Shown: one piece after another, positions 1 through 64,000 of the stretch
Layout of the letters: the number at the start of each line of letters is the position of its first letter
Numbering within the stretch: the first letter of the stretch is position 1
NCBI GenBank assembly: GCA_029258925.1
Contig: JAPDJV010000009.1
Location: 3,256-67,255 of the forward strand
Source of the DNA: Thermoproteota archaeon
GTDB taxonomy: Archaea; Thermoproteota; Thermoprotei_A; EX4484-217-1; JAPDJV01
Length of the DNA: 64,000 nt
Direction of reading: 5' to 3'
The notes under the pieces: model-generated
What the model was told of the DNA's origin: nothing
What the model saw: only the letters and a program-made list of their open reading frames with translations
Database searches by the model: none
Made by a program: the position numbers and the translations under genes

Positions 1-1150
1 GAAGATCCTCTGTTCCATAGGTGCTCTCCATAATTAACGTCTCGACTCGGGGAAACCTATCGTTAGCTGGGTCTAGGAGTCTTGTTGGGGAATACTTGAA
101 GTCGCTTGTATACACTATATTGTGTAGTCCTTCTCCGATGTGGAGGTGTATTATTGCTGAGCCTAATATGTGTCCTGCATTGTATAATGTTAGTCTTATA
201 TCGGGTGCTATATCTGTGACTTCGCCATAATCTAGAGGGATTGTGTGAAGCACTGCCTTTTTAACTTCTCTTAAACCATATGGTAGAGATCTTCCCTCCC
301 TCTTCGAAAGCTCTAGGAAATCTAATTGCAATAGAACCATTAGGTCTCTCGTGGCTTTTGTCATATAAACCGGACCATTATATCCGTACTTGAATAGATA
401 TGGGACAAAGCCGCAGTGATCTAGATGCGCATGTGATACTACGACAGCGTCTAAATCCTCTACTCTGAAGTCACCTATATCTAGTCTAGGGTACGCTAGG
501 ATGTTTCTCTCTGCTCCAGGATTTATCCCTAAGTCTAGCAGTACTTTGCTCTCAGCGCTTTCAACAAGTATTGCTGACCTCCCTACTTCCATGAAGCCTC
601 CTAATGCAGTTACTCTTACGTGTCTATACTTGAAAATAGGAGATCTATGTATTCTCTGGCCTACTTGGCGGAGAATTTTTAGCCTATAATCGCTCTCACT
701 TACTATATGTTGTAATACTTGGGAAACAAGCTTAGACTCCAATGGGGGGACTCTTATAACAACAGGCCTCCATCCAGTTTCCCTCAGTATTTTCCTTAAT
801 AGTTGCCCCCCTTTTCCTATTACTAGGCCGGGTTTCTTAGCTTTTATTAGCATTTCGCCCAGAGTATTATCAAATATCATGTCCTTAATCTCGGCCTCGG
901 GGGGAGTTATCTCTAGAACTATTTTTTTAGCAAGCTCCTTCGGCTTCCGAATGGAAGGATCCGTTCTCACAACAACTCTTTTCTTTATAGTTTTAGCTAT
1001 CTGTCTTACTATTTGTGTTTTCTCGACTATTACTTCAGGCTTCTTCACGTAAATCGAGATTTCGGGGCCTTCGAATTCTATTCTAGTGACTTGCGCTTCT
1101 TTAGGTACCTCCTTTAAAATAGTCTCTCTTATAAGTTCTATTACATTCAT
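1..1150 (-). CDS. aCPSF1-type KH-domain + metallo-beta-lactamase/beta-CASP ribonuclease (partial; C-terminus lies beyond the window start)
   Basis: Manual translation of the minus strand from the ATG at 1150 gives [26 protein letters not shown]...[11 protein letters not shown] (KH) followed by [16 protein letters not shown] and [10 protein letters not shown] (MBL motifs). The ORF runs off the window edge. Confidence 0.8.
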
Positions 1151-1317
1151 TCTTCTCAATATCTATTACCTCCTTTAATGACCCCCTTACACGTTAGTAA
1201 CATGATTTTATTGTATTACTTTAGAACCGCTTATACCATATAATGGATCACTTACGTTAATTTCACCAACTCTAATTATATGGCTAAAGTTCCCGAATAG
1301 GTTTTAGTATTGGAACG

Positions 1318-1989
1318 CTATAGTGAGTGTAAAATTTTATCTATCTCATCTTTAGGTAACTCCTCGTATTTCTTAGAAGTTATTTTTACGACATCTATTC
1401 CCTCGCCGCTTGCAGCATCTCTCTTCAAAGCAGAGCTTACTGCTTTAACCGCTAAGCGGACTGCCTCCTCTAGGCTTAAATCCTCTCTATATTCTGCTTC
1501 AATCACTCCAGAGGCTATAGGGGATCCCGAGCCTGTGACAAAACTTTTTTCCTCTGTAATTGTTCCAAACCAATCCACGCTATATATTCTGGGAGCATCG
1601 TCATAGCCTGCTATTATTAATTGGACCAGTATGGGGAAAGCTCTTGAAGCAAAGATTATTGTAGATGCAATTGATGCTACACCTCTTACCTTCAGCGGCC
1701 TCTTAGCTGTTAGCTGATAGTATTTGATGTATCCTCTTAATGTATCAGCTATTGCTTGAGCATCCGCTACTACTCCCGATATAGTTATGGCCATTCTATC
1801 AGTAAGCTTTAAAATCTTCTTAGCATGTTTATGGGCTATAAAGTATCCTGTAGTTGCCCTCTTATCGGCTGCCAGCACTACGCCTTCACTCACTACTAAT
1901 CCGACAGTTGTTGTCCCTTTCTTTAATGCCTGTTCCAAATATTTTCCTTCCCTACTATATGGTGTCATGAAACACACTATTATCACCAT
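1318..1989 (-). CDS. psmB: proteasome beta subunit (paralog 1)
   Basis: 223-aa ORF with a propeptide followed by the GTTTVGL active-site Thr motif; Ntn-hydrolase proteasome family. Confidence 0.85.
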   Translation of the reverse strand: MVIIVCFMTPYSREGKYLEQALKKGTTTVGLVVSEGVVLAADKRATTGYFIAHKHAKKILKLTDRMAITISGVVADAQAIADTLRGYIKYYQLTAKRPLKVRGVASIASTIIFASRAFPILVQLIIAGYDDAPRIYSVDWFGTITEEKSFVTGSGSPIASGVIEAEYREDLSLEEAVRLAVKAVSSALKRDAASGEGIDVVKITSKKYEELPKDEIDKILHSL

Positions 1990-2189
1990 GGTAACTTATG
2001 TGCATCTAAGTACTTGGAGTGGCGTTTGAGTCTCCAAGAATCAAATTAATGCCACTTTCCTTACCATATAAGGTATTAGGAGGTAAGAAATATAAAAGGT
2101 TTTGTAATCTATCATGTAGATATACAGGAGTTGCTACAGATAAAAACCTGCGTGTATTTATGGCCAATATCTTAAGGTGTTGACCAGTA

Positions 2190-3254
2190 ATGTGTGCTAA
2201 GAGGATACATATAATTGATTTACCTAAGAAAATTGTTGTTGGAAGAAGTGTTAGATACAACATATCACAGTACATAAAGGAGATTTTACCAAATATTAGT
2301 TCCTGCCTCGTAATAACTGGCCCCCACGTATATAAAATTGCAACTAAGGAAATATTGGAGTTTCTTGAAGAAAGTGGTATTAATGTGAGTAATATGATAG
2401 TGGAAGACTCCTCTATTAAAACTGTCGAGAAAGTGCTTAATGAAGTCAGAGATTTGAATGTAGACTCCATAATCAGTGTGGGAGGAGGAAAGGTAATAGA
2501 CGTAGGCAAGTTTGTGGCATTTAAGAAAAATATTCCTTTCATAAGTATGCCTACTGCTGCATCCCATGACGGGATAGCATCTCCATTTGCATCTATAAAG
2601 GGGTTGGAAAGGCCCACTTCTGTTAGAACAAGAGAACCTGTGATGATAATTGCAGACACGGAGATCATAACTAAAGCGCCACGAAGACTCCTAATATCCG
2701 GTTCAGGAGACGCTATTGCCAAGTTGACTGCAGTGCTCGACTGGCGTCTTGCATACAAGTTGAAAAACGAGTACTACGGGGAATATGCAGCATCATTGGC
2801 GCTGTTATCCGCTAAACATATCATAAACTTTTCGGACGTCATCAGACGTTACGATGAGGAGGCTGTTAGAGTTGTAATAGAGGCGTTGATAAGTAGTAGT
2901 ATAGCCATGTGCATAGCTGGGTCAACTAGACCTTGTAGTGGATCAGAACACTTGTTCAGCCACGCTCTTGACGTTGTAGCTCCTAAACCAGCGTTACACG
3001 GAGAGCAGTGTGGCGTTGGAACCATAATGATGTCTTACCTTCATGGGAGGAACTGGCGTAAAGTAAAGAACACTTTGAGGAAGATAGGAGCTCCAACTAC
3101 TGCTAAGGAGCTTGGGATCTCCGATTATCATGTAATTAAAGCCCTTACTATAGCCCACAAAATTAGGCCCGAAAGATATACTATTCTAGGGGAGTCCGGA
3201 TTAACATGGGAGGCTGCTGAGAATCTAGCGAGGATCACGGGAGTAATAGATTAA
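2190..3254 (+). CDS. egsA: glycerol-1-phosphate dehydrogenase [NAD(P)+]
   Basis: 354 aa; GGGKVIDVGK ... ASHDGIASP ... SGSGDAIAKLT motifs of the archaeal G1PDH / iron-ADH fold. Confidence 0.9.
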   Translation: MCAKRIHIIDLPKKIVVGRSVRYNISQYIKEILPNISSCLVITGPHVYKIATKEILEFLEESGINVSNMIVEDSSIKTVEKVLNEVRDLNVDSIISVGGGKVIDVGKFVAFKKNIPFISMPTAASHDGIASPFASIKGLERPTSVRTREPVMIIADTEIITKAPRRLLISGSGDAIAKLTAVLDWRLAYKLKNEYYGEYAASLALLSAKHIINFSDVIRRYDEEAVRVVIEALISSSIAMCIAGSTRPCSGSEHLFSHALDVVAPKPALHGEQCGVGTIMMSYLHGRNWRKVKNTLRKIGAPTTAKELGISDYHVIKALTIAHKIRPERYTILGESGLTWEAAENLARITGVID

Positions 3255-3306
3255 AAGCATCAGATAATAGAACACGACCAAAAGTATGCGTGGAAGGGAG
3301 TGAGCC

Positions 3307-3744
3307 TTGAAATTCATTGTAGCATTGGTGGGAGCTAAGCTTGCAAGACCTGGGATGAAATTTCTACATGGAACCCCTAATAAAATATGTAAGTCATGCA
3401 AATATTATAGAGTATGCATGGGCAACTTGGAGCCTGGAAGAGTCTATGAGGTTGTTAGAGTTAGACCAATAAAACATGAGTGTCCCCTCCACGAGGGAGG
3501 TGTCATTGTTGTAGAGGTTAAAGAAGCTGAAGTTTATGCTCTCATATATAGAAGACTTGCTATTGAGGGGGCAATAATCACATATCATCCTATATTCTGT
3601 GAGAATCCATGTAGCTTATCGAATCTATGTGTGCCCCTTGGTTTGAAAGATGGTGATAAGTGTAAAATTATTAAGGTTTTAGAGAAAGTCGACTGTCCTC
3701 TAGGAAAACCTCTTTCAAAATGTTTACTTCTTAGGGTTCAATAA
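3307..3744 (+). CDS. UPF0179-family conserved archaeal protein
   Basis: 145 aa, Cys-rich; the YYRVCMGNLEPGRVYEV motif resembles UPF0179 members. Confidence 0.5.
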   Translation: MKFIVALVGAKLARPGMKFLHGTPNKICKSCKYYRVCMGNLEPGRVYEVVRVRPIKHECPLHEGGVIVVEVKEAEVYALIYRRLAIEGAIITYHPIFCENPCSLSNLCVPLGLKDGDKCKIIKVLEKVDCPLGKPLSKCLLLRVQ

Positions 3745-3752
3745 ACTTATTG

Positions 3753-4442
3753 TTATCCTCCGAACGCGTAGGTCTCGACGAATTCCACCACCTTCACTCC
3801 TTCAACGTATTTAACGATTTCTCTTGCTATGGCTTTCTTAGCATATTGAATATCTTCAACTAAGTAAACCTCTTCTGGAAGTCTTATGACAACTTTATTC
3901 TCACTTAAGTCCACGCCAACTTTTTCTAAGTCAATCCCTTTTACTCTTCTCTCTATGAGTGCTAGAATCTTTTCTTTTGGATTCTCAATCTTCTTCAGCA
4001 CTTTTACTTTATATACTATTGTTTTCCCTGCGAGCGGGTGGTTAAAGTCAACAACAACTCTCCCGCCCGTAATGCTCCTTATGACGGCCGGGAACCCCCC
4101 TATCTCAACTACATCTCCAACTCTAGGTGTAATTTTCCTCTTCAAAAATTCCCTTAGAGACACCATTTTTACTTTTGACCTATCCCTTTCGCCATAAGCC
4201 TTCTTTGGTTCTACCTCTACTTCTCTTTCTTCTCCCACTTCGAAACTTAATAAAGCCTCCTCTAAACCCTTTACTACTCTATGCTCACCTACTATAACTA
4301 GCAGAGGCCTGTAGACTTTATCTTCTCTTAGTATCTTGTTTTCCCTGGCGACGTCTTTAAGCGTTGTATCTATTATCTCGCCTGTTTCCTTTATTTTCGC
4401 TATGTAATCTATTAACACGAAGTCGCCTTCCTTGAAGGACAT
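3753..4442 (-). CDS. FKBP-type peptidyl-prolyl cis-trans isomerase (long archaeal type with IF insert)
   Basis: 229 aa; DFVLIDY...GDVVEIGGFPAVIRSI...VVDFNHPLAGKT pattern of archaeal FKBP/SlyD. Confidence 0.8.
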   Translation of the reverse strand: MSFKEGDFVLIDYIAKIKETGEIIDTTLKDVARENKILREDKVYRPLLVIVGEHRVVKGLEEALLSFEVGEEREVEVEPKKAYGERDRSKVKMVSLREFLKRKITPRVGDVVEIGGFPAVIRSITGGRVVVDFNHPLAGKTIVYKVKVLKKIENPKEKILALIERRVKGIDLEKVGVDLSENKVVIRLPEEVYLVEDIQYAKKAIAREIVKYVEGVKVVEFVETYAFGG

Positions 4443-4537
4443 AGGATCACCACTATCGCGAAGTTGATTAGAGTTTAGTCCTTTCTTAGCTTAATTTATC
4501 TGTAATAAATAGTTTTTCCATTCTAGGATGAAGCGGC

Positions 4538-5092
4538 CTATCCGCCTTTGCGAAGATACCATCCCTTATCGATTAATACTTCTATAATTTTCTTTCCGTA
4601 ATTCAATTCTCTAATTCTACCTAGAGCGATGGGTTCATGTGCTGATGTAATGACTACAACATATTTTTTGTGAATTGGTGGAAAAATTCTGATAACATTT
4701 TCCCAGAAAATATTCCTCCCATAAAGAGCTAGTTGCGTTGCTTTTTCATTGACCATTATTGCATTCCTTCTGCTAATGTTGTAAAGCACCTCCGAGGACT
4801 CCAGACTAGGTATGTAACGTATTCTATTTTTCTTAACATACATACGTCCTAAGAATAATCCTATTGAATACGGTTCCAGTCCAACATTCTTTATTTCCAT
4901 GAACATTTCATATAGTTGCGTTGAGACTAAGAATACTTCATACCGCTTGTTCCTAGCAACCACTATAATGTTATTCTTTAAGAAGTCCTCAACACATTCG
5001 GTGCCAAACATTTCACTCAAAACTTTTTTAATAACTCCAACTTCTCTATCCCGTGCGTTCTCAAACACTAGCTTTCTTTTATCAGCTTGCAT
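4538..5092 (-). CDS. PUA-domain RNA-binding protein (Nip7-like), co-transcribed with the NSUN methyltransferase
   Basis: 184 aa; the C-terminal half has a PUA-like pattern. It overlaps the upstream Sun-family methyltransferase gene by 25 nt. Confidence 0.4.
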   Translation of the reverse strand: MQADKRKLVFENARDREVGVIKKVLSEMFGTECVEDFLKNNIIVVARNKRYEVFLVSTQLYEMFMEIKNVGLEPYSIGLFLGRMYVKKNRIRYIPSLESSEVLYNISRRNAIMVNEKATQLALYGRNIFWENVIRIFPPIHKKYVVVITSAHEPIALGRIRELNYGKKIIEVLIDKGWYLRKGG

Positions 5093-6054
5093 ACGAAAAA
5101 CCCCAATGTTCCATGTTTATGTGGGTAGAGTCTCAGACATTTAGATAGATCTTTTGATAGCTTTACCCCAAAAATCTCCGTAAACCCTGGGTCTCCCGCA
5201 ATGGGTGAATGTATTTCCTCTATCTTTACACCATAATTTAAGACCTGGTTTACCACAAACTCGTTTTCCTCAGGTGCAATACTACACGTCGAGTAGACTA
5301 TGGTTCCTCCATTTAGAACCAGTTTAATAGCAGTTCTTAGAAGTTCTACTTGAAGTTTCTGCATCTTAAATATGTCATCTAGGCTTCTACAAGTTCTTCT
5401 GCTATGGTTTATAGCGAGTAAACCCTCTCCAGAGCATGGTGCATCCAAAAGCACTTTATCAAATCTCTCCCTAAATTTAGTTGCCAATTTTAAGACGTCC
5501 ATCCTAACCATTAAGACGTTTCTTACTCCAAGCCTATTAATATTGGATCTTAACGCTCTTATTCTGTCTCTCGATTTTTCAACTGCAACAATAACGCCTT
5601 TGTTCTCCATGAGATCTGCTAGATGACAAGTTTTTCCGCCCGGAGCAGCACACATATCTAATACCGTGTCCCTTGGAGACGGGTTGAGGACTATTGGGGG
5701 GATCATAGATGCTGCACTCTGAACGTAGTAGTATCCCATTAAATATTCTAGTGTGGCTCCAAGAGGATACTGGCCGCCTTCAACCCAGTAGCCTGTTCGA
5801 GTCCAAGGAATATTCTTTAAAACAAAGTTTTTTCTACTAAGTCTTCTCTCAAGCTCCTCTGGGCTGATTTTTAAAGTATTGCATCTAATGGCCTTCTCAG
5901 GTGGTTTCTGTATGGATTTAAGTAGCATGATTGCGCCTTCGACGCCGAGCATCTTAATGTAGCGCTCCGCCATATAGGGAAGTACTTTAAAATCTCTAGA
6001 AAGGCGGATTGCTGTAGGAGAGGGCTTAGCATAGTTCCTGCTTATATACAACAA
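5068..6054 (-). CDS. NOL1/NOP2/Sun-family RNA cytosine-C5 methyltransferase
   Basis: 328 aa; SAM-binding DMCAAPGGKT, catalytic DAPCSG and TCS motifs. Confidence 0.85.
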   Translation of the reverse strand: MLYISRNYAKPSPTAIRLSRDFKVLPYMAERYIKMLGVEGAIMLLKSIQKPPEKAIRCNTLKISPEELERRLSRKNFVLKNIPWTRTGYWVEGGQYPLGATLEYLMGYYYVQSAASMIPPIVLNPSPRDTVLDMCAAPGGKTCHLADLMENKGVIVAVEKSRDRIRALRSNINRLGVRNVLMVRMDVLKLATKFRERFDKVLLDAPCSGEGLLAINHSRRTCRSLDDIFKMQKLQVELLRTAIKLVLNGGTIVYSTCSIAPEENEFVVNQVLNYGVKIEEIHSPIAGDPGFTEIFGVKLSKDLSKCLRLYPHKHGTLGFFVCKLIKES

Positions 6055-6261
6055 TATTTTCCACCATCTTAATTAGAAGAGTTAAGTTAGATATATTCAT
6101 TTAAGGGATCTAGGCCTCGAAGCTGTAGTAGAACATCTAGTCAGTTTTCCAACATTACATTCATAGATAACATTGTGTAAGAATTATGCTATAAAAATAA
6201 ACAGCTAAGCTTAACACTTTAAATGAAGCTTAATTGGTATAGCTAGTTTAAACTGCGTGGT

Positions 6262-6852
6262 TTGGTGGAGATAGAAGTGTTCGAGATAGAGCTTAAGGCT
6301 AGTATTAGAAGAGAGAAATTAGATGATTTAAGAAAAAGAATTACAGAACTCGGAGGAACTCGTATTGGTGTATTTAGGCAAGTAGATGTTTACTTAAATC
6401 ATCCCTGCAGGGATTTTGCAAAAACCGATGAAGCCCTTAGAATACGTGATCACAATGGTAAAGTAGAACTTACATATAAGGGTGCCCGGGTTCATGAAGA
6501 TTGTAAGTGTAGAGTTGAAAAAACTATTGAAGTAAAAACATCTATCAATGACATGCTAGAATTTCTGTCGTATCTGGGCTTCAGTAAGGTGTTTGAGATT
6601 GTCAAGAACAGAGAAATCTATAGTGTAAATAGGAAAGGCTATATGATCAATATATGCCTTGACGACGTGTTAGACTTAGGATTCTTCGTTGAAGTGGAGC
6701 TTTTTTCTGCTGAAAACGCTATTAATGAGAGTATAAATGTGCTTAAAAGCGTGTTAAGGGATTTGGGACTAACAGGACCTTATATAACAAAATCGTATCT
6801 TGAAATCCTGTTAGATAAGAGGGGTGAAAATGAGAGTTTTAATATTGTCTGA
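6262..6852 (+). CDS. CYTH-domain protein (CyaB-like triphosphate tunnel metalloenzyme)
   Basis: 196 aa; N-terminal EIEVFEIELK (ExExK) and the repeated beta-strand charge pattern of the CYTH fold. TTG/GTG start. Confidence 0.65.
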   Translation: MVEIEVFEIELKASIRREKLDDLRKRITELGGTRIGVFRQVDVYLNHPCRDFAKTDEALRIRDHNGKVELTYKGARVHEDCKCRVEKTIEVKTSINDMLEFLSYLGFSKVFEIVKNREIYSVNRKGYMINICLDDVLDLGFFVEVELFSAENAINESINVLKSVLRDLGLTGPYITKSYLEILLDKRGENESFNIV

Positions 6853-7507
6853 TATACATGGAGCAGTTAAAAAAGTTAGGAAGCTGAGAAGCCTTTTAAG
6901 TGACGTAAGGTATGATGTAATTGTAGTAGCTGGGGATCTAACCGATTTTGGACCAATAAACCTTGCTAAAGACATAATTGATATATTGTCTGCTATCTCA
7001 AATAGAATTTACTATGTTGCAGGGAACTGTGATCCCCCTGAAATGCTCAATGGAATACCTGGTTGGGAGGAAGGGAATCTCCATTTGAACGCTGTGATTG
7101 TAGAGGACTATCTACTGTTTGGTATTGGAGGAAGCACTATAACTCCCTTCAATACATTTATAGAATTTTCTGAGGAAGAAATGTTGGAGATGTTAAATAG
7201 TTTATCAAAAACTTTAGAGGATAAAAGTGGTTTGGAAACGCTTAAAATCATGGTTTCCCACACGCCTCCATGGAATACCCCACTAGATACAACATTTTCT
7301 AAAATACATGTCGGGAGCATTACTATAAGAGAATTCATTCAGCGCATTAAACCAATACTGGTAATAGTAGGCCATATTCACGAGGGAAGAGGGGTAATCG
7401 AGCTTGGAGGAAGCGTTGTAGTGAACCCTGGCCCTCTTAGATCGGGATATTACGCTGAAGCAAATATAATAGGCGACCGCGTGAATATTGAGTTAAAGAA
7501 ATTATAA
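6830..7507 (+). CDS. calcineurin-like metallophosphoesterase
   Basis: RVLILSDIHG ... VVAGDLTD ... GNCD ... VSHTPP ... GHIHEG metallophosphatase motifs. A GGGGTGA Shine-Dalgarno sits before the ATG at 6830, and the gene overlaps the CYTH gene. Confidence 0.75.
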   Translation: MRVLILSDIHGAVKKVRKLRSLLSDVRYDVIVVAGDLTDFGPINLAKDIIDILSAISNRIYYVAGNCDPPEMLNGIPGWEEGNLHLNAVIVEDYLLFGIGGSTITPFNTFIEFSEEEMLEMLNSLSKTLEDKSGLETLKIMVSHTPPWNTPLDTTFSKIHVGSITIREFIQRIKPILVIVGHIHEGRGVIELGGSVVVNPGPLRSGYYAEANIIGDRVNIELKKL

Positions 7508-7512
7508 TATTT

Positions 7513-8691
7513 TTAAAGTCCTCCGTCTAGTAATGTTTTGTCTGCTACTTGAAGCGCGTTAAATGCTCTAGTCGAAGTTATAACCTCGTGGCTCAGCAGG
7601 ATGCTTGATATTCCTGTAAGCGTTAATATTACTTCCTTCCTCCCAATCCAGCCCATGTTACCTAGTCTAATCATTCTGTGTTTGAATTCCCCAATTCCCC
7701 TTGCAACACATATATTCCACTTTGTATAGAGTTCGTTGGAAATAGTGTTACTGTCAATGCTGTCTCCGGTCCAAAAGGCTATTACAGTGTTTGATCTGAA
7801 TTCTTCTCTCTTAGGTACAATGCTTAAGCCGAGCTCCTTAAGAGCATTGTAAAATGCCTGGGCACATACCCTATGTCTATGGATTCTTTTATCTAACCCC
7901 TCTTCTAATATCATGCTAGTTGCCTCGTCTAGTGCATAGAATAGTGGTATTGCAGGCGTGAATGGTGTTTCCTTTCTTTCATAGAACTTATTTAATTTGG
8001 AGAAGCTGAAGTAGTAGCACACGGTATTCTTAGCTTTATTCTCGGCAATCTTCAACGCTTCGTCGCTTACGGAAATCATTGAAAGCCCGGGCGGGCAGGC
8101 TAGACATTTTTGGCTTCCTGTTACAACTATGTCAAGCTTCCATTCGTCGACTGGTAAAATATCTCCTCCTAATATTGAGACGGCATCAACTATTGTCAAC
8201 AACCCCCTCTTCTTTGCTTCCCTTGAAATTAAAGGAAGAAGCCTATTAGTTACACCCGTAGACGTCTCGTTATACACTATAAATATTGCCTCTGCATCTC
8301 CACTCTCATCAAGTGCCTCTTTCACTTTTTCAAGAGGCGGAACATCGCCGACCTCTGATGATAAAACTATAGGTATTCCACCATAAACTTCAATTTTCTC
8401 TCTAATTCTCTTACCGAACTCTCCGTACACTAACACTATGTACTTTCTACCCTTTTCCACAATATTAGCAATAGACGCTTCCACTCCCCCAGTACCAGAG
8501 GAAGTTAATATGAATATCTTGTTCTCTGTTTTGAATATTTTCTTTAATTTTGCTTCAACTCTCTCATAAATTTCCTTGAAATCTCCTGATCTATGGCTTA
8601 TCATGTGTCTAGTCATTGCTGAGAGCACTCTATCTGGGACTTCAACAGGTCCGGGTGTCATGAGTAGTCTTCTCTTGATCATGGAGGACAC
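7513..8691 (-). CDS. class V aminotransferase (AGXT/SGAT-type, PLP-dependent)
   Basis: 392 aa; LMTPGPVEVP N-terminus, TGSQKCL Lys region; fold type I. Confidence 0.8.
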   Translation of the reverse strand: MSSMIKRRLLMTPGPVEVPDRVLSAMTRHMISHRSGDFKEIYERVEAKLKKIFKTENKIFILTSSGTGGVEASIANIVEKGRKYIVLVYGEFGKRIREKIEVYGGIPIVLSSEVGDVPPLEKVKEALDESGDAEAIFIVYNETSTGVTNRLLPLISREAKKRGLLTIVDAVSILGGDILPVDEWKLDIVVTGSQKCLACPPGLSMISVSDEALKIAENKAKNTVCYYFSFSKLNKFYERKETPFTPAIPLFYALDEATSMILEEGLDKRIHRHRVCAQAFYNALKELGLSIVPKREEFRSNTVIAFWTGDSIDSNTISNELYTKWNICVARGIGEFKHRMIRLGNMGWIGRKEVILTLTGISSILLSHEVITSTRAFNALQVADKTLLDGGL

Positions 8692-8751
8692 CGACTAATT
8701 ACTTTAAATAATTAGGTGAGTTAGATAATTGTTGAGTGATATTTATACTAA

Positions 8752-9570
8752 GTGGTGTTAACTATGATAATAGCTTTGCTTACGGATTTCGGTAACGTGG
8801 ACACCTATGTTGCCTCTATGAAATCTGTGATCACCTCTATTAATCCCAGCGCTAGAATAATTGATGTAACTCACGAAATACATAGTTACAGTATTAGGGA
8901 GGCTGCATTCAAACTATTTTTAGCTAAGAAAGATTTTCCTAAGAAAACAATTTTTGTTGTTGTGGTGGATCCAGGTGTTGGCACGAAGAGGAGGCCGTTA
9001 CTAATAAAAACTAAGACCCATTATTACGTTGGACCCGATAATGGCGTGCTCTATGAGGCTGCTAGTAGTGATGGGATTACATCTATTTACGAGATAATTA
9101 ATAGGGACTTCTACTTAAAGCCCACATCCAATACATTCCATGGAAGAGACATTTTTGCTATTACGGCAGCCTGGATAAGCATAGGTACGCCTCCCTCTCT
9201 CCTGGGGAAACCTGTAAGAGAAGACGGTATAGTGAGACTCAAAGTACTGGACTACGATTATTCTGAAAAGGAGATTCGCGGCAGAATTATCTGCCATGAT
9301 AGGTTCGGAAACATCCTAACTAATATCCCATTTAAGGAAGTAGAATGGTTAAAATATGGTAAGGAGTTTATCGTGGAATCGAGTGGGGAAAAATATTTGT
9401 GTAGATTTGTCAGAACATTTCAAGAACTGGAGAGGGGAGAACTGGGTATTATAGTTGATAGTTACGGGTTTTTGGAAATAGTATCGAACATGGAATCTGC
9501 CGTGGAAATATCAAAGTTTAGAGAGGGAGATCCCCTGAGAATAAGGCCTCTTAACAAGCTCGCGGGGTGA
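8752..9570 (+). CDS. SAM hydroxide adenosyltransferase (DUF62, fluorinase/chlorinase-like)
   Basis: 272 aa; LTDFGNVDTYVASMKSV ... VVVDPGVGT ... HGRDIFA signature of the DUF62 family. Confidence 0.75.
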   Translation: MVLTMIIALLTDFGNVDTYVASMKSVITSINPSARIIDVTHEIHSYSIREAAFKLFLAKKDFPKKTIFVVVVDPGVGTKRRPLLIKTKTHYYVGPDNGVLYEAASSDGITSIYEIINRDFYLKPTSNTFHGRDIFAITAAWISIGTPPSLLGKPVREDGIVRLKVLDYDYSEKEIRGRIICHDRFGNILTNIPFKEVEWLKYGKEFIVESSGEKYLCRFVRTFQELERGELGIIVDSYGFLEIVSNMESAVEISKFREGDPLRIRPLNKLAG

Positions 9571-9576
9571 GCATCT

Positions 9577-10113
9577 ATTAGGGGTATATATATTGGGAGA
9601 TTTCAGCCTCCCCATAAAGGTCACATGATGGTGATCAAGAGACTTGTCGAAGAAGTTGACGAACTAATCATAGGCATTGGGAGCGCTCAATTAAGTCACA
9701 CCATTGACAATCCATTTACAGGGGGAGAGAGGGTGTTAATGATGAAGGAAGCATTAATAGAGTATGAAGTGGACTTGTCTAGAGTCTACATAATTCCCGT
9801 ACCCGACATAGAAATGAACCATGTGTGGCCTCGATACGTTTCACTGCTTACCCCTCCTTTCGATGTAGTGTTCTCCGGCAACCCTCTTGTGAAAAGACTT
9901 TTCATGGAGTCAGGGTTTACTGTTAGGACTCCACCATTCTTTAATAGAGAAGTATATAGTGGTAAGAAGATTAGGAGGCTGATGCTGGAGAGTGGGGATT
10001 GGGAACAATATGTTCCCAGCAGTGTCGTTAGGGTGATTAAGGATATTAGAGGGGTTGAGAGGTTAATCGAGATATGTAAATCAGACGAGGTCTTCGAGGG
10101 GGATGGTAAGTGA
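9577..10113 (+). CDS. nadM: nicotinamide-nucleotide adenylyltransferase (archaeal NadM type); no canonical start, putative AUU/AUA initiation or readthrough from the upstream gene
   Basis: (I)RGIYIGRFQPPHKGH...IGIGSAQLSHT...SGNPLV matches archaeal NMNAT such as MJ0541. The essential HxGH motif lies upstream of the first ATG (9625), and there is no ATG/GTG/TTG in frame after the TGA at 9568-9570. Confidence 0.7.
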   Translation: MRGIYIGRFQPPHKGHMMVIKRLVEEVDELIIGIGSAQLSHTIDNPFTGGERVLMMKEALIEYEVDLSRVYIIPVPDIEMNHVWPRYVSLLTPPFDVVFSGNPLVKRLFMESGFTVRTPPFFNREVYSGKKIRRLMLESGDWEQYVPSSVVRVIKDIRGVERLIEICKSDEVFEGDGK

Positions 10114-11177
10114 TCGTTATTGATGGGAGTATGGGAGAAGGAGGAGGACAGATTTTGAGAACGAGCATTGCACTATCTGCGCTAACTATGACACCAATAA
10201 AAATAGTTAACATAAGGGCAAAGAGGAGAAATCCAGGACTTGCTCGCCAGCACGTAACAGTAGTTAAAGTGATCAAGGCTTTGACAAATGCTGACGTCCG
10301 GGGCCTCGCCTTGAGATCGAAGACCTTGGATTTTTATCCTAGAAAAAGAGTATCGGGCTCCTTTAAGTTTGATGTTGGAACTGCAGGCAGTATCCCCCTA
10401 ATATTGCAGGCAATACTTCCCGTCATGGCTTTAGCTCCGGGTCCGATAAACTTAACTATTATAGGTGGAACCGATGTGCCGATGAGTCCCCCCATAGACT
10501 ACATAATCAACGTTTTTTTACGATACTTGAATAAAATGGGTTATTATCCATCAATAAGCATTGTTAGGAGAGGCCATTATCCTAGGGGAGGAGGTATAGT
10601 TCAGGTTGTATCTAAACCTATTGAAAAATTAACCCCGCTGAATTTGATTCGTAGGGGTAGAGTAGTAGAGATTAGAGGAAGGTCCCACTGTGTAAAACTT
10701 CCATCTCACGTAGCCGAGAGACAGGCATCATCCGCAAGTAGGATATTGAGGGAAGCAGGCTATAGGAACATATCAATAGATGTCGAGTACTATCCGCCTG
10801 AAAAAGACCCTCATCTAGGCCCAGGTAGCGGCATAGTACTGTGGGCGCTAACTAGTAATGAAAGTGTGCTGGGAGCTGATGCATTAGGAGCTAGGGGTAA
10901 GCCTGCCGAGGTTGTTGGAAGAGAGGCTGCTACTAAGCTGTTAGAAGAATTGAAGTCTGAGCAAGCATTAGACTCTCATTTAGGAGACATGATTATCCCG
11001 TTTCTGGCTATAGCCGATGGGATGTCCATCGTAGGTACTTCAAAATTAACTCTCCACACCATAACTAATATTGAGGTTGTAAGGTTGATTCTCGGAGTTA
11101 AAGTGGAGGTTACGGGATCTCTGGGTGAGCCGGGAATAATCAAAGTTGAGGGATTAGGAACTGCTAGCATTAAATGA
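10110..11177 (+). CDS. rtcA: RNA 3'-terminal phosphate cyclase
   Basis: 355 aa; IDGSMGEGGGQILRTSIALSAL N-terminus and the RtcA fold. Confidence 0.85.
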   Translation: MIVIDGSMGEGGGQILRTSIALSALTMTPIKIVNIRAKRRNPGLARQHVTVVKVIKALTNADVRGLALRSKTLDFYPRKRVSGSFKFDVGTAGSIPLILQAILPVMALAPGPINLTIIGGTDVPMSPPIDYIINVFLRYLNKMGYYPSISIVRRGHYPRGGGIVQVVSKPIEKLTPLNLIRRGRVVEIRGRSHCVKLPSHVAERQASSASRILREAGYRNISIDVEYYPPEKDPHLGPGSGIVLWALTSNESVLGADALGARGKPAEVVGREAATKLLEELKSEQALDSHLGDMIIPFLAIADGMSIVGTSKLTLHTITNIEVVRLILGVKVEVTGSLGEPGIIKVEGLGTASIK

Positions 11178-12185
11178 GTGTTCTCGGAGAAACTTCAGTA
11201 AATCGTCTAGCATCACACGTATTCCATAACCTGTCTTAGCACTAATTATGTAGATCTTCTCTACACGAAGTCGTCTCAATTCCTGTAATGCTTTCTCGAC
11301 ATCCTCCTTACTAGTTACATCTATCTTATTTATGGCAACAAATAGTTCCTTTTTTTGAAAACTTGCCATGATATCCTTCAAGACGTGGATTTGTTCTTGT
11401 AGAGAGTATATTCTCAGCTTTGAAACATCTATTAAATACAATATTATCCCTGGTAAATGTTCTAGTGCTGCAATTGCTCTTTGCTCTATGGGATTCCTTT
11501 CATGTAATGGTCTATCTAATAAACCGGGTGTGTCTATTATTTGGACTACAAGTTTACCAGACTTTAAATGTCCTACTATAATGTTTTTAGTTGTAAAGGG
11601 ATACGGTGCTATCTTGGGTTTAGCTGAGGATAATGTGCTCACTAAAGTTGATTTTCCTACTTGGGGCATGCCAGCCACTATTATTGTGGGTTTAAGGGGG
11701 TCTATTGAAGGGAAGGTTCTTGCATGGCTCATGGCATTCACTATTTTATCTATACACTTAAGCTTCCTTTTTACTATGGAGAGTATTCGTCCTACGCATT
11801 CTCTTCTTAGAGCTGAGATTCGGAAGCTTCGATTCTCTGAAAGCATTCTTCTCCTATAAATGCTCCATAAATTCCTAATGACCCCCCTGTACTTCCTAAT
11901 TTTTTTAATACACGACGTGAACTCATTTTCATCTATTATTGTGAAAAGAAGCTCTAAGTAAAATCTCGGCGTCTTATTTAAGTCAGGCATGCACCTAACG
12001 ATCTTACTTAGTTCATGCTCTATGATATTGTATACTGTGTCTAATCGTTGCAATTCGAATCTCTTTAAATCTTTAACTCTTTTTATTTTCGGGTATCTTC
12101 TTAACACTTTTTCAACTATCTGCCTAGAACTTAGCAGGTACCCTAAATTCTCATATGGTTGCCTATATTCCTTATCATTAGACAA
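11154..12185 (-). CDS. NOG1-family GTP-binding protein (Obg-like)
   Basis: 343 aa; AGMPQVGKST (G1), DTPGLLD (G3), NKID (G4), long helical N-terminus typical of NOG1. Confidence 0.8.
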   Translation of the reverse strand: MSNDKEYRQPYENLGYLLSSRQIVEKVLRRYPKIKRVKDLKRFELQRLDTVYNIIEHELSKIVRCMPDLNKTPRFYLELLFTIIDENEFTSCIKKIRKYRGVIRNLWSIYRRRMLSENRSFRISALRRECVGRILSIVKRKLKCIDKIVNAMSHARTFPSIDPLKPTIIVAGMPQVGKSTLVSTLSSAKPKIAPYPFTTKNIIVGHLKSGKLVVQIIDTPGLLDRPLHERNPIEQRAIAALEHLPGIILYLIDVSKLRIYSLQEQIHVLKDIMASFQKKELFVAINKIDVTSKEDVEKALQELRRLRVEKIYIISAKTGYGIRVMLDDLLKFLREHSFNASSS

Positions 12186-12202
12186 CTTTGTTCACTAAGC
12201 TT

Positions 12203-12472
12203 CTACTCTTTTACCCCTTTTCTCCATAGAATTCTTCCATTTTTATGTCTAATTTCAATTATTCTATGGAGGGGTATTAAAAACTCCTCTCCGCTTAAAT
12301 CAATTACTATATACCAGCTTCTAACATCTCTCACTTTATCAATTTCCACGGTTTTGCGATTTCCAGGAACCCCTCTATGTGTGAAAACTACTTCATATTC
12401 CTTTGGTGGAATATTCTTTGACCAAATTATCTTATTTAATATCTCTCTTATCTTGGACTTCTTTCTCTTCAA
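12203..12472 (-). CDS. DUF504/UPF0248 (MJ1316-type RNA 2',3'-cyclic-phosphate end recognition domain) protein
   Basis: 89 aa; KIIWSKN...YEVVFTHRG...IPLHRIIEIR pattern of the MJ1316 domain. Confidence 0.55.
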   Translation of the reverse strand: MKRKKSKIREILNKIIWSKNIPPKEYEVVFTHRGVPGNRKTVEIDKVRDVRSWYIVIDLSGEEFLIPLHRIIEIRHKNGRILWRKGVKE

Positions 12473-13128
12473 TTTCCACCAGCTATTGCAAGTACAGTAT
12501 TCCTTATTTCTGCCTGCAATTTTCTATACTGCTTTGCCTGCATATATGCTCTTCTAAGATTTATTGGATCAACTTTGAAAGACCTTGCTATTTTAAGTAT
12601 GGACGCTCTCCGCCCCATAACTACTTCATCATAAAGCAATTGGGCTAATGCCATTTTTACTCTGTCAGTTCTGGAGGCAAGTCTTGGATAATTATTTAAA
12701 ACGTTCGTTACTATATTATGTAGGGTTTCTCTTTGTGAACTACTGATGTTTTTCAGAACTTCTTCAAAAGACACTTTAACTATAGTCTTAACCATTTTAA
12801 CTTCTTCTCCATTTATAATCTTAGATGCTATATCATCGCGTATTTTTAGTCCTCTTCTCAAATTTTTTACTATGGGCTTTACTATCAAGTTATACCTAGA
12901 AATTCTCCTGTAAATTAGTGTAATATCTTTTCTATATTTCCTTCTTAAATAACGATCATGGACCTGTACATGCTCAGCCTTCTTAATGGGGGCCTCGTAT
13001 ATCCTATCTATTATTAACCCGCAGTTTCCACATATTATGTCTCCTCTCTTATTATCATAAACTATATTATGTGAGAGGCATTCTGGGCATCTGAGCACCT
13101 CTTTCACCGTGATTCTCGCACTCAGCAA
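12469..13128 (-). CDS. TFIIB-family zinc-ribbon protein lacking cyclin repeats (Tfb3-like paralog)
   Basis: 219 aa; N-terminal CPECLSHNIVYDNKRGDIICGNCGLI TFB Zn ribbon; the remainder is helical with no recognisable core cyclin folds. Confidence 0.5.
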   Translation of the reverse strand: MLSARITVKEVLRCPECLSHNIVYDNKRGDIICGNCGLIIDRIYEAPIKKAEHVQVHDRYLRRKYRKDITLIYRRISRYNLIVKPIVKNLRRGLKIRDDIASKIINGEEVKMVKTIVKVSFEEVLKNISSSQRETLHNIVTNVLNNYPRLASRTDRVKMALAQLLYDEVVMGRRASILKIARSFKVDPINLRRAYMQAKQYRKLQAEIRNTVLAIAGGN

Positions 13129-13273
13129 CTCTTTTAAGGTTATCCGTAACTAAACGTAGATGACGGAGACCCCATCGAAACTAAACTTCAATCAGAGATT
13201 TAAAGCAAAATATATTTTAGGACATACAGTATACCATCTAATGGTAATGGTCGAAAATACTTGAAGGAGGATA

Positions 13274-13882
13274 GTGCTTATGAGCTTTGAACGATATGGC
13301 ATAGGTGCAACAACTGTGGGAATTAGATGTGTTGATGGGGTAATATTAGGTTCTGAGAAGAGAATATCCTATGGAGGTTTTATTGTTAGCAAAGCTGGGA
13401 GGAAGGTTTTTAAAATAACCGATAGGCTTGGAGTGGCATTTGCGGGACTGTTTGCAGACATGCAGGCACTAACAAAGATAATGGAGGCTGAAATAAGGTT
13501 ATACGAGTATTCCATGAAGAGAGCTATGAGCATTAAATCAGCAGCAAAGTTACTATCAAACATACTATATTCAAGTAAGCTAACCCCGTTCATGTCTGAA
13601 GTGCTCATAGGAGGATATGATCCTAGTGGATTCCACCTATACGTACTTGATCCTCTAGGTTCATTACTAGAAGACGATTATGCATGTCTTGGGTCAGGAG
13701 CTCCAATTGCTATTGGCATAATAGAGGCCCAATATAAAAAGGATATAGATGTTAATGAGGGGGAGAAAATAGTGTTAAGAGCTATAAAGGGAGCTATAGA
13801 GAGAGACTCTATATCAGGCGATGGAATAGACTTACTGATTATTTCTAAAGAAGGATCTGTAATGAAGTCATTTAGGGTATAA
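13274..13882 (+). CDS. psmB: proteasome beta subunit (paralog 2)
   Basis: 202 aa; short propeptide then GATTVGI; Ntn-hydrolase proteasome family. Confidence 0.8.
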   Translation: MLMSFERYGIGATTVGIRCVDGVILGSEKRISYGGFIVSKAGRKVFKITDRLGVAFAGLFADMQALTKIMEAEIRLYEYSMKRAMSIKSAAKLLSNILYSSKLTPFMSEVLIGGYDPSGFHLYVLDPLGSLLEDDYACLGSGAPIAIGIIEAQYKKDIDVNEGEKIVLRAIKGAIERDSISGDGIDLLIISKEGSVMKSFRV

Positions 13883-14467
13883 TAGTTGTTTCTGTACTCT
13901 AAAGTATCATTAGGTTTCCGCGGATCCTTAACATGTTTTCTTTGACCCATAGTATTATGAATTGAAAAAAGTTCTAGATTCGAGTATATAGGTGATGTGA
14001 TTTCAAGGCCTCTCCAAAACCATTTGCTCCGAGCAGCATCTCTGCAAGCAACAGCTAACGCAAGGAGCTAATGGTGAGGGGAAATCGAAGCCTTAATGAG
14101 GCAGCCTACAGAAACATAAAATCTGCAGGAAATAGTATAGTAAAAATAACGTTGTATGCTCATAGCTAGCTTTTTCGCTGAAAATAGGCCTCCAAGTACA
14201 CACTCATAAAATATTGTCATCCTTAAGATACAATAAGGAACGAATACTTGTTCCTAAAAGAACCACATCTAACCGTTATAATGGATTTTAGGACAATAAC
14301 ACGTATTAAAATTGTCTTTTAAAGACCCGTAGCAACATAAATGCTCAGAATCATCCTCCCACTCTTATGGATATGGCGTTTCACAGAGTTAACTGATAAA
14401 TACCCCCTCGTTAGCTAATATTCTAGAGGTCTGGATACAGCTTCTATAGCTAGAAGGGTTAGTTGAA

Positions 14468-14917
14468 ATGGGTTTGATTAAAGTAAATGAAGTAGAAGCG
14501 TTTGTGCTACCTACACATCCGCACATACCAGTGCTTGAATGCCATTTAGAGGATGGCAGAAATTTCTACCTATACTATGTCCCCCTTGAGATTGTGGTGG
14601 CAATAAATAATCTTAGACATGGAGGAAAGTTCATTTCAGAAAGAGAGAGCGTTTATGACATACTAAGCTTTCTTAAAAACGATTTAAGGGGGGCTCTTGG
14701 AAAACACTTAGAGAAAGTTATCATAGACGAATTGAATCCTCAAACAATGCTTTATACTGCTACTCTGGAAATAAAAACGAATGGAGCCCTAATAAAGAGA
14801 AAGATGGTTCCAAGTCATGCAATATTCTTGGCGCTCATAGCAGAAAAGGAAATTTATGTTGAAAGCCGCTTAGTGGATCAGCAGGAGAAGCTGAGAAAGA
14901 AGGAGGGCGATTACTAG
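14468..14917 (+). CDS. bifunctional nuclease (BFN/DUF151) family protein
   Basis: 149 aa; central MVPSHAIFLALIAEKEIYV resembles the BFN domain core. Confidence 0.4.
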   Translation: MGLIKVNEVEAFVLPTHPHIPVLECHLEDGRNFYLYYVPLEIVVAINNLRHGGKFISERESVYDILSFLKNDLRGALGKHLEKVIIDELNPQTMLYTATLEIKTNGALIKRKMVPSHAIFLALIAEKEIYVESRLVDQQEKLRKKEGDY

Positions 14918-14968
14918 AATTTAAAATTACTTGGAGAAATTGCAGTAATAACGTATAATACTAAGGGT

Positions 14969-15412
14969 TCATCTAGTAGGTTTTTGTTTCTTCCCTTTAA
15001 GAAGAGCTGAAAGTGATACTCCATTTACAGCTATAACCTTATATCTTACACCGGGAAGGTCTCCCATGGATCTTCCTCTAGTCCCACCAATTCCCTCTAT
15101 GAGTACCTCGTCGTGTTCATCAATGAAGTTTAAAGCTCCGTCACCAGGACAGAAGGCAGTTACAACTTTTCCATTCTTTATCAACTGGACTCTAACACAC
15201 TTCCTAACAGCTGAATTAGGTTGACGTGACTCTATACCCACCTTTTCCAAAACTATGCCTTTTGCCATAGGTGCTCCTTCAAGAGGGTCAAACCTCTCCT
15301 TTATCCTCAGCATTCTCACTATAAACTCCCTTTGACTCCACCTAAACTTTAATCTCTTTTTTCTAAGCTTTCTAGCAGCGTATAGGCCATATGGACTCTT
15401 CTTACCTGGCAT
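14969..15412 (-). CDS. rps12: 30S ribosomal protein S12 (uS12)
   Basis: [16 protein letters not shown]...[13 protein letters not shown]...GGTRG uS12 signature. Start taken at the internal Met (CAT at 15410-15412). Confidence 0.9.
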
Positions 15413-15460
15413 CTGTAACACACCTCTCAAGACTTTTGGTTTGCTAGGTTATTAATTTTT

Positions 15461-15904
15461 TCATGTGACAACTATGGTATCGATGTCATGGTATCTTTTA
15501 AGTATTAGACGCGCTCTTGCAACATTCTTTCCTGCTTTCCCAATAGCTACTCCCTTATCCTGCGGATCTACGGTAACGTGTATTATCCTCTTTCCCCCAA
15601 GTCTTTTAACAACCTTTACCGCTTTTACCCTGGCAGGAGCAAGGGCATTTTTCACTAGCTCCTCAAGGGTTTCTGCATACTCAACTACTTCAATATTCCT
15701 GCCGATCAATTTTCTAAGTCTTTTAACGTTCACTCCATTTTTACCTATAGCTAATCCCATGTCTCCAGGCTTTACTAAAAAGATGACTCTATTCTCCCCC
15801 TTATCAAGAATACAATCTTTCACGACGGCTCCCGTTAGGTCCTGGAACAGTGCAATGTATCTCATTTCCTCTGGTGTAAGTTTTATCTCAGGCAATTTGG
15901 GCAC
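15461..15904 (-). CDS. nusA: archaeal NusA-like transcription factor (two KH domains)
   Basis: 147 aa; two GxxG KH motifs (AIGKNGVNVKRL, AIGKAGKNVARA). Confidence 0.85.
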   Translation of the reverse strand: MPKLPEIKLTPEEMRYIALFQDLTGAVVKDCILDKGENRVIFLVKPGDMGLAIGKNGVNVKRLRKLIGRNIEVVEYAETLEELVKNALAPARVKAVKVVKRLGGKRIIHVTVDPQDKGVAIGKAGKNVARARLILKRYHDIDTIVVT

Positions 15905-16208
15905 CCTCCTCTTTAACTAGTTCTAAGACGTTCGAGGATCCTGGATCATATACTGTTATGGTTGATATCATAAAGGGTTTGCCACATAGTGTTCCAAGCT
16001 CTATGCTTGTACCCCTATACATGTAAACAGGTATTTTCGAGAGCCTCGAATAGTAAAGGATATCATCTTTAATATCTTCAGGGATATTAGAAGCAATTAT
16101 TATTAGCTTGGCTTTGCCTAATCTGGCCGCTTTCATAGCCTTATTTGCTCCAAAAGCTATTTTACCCGTTTTTAAAAGCATTTTAAGTTCAGACTCAAAC
16201 GATACCAT
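15888..16208 (-). CDS. rpl30e: 50S ribosomal protein L30e
   Basis: 106 aa; KTGKIAFGANKAMKAARLGKAKLIIIASN and the L30e/L7Ae fold. Confidence 0.85.
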   Translation of the reverse strand: MVSFESELKMLLKTGKIAFGANKAMKAARLGKAKLIIIASNIPEDIKDDILYYSRLSKIPVYMYRGTSIELGTLCGKPFMISTITVYDPGSSNVLELVKEEGAQIA

Positions 16209-16210
16209 AC

Positions 16211-17395
16211 CTACTTCTCACCCCTTCTACCTATTCTCATATATAGATCAACCATTCCGGTACCGAGAGGAATTACTTGGCCCACAATAACATTCTCAGT
16301 TATTCCCCTTAAATAATCAATTTCACCCTTCGCAGCGGCCTCCAGCAGGTGTCTTATAGTTACCTCAAATGCTGCTCTAGCTAAAACACTCTCTTTCTCC
16401 CCGCTAACTCCATGTCTACCTATCTGCTTTATGCTACCGGTTCTCGTCATTATGTCAGCTACTAGCATTACATGTCTAATGTCTACATCTAGGCCCTGAT
16501 CCTCTAGTACTTGCTGGATCTCGTTAATTATTGCCATTCGAGCTGCCTCTATCCCCAATACTTCCTCTATTTCATGAATATTGTTACTTACAGTTCTAGT
16601 ATAATCTACTCCCTTTATCTTCATTACAGCAGCTAGGTTGGATCCGTCAGTGACAAGGACGTATTCATCTCTTCTCTTTTGAACTATTACTCTCCTAACT
16701 CCTTTTATCCCCTTAATTTTACTTGCTAGTATTTTATCTCTTAATCTCTGGAGCTCCCCTAGCTCAACGTCTTCCTCGAACTCTACTCTTATAATATAGG
16801 GGCTATCTTCGTCTATTTTGGCATTCTTTACGCGTTTCATTTTTAAGATGTTTCTTAAAATCTTATCGACCTCTATTCCCTTATCTTCTAGCATTTCAGA
16901 GTCTAATTCGATTATTATTGAAGAAGTGAATAGATCTACGTCAACACTTTTCGTGACGTTTTCTATAGTGGTCATCTCTATTTTCCTAGCTATGGATATA
17001 GCTTTATCTTTATCGTGCCTATGTTCTTCGTCAAGGTACACTGTCATCATAGGAGTTGAGGGAGTCCTCCTAGCATCGACTATTTCTATGAGTCTAGGCA
17101 AACCGAGAGTGACATTAAACTCTCTTACACCTGCATAATGGAATGTTCTGAGAGTCATCTGAGTACTCGGCTCGCCGATGCTTTGAGCTGCGACAGTACC
17201 CACGGGTTCCCCTGGTTCTACTAGTGAAGACCAGTATTCTCTGATAACTTCCTGCAAGATCCTCTCTAAATCCTCCATAGTTATCTCTATTTTCGAAATC
17301 TTCTCCTTTAATTCCTCTATTATCGAAAGGGGTAAGATATTTGCGTATTTTTCTATAATAGCACTCTTCTCCTCTAAGCTCAAGTACTTCGGCAT
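16211..17395 (-). CDS. rpoA2: DNA-directed RNA polymerase subunit A''
   Basis: 394 aa; C-terminal Rpb1 homology (trigger-loop region, GITENVIVGQVIPLGTG). Confidence 0.9.
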   Translation of the reverse strand: MPKYLSLEEKSAIIEKYANILPLSIIEELKEKISKIEITMEDLERILQEVIREYWSSLVEPGEPVGTVAAQSIGEPSTQMTLRTFHYAGVREFNVTLGLPRLIEIVDARRTPSTPMMTVYLDEEHRHDKDKAISIARKIEMTTIENVTKSVDVDLFTSSIIIELDSEMLEDKGIEVDKILRNILKMKRVKNAKIDEDSPYIIRVEFEEDVELGELQRLRDKILASKIKGIKGVRRVIVQKRRDEYVLVTDGSNLAAVMKIKGVDYTRTVSNNIHEIEEVLGIEAARMAIINEIQQVLEDQGLDVDIRHVMLVADIMTRTGSIKQIGRHGVSGEKESVLARAAFEVTIRHLLEAAAKGEIDYLRGITENVIVGQVIPLGTGMVDLYMRIGRRGEK

Positions 17396-17396
17396 G

Positions 17397-20057
17397 TTAT
17401 ATCACCGCCTTATGGCCTAGAACCCTTTCAATAACCTTGTCTATGTTAACTGGCTTTCCATGGTCGCTTTTAGCTGGGTCGACCCCGTCTTCTCCATAAG
17501 CAAATTGCACTATATCCCCTGTAGTAAGCCTAACTGTCCCATCATATTCTACTCTTATATCTTGAAGAGCATTTATTAATCTCCTCTGCATGTACCCGCT
17601 CTGAGAGGTTCTCACAGCGGTATCCACTAAGCCCTCCCTTCCACCTGCAGCATGGAAGAACATCTCTATAGGGTTTAGTCCATCTTTGAAACTTCGCTCC
17701 ACAAATCCCCTAGCTGCAGCAGATAAATCCCCTGGCTTGAAGTGAGGTAATGTACGATCCTTATATCCTCTAGTTATCCTCTGTCCCCTAACTGATTGCT
17801 GTCCTAATGTGGCAGCCATCTGTGTTAGGTTGAGAATATTGCCCCTAGCGCCTGCTCTCGCCATAATGTATGCATTATTGAATTTGTAGAGGTATTCGGC
17901 AGCTACCTCACCTGCCGAGTCTCTAGCCTCTGCTAAAACCTCCATAATCCTCATTTCGAGAGTTTCTTCGAGCGTTCTTCCTGGAATGGGTTCGAGCTCC
18001 CCTTTCTTGTAAGCGTCTATAAGCTTAGCAACTCTATCATATGCATCCTCCAAGATCTCTCTTATTCTCATTGTGGCCTCAGCGGGCACCTCGACATCAT
18101 CAAGGGTCATAGTGAACCCTCTGTACTCCAGGAAGCACGTGAACATTCTAAAAGTATTGTCTATAAAAATTCTAGCAGCATCAGTACCGAAGTCCTTTAT
18201 AATCCTATGTAGAACGCTCTCAGGAACTTGTGCGCCTATAGATTTCTTATCGAAAACCCCAGCTAGAAGCCTACCTCTCCTTATGACAACGAAGGCGTCA
18301 TGAGGACACTGCTCTTTAACACACACAGCACATTTCTGGCAGATATTTGCTTTTAGAGAGTAGTTCAATTTAGGAGGAAGGAATAAGCTTATTAGCTGTT
18401 TTCCTGTCCAGTACACCTTTGGTGAAAGTATTACGGGTTCTGGTAGAGCATCATCGTATTTTGCAGTAGCCAGCAGATCTGAGGCCAGCCTCTTCTCTAG
18501 AAGAGTAGCCTTACTGGTCAAGAGATATGCTCCTGAAATATAATCCTGGAGACCTCCTATTATCGGCCCTCCATAGCGAGGCGACAATATTTGATTTTGA
18601 ACGAGCATTAGTATTCTAGCTTCTGCACGCGCCTCCTCGGTTTGAGGTACATGAAGATTCATTTCGTCTCCATCGAAATCTGCATTATAAGGTGGACACA
18701 CGGTTAAATTGAGTCTAAAAGTCCTACCTGGCAACACCTTGACCGCGTGAGCCATAATGGACATTCTATGTAAGGACGGCTGCCTATTAAATAGAACAAT
18801 GTCTCCATCCTTCAAATGTCTTTCAACAACAAACCCTGGAGCCAAGGTCTCTGCAAGAGCTTTCCTATCCTTAACAAACCTTAAATCAACTCTTCTACCG
18901 TCGGGTCTAACAATATAGTTTGCTCCAGGCCACTTCTCGGGACCGTTGACAACATATCGCCTAAGTTCCTCTATGTTCCATGGAGCTACTCTCTCAGGAA
19001 TAGTTAATATTTTTGCTATATCTAGCGGAACACCCACTTCGTTTATGCTCAAATTGGGATCTGGGGATATGACTGTTCTAGCAGAGAAATCTACTCTCTT
19101 ACCTGAGAGGTGCCCTCTAAACCTGCCCTCCTTACCCTTAAGTCTTTGAGCAAGAGTTCTGAGGGGCCTACCTGACCTATGTTTGGCTGGAGGTATGCCT
19201 GGGACCTCGTTGTCGAAATATGTGGTAACATGATATTGTAGTAGCTCCCACAGATCCTCTATAATGAGCTGCGGGGCTCCGGCTTCAATGTTCTCCTTTA
19301 ACCTCTCATTTATTCTCACGATGTCTACAAGCTTATGTGTTAAATCATCTTCTGCTCTCACACCAGATTCCAATAGTATTGAAGGTCTCACAGCTATGGG
19401 AGGAACGGGTAACACTGTGAGAATCATCCACTCCGGTCTAGAATGATCCGGATCTATCCCAACAAGTTTAACGTCTTCGTCTGGTATTTTCTCCAGTCTA
19501 GACCTTACCTCTATTGGGGTAAGTCTAACTATACCCTCCTTCCTTTCCTCGTAAAATGTTGTAGGCTTCTCAAGTCTTATTTTATATTGTCTCTCACCGC
19601 AGTGAGGACACGTCATAGTCTTCATAGCTTTTTTGAGGATATGGACATTGAGGCGCTCCGCTAGAACGGGCCAGTTCTCCTCAAGCTTCTTGAGCAACTT
19701 CAAATACCTTTTCATACTTCGGGGATTTATTAGTAATCTTCCACAGCTTCTACATACTGCTCTAAGAAGATTATGAATTATCTTAATGAAACCTACGTGA
19801 ACTACGGGTCTTGCAAGTTCGAGATGTCCAAAATGACCTGGACACTCACTCATAAAATTGCCACATATAGGGCATCTCTGTCCTGGCTCTAAGATTCCAA
19901 GCCTCCTATCCATTAGTCCTCCTTCAATAGGCATTCCGTCCTCGTCATAAGTGTCGGAGGTGATTATGGTGGTTACAGATATTCTTCTAATGTCCTCGGG
20001 TGAAAGGATCCCGAACTTTATTGCCTTAATTTTCTTGCCAGTACTCATCTGCATCAC
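17397..20057 (-). CDS. rpoA1: DNA-directed RNA polymerase subunit A'
   Basis: 886 aa; Zn-binding N-terminus (CPICG...CPGHFGH) and catalytic [10 protein letters not shown] motif. Confidence 0.95.
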
Positions 20058-20058
20058 C

Positions 20059-23000
20059 CTACTTACCTATCTCCTCCAGCTCCACAACGTCTTCTAATTT
20101 CAACCTTGGAGATATGCACATGCTCATTAACTCTTGAAGTAGTAGCTTAAAAGCGTAGGCTATTTGTATTGGATGGAGTCTTCCTCTATCGCCACATAGA
20201 GGACACACAAATTTGTCCTTCGTCCTATCATAGTACCCTATATAACCACAGTTTTCACAAACATAGACGATGGTTTTATCAGATGCGTCGAGAAGCCTCT
20301 CTCTCAACAATAAGGCAGCTCCATGACCTACTAAGCAATCCCTCTCCATTTCACCGAATCTTAATCCTCCCTCTCTAGCTCTTCCCTCAGTAGGCTGTCT
20401 CGTCAATATTTGTATTGGACCTCTAGCTCTAGCGTGGATTTTATCTGCTACCATGTGGTGTAACTTTTGATAATAAACTATACCTATAAATATGTTCGAC
20501 CTTATTAATTCACCAGTACGTCCATCATACATGACTTCAGTCCCGTCGCTTTTATAGCCAAGTCTCAGCAAGCTCATCCTCAAATCATCTATTTTCTCTC
20601 CATAAAATGGTGTTCCATCTATAAATCTTCCCTTTAATGCGCCCACCTTTCCAGCTATAGACTCTATTAGTTGGCCTAAAGTCATTCTAGATGGGAAGGC
20701 GTGGGGATTAATTATCAAGTCGGGAACTATGCCCTCCTCGGTGAAAGGCAAGTCTTCTAGTGGAGTCGTAAGACCTATTACACCTTTTTGCCCATGTCTC
20801 GAAGCAAACTTATCTCCAAGCTCTGGTATTCTAAGATCTCGAACTCTAACCTTAACCAGCTTGTTGCCGTCAGCCGTCTCCGTAAGCAATACCATATCTA
20901 CAGTTCCTCTCTCTCCATGCCTCATCGCAACCGACGTCTCCCTTCTTATTGCAGCACTTAGCTCGTATTCCCTATATTCTTCAAGAAACCTTGGAGGACT
21001 TGTTCTTCCTATAAGAACTTCCCCGCCCTTAACATCAACCTCTGGATCAACTATTCCATCCTCAGACAACTTTGTGTATGCGTCCTTTCCTCTAAACCCT
21101 CTAACAGAAATACTTGGTATCTCTACTCTATCCTCCTGTCCTCCAGGATATTTTCCTTCTTCTGCCTCGTAAAGCCTAAAGAATGTTGAGCGAGCAAGAC
21201 CTCTCTCAATAGCTGCCTTACTTAAAATAATGGCGTCTTCGATATTATAGCCAGTGTATGACATTATTGCGACTATGAAGTTCTGACCTGCCGGTCTATC
21301 TGTGTAACCCATAATATCAAGCGCTCTGGTCTTCACAATAGGTATCTGCGGATAGTGTAGTAAGTGGCCTCTTGAATCAGTTCTCAGCTGGAAGTTAGCT
21401 GCATATAATCCCAAAGCTTGTTTGACCATCGCTGCTTGATAAGTGTTTCTTGGGGACTGATTATGCTCCGGATATGGTATTGTCGATGCTGCAATGCCTA
21501 ATATTGCCGGAGGCCATATTTCGAGGTGTGTGTGCTCCGGAGTTATTTGCCATGGTTCGATGGCTATATACGCGTTTTCCTCTTCCTCTGCATCAAGATA
21601 TTCTATTATACCTCTAGCTACAAGATCCTCAAACGACCATTCACCCTTCCTAATTTTATCGATATGCTCAGGTCTAAGCTTTAATGTTCCTCCTTCAACT
21701 ACAAGTAGGGGCCTCCTCACTCTACCAGAGTCGCAGTTAACGTAAACCTCATTAATATAGTTGTCAATATAATGAGTGACGTTTACCTCCCTACTTATTA
21801 GCCCGCTCCTCCTCTGCATTCTTATTTCTCTAACTAATTCTTCGGGTCTTTCATGATATCCTATCAGCCTACCATTGAGGAACACTTTAGCACCAACAAT
21901 GTTCTCACTAATAGCTTTCTTGATAGGAATGACTCCGAGGTCGTAGAGCTGTTTCTCGACAACGTCTTCATTAACACCTACAGAAATATATGCCATCAAA
22001 GCGAGGTTTTTAACAAGTCCACAGTTGGGTCCCTCAGGCGTTTCAAATGGGCATATTCTACCCCACTGTGTAGCGTGAAGATCTCTTGCCTCGAAGTGAG
22101 GTTGGCTGCGACTTAAAGGTGAAACCACTCTTCTCAGATGACTTAGACAGCTCATGTGATTTGTTCTATCTAGTAATTGGCTTACACCCGTCTTTCCCCC
22201 AACCCAATTTCCTGTAGCTAACGCGTGCCTGAGGCGCTCCGTAATTATGTCTGCTCTTATTAGAGTAGTTATTCTGACCTTCTTTGCTCTAACCCTAGCT
22301 CTCTCAAGCTGATATTTCAAGTCTCTGACAAACGTTCTGAACGCTACTCTAAATAGCTGTGCCATTAGATCTCCGGCTAGTTTAAGCCTCTTATTAGCAT
22401 AATGGTCTTTATCATCCGGAGTCCTTCTACCCAAAACTAGCTCTATTAGCTTGCAAGCCATTTGGCCTAAGAAGTAAGCTTTCTTTTCCCTATCCTCCTT
22501 CCTAGTTCCAAGGTGTGGAAGGAAGTATCTATCAATTACCGCTTCCGCCCTCTTTATCCTGCCCTCTCTGGTCTGGCCAACAGCTACTCTGTTACCTATG
22601 AAATCCAGAGCGTCTTCAACTGTTGCTATTGCAGCTGCCTGTTCAAGAGATGGTATAAGCTCCTTTTGAATCTCCTGATCGGTCGACACTACAAACACTA
22701 TGTCTCTATCGGTTTTCATACCTAAAGCCTTCATCATAATGACGAACGGTATCTTACCTGGTACAGCCGAGAAAATAACGTGCAATGTTCCGTCGCGATG
22801 TCTCTCCAAGATTACTGGAACTCTGTATCCTGAAGTAGCTGAGAAAACTTTAGCTGTATGTGTGGCCGTTGTTGTCGCGCCCCCGTAGTCGACTAGAACC
22901 CTATTAACTACTAGATCTTCTTGAGTAACTATGACTCTTTCAGACCCATTTATTATGAAATATCCTCCAGGGTCCCTCGGATCCTCTTTTATTGCAATTA

Positions 23001-23451
23001 GCTCTTCTTTACTCATTTTGGATAGTGGACACTTCACGCTCTTCAACATTATAGGTAATTGTCCTATATACACCTCAATGGGCTCTCCCTCAAGCCCATT
23101 CTCCACGGGAATAATTGTGAGATATATGGGAGCCGAGTAAGTCAAGTTTCTAAGCCTACACTCCATGGGGAGAACTTTTCTCTCCGAACCATCCACTTCT
23201 TGAACTCTAGGTTCTCCAATTCTTATTTTACTAAGCCTTATATAGAATGCAGGAATATCTGTCTCAATAATTCCCTGCTCGTCGACTATTTCCTGAAGCT
23301 TGTTTTCAATAAAATCATTATATGAGTCTAAATGTTGGCGTACAAGTCCTTTCTCCTTAAAGAAGGCTTCAATTAAAGTCCATTTATCTTCTACACTCGG
23401 CCACGAATCCTCTACTGCGGGTTTTACTCCTTGCTCCGAAATGCTTGTCAC
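20059..23451 (-). CDS. rpoB: DNA-directed RNA polymerase subunit B (unsplit)
   Basis: 1130 aa; Rpb2 motifs (GEMERD, HGQKG) and the C-terminal Zn ribbon CENCG...CPLCG. Confidence 0.95.
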
Positions 23452-23467
23452 CTACTGCAACACCTCC

Positions 23468-23710
23468 CTAACCTGGAACAACATACCTGTAAACAATAGT
23501 CTTCCCGGCAGTTGGACTCTTACGGATAATCCTCACAATATCACCCGGCTTAGCGTTGATTGCAACAATAACTGGGTCAGAGGCCTTTATCCATGGAAGC
23601 TGATGAGGCTTTATCCCTAACTCCTTTAATATTTTTGCTGCCTCTCCGGGGCTTAATACCTCATGTTTTGGAACGAGAACGTGATCTACTATATTCATTT
23701 TTTTAAGCAT
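23468..23710 (-). CDS. rpoH: DNA-directed RNA polymerase subunit H (Rpb5)
   Basis: 80 aa; [12 protein letters not shown]...DPVIV...[14 protein letters not shown] Rpb5 C-terminal domain. Confidence 0.85.
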
Positions 23711-23827
23711 AGCTACACCCTATTATTAAGCGTGATACTCATGGTACGGTCAGAGACTCATTAATATGAGGTAGAATATAAGTCTTACTCAACAAGAGAC
23801 TTCTCAAGAACACTCCAAACTCATAGA

Positions 23828-23856
23828 AAAGATTTTAATCTGACGATATTTTAAAG
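23828..23856 (+). promoter_or_regulatory. putative BRE/TATA box (A-box) for tRNA-Lys
   Basis: AT-rich GATTTTAATC / ATATTTTAAAG elements 15-40 nt upstream of the mature tRNA 5' end. Confidence 0.25.
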
Positions 23857-23869
23857 TGTTTAAATGAAT

Positions 23870-23978
<109 letters not shown>

Positions 23979-24042
23979 GCTAAAATAAGGCTCCTAATCT
24001 TCTTCTATATTGAAGAATTAATGAGTGATTTCAGGTGGTTAA

Positions 24043-24828
24043 ATGGTCTTCAGAGGAGAGCTGATATTCTTAGGGCTTGGACTGTACTCGGGCCATTTGA
24101 CGTTAGAAGCGGTCAACGAGCTGAAGAGAGCTGACATAGTTTACCTTGAACTATACACTGGAATCTACGAGGATGCTGATTATCTCGAAAAACTCGTAGG
24201 AACGGAGAAGATAGTTCGCCTTTCGCGTAAAGAGTTGGAAGAGGAGAATGGCGACATAATAATGGAGAGCTTGAAAAATGGTTTAAGAGTTGTTTTAGCA
24301 TCTCCGGGAGACCCATTCATAGCAACATCTCACCAAGCACTTAAAATAAGGGCTATGCGAGAAGGATTCAAGGTCAGAGTAATCCACGGTCTGTCTATTT
24401 TAAGTGTTGCAGTAAGCGAGTCAGGTCTTTTCTCTTATAAATTCGGGAAATCTGCAACTATTGTTTACCCTAAGGATGGTATAGTATATGAGTACCCATA
24501 TCTTGTTTTAGAAGAAAACATTAGTAGAGGTCTTCACACCCTCTTCCTCTTAGAAATTGATGTAGATCAGAATATGCTCATGACGGCCAATGAGGCCATG
24601 GAGATAATGTTGGAATTAGAGAGGGCTAGGGGGAAGAAAATATTTACAGAGAACACTATGCTCGTAGTGCTGGCAAGAGCTGGAACACCAAATAAATTAG
24701 TGAGAGCTGGTAGGGTGGGGGAGCTCTTAAAAACAGATTTTGGGCACCCTCCACATACAATTATTGTACCAGGTAAGCTACACTTCATCGAGGAGGAGGC
24801 TCTCAGGACTATAGGAGATGGTGTTTAA
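24043..24828 (+). CDS. dph5: diphthine synthase
   Basis: 261 aa; FLGLGLYSGHLTLEA N-terminus and the tetrapyrrole-methylase fold typical of DphB. Confidence 0.8.
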   Translation: MVFRGELIFLGLGLYSGHLTLEAVNELKRADIVYLELYTGIYEDADYLEKLVGTEKIVRLSRKELEEENGDIIMESLKNGLRVVLASPGDPFIATSHQALKIRAMREGFKVRVIHGLSILSVAVSESGLFSYKFGKSATIVYPKDGIVYEYPYLVLEENISRGLHTLFLLEIDVDQNMLMTANEAMEIMLELERARGKKIFTENTMLVVLARAGTPNKLVRAGRVGELLKTDFGHPPHTIIVPGKLHFIEEEALRTIGDGV

Positions 24829-25529
24829 TGGCTACTGAAAGCTTTGAGAAGAGGAAAGAGAGATTAGAGAGCTACATTAATGCTCTATCAAAAGTGTTCG
24901 ACACGCTTAAAGACAAAACCTTAACTGAAGTGGATAAGAGACTAGTAGATATAGCAAGGTCATACTTAGAAGATGCAATATATTACATGGAGAAAGAAGA
25001 TATCGATACAGGGCTTATATGCGTATCATATGCAGAGGGACTTCTAGACGCGCTCAGATTTCTGGGGAGGATTTCATTTGAATGGAGGAAAAGGAAGCCG
25101 ATGCGAGTAGCTCTTGCTGGAACATTTGATATAATACACCCAGGCCACGTATGGTTGATAAGTGAGGCAGCTAAACTAGGAGATCTAACCATCATAATAT
25201 CTAGAGACGTAACCGTAGAAAGAATTAAAGGTCATCCACCAATCAATTCTGAAAACCAGAGAGCCTATGTTGTTTCGAGAATTAAAGGGGTTCGTAAAGT
25301 GGTATTAGGTGATAGAGAAGACATTCTCATACCTATTCTAAGAATTAAACCAGACATATTGGTTCTAGGCCCTGACCAGAACGTAGACGAGGAGGAGTTG
25401 AAGAAAAAGCTTGCCGAAAGAGGGCTGCGCGATGTTAGAATCGTTAGAATAAGGAGTAAATTCGAAGATTTCGAGAACTGTAGCACGAGTAAGATAATAG
25501 AGAGAGTATTGTCGCTCTACTGTAAGTAA
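24828..25529 (+). CDS. ribL: FAD synthase RibL (cytidylyltransferase-like) with an N-terminal helical extension
   Basis: 233 aa; the C-terminal half has AGTFDIIHPGH (HxGH nucleotidyltransferase) and ISRD; archaeal RibL family. Confidence 0.65.
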   Translation: MATESFEKRKERLESYINALSKVFDTLKDKTLTEVDKRLVDIARSYLEDAIYYMEKEDIDTGLICVSYAEGLLDALRFLGRISFEWRKRKPMRVALAGTFDIIHPGHVWLISEAAKLGDLTIIISRDVTVERIKGHPPINSENQRAYVVSRIKGVRKVVLGDREDILIPILRIKPDILVLGPDQNVDEEELKKKLAERGLRDVRIVRIRSKFEDFENCSTSKIIERVLSLYCK

Positions 25530-26200
25530 ACAACAACTCTGACGATATCTCCATCACGTAAGCCAAGCATATTTCTTATGTTGAAGGGAGCTATTATCTC
25601 CACAATATCCTCGGGATGGCTTGTACGTGAGGGTATTATGAGGGCAGCTGGCTCCAATTCCTCTATTTCAGCTCGAAAACATTTTACATCTCCATATGTC
25701 CTAGTTCCATCCGAAAACCCTTTAATTATTATTCCATGATGTTTTTCAATAATTCTCCTATTAATTACATCAGAAGCTGTAAGTAATTTAATGTTTAATG
25801 TCCCCTCAAAGGGCCTAAATCCAAGCTTTTTTTCGAATTGTCTTCTATATCCATTTAACGATATGTAGTATCGTCCTTCACCCAGCCCAGAAACTACCAT
25901 TCCCCCCAAATTAATGGATCTTATAGGTTTTGAGGCAAATCTTGAGAGAATATCGTGTAATTTGAGAATCTTCTTCCTAGCTTTTTCTGTGAGTCTGATC
26001 ATTTCTCCGTCTCGCACGACTATTCTCTCTAAATATCCTTTGGCAACAAGCCTTCTAATCCTTCTAGACACCGTCTGTTGGGATAATGTTGTTTGCTTGG
26101 AGAGGCGAGTAGTACTGGTTTTAATCCAGTTTTCTCCAAAACCTAGTTCAACAAGTTTTATTAGAAATGCTAATTCGATGGCTGACAACTCTTCTTCCAC
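25517..26200 (-). CDS. ribK: RbkR-type bifunctional wHTH regulator / CTP-dependent riboflavin kinase
   Basis: 227 aa; N-terminal HTH (LSQQTVSRRIRRL) plus a C-terminal MJ0056-like riboflavin kinase (GGMVVSGLGEGRYYI ... PFEGTLN). Confidence 0.7.
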   Translation of the reverse strand: MEEELSAIELAFLIKLVELGFGENWIKTSTTRLSKQTTLSQQTVSRRIRRLVAKGYLERIVVRDGEMIRLTEKARKKILKLHDILSRFASKPIRSINLGGMVVSGLGEGRYYISLNGYRRQFEKKLGFRPFEGTLNIKLLTASDVINRRIIEKHHGIIIKGFSDGTRTYGDVKCFRAEIEELEPAALIIPSRTSHPEDIVEIIAPFNIRNMLGLRDGDIVRVVVYLQ

Positions 26201-26206
26201 TCCTCA

Positions 26207-26863
26207 TTACCTCCTAATTTTCCTAGCAACCCTCCTACTGACATCATCTGCAATCCTTATGGGTTCAGGTAGCAAGGATTTTCTTACAATACATTTCTCA
26301 GCTATTTTAATAGCATTTTGTAAAGAAATGTTGTTTCCTATGCTGATAAAAATTTTCCTATCGTCTGGAGACGAAGATATCACTTTTGCCACGGGAACAC
26401 CGTCTACGGCTATGTACTCTTTTCCAATGTATGTTCCATATAGGAATTTCTTGGCTACTCCAATTGTTATGAGATCTAAGACCACGCCCAGATGACTAGC
26501 TATCCCCAGTTTTCTCGGATGAGTTAAGCCGTGGCCATCGACGAGGAATACTATGTCCCTCCTACTCCTAAAACTGAAACATAGTTTGACATATAGAGGG
26601 ATTTCCCTGTAAGCTAGAAACGTTGGAATATATGGTATGCTAACAATGTCGGAGAGAACTTTTATTGAATGTAGTTTCAGTGAGGGGTATTTCATTATAA
26701 CTAGAGCAGCTACACCTACATTTCCGGCATATGATACATCAAGACCTGCAACATATTTTATTTCTCTCTCCTTAAACGGCGAACTCGTTGAAACTCTTCT
26801 AGACAATAATCTTTGAGCGTAAATTGCCTTACTTCTATTGATTTTTTTCAATTGACGTTTCAC
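26207..26863 (-). CDS. nfi: endonuclease V (deoxyinosine 3'-endonuclease)
   Basis: 218 aa; YVAGLDVSY ... VDGHGLTHPRKLGIASHLGV conserved EndoV motifs. Confidence 0.7.
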   Translation of the reverse strand: MKRQLKKINRSKAIYAQRLLSRRVSTSSPFKEREIKYVAGLDVSYAGNVGVAALVIMKYPSLKLHSIKVLSDIVSIPYIPTFLAYREIPLYVKLCFSFRSRRDIVFLVDGHGLTHPRKLGIASHLGVVLDLITIGVAKKFLYGTYIGKEYIAVDGVPVAKVISSSPDDRKIFISIGNNISLQNAIKIAEKCIVRKSLLPEPIRIADDVSRRVARKIRR

Positions 26864-27464
26864 CCAGCTTCCAAACTTTCAATAGCATTGTTGCCTCGGC
26901 TAAAACTCTTCTGGTGTCTTCTATAAGCCTCCTGTTACGGTCTATCTTCTGTCTAAGTCCTGGCACAAGCGATTTCGGATACTCTAGCGTCCATAGCATT
27001 ATGTGAATATCCTCCATAATCTTTGATAGAGCCACAGCTCTATCAACATTGCCTTCTATGAGGCTTTCCAGTATAGCTCTTCTAAGTTCACCCACTAAGT
27101 CAGAAAAACCCAATATCATTGAATGATAGTACTTCTCTTTAAATAGTGGACTGTCGATGGGGATTTTATGGATTAGTGCCCCCAAGAATAATGCTTCGAA
27201 GAATTCTTGGAATGCAACGTGTGCATCTCCATAATACAAGTCGGGGTATTCTTCAAATATTTCGTCTAACTCCAATAATATTTCAAGGCTTTTCTCTAGT
27301 CTATTCACACCTTCTTCAACTTTCCTTTGGTGGAAGAGCGATATCGCTTCTCCACAGAACCTTATAGCCTGTCTTGCTAGAAGCAGTGTTCTCTCCCTCT
27401 TCTCCCACCTTTTTTCCAGGTGTTCTGCAGCATCACGTATTCTCCTTTTTATTTCATCTAACAT
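26835..27464 (-). CDS. all-helical protein, possibly translin-family
   Basis: 209 aa, predicted all-alpha; weak resemblance to archaeal translin-like proteins. Overlaps nfi by 29 nt. Confidence 0.35.
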   Translation of the reverse strand: MLDEIKRRIRDAAEHLEKRWEKRERTLLLARQAIRFCGEAISLFHQRKVEEGVNRLEKSLEILLELDEIFEEYPDLYYGDAHVAFQEFFEALFLGALIHKIPIDSPLFKEKYYHSMILGFSDLVGELRRAILESLIEGNVDRAVALSKIMEDIHIMLWTLEYPKSLVPGLRQKIDRNRRLIEDTRRVLAEATMLLKVWKLGETSIEKNQ

Positions 27465-27739
27465 ACTTCATCCCTTTTCGTTCCACTAAAATAACAATTT
27501 GCATCATACAGGCAAATATCTCTATCTGGATGTAAATGCGTGTGAGCATTTCCCCTCGAAATTCCCCAGCTTCAAGACTTCGTCCTTTAGTAAGTCCTCC
27601 ACCTATAATGCTTTGTATTATAGCTTTAAATACCACTATATCTCGCATTTAGGTTTTCTAGGTGGATGGTGTACTTAATGAATAAAACACGGAAACTTAT
27701 AAAACTGTGAGCGGGAATTCGTATGGTAGCAGGTGTATA

Positions 27740-28339
27740 ATGATGAAGAGTGAAGAACATAAAGCTGTTAGGACGGCTGAAATAAAGCTGTTCGGAAAGT
27801 GGAGTTTCGAAGGAATAGTAGTCAGGGATCCCAGTTTGAAGAGATACATTTCGCTGAGACCGGTATGGCTTCCCCATACTGGTGGTAGGCATGAGCACAG
27901 GAGGTTCGGTAAGGCTGATGTACCTATTGTTGAAAGGCTAATAAACAAGCTCATGAGACCTGGCAGGAATATGGGTAAAAAACATCTAGCTTATAATATT
28001 GTTAAGAGGGCGTTCGATATAATATACTTGAAAACAAAAACCAATCCTATTCAAGTCCTAGTAAAAGCAATAGAGAATGCTGCTCCGAGAGAGGAGACGA
28101 CTAGGATAGCTTACGGTGGAATAGTGTACCATGTTTCAGTAGATGTATCGCCTCAGAGAAGAGTAGACTTAGCTTTGAGGTTTATAACTGAAGGTGCTAG
28201 GATGGCAGCATTCAATAATCCTAAGAGCATAGAGGAGGCACTAGCTGATGAGATAATAGCCGCTGCAAACAACGACCCTAAGAGCTATGCAGTCTCACGT
28301 AAAGAGGAAATAGAGAGAATAGCGTTGAGTGCAAGATAG
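27740..28339 (+). CDS. rps7: 30S ribosomal protein S7 (uS7)
   Basis: [24 protein letters not shown]...[14 protein letters not shown] uS7 family. AGGTG Shine-Dalgarno 4 nt before the ATG at 27740 (the longest ORF begins with GTG at 27707). Confidence 0.9.
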
Positions 28340-28466
28340 AGCTTTATATACCATTACAATAAAATATTTGTATTCTACAAGAATAAATTTATAAGGAAAA
28401 CCTTATATCACTCTCTAGCTGAAATTGAATTTAGCTTTAAATGGGTAATGGTATGGTGAGAATAAG

Positions 28467-29783
28467 ATGTCGAAGCCTGAAAAACCTCACTTGAACTTAG
28501 TAGTAATAGGGCACATCGACCATGGGAAGAGCACACTAACTGGACATTTACTCTACAGACTAGGCTTCATTGATAGCAAAACATTCAAGATGCTCGAGGA
28601 TGAGGCCAAGAAGAGGGGAAAAGAGTCGTTCAAGTATGCATGGCTACTCGACAAATTAAAGGAGGAACGTGAGAGAGGTATAACAATAGACTTAGCATTC
28701 ATGAAATTCGAGACCAAAAGGTTCTTCTTCACAGTAATAGATGCTCCTGGACACAGAGACTTCGTTAAGAACATGATTACTGGAGCAAGCCAAGCTGATG
28801 CAGCCTTACTGGTAGTATCAGCTAAGAAGGGAGAATTCGAAGCTGGAATGAGCCCTGAGGGACAGACTAGGGAACACGCTATTCTAGCTAAGACCATGGG
28901 AATAAATCAGTTGATTGTAGCGATAAACAAGATGGATGATCCATCAGTGAACTGGAATAAAGATAGATATGAGCACGTTAAGAACCTACTAGGTAAATTC
29001 CTGAAGAGCATAGGATATAATATAAGTAACATACCGTTCGTACCAGTTTCGGCCTGGACTGGAGACAACATTATTGAGAGAAGCGAGAGAATGACTTGGT
29101 ACAAGGGGCCGACGCTACTGGAGGCATTAGATTCGCTCAGCGTGCCGCCTAAGCCCATAGATAAACCTCTAAGAATACCAATTCAAGACGTTTACTCAAT
29201 AGCTGGAATAGGTACTGTTCCCGTTGGAAGAGTTGAAACAGGAGTTCTTAAGGTTGGAGACAGAGTAGTATTCATGCCTCCAGGTATCACAGGTGAAGTT
29301 AGAAGCATAGAAACACATCATATAAGAATAAATAAAGCAGAGCCTGGAGACAACATAGGATTTAACGTTAGGGGCGTTAGTAAGAGGGATATTAGGAGAG
29401 GCGACGTAGCAGGCCACCTAGACAATCCTCCAACAGTTGTAGAGGAATTCACTGCACGAATATTCGTGTTATGGCATCCAACAGCGATCTCAGTAGGCTA
29501 TAGTCCGGTTATTCACGCACATACTGCCAGTGTTTCGTGTAGAATGATTGAGATTCGAGAGAAGCTTGACCCGAGAACAGGTAAAGTTTTGGAGAAGAAC
29601 CCACCATTCCTGAAGATGGGTGACGCCGCCATAGTTAAATTTAAGCCGATAAAGCCTATGGTTATAGAGAAGTATGCAGACTTCCCGCCGCTAGGGAGAT
29701 TTGCTATTAGAGATATGGGTAGAACTATAGGTATTGGCGTTGTAATAGACATTAAGCCGGTGAAAATCGAGATAAAGAAGTAG
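28467..29783 (+). CDS. tuf: translation elongation factor 1-alpha
   Basis: 438 aa; [22 protein letters not shown]-motifs; full-length similarity to crenarchaeal aEF-1alpha. Confidence 0.95.
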
Positions 29784-29843
29784 CACTACTACCTTAAGCG
29801 CAGCAACAACTCTTTCAGAAACAATAAATGAGGATGACAAACA

Positions 29844-30152
29844 ATGCCGTCGAAGGCTAGGATAAGGTTGTGGAGTACTAACGTCTACAGTCTAAACTAT
29901 GTCTGCGACCAAATTAAGAGAATAGCAGTAAAAACAGGGGTTAAGTTTTCCGGCCCAATACCACTGCCAACAAAGAAACTTGTAGTGCCCGTAAGGCGGT
30001 CTCCATGCGGAGAGGGAAGTAAGACTTGGGATCGATGGGAGATGAGAATTCACAAGAGGATAATAGACATTGCAGCTGACGAGAGAGTTATGAAACAAAT
30101 AATGAGAGTCAGAGTACCAGAAGATGTTTACATTGAAATAGAGTTGATCTAA
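29844..30152 (+). CDS. rps10: 30S ribosomal protein S10 (uS10)
   Basis: 102 aa; [20 protein letters not shown]...GPIPLPTK uS10 signature. Confidence 0.9.
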
Positions 30153-30282
30153 AGATTCACTCAACAAGCTCAAACAACACCTAAAACGTCTTTTACAATT
30201 ACTAAGAGCACTATTAGAACTTTTTACTAGCAGTATTGAGCAATCTTTATAGTAGTATTCTAACCACAAAAATAGTAGTTAA

Positions 30283-30370
30283 GCCGGGGTGACCGAGTGG
30301 ACTAAGGTGCCGGCCTTGAGAGCCGGTGGTCCAGTGGACCGCGCGGGTTCGAATCCCGCCCCCGGCGCCA
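30283..30370 (+). tRNA. tRNA-Ser (anticodon UGA), long variable arm, encoded CCA
   Basis: Hand-folded. Acceptor GCCGGGG/CCCCGGC, anticodon arm CCGGC-CTTGAGA-GCCGG, extra arm GGTCCAGTGGACC, T-arm GCGGGTTCGAATCCCGC. Confidence 0.85.
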
Positions 30371-30811
30371 TCAATGCTTCTACAACACTGCAATGAGTTG
30401 ACGGCTTTGTGAACGTCGGGCAGTTTATTAATTTAATAAATTGTTTAAAATGTAGAATATCGTAAGCAGGATTTTTATATTAGATTTTTCATACGGCGGT
30501 TCACATAGAGATAGTGCATATATTGCGCCTAGATTCCAGATAGATAATCTAGATAGGAAAAAAACACATTATCTATAATTTCAATTGTCGTCGCATTAAT
30601 ATCACCATTATCTTCAATCTCCTATCCTAGCTACGTTGAGGGACACGACATCTCTCCAACTATGGTTCTTGTGGAGTCTCCCACCCTCCTTCACCAGGAT
30701 AATTTGAGTCTCTGGGCTCTCTACTGTTAATGTGCAGAAATGGTGTTAAGAAATCGTTAGAGTACCCCCAACAATTATTAATTTATCATTCTCTATCTAT
30801 TTCAAAAGGGA

Positions 30812-31950
30812 TTGGGAGAGTTGTGTAATATGTGTTGTGAGAGCTCGATTATTGATTATGCGAAGAAATCGTTAATGGACGAACTCTACTCTGCAGCAAT
30901 CTATAGGAGATTGGCAAAGCTGTATACAGGGAAAAGTGTTTCTGAAAAGTTACTTAGAATTGCCGAAATGGAGGGTAGACATAGCAGGTTCTGGCTTTAC
31001 TTTCTTAGAAGAAGAGGGGTTGAAATTAGTAAGTTCACCGTTAACAAGTTTAAAGTTCTACTTTCCACCATACTATTTAGGATCCTGGGTTTAGCTCTAA
31101 CATTTAGAATTCTTGAAATAGGAGAGCGAAATGCCATACAACTATACTCTATGATGTTGGAAAGCCCCGAGTTAACAGAGGAAGAGAAGCAGGGTATAAG
31201 GAGTATTTTAGAAGACGAGCTTGTCCACGAGTATGAGTTTGCAGAAGAGGGATCAAGATTTAAAGATTTCATGAACCACGTCAGAGACGCTGTTCTCGGC
31301 ATGAGTGATGGTCTTGTGGAAGTGCTCTCGGTTTCTGCAGGTCTTGCAGGCGCTTATGGAGATCCTATCAATGTTGCTATAGGTGGCTCTATTGTGGGTA
31401 TAGCTGGCGCGCTATCTATGGGAATAGGTGCGTTCACTAGTGTTAGAGCACAGAGACAGGTTAGGCTAAGTATTTTATCTAGAATTAAGCTAGCCTCTAA
31501 GTATGTGGCACACGTATTTGTCTCAAGAGTAATTAATTACATGATGGGGAAAGGATTAAGCAAGGAAGCAGCTGAAGTCATCGCAGAGGAGGCATCTAGA
31601 GACAAAGAACTGCTTGGTAGGATTATTGCTGAAGAGGAGTATGGTTTAAAGGAGGAGGCTCTGGAGAAGCCGGGTAGAGCAGGTCTTTACACAGGTTTTT
31701 TTACATAATAGGAGCCATCGTCCCACTTACTCCATACTTCCTCGTCTTGCCCATCACATTAGCTATTCCATTATCGTTTATACTTGCAGCTATAATGCTA
31801 GCTCTCACGGGCTTTGTAATAGCTATATCTGCAAACCTTGATATTAAAATGAAAATGCTCGAGCTAGTCGTCGCTGGACTTGGATCAGCCATTGTAACCT
31901 ACGTCATTGGAATAGTAGCCTCGATGCTGCTGGGAATAGAAGTTGATTAA
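30812..31950 (+). pseudogene. ferritin-like (ExxH) domain + VIT1/CCC1-family iron/manganese transporter, interrupted by a -1 frameshift in a T7 run (31696-31702); possibly a sequencing error or slippage
   Basis: ORF 30812-31708 has EMEGRHSRF / EDELVHEYEF di-iron motifs and the VIT1 core (DGLVEVLSVSAGLAG). Its C-terminal TM segment (GAIVPLTPYFLV...LGSAIVTYVIGIVASML) continues in a frame shifted by one, through to 31950. Confidence 0.55.
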
Positions 31951-31992
31951 AAGAAGGTTCTCCATATAAGATTTAAAAAGAATTTTAGTGCT

Positions 31993-32418
31993 TTACTCCT
32001 TGATTACATCTAAAATTATTGCGGGGCATACTCTCCTTACACCCGGTAGACGAGAGATCTCATCGTGGATGCGGGCAAGCTCCTCGCCGTCAGTAGCCCA
32101 TATGACAGTCATTATCGAGTGATCTCCCGATGTAAGAGCTAAGTATTTTACGTGTTCTCTCTCCTTTAAAAAAGCTAGCACGCTGAAAATGTGTTCGGGC
32201 TCCGTGTCTATACCAGTTATAGATATCGAGTTATAGCCTAGCTTCTTGGGATCAATGATTATGGTGTACTTCTTAATTATGCCAAGTTGCTCAAGCTTCC
32301 TTATCCTCTTAATCACAGCCACATCGCTAATGCCCATGGCACGAGATATTTCACTGTAAGAGGCTCTAGCATTCTCCCTTAACATTTCTAATATTTTCCT
32401 ATCTTTTTCGTCAAGCAT
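31993..32418 (-). CDS. lrp: Lrp/AsnC-family transcriptional regulator
   Basis: DEKDRKILEMLRENARASYSEISRAMGISDVAVIKRIRKLEQLGII HTH plus a C-terminal RAM domain. Confidence 0.75.
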   Translation of the reverse strand: MLDEKDRKILEMLRENARASYSEISRAMGISDVAVIKRIRKLEQLGIIKKYTIIIDPKKLGYNSISITGIDTEPEHIFSVLAFLKEREHVKYLALTSGDHSIMTVIWATDGEELARIHDEISRLPGVRRVCPAIILDVIKE

Positions 32419-32799
32419 ACTTGAACCCCGAAGGTTTTTATTACTCTCATTCACAATGCACTTAACTATTGCTTTTCCATTTAATATTTTAATAATGTTA
32501 AGGATTTATCTACATTTATGATTTTAAATACTTCTATGTGGTGTTCTTCATCTAAATTACCCTAATCCTATTACTTCAACAAGCTTTGCCCTTATATTAA
32601 ACTCTTTAAGCGCGTACACTAAATCTTCAATTCGATCATTAATATTCCAAGTTCTATAGAAGGACCGGAAAACTCTACAATAGCATCATCATTACATATT
32701 TTGACAAGCTTTGAGTAAGCTTCCAAGAGCTGGTAATTATTGTACATGCCTATACTTTTCTCGATGACTTTTTAGACATGATTGCCCTGGCTCCGAGAA

Positions 32800-33183
32800 T
32801 CAACCTTCACGTATTACCTTGATTTCCTTCCCGCTCTCCCAGAGCCCATGTAGACTACAATACTCTATCGCATATATCGCACCGCTTTTCTCTAACTTCA
32901 ACGTTAGCTTAACATCAGGTTCGGTGTATACTGGAGTAAGAGTGATTGTTGCTAAGTGTACTGGATTGAACTGCCTCTCCTCTTCATAGAAGTATACTTC
33001 AATCCGCCTTATTGAATGTTCAACGGTGCTGGGATGAGGCCCTACAGAAACTCTTAGTTCAAATGGTTGATTAGCTTTAACAATATCTGGTGCTTCTATT
33101 CTAGGGGTATGTGTTTTAACCTTACTGATTACCTCTTCAGAAGCTGTTTCAGGAGAATATATGAGTTCTCTAAACGACTTCAT
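32800..33183 (-). CDS. superoxide reductase (neelaredoxin/desulfoferrodoxin-like)
   Basis: 127 aa; HTPRIEAP ... EHSIRRIEVYF ... CSLHGLWES matches the SOR iron-ligand pattern (His x4 / Cys). Confidence 0.55.
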   Translation of the reverse strand: MKSFRELIYSPETASEEVISKVKTHTPRIEAPDIVKANQPFELRVSVGPHPSTVEHSIRRIEVYFYEEERQFNPVHLATITLTPVYTEPDVKLTLKLEKSGAIYAIEYCSLHGLWESGKEIKVIREG

Positions 33184-33573
33184 TCACTATCCCTCTCACA
33201 TTTAGGGCTGAACTCCCAAATATAAACTTCGTGTTTATAAAAGAGTAATGTTAGAGATTTTAACCAATTAAAACGGCAATCTAACCAGGATACCGCTCTT
33301 AAATACTGTTGAAGTCGATAATTAGTATCAAGCGCTAAACTCAACTCATCATATTAGCAAGACCGCTCCATGGCAAATTTAAATGTTTTGAGAACCCTTG
33401 TAAAGTTCTTATTTTCTGGCGAATTCTCAGTAAATAATATATAGGCTTATAGAGTTAAGTAATTAAACACGTTGTTATAGATGCCGTAAAATCTTCATCG
33501 ATCATTAAAGTTTAAATATCGTCTTACTATTCAAGACAGTGCAGTAAGAGATTAGAGGAGTATGGATGGTTAC

Positions 33574-34029
33574 ATGACGGAAGCAGAGCGCTTTAAATAT
33601 ATTGTGAGGATAGCTGGGAAGGATATTGATGGAACTCTTCAAGTAGTCCACGGTCTAGCTCAAATTAAGGGTGTCGGAGTAGCATTAGCTAATGCCCTCT
33701 GCCATTTGCTTGGGATAAATCCCTATGAGAGAGTTGGTTTACTTACAGAAAGTCAAATAGCTAAAATAGAGGAAGCCATAAGAAATCCAGGTAAATATGG
33801 CCTACCAGCGTGGATGATGAATAGGAGGAAGGACTATGTGACAGGTAATGACATACATTTAGTAGGGGCGGATCTAATAATGGCTGTTAGAGCGGATATA
33901 GAGAGGCTTATGAAGATTAAGTGTTGGAAGGGGATAAGGCACTCACTGGGATTAAAGGTTAGGGGTCAGAGAACTCGTACTACTGGTAGGCTGGGAATGA
34001 CTGTAGGAGTGAGAAGGAGAAGGAGGTAG
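33574..34029 (+). CDS. rps13: 30S ribosomal protein S13 (uS13)
   Basis: [29 protein letters not shown] uS13 N-terminus; Arg-rich tail. Confidence 0.9.
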
Positions 34030-34036
34030 AGGATTC

Positions 34037-34546
34037 ATGGGTGACCCGAGGAAGTCTAAGAGAAAGTGGATGGGACCTTCGCATCCTTGGAGAAGGGAGA
34101 TATTACAGGAGGAAATAGTGCTCGTTGGAAAGTACGGGTTAAGGAATAAGAGGGAGCTATGGCTAGCTAAAACTATAATAAGACGCTTTAGGCACCAAGC
34201 AAGACGTCTACTAGCATTACCTGAAGACATAAGACGTAGAGAGGAGAAGAGCCTACTACATAGGCTTTACCAAATGGGCATCCTCCCGGAAAACGCTACG
34301 CTAGATGACATATTAAGTCTTACAGCAGAAGACTACCTGAAGAGAAGGCTTCAGACAATAGTTTATCAGAAGGGGTTGGCAAAGACTATTTACCAGGCTA
34401 GACAGCTAATAGTACATGGCCACATAGCTATAGGTGGGCGAAGAGTTAACGCACCCGGCTATATAGTCTGGAGAGACGAGGAGCCATTAATAGACTACGC
34501 TCCTACAAGTCCCTTTAAGGTTAGACCGGAGGCTGAAGCCAAATGA
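34037..34546 (+). CDS. rps4: 30S ribosomal protein S4 (uS4)
   Basis: 169 aa; [10 protein letters not shown]...[10 protein letters not shown]... S4 domain. Confidence 0.9.
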
Positions 34547-34944
34547 GCTTTTCAATGCGTGAATTGAAATGGGGTATAGCCCACATATATAGCTCGTTAA
34601 ACAACACAATTATACATATAACCGATTTAACGGGGGCTGAAACTGTAGCTATAGCCTCCGGTGGAATGGTTGTAAAAGCTGATAGAGAGAAGCCTTCACC
34701 CTACGCCGCAATGATGGCTGCATCTAGAGCTGCTAGAACCGCGTGGGATAAGGGGATAAATGCAATGCATATTAAGGTTAGGGCACCAGGTGGTCATGGA
34801 CCAAAAACGCCTGGTCCAGGAGCCCAGGCGGCAATAAGGGCTCTGGCTAGAGCAGGCTTTATTATAGGTAGAATAGAGGACGTAACGCCGCTACCCCACG
34901 ACACTACTAGGAGACCTGGTGGTAGGAGGGGTAGGAGAGTATAA
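34543..34944 (+). CDS. rps11: 30S ribosomal protein S11 (uS11)
   Basis: 133 aa; [21 protein letters not shown]...HIKVRAPGG uS11 signature. Confidence 0.9.
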
Positions 34945-34962
34945 TATTGTGGGGAGCTTTCC

Positions 34963-35766
34963 ATGAAAATCAATGTGCTGTACAGGGATGAGAAGATCTT
35001 GAAGATTATGATAGAAGATGTTAGGTTAGAATACATCAATTCTTTAAGGAGGATAATGATAGCTGAAGTACCCACTATGGCAATAGAAGATGTATTAGTG
35101 TTAGACAATACTAGTGTGCTTTATGATGAAATAATAGCTCACAGGCTGGGTCTTATACCTCTTACAACAGTTTACGATAGGTATGGGTCCCCCGAGGGGT
35201 GTGCAGACAAAGAGCTGGCAAGCTCGCCTGAATGTGCCGTTAGATTGTATTTGGATGTTGAAGCTGGGGAGAATGGATATAGAATAGTGTATTCTGGAGA
35301 CTTGAAGTCGGAAGACCCTGATGTTAGGCCTACTAGTGATAGAATTCCAATAGCAGTTTTAGGGAGGGGACAGAGACTTGCATTGGAAGCGTATGCTAGA
35401 TTGGGTAGGGGGAAAGAACATGCAAAGTGGAGTCCGGTAACTGTTGCAGCCTTTAAATACAAACCCATTATAAACATCAATGAAGATCTCTGCGTCTTAT
35501 GCGGGAAGTGCGTTGAAGTCTGCCCTAGAAAAGTTCTTGAATTAAAAGAGGACAAAATAGTAGTATTAAATGTGCTAGACTGCAACCTATGTAAATCATG
35601 TGAGGAAGCATGCGAATTTGATGCCATAAAAATTTCTTGGAACGAAAACACTTTGGCATTCACTCTAGAATCCACAGGAGCTCTAAAACCAGAGCAGATA
35701 ATTGTTGAATCAACGAACATCTTAGAGAAGAAACTAAACACGTTACTACAATTCTTGGGGGATTGA
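34963..35766 (+). CDS. rpoD: DNA-directed RNA polymerase subunit D (with 4Fe-4S cluster domain)
   Basis: 267 aa; Rpb3-like dimerisation domain plus CVLCGKCVEVCP / CNLCKSCEEAC ferredoxin-like cysteines, as in the Sulfolobus RpoD. Confidence 0.9.
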   Translation: MKINVLYRDEKILKIMIEDVRLEYINSLRRIMIAEVPTMAIEDVLVLDNTSVLYDEIIAHRLGLIPLTTVYDRYGSPEGCADKELASSPECAVRLYLDVEAGENGYRIVYSGDLKSEDPDVRPTSDRIPIAVLGRGQRLALEAYARLGRGKEHAKWSPVTVAAFKYKPIININEDLCVLCGKCVEVCPRKVLELKEDKIVVLNVLDCNLCKSCEEACEFDAIKISWNENTLAFTLESTGALKPEQIIVESTNILEKKLNTLLQFLGD

Positions 35767-35770
35767 TATT

Positions 35771-36136
35771 ATGGTTAAGAGAACAGGTCCCACAAACATT
35801 GTTACAAGAATCACAGTTAGAGAATTGAAGAAGATGTCTACGAAAACCTCTAAGAGAATATGGAGTGATGTTGCCGATAGGATTCTAAGGCCCTCGAGGA
35901 GGAGGGTCATTGTAAACATATCTAGAATAAATAGGTATTCCAAAAGTGGAGAAATCATAGTGGTTCCGGGGAAAGTGCTGGGTGCTGGTACGATAAATCA
36001 TCCGGTAACTGTTGCAGCTCTAGATTTCTCTGCGAGAGCTAGAGAGAAAATAGAGAGAGCAAGTGGCAGATGTATTCATATACTAGACTTACTTGAAGAA
36101 AACCCGTCCCCGTCTAAGATCAAAATAATGGAGTGA
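35771..36136 (+). CDS. rpl18e: 50S ribosomal protein L18e
   Basis: 121 aa; VKRTGPTNIVTRITVRELKK N-terminus typical of L18e. Confidence 0.85.
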   Translation: MVKRTGPTNIVTRITVRELKKMSTKTSKRIWSDVADRILRPSRRRVIVNISRINRYSKSGEIIVVPGKVLGAGTINHPVTVAALDFSARAREKIERASGRCIHILDLLEENPSPSKIKIME

Positions 36137-36594
36137 GGCCTATGAGTAGGGAAACAGTGATAGATGCAACCAACTTAGTGTTAGGGAGAATGGCAAGTAT
36201 AGTGGCTAAAAGACTGTTAAATGGCGAGAGGATTGTAATAGTTAATGCAGAGAAGGCCGTAATCAGCGGAGAACCTAGGATGGTCATTGAATCCTACAAA
36301 ATACTCTTTAATGTGGGAACACTTAGAAATCCCTACAGGCATGGAATTAGAAGGCCTAGAACACCGGAGAGAATAGTGAGATTAGCTATCAGAGGGATGC
36401 TGCCCATGGAAAAGAGGAGAGGCAGAGATGCTTACAGGAGGTTAAGAGTCTACTGTGGTATACCACCGGAATATAGGAATAGACCCCTACAATCAATAAA
36501 AGAGGCGTCGGCACTAAAACTCTCTAGGACATATGTTAAAGTAGGTGATGTCGCATTACAAATGGGTTGGAAGCCTAAGGTGGTATGGAAATGA
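36133..36594 (+). CDS. rpl13: 50S ribosomal protein L13 (uL13)
   Basis: 153 aa; VIDATNLVLGRMASIVAKRLLNGERIVIVNAEKAVISG uL13 signature. Confidence 0.9.
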   Translation: MRPMSRETVIDATNLVLGRMASIVAKRLLNGERIVIVNAEKAVISGEPRMVIESYKILFNVGTLRNPYRHGIRRPRTPERIVRLAIRGMLPMEKRRGRDAYRRLRVYCGIPPEYRNRPLQSIKEASALKLSRTYVKVGDVALQMGWKPKVVWK

Positions 36595-36992
36595 AAGTAA
36601 TATTAACGTCGGGTAGGCGCAAAACTTCTAGAGCAAAAGCAATATTAACTGAGGGCAAGGGAAGAGTATGGATAAATAACATACCTTTAGAAATATATCC
36701 CATTGAAATGGTGAGGTGGAAAATACTGGAGCCTTTACTATTAGCGGGAGAAGACATAGTTAAAGGCATTGATATAAAGGTTTACGTAAGAGGAGGAGGC
36801 GTCATGGCCCAAGCTGATGCGGCGAGAATGGCCATAGCCAGAGGACTAATAGAATGGACGGGAAGCGAGGAGTTAAAGAAGCTATTTGTAACCTACGATA
36901 GAACGATGCTTGCAGGCGATCCTAGACAGGCTGAACCTAAAAAATTTGCTAGATATAGTGCTCGAAGAAGATGGCAAAAATCATATAGATGA
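36585..36992 (+). CDS. rps9: 30S ribosomal protein S9 (uS9)
   Basis: 135 aa; GRRKTSRAKA ... GGGVMAQADAARMAIARGL ... ARRRWQKSYR uS9 signature. Confidence 0.9.
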   Translation: MEMKVILTSGRRKTSRAKAILTEGKGRVWINNIPLEIYPIEMVRWKILEPLLLAGEDIVKGIDIKVYVRGGGVMAQADAARMAIARGLIEWTGSEELKKLFVTYDRTMLAGDPRQAEPKKFARYSARRRWQKSYR

Positions 36993-37018
36993 CATTAGAG
37001 ATTATGTTTTAGTAACTG

Positions 37019-37228
37019 GTGATCGAAGTGATAATACCTGTAAGATGCTTTACTTGCGGAGCCCTAATAGGAGATAAGTGGGAGGACTTCAAAAGAAGAG
37101 TAGATGAAGGGGAGGATCCCGGAAAAGTCCTCGACGATCTGGGAGTGAAAAGATATTGTTGCAGAAGAATGCTTCTCTCACACATAGATCTAATATACGA
37201 GGCCATAACATTCACCAAGCCTTCGTAA
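37019..37228 (+). CDS. rpoN: DNA-directed RNA polymerase subunit N (Rpb10)
   Basis: 69 aa; [10 protein letters not shown]...YCCRRM zinc-bundle motif. Confidence 0.85.
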
Positions 37229-37260
37229 AGAACTTGAATACATTTAGGAGTGTGATTTAG

Positions 37261-37908
37261 TTGAGTGCTAGTGAGCAGAATAGACAACCTGTTGTGAAGC
37301 AAATAGAATTATTAATTCCATTAGAGGTATATTTGGCAGCTGGAGTACACATAGGAACCCATATAGGAACGAAATTTATGATGAAATATATTTATAGAGT
37401 CAGACCAGACGGCCTTTACATAATTGATGTTAGGAAGACTGATGAGAGGCTGAGAATTGCAGCGGGATTCATTTCAAGATATGAGCCTGAGAAAGTAGTA
37501 GCCGTTTCAGTGAGGCAGTACGGTCATAAACCAGTTGAGAAGTTCGGTATTTACACGCACTCCAAGTATCTTATTGGACGCTTTGTTCCGGGAACATTTA
37601 CTAACCCCTATTTATCTAGGCACGTTGAGCCGGATTTAGTCATAATAACTGATCCGAGAGCAGATATTCAAGCATTAAAAGAAGCAGCTGAAGTGGGTAT
37701 ACCAGTAGTCGCATTCTGCGACACGGATAATAGAACGGAGTATATTGATCTAGTTATTCCCGCTAACAATAAGGGAAGGAAGTCGCTGGCTCTTCTCTAC
37801 TGGGTGCTGGCGAGGCAAGTTCTGAGGGAGAGAGGCGAGTTACCTCCCGATAAGGATTTGCCAGTGTCCTATGAGGAATTTGAGACTAAGGTTAAGAGAG
37901 GGAGTTAG
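37261..37908 (+). CDS. rps2: 30S ribosomal protein S2 (uS2)
   Basis: 215 aa; [17 protein letters not shown] ... [15 protein letters not shown] uS2 motifs. TTG start. Confidence 0.9.
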
Positions 37909-37917
37909 GTGTGAGCA

Positions 37918-38766
37918 ATGACAGATAGATGGCCTGCTGTAGCTGGAGCATTCTATGAGGCTGATAGAGAGAGGCTAATAGAGCAGATAGAATGGTGTTT
38001 TAAACATCCACTTGGCCCAGGGATGTTGCCGTCTAGGACTACTATAGGTGAGCATAAGATTATAGGCTTGGTTTCACCTCATGCGGGATACATGTATTCA
38101 GGCCCTATTGCAGCTCATGGATATTACGAGCTTTCTAAGAGGGAAGCTGTAGACACGGTAATTATATTAGGTCCTAATCACACGGGAATGGGAAGTGGAG
38201 TGTCTATTTATCCTGAAGGATATTGGATAACACCTCTGGGAAAGGTTGGTGTCGATAGAGAACTAGGGATGTTGATAGCTAAATTTAGTGAGATAGCTGA
38301 TCTTGATGAGATGGCACATCTACATGAGCACTCGATTGAAGTGCAGATACCCTTTCTTCAGTATATTTGGGAAACTTTCAGTATAGTTCCGATAACAATG
38401 TTCATGCAAACTCCAGTTATAGCGAGAAAACTGGCTAGGGGAATTTATGAGGCGGAGAGGGAGCTTGGGAAAACCGTAGCTGTTATTGCGAGTACTGATT
38501 TCACCCATTACGAACCTTATAGTGCAGCTTATAGAAAAGATAAGATGGCTATTGAAGCAATTTTAAGCCTTGACTCTAATCTATTATATGAGAGAATAGT
38601 TCAATACGATATATCTATGTGTGGTCCGGGTCCAGTAATGACTTTAACAGAGTACGCTAAATTAAAGAATGATATTAAACCACGTTTACTGAAATATGCT
38701 ACATCTGGGGATATAACAGGTGAGAAAGCTGCAGTAGTTGGTTATGCATCAATAGTGTTTTATTAA
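37918..38766 (+). CDS. MEMO1-family protein (AmmeMemoRadiSam system protein B)
   Basis: 282 aa; AGAFYEAD ... VSPHAGYMYSGPIAA ... GPNHTG ... HSIEVQIPFL signature of the Memo/UPF0103 family. Confidence 0.75.
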   Translation: MTDRWPAVAGAFYEADRERLIEQIEWCFKHPLGPGMLPSRTTIGEHKIIGLVSPHAGYMYSGPIAAHGYYELSKREAVDTVIILGPNHTGMGSGVSIYPEGYWITPLGKVGVDRELGMLIAKFSEIADLDEMAHLHEHSIEVQIPFLQYIWETFSIVPITMFMQTPVIARKLARGIYEAERELGKTVAVIASTDFTHYEPYSAAYRKDKMAIEAILSLDSNLLYERIVQYDISMCGPGPVMTLTEYAKLKNDIKPRLLKYATSGDITGEKAAVVGYASIVFY

Positions 38767-38837
38767 GTGATTTTCAAATCCTAGGATTTAAATATCATGC
38801 TTAACAAGTTCATGCAATTAGAATTGGAGAAGGCCTC

Positions 38838-39653
38838 ATGAAGAATCAAATAGACATCTCAGTTGCTACAGGAGTTCCCGTGTTTGGGGTCTATGTTCCG
38901 GATAGAAATATTCCTCATTTAATGCTTCCTTTCAGGGATGTCAGGATTCTTCTGTCTCTGGAATACTCTAATTCTGGATTTAATGATGTGGTTTTAATTA
39001 GAGGTGTAGGGGGTAGAGCTGGAGAGGAGCTTATGCTTGCAGATATTATCAAGAATTTCATACGTGAAGTTAAGGAATTTTTAGGATTTAGGAGCGCATT
39101 TAGGGTTAGAGTTGAATATGAGAGCCTCTTATCTCCCTTGCAATTATACGCTGCATCGACTATGTCGATTTTAAGTGCTATGCGTGAATACTTGAATAAT
39201 TCTGTGCTCGACAAGAATATGATAATATCACTGGGTGAGAGAATAGACAGAAGAGTGAGGCTAAAAATACCTCAGTCAATAATAAATGCCTACAGAATTG
39301 TGAGCATGGAGGAAAAACCTGTTGTATATCGTAGAGGCGAGGGAGTAGTAGTTTTACCTTTTACCGAAGTTTTATCAGGGTTTGCAAACATGGTGAAACC
39401 ACATTATTGGTCGGATTATGAGATCAAGTATTTCCTCGACCACCCTTTAATGGATGTAGTTGTTCACGGAATAAGCATTACAGTAATAGAGTCTGCGAAG
39501 AAGTCTTCTGAAAGTGTTGACATATTATCTTCCCTATTTGAGGCAGAAGTACATCTCCAGAAGATTATTATTAAGGGAGGGGGTAAATGTAATTTGTTAA
39601 AACTCTTTCCCGATATTGCTGGAGCACTAGCAGTATCGATCAACACTAGTTAA
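38838..39653 (+). CDS. GHMP-kinase-like protein with a degenerate ATP-binding motif II (possible divergent mevalonate-pathway kinase), first gene of the ipk-idi2-GGPPS cluster
   Basis: 271 aa; the C-terminal KIIIKGGGKCNLLKL resembles GHMP motif III (KLTGAGGGGC), but motif II is replaced by SPLQLYAASTMSILSAM with no Gly-rich loop. The gene's position suggests an isoprenoid role. Confidence 0.35.
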   Translation: MKNQIDISVATGVPVFGVYVPDRNIPHLMLPFRDVRILLSLEYSNSGFNDVVLIRGVGGRAGEELMLADIIKNFIREVKEFLGFRSAFRVRVEYESLLSPLQLYAASTMSILSAMREYLNNSVLDKNMIISLGERIDRRVRLKIPQSIINAYRIVSMEEKPVVYRRGEGVVVLPFTEVLSGFANMVKPHYWSDYEIKYFLDHPLMDVVVHGISITVIESAKKSSESVDILSSLFEAEVHLQKIIIKGGGKCNLLKLFPDIAGALAVSINTS

Positions 39654-39667
39654 ATCAGGTGGAATTA

Positions 39668-40474
39668 ATGAAGTCTAATCCTCCAATAATTATCAAGCTA
39701 GGTGGAAGTGTTATAACAAATAAGCGGAGGCCTCTCAGTACTAGGAAGAGGGTCATTAAGAGACTTGGACTGGAAATAAAGAAGTTCCTGCAAAATAATC
39801 CTGATGAGAAGATAATTCTAGTCCATGGAGGAGGATCATTCGGCCACCCACTTGCAAAGAAATTTATTGATGAAAGAGGATACTTTGACGATGACGCATT
39901 CGTAAGAATAATACATGTCATGAGGGAGCTAAACCAGATAGTATGCAAAATACTTATAGACGTCGGCTTACAGGTCTACCCGATTCAAACTAGTTGTGTT
40001 TTCAGATACGAGAGAGGAGGCCTAGTATTTCTATCTCAAAACCTACTTGAAGAGGCATTAAATAGGAACCTAACACCACTTCTCCACGGCGACATTGTTA
40101 TATGTGATTCAGGCTATACAATATTGTCAGGAGATACTATAGTTGCTTACCTAGCTAAGAGTTTTGGCTCTAAAAGAGTGTTCTTCGTTACTGATGTGTC
40201 AGGAATATTTCTTGATTTCGAAAAGAAGAAAATTATAAGGAAAATATCTATCGGGTCTATAAAATCTAAAATTAGAAGCCATTTACCTGAAATTCCGTCA
40301 ATTCTTGAATATGGGGTCTTCGACGTCACTGGTGGAATAAGAACAAAGTTGGTGGAATTTACAAAATATGGTCAACCTGGACTAATAATTACTATTCTCA
40401 ACGGTTTGAAGCCCGGGAACTTATATAAGAGTTTATCTGGCCACCGTCTGGGAACACGTATAATAGTAGTGTGA
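39668..40474 (+). CDS. ipk: isopentenyl phosphate kinase
   Basis: IIIKLGGSVITNK ... ILVHGGGSFGHPLAKKF amino-acid-kinase fold of archaeal IPK. GGTGG Shine-Dalgarno 7 nt upstream. Confidence 0.8.
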   Translation: MKSNPPIIIKLGGSVITNKRRPLSTRKRVIKRLGLEIKKFLQNNPDEKIILVHGGGSFGHPLAKKFIDERGYFDDDAFVRIIHVMRELNQIVCKILIDVGLQVYPIQTSCVFRYERGGLVFLSQNLLEEALNRNLTPLLHGDIVICDSGYTILSGDTIVAYLAKSFGSKRVFFVTDVSGIFLDFEKKKIIRKISIGSIKSKIRSHLPEIPSILEYGVFDVTGGIRTKLVEFTKYGQPGLIITILNGLKPGNLYKSLSGHRLGTRIIVV

Positions 40475-40660
40475 TGAAGGTCATTATTTTAGAGGAAGCG
40501 TGAAATGAGACATAAGACTCTCCTATACAATCTAACAGAAAATTGGGTGAAAGCTTTGTATTGTCTGCAACTAACTGCCAGCAACTTCATAGAAATATCA
40601 AAATATTCGTGCTAACAATCAAATCCTACAGCAAGTAATGTAAGTAAATATCGTGGGCAT

Positions 40661-41809
40661 GTGGGGCGAGTGATTGTGAGTAATATTGGAGGCCGCAAGC
40701 TAGACCATATAGAAATATGTCTGTCAAGGTTTGTGGAAGCTAGGGTCTCCCCCGGATTTAACGATATTTACTTCATTCATAGTTGCATTCCAGAGTTGAA
40801 TCTGGATGAAATAGATATTTCAACAATGTTTCTCGGGAAGAGGCTGGAGGCACCATTCATAATATCAGGAATTACAGGAGGACACGAGAAGAGCCGTCAA
40901 ATAAACAAGGTGATTGCAGAGGTAGTAGGAGAACTAGGCCTAGGTATGGGTGTAGGGAGTCAGAGGGCAGCTATAGAATGTCCCTCTCTCGAATACACGT
41001 ACTCTGTTGTCAGAGAAGTTGCTCCCAGTGCTCTGATAATAGCAAACATAGGTGCTTCCCAAGTGGTTAAGGGTTATGGCATCAAAGAGATTATGAGAGC
41101 CATAAAAATGGTGGATGCCGATGCAATAGCAATTCACGTAAATCCTCTTCAGGAGAGCCTTCAGCTGGAAGGAGAAGCCCAGTGGAAGGGCTTCCTCTCT
41201 AAATTATCGGATATAGTATCAAATCTGGAAGTACCAGTAATAGTAAAGGAGGTAGGTTGCGGCATTTCTATGGAGGATGCTAGATTATTGTGGGATTCAG
41301 GAATAAGATACGTTGATATAGCTGGTCTAGGCGGTACAAGCTGGGCTGCAGTGGAAATGTATAGAGCTGAGAAACACGGTTTAGAGGATTTAGCTGCTGT
41401 TGCCAGAACGTTCTGGGACTGGGGAATTCCGTCAGCAGTCTCTCTAGTTGAAGTAAAATTGGCTGCTCCTGAACTAAAGGTTATAGGCAGTGGCGGCGTT
41501 AGAAGCGGGATAGATGCTGCCAAGCTTCTATCACTGGGAGCAGATGTAGTTGGATTGGCTTTGCCCGTACTTCGTGAAGCAGCTAAGGGTAGAAGAGCGC
41601 TGAAGAAATATCTCGAAAGACTAATAAAGGAGTTGAAAATTGCCATGTTTCTTATTGGAGCTGCAAATTTAGGCGAATTGAGGAAGAAGCAAATTATAAT
41701 TACTGGAAAAACTAGAGAATGGCTTGAAATAAGGGGAGTGAACGTTAAGAAATTGTGTAAAATTGACAGAAACATGTATGAGGTTTATTATCATGAAGAG
41801 AATACTTGA
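40661..41809 (+). CDS. fni: isopentenyl-diphosphate delta-isomerase, type 2 (FMN-dependent)
   Basis: 382 aa; KLDHIEICL ... ISGITGG ... GVGSQRAAIE ... TIM-barrel IDI-2 motifs. Confidence 0.85.
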   Translation: MGRVIVSNIGGRKLDHIEICLSRFVEARVSPGFNDIYFIHSCIPELNLDEIDISTMFLGKRLEAPFIISGITGGHEKSRQINKVIAEVVGELGLGMGVGSQRAAIECPSLEYTYSVVREVAPSALIIANIGASQVVKGYGIKEIMRAIKMVDADAIAIHVNPLQESLQLEGEAQWKGFLSKLSDIVSNLEVPVIVKEVGCGISMEDARLLWDSGIRYVDIAGLGGTSWAAVEMYRAEKHGLEDLAAVARTFWDWGIPSAVSLVEVKLAAPELKVIGSGGVRSGIDAAKLLSLGADVVGLALPVLREAAKGRRALKKYLERLIKELKIAMFLIGAANLGELRKKQIIITGKTREWLEIRGVNVKKLCKIDRNMYEVYYHEENT

Positions 41810-42791
41810 TTACTGTAGGAAAGTAAATGATATGATAATCCCTCTTATAGAGGATTTACTCTCTCAATGTCCTGAACCTTTGGCATCAGCCTCAAAATAC
41901 CTCATTCTCGCTGGCGGGAAAAGGCTTAGACCAACACTTCTTTTATTAGCGGTGAGAGTTTCAGGAGGCGATGTTGAGAAAGCTATTCCTGCGGCTGTGT
42001 CCATAGAGCTATTACATAACTTCACATTAATCCACGATGACGTCATGGATAGAGATGAAATGAGACGTGGAGTTCCCACAGTTCACAAGATTTGGGGAGA
42101 ACCCATGGCAATATTAGCTGGAGACTACTTGTTTTCTAAGGCATACGAGGCTCTCCTAAAACTTGTTGAAAATGGAATTGACTATGGGAGTGTCGTCGAG
42201 GCAACTAGGGTATTAACATGGGCTGCCTCCACCGTGGCAGAGGGCCAGTCATTTGACATAGAGTTTCAGGAGAGAGATGAAGTTGACGAGAGAGAATATA
42301 TTGAACTCGTTTGGAGAAAAACTGCTGCTTTATTCATTGCCTCCCTCAAAATAGGAGGGATAGTGTCTAAAGCCTCTTCTGAAACAATATCCCTTCTGGA
42401 AGAGTACGGTTACAACATGGGTATAGCATTCCAAATATATGATGACATATTGGGGGTTATAGCCGATGAGAAGAAGCTGGGTAAACCCTTATACAGCGAT
42501 ATAAGAGAGGGGAAGAAGACTATTATAGTAATACACGCGCTAAGCAAGGCTAATGCGGAAGATAGGGAAATACTGCTCTCAGCTTTAGGTAAACGAGATG
42601 CAACTATAAGAGAGCTTGCCTCAGCGGTAGAAGTTCTACGGAGAACCGGATCTATAGATTATGCTAGGAGAAAAGCTACATATTATGCTAAGAATGCTAT
42701 TAGCAAATTAAACAAGATTAAATCTCATGACGAAGAAGCGCTCGAAATGCTTAGAGAGCTGGCGTTGTTTGTTGTTGAAAGAGAGTTTTAA
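41793..42791 (+). CDS. idsA: geranylgeranyl diphosphate synthase (short-chain trans-prenyltransferase)
   Basis: FARM LIHDDVMDRDEMRRG and SARM IYDDILG motifs. The ATG at 41793 overlaps the end of idi2. Confidence 0.85.
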   Translation: MKRILDYCRKVNDMIIPLIEDLLSQCPEPLASASKYLILAGGKRLRPTLLLLAVRVSGGDVEKAIPAAVSIELLHNFTLIHDDVMDRDEMRRGVPTVHKIWGEPMAILAGDYLFSKAYEALLKLVENGIDYGSVVEATRVLTWAASTVAEGQSFDIEFQERDEVDEREYIELVWRKTAALFIASLKIGGIVSKASSETISLLEEYGYNMGIAFQIYDDILGVIADEKKLGKPLYSDIREGKKTIIVIHALSKANAEDREILLSALGKRDATIRELASAVEVLRRTGSIDYARRKATYYAKNAISKLNKIKSHDEEALEMLRELALFVVEREF

Positions 42792-42803
42792 AGATCCTAG
42801 TGA

Positions 42804-43364
42804 GTGAGCATAATGAAGTACTTAGACGTCTATTCTTTTCCCAAAATATTCATAGAACATGAGAACCTGCATTCCGGGAATAGAAGAGTAGTAGTGTTAG
42901 ACGGTGAAGACATTATAGAACTCGTAAATATTAGAGACTTCCATCCCAAGGGGAAAGCTAGGTTTTTCCTTCAAGAAGTATATGAAGACGCTTTAAATCA
43001 AATAATAGACTTGGAGGGGCGTGTAGTTAAGTTATCATTCATCGTATACGTGCCCTGGCATGGAAAATACATGCTAATCGAGAGAGGCACTGAGTTAGAT
43101 ATAATCGAGGTGAGCGGGAAGCAGGTTTTTCTTCTCGTTAGAGAAGGGGACTTGATACACTTTAACGATAAGATCGCAACTATTATTACAGGCAAAAGGG
43201 AGGCGAGAACTTTTAGAAGCCCCGCTAATGGAGTAATAGTATATATCAGTAGGATACTGGATATTACTACTAGAGATGTTTACATAGTATTAGTAGCAGA
43301 GGAAGGTGATGTACGTGCTTTCGAAGGACGTGGAAAGAATAATACTGAAGCATGCATTAATTAA
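42804..43364 (+). CDS. hypothetical protein (186 aa), overlaps the gltX start
   Basis: No recognisable motifs and a coding-like composition. Its 3' end overlaps the GluRS start by about 58 nt. Confidence 0.3.
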   Translation: MSIMKYLDVYSFPKIFIEHENLHSGNRRVVVLDGEDIIELVNIRDFHPKGKARFFLQEVYEDALNQIIDLEGRVVKLSFIVYVPWHGKYMLIERGTELDIIEVSGKQVFLLVREGDLIHFNDKIATIITGKREARTFRSPANGVIVYISRILDITTRDVYIVLVAEEGDVRAFEGRGKNNTEACIN

Positions 43365-45069
43365 TGCCATAAAGCATGATGGGAAAGCTATTCTAAAACC
43401 TGTTATCAGCAAAGTTATTGGTGAGAGACCAGACCTTAGGAGCTCGATTAAGGAAGTATATGAGCTCACCTCTAAGATTATAGAGTATGTAAACTCCCTC
43501 TCCCCTACGGAACAGAGGAGGAAGCTAGCAGAATACTCAATAACTGTTGAAGAATTGGAGAAAAGAGAGGTTGAAGTAAAAGAGCTTCCTCCTCTTCCCA
43601 ATGCAGAAAAGTATAAAGTAGTGAGAACAAGATTTGCTCCAAACCCAGATTTCGTTCTAACTCTTGGAAATGCTAGGCCCGCTGTACTGAGCTACGAGTA
43701 CGCTGTTAAGTATAATGGCAACTTTATTCTGAGATTCGAGGACACCGACCCCAAGACAAAGCCTCCTATTCTTGAAGCATATAATTTAATAAGAGAGGAC
43801 CTTAAGTGGCTTGGTATAAAATGGGATCTAGAGGTAATACAATCCAAAAGAATGGAGATATACTATGAGTACGCCGAGAAATTAATAGAGCTTAGAGGGG
43901 CATACGTTTGTACATGTAGTAGAAAGGAATTCAAAGCTTTAAGGGACTCTATGAAACCTTGTCCTCACAGAGAGCACACTGTCAGTGAAAACAAGGCACT
44001 CTGGAACCGTATGTTGATGGGTGACTTCAACGAGGGGGAAGCCGTACTTAGAGTGAAGACTGATCTAAATCATCCCGATCCATCTATTAGAGATTGGGTA
44101 GCTTTTAGAATAATCGATACCGAGAGACATCCCCATCCGCTCACGGGATCAAAGTATGTTGTTTGGCCAACATATAATTTTGCATGTGGAATTGATGACC
44201 ACTTACTTGAAATAACTCACATACTCAGAGCTAAAGAGCACGTTCAGAACACTGTTAAGCAAACATACTTGTACAAGCATTTTAGCTGGAACTATCCAAC
44301 TGCAATACACTTCGGGAGACTAAAGTTTTCAGACTTCATCTTAAGTAAATCTAAAATTAGAAGATTCCTAGAGGAAAATCCCCAAGAATTTGAGGGCTAT
44401 GACGATGTTAGATTTGGAACGCTGAGAGCTTTAAGGAGGAGGGGGATTCAGCCTGAAGCTATTAGGCAGATAATGATAGAGGTTGGAATAAAGCCTAGTG
44501 AAGCAACGATCAGTATGAAGAACATTGCAGCTGCGAACAGGAAGCTTCTGGATCCAATAGCCCCTAGATTAATGTTCGTTGAGAGTCCCGTAAAGGTACT
44601 TGTTAAAAACTTGGATTCTATAAGAGCGAATATACCTCTACATCCGTCAAATACTAGTTTAGGGTCGAGGAGTTATGTTTTGGAAAAGATAAATGGAACA
44701 CTAGAACTATACATATCATTTAATGATGTCCCCTTATTTAAGGAGAACAAACTAGTTAGACTTATGGGACTAATGAACGTTGCTCCGATTAGGGCATCTG
44801 AAGATGTTGTAGTGGTGGAGTTCAAGGGGGTGGATGTGCATGAAGCGAGGAAAGCGGGAGCTCCAATAATCCAATGGTGTCCCCCCGGCTCTCTTAAAGC
44901 TATTATTAAAAAACCTGAAGGCCTTGTTCTTAGAGAGATAAATGGGATCATAGAGCCCTACGTGGAAAAAATTGGAGTGGATAGTGTTGTTCAGCTAATA
45001 AGATTTGGCTTTGCTAGGATAGAAAAATACGATAACGGGGCAGTTATCATATACTATGGTCACGATTAA
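43306..45069 (+). CDS. gltX: glutamyl-tRNA synthetase (archaeal/eukaryal-type class I)
   Basis: 587 aa; FAPNPDFVLTLGNARPAVLSY (HIGH-region equivalent), ILRFEDTDP, KISKS-like LSKSK; catalytic and anticodon-binding domains. Confidence 0.9.
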   Translation: MMYVLSKDVERIILKHALINAIKHDGKAILKPVISKVIGERPDLRSSIKEVYELTSKIIEYVNSLSPTEQRRKLAEYSITVEELEKREVEVKELPPLPNAEKYKVVRTRFAPNPDFVLTLGNARPAVLSYEYAVKYNGNFILRFEDTDPKTKPPILEAYNLIREDLKWLGIKWDLEVIQSKRMEIYYEYAEKLIELRGAYVCTCSRKEFKALRDSMKPCPHREHTVSENKALWNRMLMGDFNEGEAVLRVKTDLNHPDPSIRDWVAFRIIDTERHPHPLTGSKYVVWPTYNFACGIDDHLLEITHILRAKEHVQNTVKQTYLYKHFSWNYPTAIHFGRLKFSDFILSKSKIRRFLEENPQEFEGYDDVRFGTLRALRRRGIQPEAIRQIMIEVGIKPSEATISMKNIAAANRKLLDPIAPRLMFVESPVKVLVKNLDSIRANIPLHPSNTSLGSRSYVLEKINGTLELYISFNDVPLFKENKLVRLMGLMNVAPIRASEDVVVVEFKGVDVHEARKAGAPIIQWCPPGSLKAIIKKPEGLVLREINGIIEPYVEKIGVDSVVQLIRFGFARIEKYDNGAVIIYYGHD

Positions 45070-45347
45070 AGTCAAGCTCCTCTCTAAAGGCCTTAATTAA
45101 ACATTACTCTAATGAGGGTGATGATCGCTTCGGTATTTTAAATCTTAAATCTAAACATTTTGATTCGAATAATGCAATTAGGATCTTTAGAAAAGCATTA
45201 AGGTATCCGTCATAACCAACATGAACATTAGCCAATATATCTTTCACTAACAATAATTACATTCCTGTCCGTCATCTCTAACTTTAAATACTTCTCCTAA
45301 TATATCAAGAAATCGCATGACGATGAAATGTTTGAGGATGAGTGGAG

Positions 45348-45731
45348 ATGTCAAAACCATTTTACGTGAGATTTGAAGTTCCCCCTGAACTGGCTGAAAG
45401 AGCATACGAAGCGTTGAAGAAAGCTAGGGAATCTGGTGGAAAAGTTAAGAAGGGTACTAATGAGACAACGAAAGCTGTTGAAAGAGGGCTAGCAAAACTA
45501 GTGTTGATAGCTGAGGATGTCGATCCCCCTGAAGTAGTTGCACATTTACCGCTACTATGTGAAGAGAAGAAGATACCCTATGTGTACGTACCTAGTAAGA
45601 AGAAGCTAGGTGAAGCAGCTGGAATAGAGGTCGCTGCAGCTAGTGCATGTATTATTGAAGCAGGAGAGGCAAAAGAGTTAATTAGAGAGATTATTGCAGC
45701 AATAAGCGAGCTGAAAACTAAGGGGGCTTAA
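45348..45731 (+). CDS. rpl7ae: 50S ribosomal protein L7Ae (K-turn binding)
   Basis: [59 protein letters not shown], nearly identical in pattern to crenarchaeal L7Ae. Confidence 0.9.
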
Positions 45732-45807
45732 ACTAGTAATCTAAAATATCTAGTTTTTTACCTTAATTTTATGTGTAAAAAGCTTTTAATAAGAAGACAA
45801 GCTACTC

Positions 45808-46038
45808 TTACCGTCTCCTTGTTAATTTCCTCGCTTCCCTCTCTGTCTCTCTCAATATTAGGATATCCCCTATCCTCACAGGCCCCTTCACGTTTCTTGT
45901 AAGGACCCTGCCTCTATCCTTCCCCTCCAATATTCTGACACGTACTTGTATAACCTCTCCGTTTACACCCGTTCTACCTATTATCTGTATTACCTCTGCT
46001 GGGAATCCTAATTCCTCAACTATAGACGACGAACTCAT
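45808..46038 (-). CDS. rps28e: 30S ribosomal protein S28e
   Basis: 76 aa; [58 protein letters not shown]28e signature. Confidence 0.8.
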
Positions 46039-46159
46039 ATTTTACCCCACAAGTTCTACGTGGAAACTTATTTATTAGGTTTCTCCTTTCTACGCATAAA
46101 GCTTATAATACTGCTTGCTTTTGAGGTAGAAGGGGACTAAGGGAGAAGGATGATAGAAT

Positions 46160-46339
46160 ATGCCGGTCATTAGGAAATGTAGTTTTTGTGGAGAGAGAAT
46201 AGAGCCGGGTACTGGTATGATGTATGTTAAGAACGATGGAACAATTTTATGGTTCTGCTCGAGTAAATGTAAGAAAAACATGTTAAAGCTGCGCAGAAAT
46301 CCTAAGAAAATGAAGTGGACGGCAAAGTATTCCCCTTGA
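46160..46339 (+). CDS. rpl24e: 50S ribosomal protein L24e
   Basis: 59-aa ORF missed by the 60-aa cutoff: [59 protein letters not shown] (C4 zinc-binding L24e). Confidence 0.85.
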
Positions 46340-46370
46340 ACTATATAAGTTCTATAGGGGAGTTGTCAAG

Positions 46371-46793
46371 ATGGTTGTCCAGAGGACTTTAGTCATAATT
46401 AAACCAGATGGAGTATCGAGAGGCCTTATAGGTGAAATTATTAGTAGAATAGAGAGGAAGGGTTTAAGGATAGTAGCATTGAAGATGATGAAGCTGTCCG
46501 TGAAGGATGCCGAGGAGATATATGCTGTCCATAGAGGAAAATTCTTCTTTAAAGAACTCATAGAATTCATGACCTCTGGGCCGATAGTAGCGATGATTGT
46601 TGAAGGTGATGAAGCGGTGAAGGTTATGAGAATAATGGTTGGGTCAACTGACGGTAGAGTAGCGAGTCCAGGGACGATAAGGGGAGATTATGCCCTATCT
46701 CCCTCACAAAACGTTGTACATGCATCGGATTCCCTAGAGGCTGCGGAGAGGGAGATAGGTGTTTTATTTAGGGAAGACGAAATATGTAGTTAG
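46371..46793 (+). CDS. ndk: nucleoside diphosphate kinase
   Basis: 140 aa; [26 protein letters not shown] ... NVVHASDS (active-site His) NDK signature. Confidence 0.9.
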
Positions 46794-46814
46794 AGTTACG
46801 TCTTTTGAAGACAA

Positions 46815-49800
46815 TCATTTTACAAAAGGTGCAAATAAGGGGTCGATTTTTCTCTTCAACTTTACTATCTCCTTAAGTACGAGTAGTTCGTCGTCACTTA
46901 GTTCTGATCGAAACTTTGTTAACAAAGTACTTATATCTCTTTCAGACATATCTGTGTACATTAAATCTCCTTCTTCAATATGCCTGCCAACAATGGCCTT
47001 CCCCTTTATCGATATAGCTACTTGCATGCCAGTTCTTGCTTCAGGAATGGGTTTTCCTCGATCCTGTATTTGGAGTATCTCTCCTATTCTCCTACAGTCC
47101 TTTCTCATTACTGGATAGCCGGGTTTGATGACTCCCCCAAGGACTTCGACTCCAACTACTATTGGGGCACTCCTCCTGAAGACATATCCCGGAAGTATGC
47201 GTATTTTGCCCGGTCTTATTAGTGTAGCAAGCTGCCGCCTTTTCTCCTCCTCTTTCATTTTTACAAGCCAGTCCTCATATTCCTCTATTAGTCGATATAT
47301 AACATTGTTCATGAATATTTTGACCCCTTCTTTTGCAGCTTCCTCCTCTACGCCTGGCAGTATCTTCACGTTAAACGCTAATATGACCCCGTAATACTTG
47401 TTTGTCCTAGCAGTTATGGATGCTTCTATTATGTCCCGCTTTGTTATAGGGCCTACGTCGGCTAACCTAACGGGGATCCCTCTCCTCTTCAACGCATTAA
47501 CTATGGCCTCGAGTGTTCCAAGAGCATCTGCTTTTACTATGACTCCGCTGATTTCCTTCTTTATTCTAACCTCCTGGAGCTCCTCCTCAACCTTCTTTTT
47601 GTATTTCTCTATCTCCGAGGTTTCCCAAACCACGTATAGTGGGGAACCTGCTATGGTATCATCTAAGTTTGGTGCTGCTATCTTCACCCCCACTGCTGCC
47701 GATACTTCTTCCATACGCATAAACTTGTCTTCTGGCGATCTTATCTCTTGCAGAGGCTTTGGCATTAATAGGGCTCTTATTTTCGTGACTATTGGACCCC
47801 TCATACCCCCTACTACGATTAAGTCGTTTTTCCTTATTATCCCATCATATAGTATTATGTCCACTGTCGCTCCTAATCCAGGCTCCTCTTTCACTTCAAG
47901 AACTACTCCTTTACCAGGGCCTTCAGCATAGATCAGTCTTTTAGCCATGTACTGCTGTGTTAGACCTGCTAGAACAGCTAGGAGTTCAGGAATTCCTTCT
48001 CCAGTTACTGCTGAAACCGGAACTATTGCTATATTCCTCGTGAAGTCCCTGATTCTATCAAATCTGTCAGCCTTGAATCCTAGTTTGAACATCTCTCCTA
48101 TGATTTCATAGATTTTGTCGTCTAGTATTCTGATGGTGTTTGGATCTTGCTTACGTATTGATAGTAGGAATGGTTTCCCAGGCTGTGGCTTCCATCCATG
48201 TATTCTATCAATTTTATTGGCTGCTATCAGGAATGGGACTTTCCTCTGCCTCAATATTTCAATACTTTCATATGTCTGCTCTTGAAACCCCGATATTATG
48301 TCTACTACGAGTATGGCAATATCTGCTACGCTTCCACCCCTCATCCTAAGATTAGAGAAGAGTTCGTGGCCGGGGGTGTCAATGAATAGTAAACCGGGTA
48401 TTCTAAGGCTTATGGGAATGATTTTTTTGAGCGGTTTACATATGTTCTCTATAATTTTTGTAGGTATGAGGCTTGCACCCACGTGTTGTGTCATTGATCC
48501 GGGCTCCCTTCTTGCAACAGCAGTACCTCTAATCTTATCTAGGAGAGTAGTGTTGTGGACTATTATGCCATTAGCAATAAAGTTCTGTGTTGCTGGAACA
48601 GTTAAGTCATATAATGCTCCATTAAACTTAACTTTCTTAAGACCCTTAACTCTAATAAATGCGATATCGTCTAGTTGCGGCATCTCTCTCAAACAGTCCT
48701 TCAATAATATTGTAGAAGACTCCATGTTGCCTTCTCTCACACTAATCCCTTTGAAGCTACTAGACACTAGTTCATTTAATAGACGTCTTTTACTTGGACA
48801 CTTAAAGCCTATGTATTTCGTATAATTCTTAAGACTCTCGTAATCCTCTATGATGATGTTTCCTCCACCATTCTCTTCAAAAAACGTTGAAATAATACCG
48901 TATCTAAGGAGAAGCCATTTTATCTGTTTTAGGAAAATCTTAGAATGATGCGAGATCATTATTCTCCTACATTTTAAATCTACTTCTCCTCTTACATCAA
49001 AAAATCCTTTCAGAAATTCCGAGGAAATGTTGATTGGAGCTATTTGGACTATCTCCGGAATCTCTTCATATTTTATCTTCGGGTAGTTAAAGAATTCTTT
49101 TAGAATTAATCTAATACACCTAAAATACACACTACTAGAGTTATTTATACTTGGATCTATTATTGTAGCAATATTCTTCTCATATTCAGAGTGAGGGCAA
49201 TCCAAAATATCCACTTTGTCTATGGTCTCATTGAGGCCGGCCATTACTCCAGCTATGTAAAATGCTTCTTGCCACAGCTCTTTACTTTCAAGATGCTCGA
49301 AAATATTCTCCGTGATATTTCCAGCTGAATTATCATTGTGATACGCTTCAACTTTATCGGCTACGTATTTTTCGAAGTACCAGTCTTTAGCATTCGATTC
49401 TACTGCTTCACAATCGGTCTCGAAGGAACTTGTTTCGAATCCATGTTTATCGAGAACCTCCTTCAAGAATTCACTAAACTCCTTTCTGTAGGGTACTTTC
49501 TTAGGTACAGCTATATAATCATTAGTTGAAATAGCACGTGCCTTCTTCCACCCCTCAATAGTTAGAAATGGATGGTCAGGGGTAACCCTCACAGTACTCC
49601 CATTACTTAATTCAACTTCGAGCAGCTCTCCATCATATTTAATCCTCCATACTTGAGACGCACCTCTAGCTACTATTTTACCTCCATCAAGAGTGTAGAC
49701 TTCTATGTTTCCATTAACGTACTCGTACTCGCCATCTTTTACTATGTTCCCATTTTTGTCAAATAATTCAGAAATGGGGACAAATCTCCCATTATTTAGG

Positions 49801-49910
49801 AATACTATTTCATCTGGGTGTAGGCATTTACCGTGATCTACGTGACCTAAAACCACTACAATTGGCTGCCTAAGCTTTTTTTCCGCCGAATCCACTTTGT
49901 TCACCTTCAC
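46815..49910 (-). CDS. infB: translation initiation factor aIF5B (IF2 homolog) containing a 425-aa intein in the P-loop
   Basis: Extein GHVDHGK|...|TTLLDKIRG...DTPGHE...NKID, plus the beta-barrel and C-terminal domains of aIF5B. 1031 aa total against roughly 600 for an intein-free aIF5B. Confidence 0.9.
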   Translation of the reverse strand: MKVNKVDSAEKKLRQPIVVVLGHVDHGKCLHPDEIVFLNNGRFVPISELFDKNGNIVKDGEYEYVNGNIEVYTLDGGKIVARGASQVWRIKYDGELLEVELSNGSTVRVTPDHPFLTIEGWKKARAISTNDYIAVPKKVPYRKEFSEFLKEVLDKHGFETSSFETDCEAVESNAKDWYFEKYVADKVEAYHNDNSAGNITENIFEHLESKELWQEAFYIAGVMAGLNETIDKVDILDCPHSEYEKNIATIIDPSINNSSSVYFRCIRLILKEFFNYPKIKYEEIPEIVQIAPINISSEFLKGFFDVRGEVDLKCRRIMISHHSKIFLKQIKWLLLRYGIISTFFEENGGGNIIIEDYESLKNYTKYIGFKCPSKRRLLNELVSSSFKGISVREGNMESSTILLKDCLREMPQLDDIAFIRVKGLKKVKFNGALYDLTVPATQNFIANGIIVHNTTLLDKIRGTAVARREPGSMTQHVGASLIPTKIIENICKPLKKIIPISLRIPGLLFIDTPGHELFSNLRMRGGSVADIAILVVDIISGFQEQTYESIEILRQRKVPFLIAANKIDRIHGWKPQPGKPFLLSIRKQDPNTIRILDDKIYEIIGEMFKLGFKADRFDRIRDFTRNIAIVPVSAVTGEGIPELLAVLAGLTQQYMAKRLIYAEGPGKGVVLEVKEEPGLGATVDIILYDGIIRKNDLIVVGGMRGPIVTKIRALLMPKPLQEIRSPEDKFMRMEEVSAAVGVKIAAPNLDDTIAGSPLYVVWETSEIEKYKKKVEEELQEVRIKKEISGVIVKADALGTLEAIVNALKRRGIPVRLADVGPITKRDIIEASITARTNKYYGVILAFNVKILPGVEEEAAKEGVKIFMNNVIYRLIEEYEDWLVKMKEEEKRRQLATLIRPGKIRILPGYVFRRSAPIVVGVEVLGGVIKPGYPVMRKDCRRIGEILQIQDRGKPIPEARTGMQVAISIKGKAIVGRHIEEGDLMYTDMSERDISTLLTKFRSELSDDELLVLKEIVKLKRKIDPLFAPFVK
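48552..49826 (-). mobile_element. intein (Cys1 ... His-Asn C-terminus) with LAGLIDADG-type homing endonuclease domain, inserted after GHVDHGK of aIF5B
   Basis: Residues 29-453 of the aIF5B ORF: CLHPDEIVF ... (Hint block A), YIAGVMAG and FLKGFFDVRGEV (DOD motifs), ... NGIIVHN followed by the +1 Thr of the extein. Confidence 0.8.
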
Positions 49911-50051
49911 CTACAGTGATGTAGTCCACGCTTATATTAACTTTAATCCCTGCTTAGTGCAACATGTAAGTCAAGATAATCCTCATATAGTAGTATAGCT
50001 AAAAAGCTTTGAAAGGGAGAACTAGTAGATTGAAACACGGCACGTTGGAGG

Positions 50052-50450
50052 TTGACGCAGATGCCTGAATTCAAAATAGTGGTTTCAGATCCCACTACTG
50101 GGAAGGCTAAGCAAATCGCAGTGTCGGGGGAGAAAGCGCGTGTACTCATCGGCATGAAGATAGGTGACATCATTGACGGGGAATTGATTGGAATACCCAA
50201 AAAGAAGCTTCAGATAACTGGTGGTAGTGATAGTAGCGGTTTTCCTATGCGACCAGACATACCTGGTGGTAGAAAAATGAGGATTCTTTTAAGTGGAAGA
50301 CCAGGATATAGACCAAGGGAAAAAGGTATTAGGAAGAGGAAGACTGTGAGAGGAAACATTATAACTGAAGACATTATTCAAATAAATATGAAGATATTAA
50401 CAGAGGAGGAGCTGAAGAAGATAGAGAGTAAATCGAAGGGCAAAGAGTAA
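50052..50450 (+). CDS. rps6e: 30S ribosomal protein S6e
   Basis: 132 aa; FKIVVSDPTTGKAKQI...GFPMRPD...RILLSGRPGYRP S6e signature. Confidence 0.85.
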   Translation: MTQMPEFKIVVSDPTTGKAKQIAVSGEKARVLIGMKIGDIIDGELIGIPKKKLQITGGSDSSGFPMRPDIPGGRKMRILLSGRPGYRPREKGIRKRKTVRGNIITEDIIQINMKILTEEELKKIESKSKGKE

Positions 50451-50487
50451 ATAAGATTTAATTTGAGCTTAGAATATTTTATGGTGT

Positions 50488-51732
50488 ATGAAGATGCCTT
50501 GGACAATTAAGCAACCCGAGGTAAATATTGGTGTAGTGGGCCACGTAGATCATGGGAAGACTACGCTTGTCCAAGCATTAACTGGTAAGTGGACAGCTAC
50601 ACATAGTGAAGAACTTAAGAGGGGCATGACTATTAAACTTGGATATGCTGACGGAAATATAGCTATATGCCATAATCACGATCCTCCTGAAGCCTATAGA
50701 ACTGAACCCATCTGCCCTCTATGTGGAGAGGAAACAAAGCTTTTGAGGAGAGTTTCATATGTTGATGCGCCGGGTCATGAAATATTGATGGCGACGATGC
50801 TTTCGGGAGCAGCTATCATGGATGGGGCAATATTAGTGATAGCAGCAAACGAACCGTGTCCCCAGCCCCAGACTAGAGAGCATTTTGCTGCCTTAGATAT
50901 TATAGGAGTCAGGAACATCATAGTTGTTCAAAATAAGGTTGAGGTTGTAGACAGAGAGGGAGCTTTAGAAAATTATAGGCAAATAAAGAATTTTCTAGCT
51001 GGAACTTGGGCTGAGAACGCCCCAATAATCCCCGTGAGCGCACTACATAAGGCAAATGTGGACGTAGTACTCCACGCAATAGAAGAGTACATTCCAACTC
51101 CTCAGAGAGATCTATCTAAGGATCCCCTAATGTTCATAGCGAGAAGCTTCGATGTAAACAGGCCTGGTACGCCTCCCGAAAAACTCGTGGGAGGCGTCAT
51201 TGGGGGAAGTATTTTGCAGGGGGCGTTGAGAGTTGGTGACGAAATTGAAATTCTCCCTGGAATTAGGGTGCAGTTACCGGGAGGGGGCTATAAGTACATT
51301 CCCCTGCATACCGAAGTAGTTAGTTTAAGATTCGGCGACTTGCTCGTGGAGGAGGCAAAGCCTGGTGGGCTTGTAGCTATTGGAACGAAACTTGACCCCT
51401 CTCTTACTAAATCTGATAATTTAGTTGGAAACATTGTTGGAAGACCCGGCAGATTACCAGACGTCATATACGATGTTGAAATAGAATACAATCTATTGGA
51501 GAGAATAGTTGGAACAAAAGAGCTCATAAAGGCTTCTCCTCTAAGGAAAGGTGAGCCTTTGATGCTAACAGTAGGTACAATGATAACGCTCGGCATAGTT
51601 GCAGAGGTTACTAAGGATGTTGTAAGGTTGAAATTAAGAAGGCCTATCGTGGCATTAAGAGATTTTAGAGTAGCCATTAGTAGACAGATCATGGGAAGAT
51701 GGAGACTTGCAGGATGGGGGATAATAAAGTAA
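50488..51732 (+). CDS. eif2g: translation initiation factor aIF2 gamma subunit
   Basis: 414 aa; GHVDHGKTTL, zinc knuckle CPLCGEETKLL, DAPGHE, NKVE G-motifs. Confidence 0.9.
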   Translation: MKMPWTIKQPEVNIGVVGHVDHGKTTLVQALTGKWTATHSEELKRGMTIKLGYADGNIAICHNHDPPEAYRTEPICPLCGEETKLLRRVSYVDAPGHEILMATMLSGAAIMDGAILVIAANEPCPQPQTREHFAALDIIGVRNIIVVQNKVEVVDREGALENYRQIKNFLAGTWAENAPIIPVSALHKANVDVVLHAIEEYIPTPQRDLSKDPLMFIARSFDVNRPGTPPEKLVGGVIGGSILQGALRVGDEIEILPGIRVQLPGGGYKYIPLHTEVVSLRFGDLLVEEAKPGGLVAIGTKLDPSLTKSDNLVGNIVGRPGRLPDVIYDVEIEYNLLERIVGTKELIKASPLRKGEPLMLTVGTMITLGIVAEVTKDVVRLKLRRPIVALRDFRVAISRQIMGRWRLAGWGIIK

Positions 51733-51748
51733 ATTCGCGTTGATGTAA

Positions 51749-52174
51749 ATGTTTTTTATAGGGAACTATGTTCCAGTATTTTTAGACACAAGCATAATAA
51801 TCCATGCAGCTCTATCTGGAATAGATCTTATCGAGGAAATAGCTACAGTCATTCAAAGAAAATGCATTTTTGTCCTATTAACTAACGTTCTTGAAGAGCT
51901 ACACAGTATATTATCTAGATGCTATATTTACAGGCGCAGAGTGATTGAGAAATTCTTAAAATACACAATGCTAAGATCTGCAATAATATGCATTAGATCC
52001 TATCCTAGCGAGACTACTGATGACATAGTTTTAAGGGCTGCTATCACGCTAAAGGGGTATTTAGCCTCAGACGATAAAGAGCTGCGTAGAAGAGCTAAGA
52101 TACTAGGAGTGCCAATAATATTCTTTTCAAGCAAGTATAGGAGGGTTATGGTTATAGGAGGATATGAGATTTAG
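51749..52174 (+). CDS. PIN-domain protein conserved between eif2g and rpoE
   Basis: 141 aa; N-terminal FLDTSIIIHA (PIN Asp) and a later SDD acidic cluster; gene context conserved in archaea. Confidence 0.5.
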   Translation: MFFIGNYVPVFLDTSIIIHAALSGIDLIEEIATVIQRKCIFVLLTNVLEELHSILSRCYIYRRRVIEKFLKYTMLRSAIICIRSYPSETTDDIVLRAAITLKGYLASDDKELRRRAKILGVPIIFFSSKYRRVMVIGGYEI

Positions 52175-52358
52175 GAAATCCCATGATTGATGAAGAACAG
52201 AGGATGAATTACAACATAGAGGCTTTAGCCAGCCTCAAGATATAAATTCTAGAATCCTCCTAAAGTTTTATATTAAGGATTGCAATGTTTTGCTTGGTGC
52301 ATATTAACTTGAACCTAGAAGATGTAGCGTCAGATAAATACCTAGGTGAATAGAGAGT

Positions 52359-52937
52359 ATGTACAAGTTGTATACTATAAGAGATATTGTTAGGATTCCT
52401 CCCGAATACTTTGAAATGCCTTTAAGCGAGGCTGCAGTTAAAGTGTTGAGGAGTAAGTATGAGGGAGTTGTAGATAGGGAGATCGGTTTTATCCTTGCAA
52501 TATATGACGTAAACATCAGCGAAGAGGGAAAAATCATTCCAGGTGATGGAGCTACTTATCATATTTGTGTTTTCAAAGCACTGACCTTCATGCCAATAAT
52601 AAAGGAGGTAGTTGAGGGAGAGGTCGTTGAGATAACTGATTTCGGCGCGTTCATAAATTTAGGTCCTGTTGATGGCCTAGTTCACAAGTCTCAGATAATT
52701 GACGATAAAGTCTTCTACGATAGCAGGAGAGGCGCTCTAATAGGCCAAGAGACCAAGAGGGTTTTAGAGAAAGGAGATACTGTAAGAGCTAGAATAGTCA
52801 CGGTAGGCGTGTCTGCTTCCAATAGGATTATGAGAATTGGCTTAACTATGAGGCAACCGTTCCTAGGCAAAATAGAATGGATTAAAGAGGATCTTGAGAA
52901 ATTAAAGGAGAAAAAGGTGAAGACAGGTGAGGTATAG
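52359..52937 (+). CDS. rpoE: DNA-directed RNA polymerase subunit E' (Rpb7)
   Basis: 192 aa; N-terminal Rpb7 domain plus an S1 domain (GEVVEITDFGAFINLGPVDGLVHKSQI). Confidence 0.85.
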   Translation: MYKLYTIRDIVRIPPEYFEMPLSEAAVKVLRSKYEGVVDREIGFILAIYDVNISEEGKIIPGDGATYHICVFKALTFMPIIKEVVEGEVVEITDFGAFINLGPVDGLVHKSQIIDDKVFYDSRRGALIGQETKRVLEKGDTVRARIVTVGVSASNRIMRIGLTMRQPFLGKIEWIKEDLEKLKEKKVKTGEV

Positions 52938-53139
52938 GAGGAGGAGACTACCTTTTAAGGCATGTAAGAAGTGTAAGATGCTTGTTGACTACGATGTAGA
53001 AAGGTGCCCACGTTGCTCATCAACTAGTTTCTCTGACGACTGGGAGGGTATGGTGATAGTAGTGCGTCCGCAGTCCTCTTCGGCGGCAGAGATCATAGAG
53101 GTGAAGGATTCCGGGAGATTCGCAATAAAGGTTAGATAG
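52927..53139 (+). CDS. spt4: transcription elongation factor Spt4 (RpoE'')
   Basis: 70 aa; zinc ribbon CKKCKMLV...CPRCSS followed by DWEGMVIV. Confidence 0.7.
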   Translation: MRYRRRRLPFKACKKCKMLVDYDVERCPRCSSTSFSDDWEGMVIVVRPQSSSAAEIIEVKDSGRFAIKVR

Positions 53140-53361
53140 GATTGAGATTTTAGTTTTGTTGACGTAGAGAAGATTTATTACGATTTTCCATATTTCTATA
53201 TTTGAATGTTCATGTGGACATGGAAGGCCAGTTAGTGGTAATCACCTCTGCTACAGGATGAGAATATCTGTGGATACACTTCAATGTTCAGGACAAGCAT
53301 TGAGTGAAAGTGGTTGAAATGAAATGTTTAAAGTCATTGCTCTAATAACACGTTAAGTGTA

Positions 53362-53922
53362 GTGAGGAATTTGTGTTTTAAACTGCCTGAAGACTTAAGG
53401 CCGCTTTTATCCAAGCCATTAGGCGTATTAATAGAGGGCCCCCCTGAATACACTATGAGTAATTTAAGGAGAATAATTAGTGAACTTAATCCACCTAAAA
53501 TAATTACAGTAGGTGACATGGTGACATTTAATGCAGTACACAGCGGGATTGATGTGGGCCTGGGTATTATTGACAGAAAGAATTTGAGGAAGAAAATAGC
53601 GTTACCACATGAAATACTTAAAGCATTTAGTCACGTTTTCGTAGCTAGCAATCCACCTGGCATGATAACTTGTGAGGCAATTAGGTACATTAGAGAAGCC
53701 ATTAGAATAGATGATCCCACTCTAATAGTTATTGACGGCGAGGAAGACCTGTTAGTGATTCCATCAATATTAGAATCCTCCACCAATTCGATAATAGTTT
53801 ACGGTCAACCCTATAGGGGGATAGTTCTGATAACAATTACTGAGGAGATAAGAGAAAACTACAAGCAGATTATGAGAAAATTTATTGTGATTCCTTGCAG
53901 AAATCCTATTAAAATATTTTAA
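53362..53922 (+). CDS. DUF359/UPF0218 protein (archaeal GTP-dependent dephospho-CoA kinase family)
   Basis: 186 aa; IITVGDMVTF ... GIIDRK pattern of DUF359. Conserved position between spt4 and rps24e. Confidence 0.5.
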   Translation: MRNLCFKLPEDLRPLLSKPLGVLIEGPPEYTMSNLRRIISELNPPKIITVGDMVTFNAVHSGIDVGLGIIDRKNLRKKIALPHEILKAFSHVFVASNPPGMITCEAIRYIREAIRIDDPTLIVIDGEEDLLVIPSILESSTNSIIVYGQPYRGIVLITITEEIRENYKQIMRKFIVIPCRNPIKIF

Positions 53923-54056
53923 AGGCTCATAGTTTTCCAGAAAAATTAATCGATGCGACAATATTGTAGTAATCATTATTGTTAAATATTCTTAATAATT
54001 ATCTAGAGTAGCTTGAGGAGTGAAGTATTGAATAAACTTATAAAGAAGAACATGAA

Positions 54057-54440
54057 ATGGTACTAGGAGACAGAAGGGTGATATCTGTGATGTCTGAAAG
54101 TAGCGTGGGGCGTTCAATAAAAGTTGACGAAAGTCTCGACCTAAACATCCACACAGACTTCTGGAATCCTTTAGTGAAGAGAAGAGAGCTAACCATAATA
54201 GCTACTCATATTGGAAGAGGGACACCTTCTAGGAGAGAAATTAGGGAGGCTATTTCCAGAGCTTTCAACATAGATCAAAGACTTATTGTTATCAGATCTC
54301 TGCAAACAGAATTTGGAATAGGCAGGTCTAGAATAGAAGTGCACATATACAATGATTACGAGAGACTTAAGATGTACGAACCAGAGTATATCTTGAGGAG
54401 GCACGAAGAGAAAAAGAAGGAGGAAGGTGGAGGCGAATGA
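54057..54440 (+). CDS. rps24e: 30S ribosomal protein S24e
   Basis: [35 protein letters not shown]...[23 protein letters not shown]24e signature with an acidic/Gly tail. Confidence 0.85.
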
Positions 54441-54604
54441 TTATGGCTCATGTCCATAAGCTATACGAGTATGATTATGAGAAGGGATATATTAAACTCA
54501 AGAATAAGAAATGTCCAAGATGCGGTAGTGCAATGGCCCATCACAAAGTACCCGTTGAAAGATGGCATTGTGGTAAATGTGGTTACACGGAGTTCATTAA
54601 GTAA
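54437..54604 (+). CDS. rps27ae: 30S ribosomal protein S27ae (zinc ribbon)
   Basis: 55-aa ORF below the ORF-track cutoff: [55 protein letters not shown]. Its ATG overlaps the TGA of rps24e. Confidence 0.8.
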
Positions 54605-54664
54605 TTGTTTTAAGATCGCTGTTCTGTCAGACGACGATCTTATAACTCTAGAGAATTCTATAGT

Positions 54665-55702
54665 ATGTTTGAAGAGGAGAAGAGAGGCTTGGAGAAAGAG
54701 ATCATAGTTCTAGGAATAGAGTCCACTGCTCATACATTTGGTTGCGGCATTGCATCCTCTAAAAATAAGATATTGACTAACGTTAAATCAGTCTATAAAC
54801 CTCAAAGGGGAGGAATACATCCCAGAGAAGCTTCCCAACATCACCAGAAAGTTGCTCCCTTTATTGTTAAACGTGCCCTAGATAATGTGGGAATGGATAT
54901 CAGGGAAATCGATGCTGTAGCCGTGGCTTTAGGCCCTGGACTAGGCCCTTGTTTAAGAGTTGGTGCCACCGTAGCCAGGGCCATATCTGTTCATTATAAT
55001 AAGCCCCTTATTCCAGTAAATCATTGCGTTGCACATATAGAAATAGGGAGAGCTATTACGGGTCTCGTGGATCCACTTGTAGTCTATGTGTCAGGAGGCA
55101 ACACTATTATATCAGCATTCGCGGGGGGAAGATATAGAGTTTTCGGCGAAACACTGGATATAGCACTCGGTAACTGCCTAGACACATTCGCGAGGGAAAC
55201 AGGAATTGCACCCCCGTATATTGTTGAGGGATACCATGTAGTGGATTACTGGGCTGAAAGGGGCAAGGAGATTATAGACTTGCCCTACGTAGTTAAGGGG
55301 CAGGATGTATCATACTCTGGGCTACTCACAGCAGCTTTAAGATTATACTCCGAGGATCCTAAGAAGCTCCCTGATATATGTCTAAGCTTCAGGGAACACG
55401 CTTACAATATGATAGTTGAAGTGGCTGAGAGAGCTTTAGCCCATACGGGTAAAAGAGAGCTCTTATTAACCGGAGGCGTAGCTGCAAGCCCTGTACTCAG
55501 AGAAAAGTTAAAGATAATGTGTGCAGACCATAACGCCACGTTTAGGAGTGTACCCTTGGAGTATGCTGGAGATAATGGTGCAATGATAGCGTGGACTGGG
55601 TTATTGACGTACTTAAACGGTGTAGTGATTCCCGTAGAGAAATCTTTCATTAAACAAAGGTGGAGACTGGACGAGGTGGATATTCCATGGCGGAAACAAT
55701 GA
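54665..55702 (+). CDS. kae1: KEOPS subunit Kae1 (tRNA t6A37 threonylcarbamoyladenosine synthase)
   Basis: 345 aa; [15 protein letters not shown] ... metal-binding His pair (NHCVAHIE) ... [15 protein letters not shown]-fold motifs. Confidence 0.9.
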
Positions 55703-56346
55703 AGTTGCTAAGTAAGGGAGCTGAAGCGCATCTTTACCTTGGGGAGTTCCTGGGATACAGGGCTGTATTTAAGAGAAGAATTAGGAAGCCATATAGAGAC
55801 TCCAAATTCGACCGGAAGATAAGGATTAAGAGAACGCTGAACGAAGCCAGATTACTCAACGCTGCTGCTATGGCTGGGATAAATGTTCCAGCATTATTCG
55901 ATATAAACTTGAACACAACTACTATAGTATTAGAGTTCATTGATGGGATCCTCTTAAAAGACTATATAATGAATGCGGGAACTGAGAATTCTCTCAGGAT
56001 ACTCTATGAAGTAGGTTTAATCGTGGGCAGGCTTCATAGGAGCGGAATCATTCACGGTGATCTAACTACATCAAACATGATATTGTCTTCAAGTAGTGGT
56101 AGAATATACTTAATTGATTTCGGCCTCGGAGAGAAATCTTGGGAGTTGGAGAATAGGGGTGTAGATCTACACCTATTGCTTAGAGCACTAGAAAGCACAC
56201 ATTATGATATAGCTGAAATGGGTTTTAAGGAAGTTTTAAGGGGATACAGCGATGTGATGGGTATTAATGAAGCCCTGAAAGTGAGATCTAAGATTGATGA
56301 AATAAGGTCTAGAGGTAGATATGTTGTTAAAAGAATCAGGCATTGA
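55699..56346 (+). CDS. bud32: KEOPS subunit Bud32 (atypical RIO-like kinase), unfused to Kae1
   Basis: [15 protein letters not shown] ... K-rich ... [13 protein letters not shown] ... IDFGL kinase motifs. The ATGA start/stop overlap with kae1 suggests translational coupling. Confidence 0.85.
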
Positions 56347-56920
56347 AATATGCTTTGTTAGCAGGAATAAGAGAAAGTTTATTGAAGCAAGGGAACTCCT
56401 AAAGGATTACAATATAAATCTAGTTATGACACCTCTAGATGTTAAACTGGAGCTACAGTCAGAAAACTTGGAGGAGATAGCTCTTTACGCAGCCATCTTA
56501 GCTAGAACCATACTTAGAAGAGCCGTAGTGGTCGAAGATACTGGTCTTTATATAAATGCTTTAAAGGGATTTCCAGGTCCATACTCCAGCTATGTATATA
56601 GGACTATAGGCTTGAAAGGTATATTGAAACTCATGGAGGGAGAGCAGGATAGGAGAGCATATTTCAAATCAGTTGTTGTATTGGTCTACAAGAACATTGT
56701 TAAGTGTTTTACAGGAACGTGCTTTGGTAGTATTTCTTACTATATCCGGGGGGTAGGAGGCTTCGGCTTCGACCCCATATTCGTGCCCATGGGAGAGAAA
56801 AGAACGTTTGCTGAAATGAGCATAGAGGAGAAAAACCTGTACTCCCATAGGGGGATAGCTTTCAGGATGTTAGGGGAATGGGTAAGTAAAAATATCAATT
56901 TATTCTATGATAAGACTTAA
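56321..56920 (+). CDS. non-canonical purine NTP pyrophosphatase (Ham1/ITPase/RdgB family)
   Basis: 199 aa; VVEDTGLYINALKGFPGPYS ... GFGFDPIFVP ... NLYSHRGIAFR Ham1 motifs. Confidence 0.8.
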   Translation: MLLKESGIEICFVSRNKRKFIEARELLKDYNINLVMTPLDVKLELQSENLEEIALYAAILARTILRRAVVVEDTGLYINALKGFPGPYSSYVYRTIGLKGILKLMEGEQDRRAYFKSVVVLVYKNIVKCFTGTCFGSISYYIRGVGGFGFDPIFVPMGEKRTFAEMSIEEKNLYSHRGIAFRMLGEWVSKNINLFYDKT

Positions 56921-56959
56921 AAAGTCCTCTCCAGACTAAGAAGTAGTGCTAGTGGGAAG

Positions 56960-57430
56960 GTGAGTGAAGTGAATAAGAAGAGGGATAAGGGCAAATCACA
57001 CTCGATAAGACCTGTAAGAACAGGGCCACCCAGATGGCTGAGATTTGAACCAGAGGATATTGAAGCACTAATTGTAGAATTGGCGAGGAAAGGATACGGG
57101 CCGTCTATGATAGGTGTAATTTTAAGAGATCAATACGGTATTCCCCTAGTGAAGCCTGTACTTGGAAAGAAGATAACCCAAGTCCTCGAAGAGCATGGAC
57201 TAGTGGAGGAAATACCTGAGGATTTGATGAACCTTCTTAAGAGAGCCGTTAATTTGAGAAGACACTTGGAAGAACACCCTAAAGATCTTCACTCGAGAAG
57301 AGGGCTTCAGGAAGTTGAATCGAAAATTAGGAGATTAGTGAAATACTATAAGCGTGTCGGAAAGCTTCCACCTGATTGGAAGTATGATCCTAAGAGAGCT
57401 AGATTGCTTGTCTCATCATCACTATATTGA
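56960..57430 (+). CDS. rps15: 30S ribosomal protein S15 (uS15/S13e)
   Basis: 156 aa; [40 protein letters not shown] ... [15 protein letters not shown] signature. Confidence 0.9.
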
Positions 57431-57583
57431 ATTCTTAAGAATATTCCTTGCTCTATCTTTATCAAACCGACTCTACTATTGGGAGTAGCTAATATCCTCT
57501 GAGGACTAAGTTAGAGGAATTTACTATCATAAACATTAAAAAGAAATTTAGCAACTTCTAAATCAGTATGGAGGAACACTGTT

Positions 57584-58855
57584 ATGAAGACATTATTGGA
57601 ATCTGTTTCACCTGCCAAGGAGCGAGAATACGAGGCAAAATGCAAGAAGTTTTCCGAAGATTTAGCTCATTATGGGAGCGTGAACATAGTTTGTTTTCCC
57701 AGTTATGAAGCTACTCTTGCAACTAGTATAGTGATATATGTATTGGAAGAAAATAACATACCATTTACCTTGACGGTGACACCTATCTATACTTATGAGG
57801 AATATGTTAATAGTGCAGTGAACATCATCATAGGATGTCCCGTAGTTGAGACCGATCTTAAAAAAGTCCTCTATATAATAGCATCCAATTTAACTAACGT
57901 TCCCCCTAAACCCGGTTTAACAGTGTTCACAGGCATAACAGATCATGATAGTCTACCCTCTATCGCAATGAAAGTGTTGTCTGAGCTATGGATAATTGAG
58001 GACTCTATGCTGACAATACCCTCACTTCTATTTATAGAGAGAATAGAGGAAGATGTTGCAGGCTTCGACGCAGAGATACTTGCTGAAGCAGAGAGAAGGG
58101 GAGTCTTGGAGGGAAAGACCAGCCTAAAATTCTTCTTTTCAGAAAGTCTTCCGGCATATGTTTCTCTATCAAAAACAGTTAGACCATATATTCCAGGTAT
58201 AACGGGGAATGAGAAGAGAGCAATAGAGTTCCTAGAGGATCTAGGAATACACAACTACTCGGATACATTAATTCAGCTCAGCGAGCGGGATCTGTCAGAC
58301 ATAGCTAAAACAATCTACCTAATTCTGAAAGACAAGAGTTTGAGAAGGAGAGGGGTAAATGAAATAATTGGAAAAGTGTATAGACATAAGGAATCCGTGC
58401 TAGAGTATAGTGGGGCAAGGGAGAAGGGGCTTCTCTACTTGTCTATCTTCGGGCGGTTTGGACCCCATGGTCTGGCATACTCCTTTCTATCAAAATATTA
58501 TATCGGAAAAGTACTGGATTTAACGGCTAAAGTGGATAAGATATTGTCAGATATTGTAGAGAAGATATTAGAAAGCGAGATGAGTGAGAAGGAGGGGGTC
58601 TTAGTTGTAGAGGTGGAGGATGAAAGCATTATACCTATTCTGCACATTACTCTAAGAGAGCTAGGCTTGTTGAAAAATGGAATAATTGTTGCATATAGTT
58701 CTGCTCAGGGAATAATTGTACCATATTTCTGCATCCTAGAGGCACTAGACGTAGAGAAGTATACTAAATGTGTTTTGAAAGCGGAAAAATTTTGGAGGGA
58801 ATGGTATCTAGTATTTAATAACGTAAAAGAATTGAAAAAGGTATTATACCAATGA
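57584..58855 (+). CDS. RecJ/Cdc45-like DHH-superfamily protein with degenerate catalytic motifs (RecJdbh/Cdc45 homolog)
   Basis: 423 aa; weak DHH-family layout (TDHDS in place of DHH). Conserved archaeal synteny immediately downstream of rps15. Confidence 0.45.
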   Translation: MKTLLESVSPAKEREYEAKCKKFSEDLAHYGSVNIVCFPSYEATLATSIVIYVLEENNIPFTLTVTPIYTYEEYVNSAVNIIIGCPVVETDLKKVLYIIASNLTNVPPKPGLTVFTGITDHDSLPSIAMKVLSELWIIEDSMLTIPSLLFIERIEEDVAGFDAEILAEAERRGVLEGKTSLKFFFSESLPAYVSLSKTVRPYIPGITGNEKRAIEFLEDLGIHNYSDTLIQLSERDLSDIAKTIYLILKDKSLRRRGVNEIIGKVYRHKESVLEYSGAREKGLLYLSIFGRFGPHGLAYSFLSKYYIGKVLDLTAKVDKILSDIVEKILESEMSEKEGVLVVEVEDESIIPILHITLRELGLLKNGIIVAYSSAQGIIVPYFCILEALDVEKYTKCVLKAEKFWREWYLVFNNVKELKKVLYQ

Positions 58856-59142
58856 AAAGATTTGTAGCTAAACTAAGATTGAAGTGTATAGATGCAAAAA
58901 CAGCTAAAACCATATACACTAGCCTTTATCCGGATAACCTGTGTGTCCCAAAGTACATGGTGATCGAGCAATTCTTGTCCGAAAATACCTACGAAATCCA
59001 CTACGTAATTAAAATACATTACGAAAATGGTGAAGAAGAGAGAAAAATAATGTCTTTAAAGAGTACTTTAGACGATATTCTTTCAAGTGTAAGCTTAGTT
59101 GAGAAAACATTGCTTCAATTAGCTGTTAAGGAGAAAGTTTAG
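58852..59142 (+). CDS. pcc1: KEOPS subunit Pcc1-like protein
   Basis: 96 aa; AKLRLKCIDAKTAKTIYTSLYPDNLCVP and C-terminal LKSTLDDILSSVSLVEKTL align with the Pcc1 pattern (AKIxMEF...AKxVYEAL...L.VP ... LR..VNSYLRWI). Confidence 0.5.
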   Translation: MKRFVAKLRLKCIDAKTAKTIYTSLYPDNLCVPKYMVIEQFLSENTYEIHYVIKIHYENGEEERKIMSLKSTLDDILSSVSLVEKTLLQLAVKEKV

Positions 59143-59479
59143 TTAAAATGAGAAAACGCCGAAAACAACCTCTTTAGACAAAAAGCCCAATGAGGCTGTT
59201 AAATATTTGGCGAGTGTTGGTGCAGTCTAATGAGTGAAATGAACGATTATACACGATGATAATAATCGAAGTTGCTTGGGGTTAATGTTAAAATCATTCA
59301 AAAACGGATATATGAAAGAATATTAGGTGCATTAAAACAGCCTCCGAGTAATGCATGTTGATTAAGTAATTAGGGCACTCCACAAAATACTTAGCAAAAA
59401 TATTAAAATACAGTAGTTCTTATTCTCCTAGAAGATTAGGTTTAAAAACATTTTGAAAAGAAGTAACAAAAATGTTTGA

Positions 59480-59758
59480 TTATTTTGCCTTCGTCTTAAA
59501 TACTAGTATTGCTGCAACGACGGCAACCGTAGTAGCTATTAGTGCTATTATGGGTTGAAACGCGCTAGCTACTCCACCGACGTTGAGAACTCCTCCTATG
59601 ACTGTGTAATATGTTGGAGGTATCAGATCCGGCTGAGCAACTACTGGTATGAGCGGTATTAATGCTAATGAAGCCACCACTATGGCGATCATCGCGAGAA
59701 CTTCCTTTCTTCTCATCTGAATAAAACACCCCTCTTCTCTTAAATTTATATATTCCAA
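59480..59758 (-). CDS. small membrane protein (two predicted TM segments), function unknown
   Basis: 92 aa; hydrophobic stretches LAMIAIVVASLALIPLIPVV and IIALIATTVAVVAAILVF; the start is probably at the internal Met (MRRKEV). Confidence 0.3.
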   Translation of the reverse strand: MEYINLREEGCFIQMRRKEVLAMIAIVVASLALIPLIPVVAQPDLIPPTYYTVIGGVLNVGGVASAFQPIIALIATTVAVVAAILVFKTKAK

Positions 59759-59791
59759 GTATATAAACTCTATGCCAAAAGGGGGAGCTAA

Positions 59792-61516
59792 ATGCTTAGA
59801 AGGATCGAATTTAAATACGTCTTAATGTCAGCAATAATAATACTCACACTCCACTTCCTCTCAATGGTTCTAGGATTACCTGCCATAATAGTGATTGGCC
59901 GTAAAACATTTGTTTACAACTGTAACGAGCTGGCTTACCTAACTTATACTCAGCTAACTGTCTTGGGCAATGTATTAATTATTGCAGCTATGAACCTTAT
60001 TGAAAGAGACAGGTTATCTTCGATAATGCTTCTAGCATACTCCATTCTTCTATATTTCTACTTGGGGGAGCCTGAAACAATAGCGTTAACAACGTTAACG
60101 TTGAACATTATCATAATCTTCATATATGTTAATAAATGGGGTGTAAGATTATTCAAGGAATGTCTAGTATATTTAATATTTGAATTAGTATTATTGGAAT
60201 CCATAGTGTTCGTTACATTAATCTACTCTGCTTTCTCCACTCAATACCTTTCTCTAATTCTACTAGTCTTCGAGAAAAGTATTTACGCGTTGCTCACAGC
60301 ATTACTCCCATTTACGATTATAATGTTATTCCTCAAGTGGATCCCAGAAGTCGTTTCTGCATGGAGGAAGAAGCGCTCTAGGAATATTAGGGGGGAAACT
60401 ATTCTATCTGGATTCAACGCGCTTTTAGCTTCACTGATCATAGCAGAACTACTAATAGTATTACCTTACCTCGCAAATCTGGGAAACCCTATCCCATCAG
60501 TATCCGAGGACACGAAAATCTATGTTCATAGTATAAGCCTAATAGAGGATAAAGGATTTTCCTACTTATTTAAGGGATGGCTTGATCCATCGTTATGGGG
60601 TAAAAGAGAATATTGGGGTGCTCAAAAACCACTTCACATACTCTTCCTTTACATAGTACACAAGTACCTTGGGGTAGACTCTCTTATACTAGTTGATTAT
60701 CTTCACCACGTGATTTTCATCGCAATAATAATTTACCTTATCAGGGAGATCTCAAGGGATTTATTAAGTAGTGAAGTAGGTGATCTAGCATCCTTGCTTA
60801 TTGCATCAGGCTCCATTACTGCAGCATTTAGAGTAGGTGGTTTTCAAGCAAATGAAATGTGCTTAGCTGTACTCCTAGGATACTTCATGATGCTTATTAG
60901 AGTTAACAATATTAGAAACATTTTGATCAGCATATTACTAGGAGTATTATCGTGGTTCATCCATCCATGGTCTGCCACGTTTTTCGTTCTATCGAGTATC
61001 CCATTCACCATTATAATGTATAATATGGAGAAGGATAGACTTAAGTTCTTGAGGAGGATTTTAATAATTCTCCCAGTCCTAGTTACTCCAATAATATCAA
61101 TAATTTACTTTGTAGGACTAAATCGAGCCTCATATGTAATCACCGCGTTTCTAACTAGAGCAATCGGATCTGAAGCTTTGCCTTCAAATATAGTGGATCT
61201 ATGGAGCTTTATGCTGGAGTCTTCGACTATAGCAACTCTCCACTATTGCTGGTCAAGCATGAATATGCCCTTCATCTACATACCACCATTACTGACATCA
61301 TATGATCCTCTAACATTGGCATTAATATCAACGGGTTCAATTCCAGCTTTAATCTCTGGAGCTGCAATATGCTTTCGAATTCTCCTACTAATACCCATAG
61401 AGATCACTGCTGCATCACTCTATATTAGAACAAATAAGCTAGTTCAATTATTAGCAATATTGTCATCGTTAAACATGTCTCTCCAAGTAATAATAAATTC
61501 CACTATAATAACATGA
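59792..61516 (+). CDS. polytopic integral membrane protein (574 aa, more than 10 predicted TM helices), function unknown
   Basis: Long ORF of mostly hydrophobic 20-residue segments with short polar loops; no soluble-domain motifs recognised. Confidence 0.5.
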   Translation: MLRRIEFKYVLMSAIIILTLHFLSMVLGLPAIIVIGRKTFVYNCNELAYLTYTQLTVLGNVLIIAAMNLIERDRLSSIMLLAYSILLYFYLGEPETIALTTLTLNIIIIFIYVNKWGVRLFKECLVYLIFELVLLESIVFVTLIYSAFSTQYLSLILLVFEKSIYALLTALLPFTIIMLFLKWIPEVVSAWRKKRSRNIRGETILSGFNALLASLIIAELLIVLPYLANLGNPIPSVSEDTKIYVHSISLIEDKGFSYLFKGWLDPSLWGKREYWGAQKPLHILFLYIVHKYLGVDSLILVDYLHHVIFIAIIIYLIREISRDLLSSEVGDLASLLIASGSITAAFRVGGFQANEMCLAVLLGYFMMLIRVNNIRNILISILLGVLSWFIHPWSATFFVLSSIPFTIIMYNMEKDRLKFLRRILIILPVLVTPIISIIYFVGLNRASYVITAFLTRAIGSEALPSNIVDLWSFMLESSTIATLHYCWSSMNMPFIYIPPLLTSYDPLTLALISTGSIPALISGAAICFRILLLIPIEITAASLYIRTNKLVQLLAILSSLNMSLQVIINSTIIT

Positions 61517-61625
61517 GTTTTAAAAATACGAATTACTTGAATGAAGTTGGTGCTAGGAAGAGCTGAAAATCAATAATTCTAGGGATAAAGCACTTCCAAG
61601 AGATTTCTGAAGCTTTAAATTGGAA

Positions 61626-63098
61626 TCACTTTAGTTGCCTCTTACTCCTAGAAGACTTTAACAGCCTGCCTCTTCTTGCTATTAACATCCTATTTGCTTG
61701 ACGGGCAAATGCATCATTTAAGCTCGTATATGGAAGTCTGCTTCGGCCAACAAAATACTTAGGCTTCTTGAACCCTAGACGAGATAGTATGGAAGGAGTT
61801 ACATTTAAGAGGCTGATGCATCCCAAATATTTTGATCCAGCTTTTTTCTCCGGCGAGAGCCAAGCAAATATTCCATTCATGCTGTGAATATAGTATTTGG
61901 GTATTCTTGAAACAATTTTTGGAATTATTATACTTTCTAAAGCCCCGTAACCCTCCTTTAATTCTATGAGAAGATCGTGACAATAATTCCTGCAAATAGG
62001 ATAAATATCCTTAACTTTTCTAATACGTTTAATGGCTTTAGCTATAGTGTTCTCCCTGGCAATGGCATTCTTCACAATATCTGCCATTCTGTTATTAGCA
62101 ACTTTCACGTAAATGAATCTAGATGTTGGACCATGACAGGCGTAAGCCAAACCTATAATATTCTCACCCATCCTAGGCAACACTCTATGTTTCAAGAATA
62201 CTCGCCTAGTTTTATTGTAGGGAGCTATTGGAGCCATTAAGGTTGCAACTTTACTTAAAACTTCCATCGCAGTCTTCTTTAATCCTCTCCTACCTAGCTC
62301 AACAAGCCATCCCTTCTCCTCAAAGTAGTTATTTAAAAACACTGCCTTGTACGCAACATCGCTTGTTCCATGATCTGATACAAGAACTACTTCATAATTG
62401 TACCTAGCAGACTCTAATATTAAATCCTCTACTATTTCATCCGCTTTCCTATAGACTTTCATCCCTATAGAGATGCTATTAAAAATGTGCCATACGTGGT
62501 CAGTTTCGGGTATAACTGAGAAAACTAGTTTTGACCCACTTTTTAAAACCTCTTTTAAAACTTCCCCTCTTACCTCAATTTTTTTGCAGAGGTCTTTCAG
62601 ACTCCGGCTTCGACTATAAAGCTTTATTACATCAAACTTTTTGAGAAGACTATTCCTAAAATCTCTTGGACTTATACTGTTCTTAACGAGCTTTGCATCA
62701 ACTTCTCTTCCACTGGGATAGGGGGGACCCGAGAAGAATGTTGTTTTAGATGAGAGTTTTTGTACCGGGTGACTCATGGGAATCCAGAGCCATGTAGTTG
62801 GAACGTTCAATTCGTCGAGTATTTCCCATAGTAGAGGATATTCTGAATCATAAATGTTTACGATATTGCCCCTTGTAATATTATAAAAATTCCATATTCC
62901 GTGTTGAGTAGGCCATACCCCTGTAAATATGCTAGTCCACGCTACTGGCGTTGTTGGGGGAATTAGGCTTCTAGCTATCGCATACCAGCCTCTCTCGGTT
63001 ATTTTCTCGATAGTTTTAGGAGTAAACTTCAGTAGCCACTCATAACATGCTCCGTCAAGACCTAAAACCAGAATCTTTGACGCCACTTTGAACACCAT
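61626..63098 (-). CDS. alkaline-phosphatase-superfamily enzyme (type I phosphodiesterase / nucleotide pyrophosphatase-like)
   Basis: N-terminal ILVLGLDGACYEW ... metal-ligand region VVLVSDHGTS (SDHG) typical of the AlkP/NPP core. Start set at the internal Met (63098); the ORF is open upstream to 63287. Confidence 0.6.
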   Translation of the reverse strand: MVFKVASKILVLGLDGACYEWLLKFTPKTIEKITERGWYAIARSLIPPTTPVAWTSIFTGVWPTQHGIWNFYNITRGNIVNIYDSEYPLLWEILDELNVPTTWLWIPMSHPVQKLSSKTTFFSGPPYPSGREVDAKLVKNSISPRDFRNSLLKKFDVIKLYSRSRSLKDLCKKIEVRGEVLKEVLKSGSKLVFSVIPETDHVWHIFNSISIGMKVYRKADEIVEDLILESARYNYEVVLVSDHGTSDVAYKAVFLNNYFEEKGWLVELGRRGLKKTAMEVLSKVATLMAPIAPYNKTRRVFLKHRVLPRMGENIIGLAYACHGPTSRFIYVKVANNRMADIVKNAIARENTIAKAIKRIRKVKDIYPICRNYCHDLLIELKEGYGALESIIIPKIVSRIPKYYIHSMNGIFAWLSPEKKAGSKYLGCISLLNVTPSILSRLGFKKPKYFVGRSRLPYTSLNDAFARQANRMLIARRGRLLKSSRSKRQLK

Positions 63099-63575
63099 GA
63101 TTTTAATAAATATTAGTCGATCTCCAGATAACTGGATAAAGTAGTCATATATAATAGCATTTGAAAATCTAGCCTCCTGTAAAAAATCATTAGAGAGTCT
63201 ACAATTAATCAAGATAACCTTAATTTGACCCGATGTTGATGTGAGCAGTGTCCCGCTAGTTCTAGGATAATCCTCTCGTTCTATCATTTTTAACCGTTCA
63301 CCTAGACCGTGTTCTCATTTATCAAATTATGTCAAATTGTATCGGACACAGTTAGGTTCATCACGGTCTCCGCTGAGCCACCTACGGGAGCCTTTTTAGC
63401 TCCCCTCGGGAACCCAGCGGTAACCAGTAGATTTATTAATTTCTAGAGTTTATAAGTTTTCTGGGGATTCCCCTATATGGGTTATGTAACCTTGTGCCTC
63501 TCATTTAACGTTGGTGGTGATATAGCTAGGAGATTGCTTAGTACTGTTTGGTTGTTCAAGACTGCATCTCATAGG

Positions 63576-64000
63576 ATGCTTAATTTAGCGAAGCAGATGC
63601 CTATACTTCCTGCTACTGATATTGGTTGGAAGAATACGTTCCGTAAGATAATCTATGAGGTTATCCCTAACCGTAGGTATACTGATGGAGTAATAGTATT
63701 GGTTAGAAGTATCTACGAGTCATGCCGTCAGCTAGGTATAGACTTCAAGGAAGTAGAACTAGGGAACTGGCTAATGTTCCAGCAATCCGAGAAGGAGTAT
63801 CCCGTAAGAAACATAACCTTGAAGCAAGACTACGAGTTCCACATAACAACAATAGATTACAATGGTGAAGTTGAAAGAATAGTGGTTAAACCAACAATAC
63901 CTAAAAACTATAGGTTACTACTCAATAAACTCCTTGAAGAGAAACAAAAACATACAGGTAGAGTAGTAGTTAAGGACTATGGTGCTAGGAAGGATAAGTT
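63576..64000 (+). CDS. hypothetical protein (partial; continues beyond the window end)
   Basis: Open frame from the ATG at 63576 to the window edge (MLNLAKQMPILPATDIGWKNTFRK...), with a stop immediately upstream; no recognisable motifs. Confidence 0.3.
   Translation, partial: MLNLAKQMPILPATDIGWKNTFRKIIYEVIPNRRYTDGVIVLVRSIYESCRQLGIDFKEVELGNWLMFQQSEKEYPVRNITLKQDYEFHITTIDYNGEVERIVVKPTIPKNYRLLLNKLLEEKQKHTGRVVVKDYGARKDK

Follow-up and report, generated by a model that had tools for sequence, protein, structure and literature searches.

How is an enzyme made when the codons for its active site lie upstream of the first canonical start codon of its gene? The question is raised by a 64,000-nucleotide stretch of DNA (hereafter the window) from an uncultured heat-loving archaeon, in which nadM, an essential NAD-synthesis gene, is the middle member of a three-gene cluster and follows directly on a gene of the SAM hydroxide adenosyltransferase family, SAM_HAT (DUF62) (Table 1).

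Table 1. Features of the SAM_HAT-nadM-rtcA cluster, in window coordinates
Feature	Position	Strand	Remarks
SAM_HAT, SAM hydroxide adenosyltransferase / (R)-SAM hydrolase-like (DUF62), operon gene 1	8764..9570	+	ATG 8764 (alternative GTG 8752); stop TGA 9568-9570
Shine-Dalgarno-like GGGGTGA	9564..9570	+	Within the last codons and stop of SAM_HAT; 6 nt before ATT
Out-of-frame mini-ORF GTG AGC ATC TAT TAG (M S I Y stop)	9567..9581	+	GTG overlaps SAM_HAT TGA as GTGA; TAG overlaps ATT
nadM, archaeal nicotinamide-nucleotide adenylyltransferase	9577..10113	+	178 codons and TGA
ATT, proposed non-canonical start of nadM	9577..9579	+	Alignment to Met1 of MJ0541 (1f9a); 6 nt after GGTGA
H-K-G-H codons (HxGH nucleotide-binding motif)	9613..9624	+	Upstream of the first ATG; H13, G15 and H16 invariant
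First canonical start codons, ATG ATG	9625..9630	+	Chosen by public gene callers; products of 162 or 161 aa, without strand beta-1 and HxGH
rtcA, RNA 3'-terminal phosphate cyclase, cluster gene 3	10110..11177	+	GTG start overlaps nadM TGA; Pfam RTC 262.9 bits from residue 8

An intact nadM without a canonical start codon

The SAM_HAT product (Pfam SAM_HAT_N, 173.8 bits; SAM_HAT_C, 66 bits) stops at its C-terminus where its homologues stop (P0124), and a GGTG at 8754-8757, read by eye, sits 6 nt before its ATG. Beyond its TGA the identical frame runs on into a complete archaeal NMN adenylyltransferase (NMNAT), the in-frame codons being GCA TCT ATT (9577-9579) AGG GGT ATA TAT ATT GGG AGA TTT CAG CCT CCC CAT AAA GGT CAC ATG (9625), which translate as A S I R G I Y I G R F Q P P H K G H M. 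Reading of positions 9571-9624, that is, of all that precedes or encodes the HKGH motif, revealed no in-frame ATG, GTG or TTG. A run of 18 codons free of a start has by our estimate a chance of about 0.4 at the local base composition and is not in itself improbable; the unusual feature is that the NMNAT homology reaches right to the codon after the stop, leaving no space for a canonical start. We considered whether a missing canonical start might be a trait of the whole genome and rejected this, since the window has ten further genes with a lengthy open run ahead of the first start, and in all of them the Pfam domains begin after that start.

The product of the 178 codons matches TIGR01527 with 243.9 bits (cut-off 181.2) over profile positions 1-166 of 167, profile position 1 falling on residue 2, and PRK01153 with 250.1 bits (cut-off 127); its matches in the PDB, 4yp7, 1ej2 and 1f9a (E about 1e-63), extend over residues 1-170. 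By the equivalog cut-off it is a member of the archaeal NMN adenylyltransferase family, with the predicted activity NMN + ATP -> NAD. Like archaeal NadM (MJ0541/1f9a; M. thermautotrophicus 1ej2; TIGR01527), to which it aligns over the full length with approximately 55-60% identity, it has both family motifs and equal length, and the ATT stands at the N-terminal Met: the codon corresponds to profile position 1-2 of TIGR01527 and PRK01153, and residue 1 pairs with residue 1 of MJ0541 (PDB 1f9a) and with M4 of 1ej2. Unlike archaeal NadM, the gene has no ATG, GTG or TTG start, and its public calls, of 161 aa (P0001) or 162 aa (P0121), are without the active-site motif.

In a 12-sequence alignment that includes the nadM product, 67 of 67 invariant columns are intact. 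Both NMNAT motifs, GRFQPxHxGH (G7 R8 F9 Q10 P11 H13 G15 H16) and SGxxIR (S128 G129 I132 R133), are invariant in this alignment, and the invariant residues R2, G3, Y5, G7, R8, F9, Q10, P11, H13, G15 and H16 are encoded upstream of the first ATG. No internal stop, frameshift or lost invariant residue was found in the 178 codons. The original prediction, made from the letters of the window, held that nadM has no canonical start and has its HxGH codons before the first ATG, that SAM_HAT and nadM lie in one frame split only by the TGA, and that the ATT occupies the position of the homologous Met; sequence, translation and the alignment with Met1 of MJ0541 bear out all of this. The HxGH motif is carried by every homologue inspected.

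Orthologous loci and the sampled population

In other genomes, a canonical start is present in 79 of the 79 orthologous loci in which GRFQPxHxGH was found, as an ATG, GTG or TTG 6-12 codons before the motif glycine; this set consists only of loci with the motif, and the window's own genome lies outside the species-representative genomes scanned. The order SAM_HAT-nadM-rtcA is conserved in the six nearest relatives (the order was seen in L006-L013). In six related loci the frame offsets between SAM_HAT and nadM are 2, 1, 1, 0, 0 and 2, each nadM having its own ATG, GTG or TTG. Comparison of orthologous loci thus supports the two genes as conserved neighbours, and gives nothing for their fusion, which the original prediction had also entertained.

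In L018, the closest relative in which the two genes share a frame, an ATG stands two codons ahead of an ATT that encodes Ile3, and the ATT of the window may therefore derive from an isoleucine codon and not from a mutated ATG. A relative MAG (L021) is without approximately 70 nt that include the nadM start.

Five independent assemblies (Logan SRR22064146, Logan SRR21024894, ENA ERZ25515786, ENA ERZ25515408 and JGI Ga0180301_10126485) show one and the same junction with the ATT. A 101-nt junction is the same in four of them, which come from different runs and assemblers, while the fifth assembly ends at 9584, with the ATT included; SNPs elsewhere differ, indicating that the assemblies are not copies of one record. 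The ATT is present in three haplotypes, one of which is 0.39% divergent (six SNPs in 1539 bp), and the strain polymorphisms in the nadM product, I31V and F121I, are conservative. A degenerate DNA pattern (any 9 nt between GGTGA and AGGGG) retrieved from the JGI metagenomes one further contig only, and this too has the ATT. With a divergence of at most 0.4%, the five assemblies and three haplotypes that keep the ATT represent one species-level population. Beyond this population identity falls to 67% or less, and the starts there are ATG, GTG or TTG; a protein search found no relatives between 67% and 100% amino-acid identity to the nadM product.

Proposed initiation at AUU

The reading that we favor, and hold to be rather likely, is that nadM is translated by Shine-Dalgarno-directed initiation, probably weak, at the AUU at 9577. 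The GGGGTGA ahead of it is, we presume, complementary to the crenarchaeal 16S rRNA 3' end, the 16S gene lying outside the window. In the window, 17 candidate starts of long ORFs have a GGTGA 4-10 nt ahead of their ATG, GTG or TTG, with a modal spacing of 5 nt, and the upstream regions of nadM in relatives read GGTGA-6 nt-ATG (L009), AGGTG-6 nt-ATG (L018) and GGGTG-6 nt-TTG (L016). Near the ATG at 9625 the sole Shine-Dalgarno-like string, judged by eye, is GGTCA at 9619-9623, which is 1 nt from the ATG and not usable. Of the three alternatives raised in the original prediction, initiation at AUU is accordingly the best supported, by the Met position, by the GGGGTGA 6 nt upstream and by a spacing like that of window genes and relatives, while TGA readthrough and sequencing error fare poorly (see below). 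From the sequence itself, the homology, the Shine-Dalgarno spacing, the persistence of the ATT in the sampled population and the lack of an alternative canonical start, we infer that initiation truly takes place at the AUU, with Met as the decoded residue and at low efficiency.

In the proposed mechanism, nadM would be the intact and functional second cistron of the conserved SAM_HAT-nadM-rtcA operon. The 16S rRNA 3' end would pair with GGGGUGA and position the 30S subunit, thereby putting the AUU in the P site at a spacing normal for the organism, where initiator Met-tRNA would read it via two of three base pairs to give MRGIYIGRFQPPHKGH... The 6-nt gap may let ribosomes terminating on SAM_HAT add to initiation. 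Inefficient initiation would be expected from such a site, and should be tolerable for a low-abundance housekeeping enzyme.

Bacterial pcnB is an AUU-initiated gene, and it resembles nadM in having the near-cognate AUU behind a well-spaced ribosome-binding site. The same likeness extends to infC, the gene of IF3 (PMC4705826), and to the Asgard tubulin gene atubA, for which homology upstream of the first canonical start led, as here, to the inference of an ATT start preceded by a well-spaced ribosome-binding site (PMC13394414). The AUU of infC is conserved and serves IF3 autoregulation, whereas the ATT of nadM is known from one species-level population and has no obvious regulatory logic; the fidelity factor at stake is IF3 for infC and would be aIF1 for nadM. 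Ribosome profiling in Haloferax placed approximately 30% of newly detected putative initiation sites at near-cognate codons (PMC7261190), and 30S initiation complexes of Sulfolobus bind AUU mRNA without aIF1 (PMC4705826). What counts against an AUU start is that in the Sulfolobus system aIF1 disfavours AUU (PMC4705826), and that a review of archaeal translation initiation names AUG, GUG and UUG only as start codons (PMC7531240).

Alternative explanations

Alternatively, nadM may only recently have lost its canonical start and now be expressed poorly or not at all. The lesion would be a point mutation, or else one extra nucleotide inserted downstream of an ancestral GTG in overlap with the stop codon of SAM_HAT. 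The gene would then be an incipient pseudogene, or would yield an inactive truncated product from the ATG at 9625, and the organism would live on residual expression, on another enzyme or on NAD salvage. We consider this unlikely, though it deserves to be taken seriously: the state is seen in one of about 80 orthologous loci, and GTG 9567 overlaps the TGA of SAM_HAT just as the rtcA start overlaps the nadM stop. Removal of one nucleotide behind this GTG would, conjecturally, yield MSIIRGIYIGRFQ (MSIIRGIY...), which may be compared with the nadM N-termini MSIKSEGRGLY (L009) and MTIRGIY (L018) of relatives. In addition, the deletion in L021 hints at damaged nadM 5' ends in the clade or in its assemblies, the strains, at most 0.4% apart, are too similar to reveal decay, and a Shine-Dalgarno motif is expected also if the start codon has only just been lost. 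Weighing against a recent loss, NMNAT is required for all NAD synthesis and no second NMNAT gene was found in the 64-kb window. The allele is, moreover, common to five samples and three haplotypes, and the gene has no second lesion and retains every invariant residue. Zero expression is itself unlikely, as a near-cognate codon follows a strong Shine-Dalgarno motif at a workable spacing. A DUF357 and cytidylyltransferase-like gene at 24828-25526 was considered as a second NMNAT and rejected, as it falls under every NCBIfam cut-off and has no match to NMNAT models.

The four-codon ORF that opens with GTG 9567 was absent from the alternatives of the original prediction. Ribosomes might start at this GUG by termination-reinitiation at the GUGA, add Ser-Ile-Tyr, reach the UAG at 9579-9581 and there either shift by +1 or reinitiate on the overlapping AUU; in the +1 branch, UAU UAG G would be read as UAU-AGG to give MSIYRGIYIGRFQ... 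We give this route little credence. In the programmed +1 frameshift sites of prfB (CUU UGA C) and antizyme (UCC UGA U), a stop codon occupies the A site. The junction is like them in that the frame of NMNAT lies exactly +1 from that of the GTG, in that a stop codon (UAG) would occupy the A site where the shift takes place and in that a Shine-Dalgarno-like element lies upstream. It is unlike them in its P-site UAU, as tRNA-Tyr would, by inspection, be unable to re-pair on AUU after a +1 slip, in the 5-nt distance of the element from the UAU, against the 3 nt that we take to stimulate the prfB shift, and in its conservation, no counterpart having been found in any relative compared. Furthermore, the region has no stimulatory structure (fold z = -0.34 against shuffled sequence), and GUG 9567 is without an upstream Shine-Dalgarno motif of its own.

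The nadM-rtcA junction is likewise a GTGA overlap (10110-10113), which speaks for a start at the GUG. Two studies of coupling (PMC6728339; PMC10666635) give the 4-nt GUGA overlap as the coupling geometry most often seen in archaea and bacteria and describe coupling as needing overlaps or very short gaps. Like translationally coupled operon junctions, the SAM_HAT-nadM junction has its Shine-Dalgarno element within the final codons of the upstream gene and its stop, a 6-nt gap and, at the next junction, the GTGA overlap; unlike in them, the GTG that overlaps the SAM_HAT stop does not lie in the nadM frame, and the usable in-frame codon is AUU. In a bolder version, nadM would be obligatorily relayed from SAM_HAT translation via the GUG mini-ORF (through the +1 shift when the UAG is reached, or through termination and reinitiation twice in succession, ending on the AUU), or the AUU would be regulatory and read out aIF1 fidelity as infC reads IF3; we regard this as a long shot. 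If true, such a relay would represent a recoding or coupling device in archaea through which NAD synthesis is linked to translation of an enzyme that cleaves SAM.

Programmed or leaky readthrough of the UGA at 9568-9570, with a SAM_HAT-NMNAT fusion of approximately 449 aa as the active NMNAT, appears very improbable. It would be in keeping with the common frame and with the single TGA, followed by two sense codons, that separates the ORFs; however, the offsets vary among the six relatives and every nadM there has its own start codon, so that the common frame here is best seen as a one-in-three chance outcome. A concatenated SAM_HAT-W-NMNAT query against a collection of 5.8 billion proteins yielded no PF01887+PF01467 fusion protein among the scored candidates, namely the 8000 sharing most words, outside of which NMNAT-only proteins fell and into which a true fusion should have entered. 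The sole long match (P0133, 431 aa) was rejected as a fusion, being a tandem SAM_HAT. The junction has no significant RNA structure, and TGA is an ordinary stop in the window, where it terminates 21 of 63 long open frames, nadM included. Nor was special decoding seen: ARAGORN reported one tRNA gene in the window, tRNA-Ser(TGA), and the Rfam families matched there amount to two tRNA matches only. NMNAT crystallises as a hexamer, and a fusion would place 270 residues directly on strand beta-1. The readthrough proposed in the original prediction is thus unsupported, and the plausibility that it drew from adenosyl and adenylyl transfer by the two enzymes is without comparative support.

Finally, that the ATT is a sequencing or assembly artefact hiding a true ATG at 9577 is scarcely credible, the sole argument for it being the prior that MAG sequences contain errors, and it is refuted by the identical ATT in five assemblies and three haplotypes at a site that has no long homopolymer.

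Implications

Shine-Dalgarno-directed initiation at AUU would not reveal a new kind of system, an AUU start behind a strong ribosome-binding site being a known but uncommon quirk. Its practical consequence lies in annotation: the public gene calls give proteins of 161 or 162 aa without HxGH, and automated metabolic reconstruction could consequently mis-model the protein or wrongly infer NAD auxotrophy. If the AUU is truly used, nadM would be one of very few archaeal cases of an essential enzyme that relies on a start other than AUG, GUG or UUG, and it would bear on the stringency with which aIF1 controls the choice of start in vivo in operon-internal cistrons that are led by Shine-Dalgarno elements.

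The nadM gene and its missing canonical start codon

Three co-directional genes, SAM_HAT (DUF62), nadM and rtcA, are found in the interval 8600-10400 and in the ORF list (Table). The nadM product scores 243.9 bits against TIGR01527 (cut-off 181.2) and 250.1 bits against PRK01153, with the profile starting at residue 2, and its residue 1, encoded by ATT, aligns to residue 1 of MJ0541 (PDB 1f9a) and to M4 of 1ej2 from M. thermautotrophicus, in both cases at E ~1e-63. The protein is a clear member of the archaeal NMN adenylyltransferase (NMNAT) family; what is odd is its mode of expression. After SAM_HAT the same frame reads TGA GCA TCT ATT AGG GGT ATA TAT ATT GGG AGA TTT CAG CCT CCC CAT AAA GGT CAC ATG ATG, with no ATG, GTG or TTG in frame between the SAM_HAT stop and ATG 9625. 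All invariant residues of a 12-sequence alignment that includes the window protein itself are retained, eleven of them encoded 5' of ATG 9625. Because the frame, the HxGH position, the absent starts and the MJ0541 alignment all checked out, the original observation of a nadM separated from SAM_HAT by a single in-frame TGA, with no start before HxGH and ATT in place of Met, was right in every detail. In the public protein collection the gene occurs only as shortened calls of 161 aa (P0001, MVIKRL...) and 162 aa (P0121).

Features of the window
Feature	Position	Strand	Remarks
SAM hydroxide adenosyltransferase/DUF62 (SAM_HAT)	ATG 8764 or GTG 8752 to TGA 9568-9570	+	SAM_HAT_N 173.8 bits, SAM_HAT_C 66 bits
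Shine-Dalgarno-like GGGGTGA	9564-9570	+	last SAM_HAT codons plus stop, directly 5' of ATT
nadM, archaeal NMN adenylyltransferase, complete	178 codons from ATT 9577	+	TIGR01527, PRK01153, PDB alignments
HxGH motif, H13-K-G-H16	9613-9624	+	5' of first ATG (9625)
rtcA, RNA 3'-phosphate cyclase RtcA	GTG 10110 to 11177	+	
Putative tRNA	23870-23973	+	Rfam match, 104 nt, 50.1 bits; not reported by ARAGORN
DUF357 domain fused to cytidylyltransferase-like domain	24828-25526	+	second nucleotidyltransferase-fold gene in window
tRNA-Ser(TGA)	30283-30370		second tRNA of window

The SAM_HAT-nadM-rtcA cluster (8764-11177; L006-L013 in relatives) is kept in all Desulfurococcales-like relatives examined, with junctions that overlap or almost abut; it is followed in most of those loci by a NOG1-type GTPase on the opposite strand, and in the closest by TFIIB. 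The SAM_HAT protein scores under the cut-off of the (R)-SAM hydrolase equivalogs, and we know of no functional rationale for pairing a SAM hydrolase, an NMNAT and an RNA cyclase. The rtcA start shares bases with the nadM stop in GTGA (10110-10113), the classic 4-nt coupling overlap. GTGA is also present at the SAM_HAT stop (9567-9570), but there the GTG does not share the nadM frame. Elsewhere in the window, the gene at 24828-25526 was rejected as a second NMNAT; it reaches no NCBIfam cut-off, its best match being rfaE domain II at 74.5 bits, with 47.8 bits for the archaeal PPAT subfamily. The Rfam match at 23870-23973 may be an intron-containing archaeal tRNA.

Canonical starts in orthologous loci

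When prokaryotic genomes other than the window's own were scanned, each species being represented once, 80 orthologous loci came up; the nearest, 61-67% identical, belong to MAGs of uncultured 'Desulfurococcales archaeon'. GRFQPxHxGH was found in 79 of these loci, and in all 79 the glycine of the motif is preceded, at a distance of 6-12 codons, by an ATG, GTG or TTG in frame; the window nadM is the sole exception. HxGH is still present in every shorter homologue inspected. In ten other window genes with a long open stretch 5' of the first start, all Pfam domains begin after that start; the missing start is therefore peculiar to nadM rather than a genome-wide property. In the eightieth locus, L021 (1380-1560; NJED01000003.1, Desulfurococcales archaeon ex4484_217_1), the SAM_HAT 3' end (...KYGDKV) runs straight into nadM at about codon 11 (PPHLGHIYVISK...) in a different frame; relative to L012 and L020, ~70 nt comprising the SAM_HAT stop, nadM start and GRFQ codons are absent, through either a real deletion or misassembly, and the rest of nadM is intact.

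Probable initiation at AUU

Crenarchaeal 16S rRNA ends in ...GAUCACCUCA, with which the GGGGTGA motif can presumably pair over ~7 positions; the window itself contains no 16S gene. GGTGA followed at 4-10 nt by ATG, GTG or TTG precedes 17 candidate long-ORF starts in the window (mode 5 nt), and related nadM genes are preceded by GGTGA-6 nt-ATG (L009), AGGTG-6 nt-ATG (L018) and GGGTG-6 nt-TTG (L016). The spacing from GGTGA to ATT 9577 is likewise 6 nt, so that ATT stands exactly where a P site set by the motif would fall, while ATG 9625 has only GGTCA, 1 nt away. Given this motif and spacing, the poor motif at ATG 9625 and an otherwise pristine coding sequence, nadM is probably translated from AUU by Shine-Dalgarno-directed initiation, the most likely of the options originally offered. 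GGGGTGA would position the ribosome so that AUU 9577 falls in the P site; initiation there would probably be inefficient, and ribosomes terminating on SAM_HAT 6 nt upstream may assist it.

Translational coupling requires overlaps or very short gaps (PMC10666635). AUU is disfavoured by Sulfolobus aIF1, and 30S initiation complexes bind AUU mRNA without aIF1 (PMC4705826). Ribosome profiling of Haloferax placed ~30% of the putative initiation sites that it newly detected at near-cognate codons (PMC7261190); for an Asgard tubulin, the same kind of inference led to an ATT start preceded by a well-placed ribosome-binding site (PMC13394414); and a review of archaeal initiation names AUG, GUG and UUG only (PMC7531240).

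Alternative explanations

Recent loss of a canonical nadM start is unlikely, even though GTG 9567 overlaps the SAM_HAT TGA as GTGA, like the real rtcA start on the nadM stop. This GTG opens GTG AGC ATC TAT TAG; removing one nucleotide from its frame yields MSIIRGIYIGRFQ, whose resemblance to MSIKSEGRGLY (L009) and MTIRGIY (L018) suggests that an overlapping start existed ancestrally and that insertion of 1 nt behind it may have produced the present start region. In that case nadM may have become a pseudogene very recently, or leaky initiation at AUU may keep it going. Arguing against a dead gene are the essential role of NMNAT, the occurrence of the ATT allele in several samples and haplotypes, and a nadM sequence free of any second lesion. 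Decidedly less probable is that ribosomes reach nadM from the GTG 9567 mini-ORF, by a +1 shift or by terminating and reinitiating twice in succession. The frame relation of the mini-ORF to nadM and its A-site stop both fit, but tRNA-Tyr is unable to re-pair on AUU, a prfB-like stimulator would need a different Shine-Dalgarno spacing, and no comparable arrangement is conserved.

Programmed TGA readthrough to a SAM_HAT-NMNAT fusion, also proposed originally on the basis of the shared frame, is very improbable. SAM_HAT and nadM are indeed adjacent in relatives, but their junctions vary: the frame offset of nadM relative to SAM_HAT is 2 in L007 (11-nt overlap, ATG) and L020, 1 in L009 (junction GGTGAATAGGTATG) and L012, and 0 in L016 (TAG TTA TTG) and L018 (TGA AAA ATG ACA ATT AGG), the last two nonetheless having separate nadM start codons; frame sharing is expected by chance at one junction in three. 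No protein combining the Pfam domains PF01887 and PF01467 occurred among the candidates scored in a search with the hypothetical fusion sequence; the one long match, P0133 (431 aa), consists of SAM_HAT in tandem. For the junction RNA, folding showed no advantage over shuffled sequence (z = -0.34). Of the 63 long open frames in the window, 21, nadM among them, end in TGA, and the only tRNA gene detected there by ARAGORN is tRNA-Ser(TGA).

The junction GGGGTGAGCATCTATTAGGGG is carried by all five independently built assemblies (Logan SRR22064146 and SRR21024894; ENA ERZ25515786 and ERZ25515408, the latter contig stopping at 9584; JGI Ga0180301_10126485, which differs at 6/1539 positions), the ATT allele being common to all found. 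SNPs away from the junction separate them into three haplotypes, so they are not duplicates of one record; polymorphisms at 9937 (nadM F121I, in L002 and L003), 9667 (nadM I31V, in L094) and 9502 (SAM_HAT V247M, in L094), both nadM changes being conservative, indicate at least three haplotypes of the organism across the sampled sites. A sequencing error, one of the possibilities raised originally, or an assembly artefact is therefore effectively excluded.

Significance

AUU-initiated genes, such as bacterial infC and pcnB, form a known but rare class, to which nadM would belong as does atubA of Asgard archaea, whose ATT start is likewise inferred; unlike infC, the nadM AUU comes without evidence of evolutionary conservation or a regulatory rationale. 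Neither a new type of system nor the fusion, which would have been the more exciting reading, is supported by the locus. What the locus offers is a natural and well-documented candidate for initiation at AUU in an archaeon that is thermophilic, and a concrete case of gene callers stripping an enzyme of its active site.

Follow-up and report, generated by a model that had tools for sequence, protein, structure and literature searches.

The gene examined here, called X below, is an ATG-started open reading frame of 271 aa at positions 38838–39653 (+) in the ORF listing of the window, i.e. the whole 64-kb stretch of DNA that was analysed. Gene callers gave the same 271-aa protein in six independent public assemblies, which represent two strain variants differing by two residues, and the ORF is intact in every assembly compared. 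Directly upstream lies a Memo/AmmeMemoRadiSam B-family gene (37918–38766, +), assigned by Pfam and NCBIfam matches and by locus comparison, and 5' of this gene are ribosomal-protein and RNA polymerase subunit genes with S2 as the last. Across related loci Memo is the gene immediately 5' of mevalonate kinase (MVK), X or isopentenyl phosphate kinase (IPK). Downstream of X follow the genes for IPK (39668–40474, +; NF040647, 2.4e-55), type 2 IPP isomerase (IDI2; 40661–41809, +; TIGR02151, 3.7e-125), geranylgeranyl diphosphate synthase (GGPPS; 41763–42791, +; NF041003, 5e-115) and a DUF2118 protein (42804–43364, +; PF09891, 6e-26). The DUF2118 gene is conserved as the final gene of the cluster, and after it comes a gene for a class-I Glx-tRNA synthetase (PF00749). 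The ATG of IPK at 39668 is only 14 nt past the stop of X in the window, and this gap together with the three model matches for IPK, IDI2 and GGPPS confirmed the placement of X in the initial annotation, directly upstream of IPK and at the head of ipk-idi2-GGPPS.

A putative TATA-box-like archaeal element (TTTAAATA, 38787–38794, +) could be read from the sequence 44 nt 5' of the X ATG, and a GGAG (38826–38829, +) precedes this start codon. The spacer between IPK and IDI2 is ≈190 nt in the window (40475–40660), while the same genes abut or overlap in relatives; no Rfam family matched this spacer. The DUF2118 gene is found 3' of GGPPS in the window and in L004–L006, L010, L035 and L086–L096, these being the loci that contain IDI2-GGPPS and have sequence reaching past GGPPS. 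The Hadesarchaea loci L016 and L017 are exceptions to this rule, and in Thermogladius-type loci DUF2118 comes directly after IDI2. Besides PF09891, the DUF2118 protein of the window has a weak biotin/lipoyl-like match. It is an uncharacterised but tightly linked member of the isoprenoid cluster.

Searches with the single sequence of X gave no meaningful match in Pfam or NCBIfam at E ≤ 1. Neither PF00288 nor PF08544 was matched at E ≤ 1 by X or by any of 12 relatives, the NCBIfam models for MVK (TIGR00549 and NF003036) were not matched by X even at E ≤ 1, and phmmer found no match for X among the PDB sequences. The earlier statement that X is unrecognisable by ordinary sequence search therefore holds for Pfam, NCBIfam and PDB sequences alike. 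In a word-indexed search of 5.8 billion proteins X retrieved itself only, and exhaustive phmmer analysis of 1.84 billion cluster representatives yielded five weak relatives of 260–283 aa (E 1e-11 to 3e-4). Members of the X family are listed as hypothetical proteins at NCBI. For one member, the JGI/IMG copy is called ‘mevalonate kinase’ and the near-identical NCBI protein is hypothetical (P0007/P0139, Pyrofollis japonicus PYJP_18660; L089, 10001–10852).

The interval from Memo to IPK was compared across archaea by scanning genomes with the neighbouring S2 protein as the seed. The X family has ≈25 relatives within Desulfurococcales/EX4484-217-1, Acidilobaceae, Pyrodictiaceae (Pyrofollis japonicus) and Nezhaarchaeales, and every member retrieved occupies the Memo-X-IPK slot (>20 loci, four lineages). 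In two Desulfurococcales-labelled MAGs (L004 and L005) the slot holds an X homologue (E 1e-15 and 4e-17, respectively). Four Nezhaarchaeales-type MAGs (L012–L015) and an Acidilobaceae MAG (L035) have slot proteins of ≈250–280 aa that lack kinase motifs and can be aligned with X. Further members come from Acidilobaceae MAGs, another Desulfurococcales MAG, hot-spring metagenomes and the cultured P. japonicus (PYJP_18660), and a metagenome scan with a family sub-alignment added seven loci, all of one type. The ORFs of the family are intact and of similar length (253–283 aa) in all four of these deeply separated lineages. In locus L084, where the larger cluster is broken, Memo, X and IPK are still together, and in Acidilobaceae and Pyrofollis X and IPK overlap by 11–49 nt.

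A canonical MVK occupies the same slot in Culexarchaeia-like loci (L006 and L010) and in Bathyarchaeia (L019, L020, L022, and L028), in line with the earlier suggestion that X sits where MVK is found in other archaea. These slot MVKs carry the motifs PIAVGLGSSAS and KITGAGGGGS. In Hadesarchaea nothing separates Memo from IPK, and in Thermogladius Memo abuts IDI2.

Comparison of profiles linked the X family to MVK. Using hhalign, a 12-sequence alignment of the family matched three syntenic MVKs with 96% probability (E 3.8e-9). Global hhalign of the family against 40 MVKs gave 98.3% probability (E 1.2e-13) over 270 columns, and 97.1% (E 1.3e-10) with a 24-sequence family alignment. The family HMM hit the MVKs of L006 and L010 with E-values of 3e-13 and 5e-11, and a PDB profile search with the family had the S. 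aureus MVK 2x7i as its best match (E 0.005). An AlphaFold2 model of X built with a 13-sequence alignment reached a pLDDT of 81.2 and a pTM of 0.84; the sequence of X alone gave a pLDDT of 38. When this model was compared with the PDB using Foldseek, MVKs ranked first (2x7i, E 1e-9; 4hac and 2oi2; 2hfu, TM 0.70), followed by GHMP decarboxylases. There were 115 PDB matches at E ≤ 0.001, and the best 50 of the 115 were GHMP enzymes. According to the model, X is a protein with a two-domain GHMP fold.

Profile search and structure prediction both point to MVK (2x7i) and to the GHMP fold. Together with hhalign, the MVK matches of the model and the synteny, they support the description of X in the initial annotation as a degenerate GHMP-kinase-like protein. 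X is ≈55 aa shorter than the syntenic MVKs, and its reduced length had been pointed out correctly as well. We conclude that X descends from mevalonate kinase, and that the X family is an unannotated, degenerate new branch of a well-known superfamily. This makes it moderately surprising to specialists.

The fate of the kinase motifs was followed by mapping the functional columns of MVK onto X in the global profile alignment with the X family. Lys, Asp and His residues (Lys9, Asp138, and His16 in M. mazei) are important for MVK according to mutagenesis and structures, the His being stereo-selecting (PMC6283576). The remnant of motif I covers residues 12–27 of X (38871–38918, +). The position of the motif I Lys is Gly12 in X and Pro in 19 of 24 relatives, and the Glu and His of the MVK GEH are replaced by Val18 and Tyr19, the His position again being Pro in 19 of 24. 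Of this motif, Gly17 and Pro26 alone are found in every member. At the position of motif II (residues 94–107, YESLLSPLQLYAAS; 39117–39158, +), as given by profile alignments against PIAVGLGSSAS, the GLGSSAS of MVK is aligned to SPLQLYA. The absence of motif II noted earlier is thereby corroborated, with SPLQLYAAS located exactly where MVK has GLGSSAS, and a Gly/Ser loop is present in none of the 24 family members. No conserved Asp was found at or near the position of the catalytic Asp in either alignment register of the X family.

Motif III had been thought to be retained as KIIIKGGGKCNLLKL, and this part of the initial annotation has to be corrected. In the global profile alignment, the place of motif III (KITGAGGGGSIIAL in MVK) is taken by residues 255–268 (KLFPDIAGALAVSI; 39600–39641, +). 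Here KITGAGGGG of MVK is aligned to KLFPDIAGA (residues 255–263), so that no Gly run remains, and X also has a deletion of the helix found before motif III in MVK. The GGGK loop (residues 247–250; 39576–39587, +) is upstream of the true position. In the family alignments no relative conserves it, and in the AlphaFold2 model it is the only internal stretch with a pLDDT below 50. We therefore rejected GGGK as motif III and regard it as a chance Gly run. Judged by its residues, X is predicted to be no longer able to bind ATP or transfer phosphate.

Other parts of the protein have been kept. The strand YRRGEG (residues 164–169; 39327–39344, +), located by family alignments, hhalign and PDB alignment, matches that of the syntenic MVKs residue for residue. 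As the 24-sequence global hhalign alignment shifts register near this strand, residue assignments there were taken from the 12-sequence hhalign runs and the PDB alignment. In the latter, Tyr164-Arg165-Arg166 of X correspond to Tyr167-Arg168-Arg169 of the L. major MVK, in which the carboxylate of mevalonate is bound by Tyr167 and Arg169 (PMC6283576). All members of the X family have Tyr164 and Arg165, and the third position, which is that of the carboxylate-binding Arg169, varies. A H..G..V.EA helix is common to the X family and MVK. In addition, the family has a conserved N-terminal loop, G-x-P-x-P-G-x-x-N-P, in place of the GEHxVVxGxP of MVK, although X of the window departs from this N-terminal motif of its own family. 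The invariant or near-invariant polar residues are Tyr164, Arg165, Glu218, a Glu near 168 and the Asn-Pro of the N-terminal loop. Binding of a ligand via the Tyr-Arg strand is possible on this evidence.

X is the fastest-evolving gene of the cluster, with a rate about twice that of IPK and 3–4 times that of Memo. The copy in the window is the most diverged, sharing 21–23% identity with the L004 and L005 proteins, where Memo shares ≈60% and IPK 38–40%. In the least saturated pairs dN/dS was 0.17–0.29 for X, and the same comparison gave 0.09–0.21 for IPK and 0.03–0.09 for Memo. The values for X indicate purifying selection and hence constraint; a within-species comparison of X contained too few substitutions to gauge selection. 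The rapid divergence and the failure of every database family to recognise X might suggest a decaying, functionless mvk remnant awaiting deletion. We give hardly any weight to this explanation, as the four lineages, although deeply separated, all have intact ORFs of 253–283 aa, dN/dS stays well under 1, the family has invariant residues, the model of X is confident and well folded, and X is translationally coupled to IPK. A truncated or pseudogenised ORF was likewise rejected.

A canonical mvk elsewhere in the genome, which the initial annotation had proposed looking for, was sought by running an MVK HMM against the ORFs of the window and the fetched flanks. This gave no canonical MVK in the 64-kb window, nor within 7–10 kb of any family member. 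A GHMP kinase gene 4 kb from X in L084 was considered as MVK and rejected, since it encodes homoserine kinase. A protein search with MVKs returned only Culexarchaeia- and Bathyarchaeia-type MVKs among the best 120 matches listed. However, a published survey scores MVK, IPK, acnX1, acnX2, and AMPD as 1 each in GCA_015661855 (SZUA-1508) and likewise in GCA_004347965 (WYZ-LMO8), and Hyperthermus is also scored MVK=1 (Table S3 of PMC11052028). L005 and P0005, the homologue closest to X, come from the SZUA-1508 MAG, and L014 comes from the WYZ-LMO8 MAG.

The MVK entries of that table were filtered by BLASTP (E < 1e-15, >70% coverage) against the M. jannaschii MVK, with the caveat that the methods also cite gene neighbourhood (PMC11052028). 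When proteins of the X family were compared with 120 canonical MVKs, the best E-value was 5e-8 and the coverage was below 50%. The X family fails such a filter, and the MVK counted in SZUA-1508 and WYZ-LMO8 should therefore be a gene other than X. The published table thus points indirectly to coexistence of the X family with a canonical MVK in these two genomes (PMC11052028).

These results also bear on whether X could be the only MVK of the organism, extremely diverged and with an unconventional phosphate-binding site or donor. X is positionally equivalent to mvk, the 64-kb window and the surroundings of the homologues yielded no other MVK, and one JGI record names a homologue ‘mevalonate kinase’. 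Against this, the residues important to MVK chemistry are all missing, with Pro or hydrophobic residues in their place (roles according to PMC6283576), and both SZUA-1508 and WYZ-LMO8 have a separate MVK on record that passes a strict BLAST filter. Moreover, other archaea have their MVK outside the slot, the Hadesarchaea and Thermogladius loci having neither MVK nor X there. We consider a sole, extremely diverged MVK very unlikely. Overall, X is unlikely to be either a working kinase or a pseudogene in decay.

The initial annotation had left three options for X, namely a divergent kinase, a non-catalytic paralogue, or an enzyme of a variant route. The non-catalytic paralogue fits best, because none of the catalytic residues is left and because two of the carrier genomes are scored as having a canonical MVK. 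As the kinase residues have all been lost and the place in the operon has nevertheless been kept, X is most likely a non-catalytic helper and not an enzyme of the known pathway. We find it fairly probable that X is an MVK paralogue that is catalytically dead and has been retained to serve the IPK/Memo module in a non-catalytic way, as a partner or as a ligand binder. An ancestral mvk would have been duplicated, after which the copy elsewhere in the genome would have taken over the catalytic role and the operon copy, X, would have been retained under purifying selection for a non-catalytic one. X would then most likely act as a stoichiometric partner and/or ligand binder together with the co-translated IPK and/or Memo, with which it may associate physically. 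The retained Tyr-Arg strand may hold the ligand, which could be mevalonate or one of its phosphorylated derivatives.

A more tentative explanation is that X is an ATP-independent enzyme on a GHMP scaffold, acting on a mevalonate-derived carboxylate. The invariant polar residues of the family would also suit a new enzyme, and the invariant Tyr, Arg and Glu, the new N-terminal loop, the strict operon context with isoprenoid enzymes and the purifying selection on X all fit this explanation. There is also a precedent: mevalonate-3,5-bisphosphate decarboxylase of the Thermoplasma-type pathway evolved from an ATP-dependent GHMP decarboxylase, and it is a mevalonate-pathway protein with a GHMP fold that no longer uses ATP (PMC9254496). 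Unlike X, however, this protein comes from the decarboxylase branch (DMD/PMD) and is a proven enzyme, and the best matches of X are MVKs. The archaeal pathway is complete in SZUA-1508 and WYZ-LMO8 according to Table S3, with MVK, acnX1/2, AMPD and IPK all scored as present in these carrier genomes, and there is therefore no vacant step for X. The fast evolution of X and the departure of the window copy from the N-terminal motif of the family would also be unusual for an essential enzyme. We therefore regard such an enzyme as possible but rather doubtful. Equally speculative is a broader version, in which the X family, built on an MVK scaffold, serves archaeal isoprenoid synthesis either as a novel enzyme independent of ATP or as a regulatory subunit that senses a metabolite; here the Tyr-Arg strand and the P-x-P-G-x-x-N-P loop would bind a mevalonate-derived ligand, and X would control or assist IPK and/or Memo.

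The dead paralogue that we favour can be compared with known proteins of the superfamily. Like X, MVK (EC 2.7.1.36; PF00288 and PF08544; TIGR00549) has the two-domain fold, the profile homology and the position between Memo and IPK, and it shares the YRRGEG strand and the H..G..V.EA helix with X of the window. In contrast to MVK, X lacks the motif I Lys and His, the motif II loop, a conserved catalytic Asp and motif III. It is also ≈55 aa shorter, has lost the helix before motif III and lies below all curated family cut-offs. Non-catalytic relatives are known among eukaryotic GHMP proteins. Gal3p, a yeast galactokinase paralogue without kinase activity, and XOL-1, a regulator in C. elegans, both have kinase-derived GHMP folds and serve as ligand sensors or regulators without phosphotransfer. 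Gal3p coexists with an active paralogue. It has retained the GHMP motifs together with its capacity to bind ATP and galactose, whereas nothing of the ATP loop is left in X. Gal3p and XOL-1 also differ from X in being unrelated to isoprenoid metabolism. GAL3 was among the GHMP structures in the PDB alignment.

For their membrane lipids, archaea rely entirely on the mevalonate pathway. To our knowledge, the list of enzymes of this pathway is considered complete. The X family is conserved, selected and unannotated, and in several thermophilic lineages its gene is found in the core operon between Memo and IPK. The family suggests an accessory layer that has so far gone unrecognised and may involve regulation, complex formation or channeling. 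It also provides a handle on the unexplained but widely conserved linkage of Memo with mvk/ipk. A full-text literature search found no account of a dead or paralogous archaeal MVK. Since labels are mixed, with ‘mevalonate kinase’ for at least one public record and hypothetical protein for others, pathway reconstructions could mistake a dead protein for MVK or overlook it altogether.

Some other features of the window were observed along the way. An Rfam tRNA match of 104 nt (23870–23973, +; 50 bits) is not reported by ARAGORN and is probably an intron-containing archaeal tRNA. A 1031-aa aIF5B/IF-2-type GTPase (46815–49910, −) contains an intein with a LAGLIDADG domain, as marked by Pfam on the identical gene of L001, and a 574-aa ORF (59792–61516, +) is without a Pfam match at E ≤ 0.001. 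Finally, a Fe-ADH_2 family protein (1e-35) encoded at 2190–3254 (+) is possibly sn-glycerol-1-phosphate dehydrogenase, which, if true, would make it a second lipid-synthesis gene in the window.
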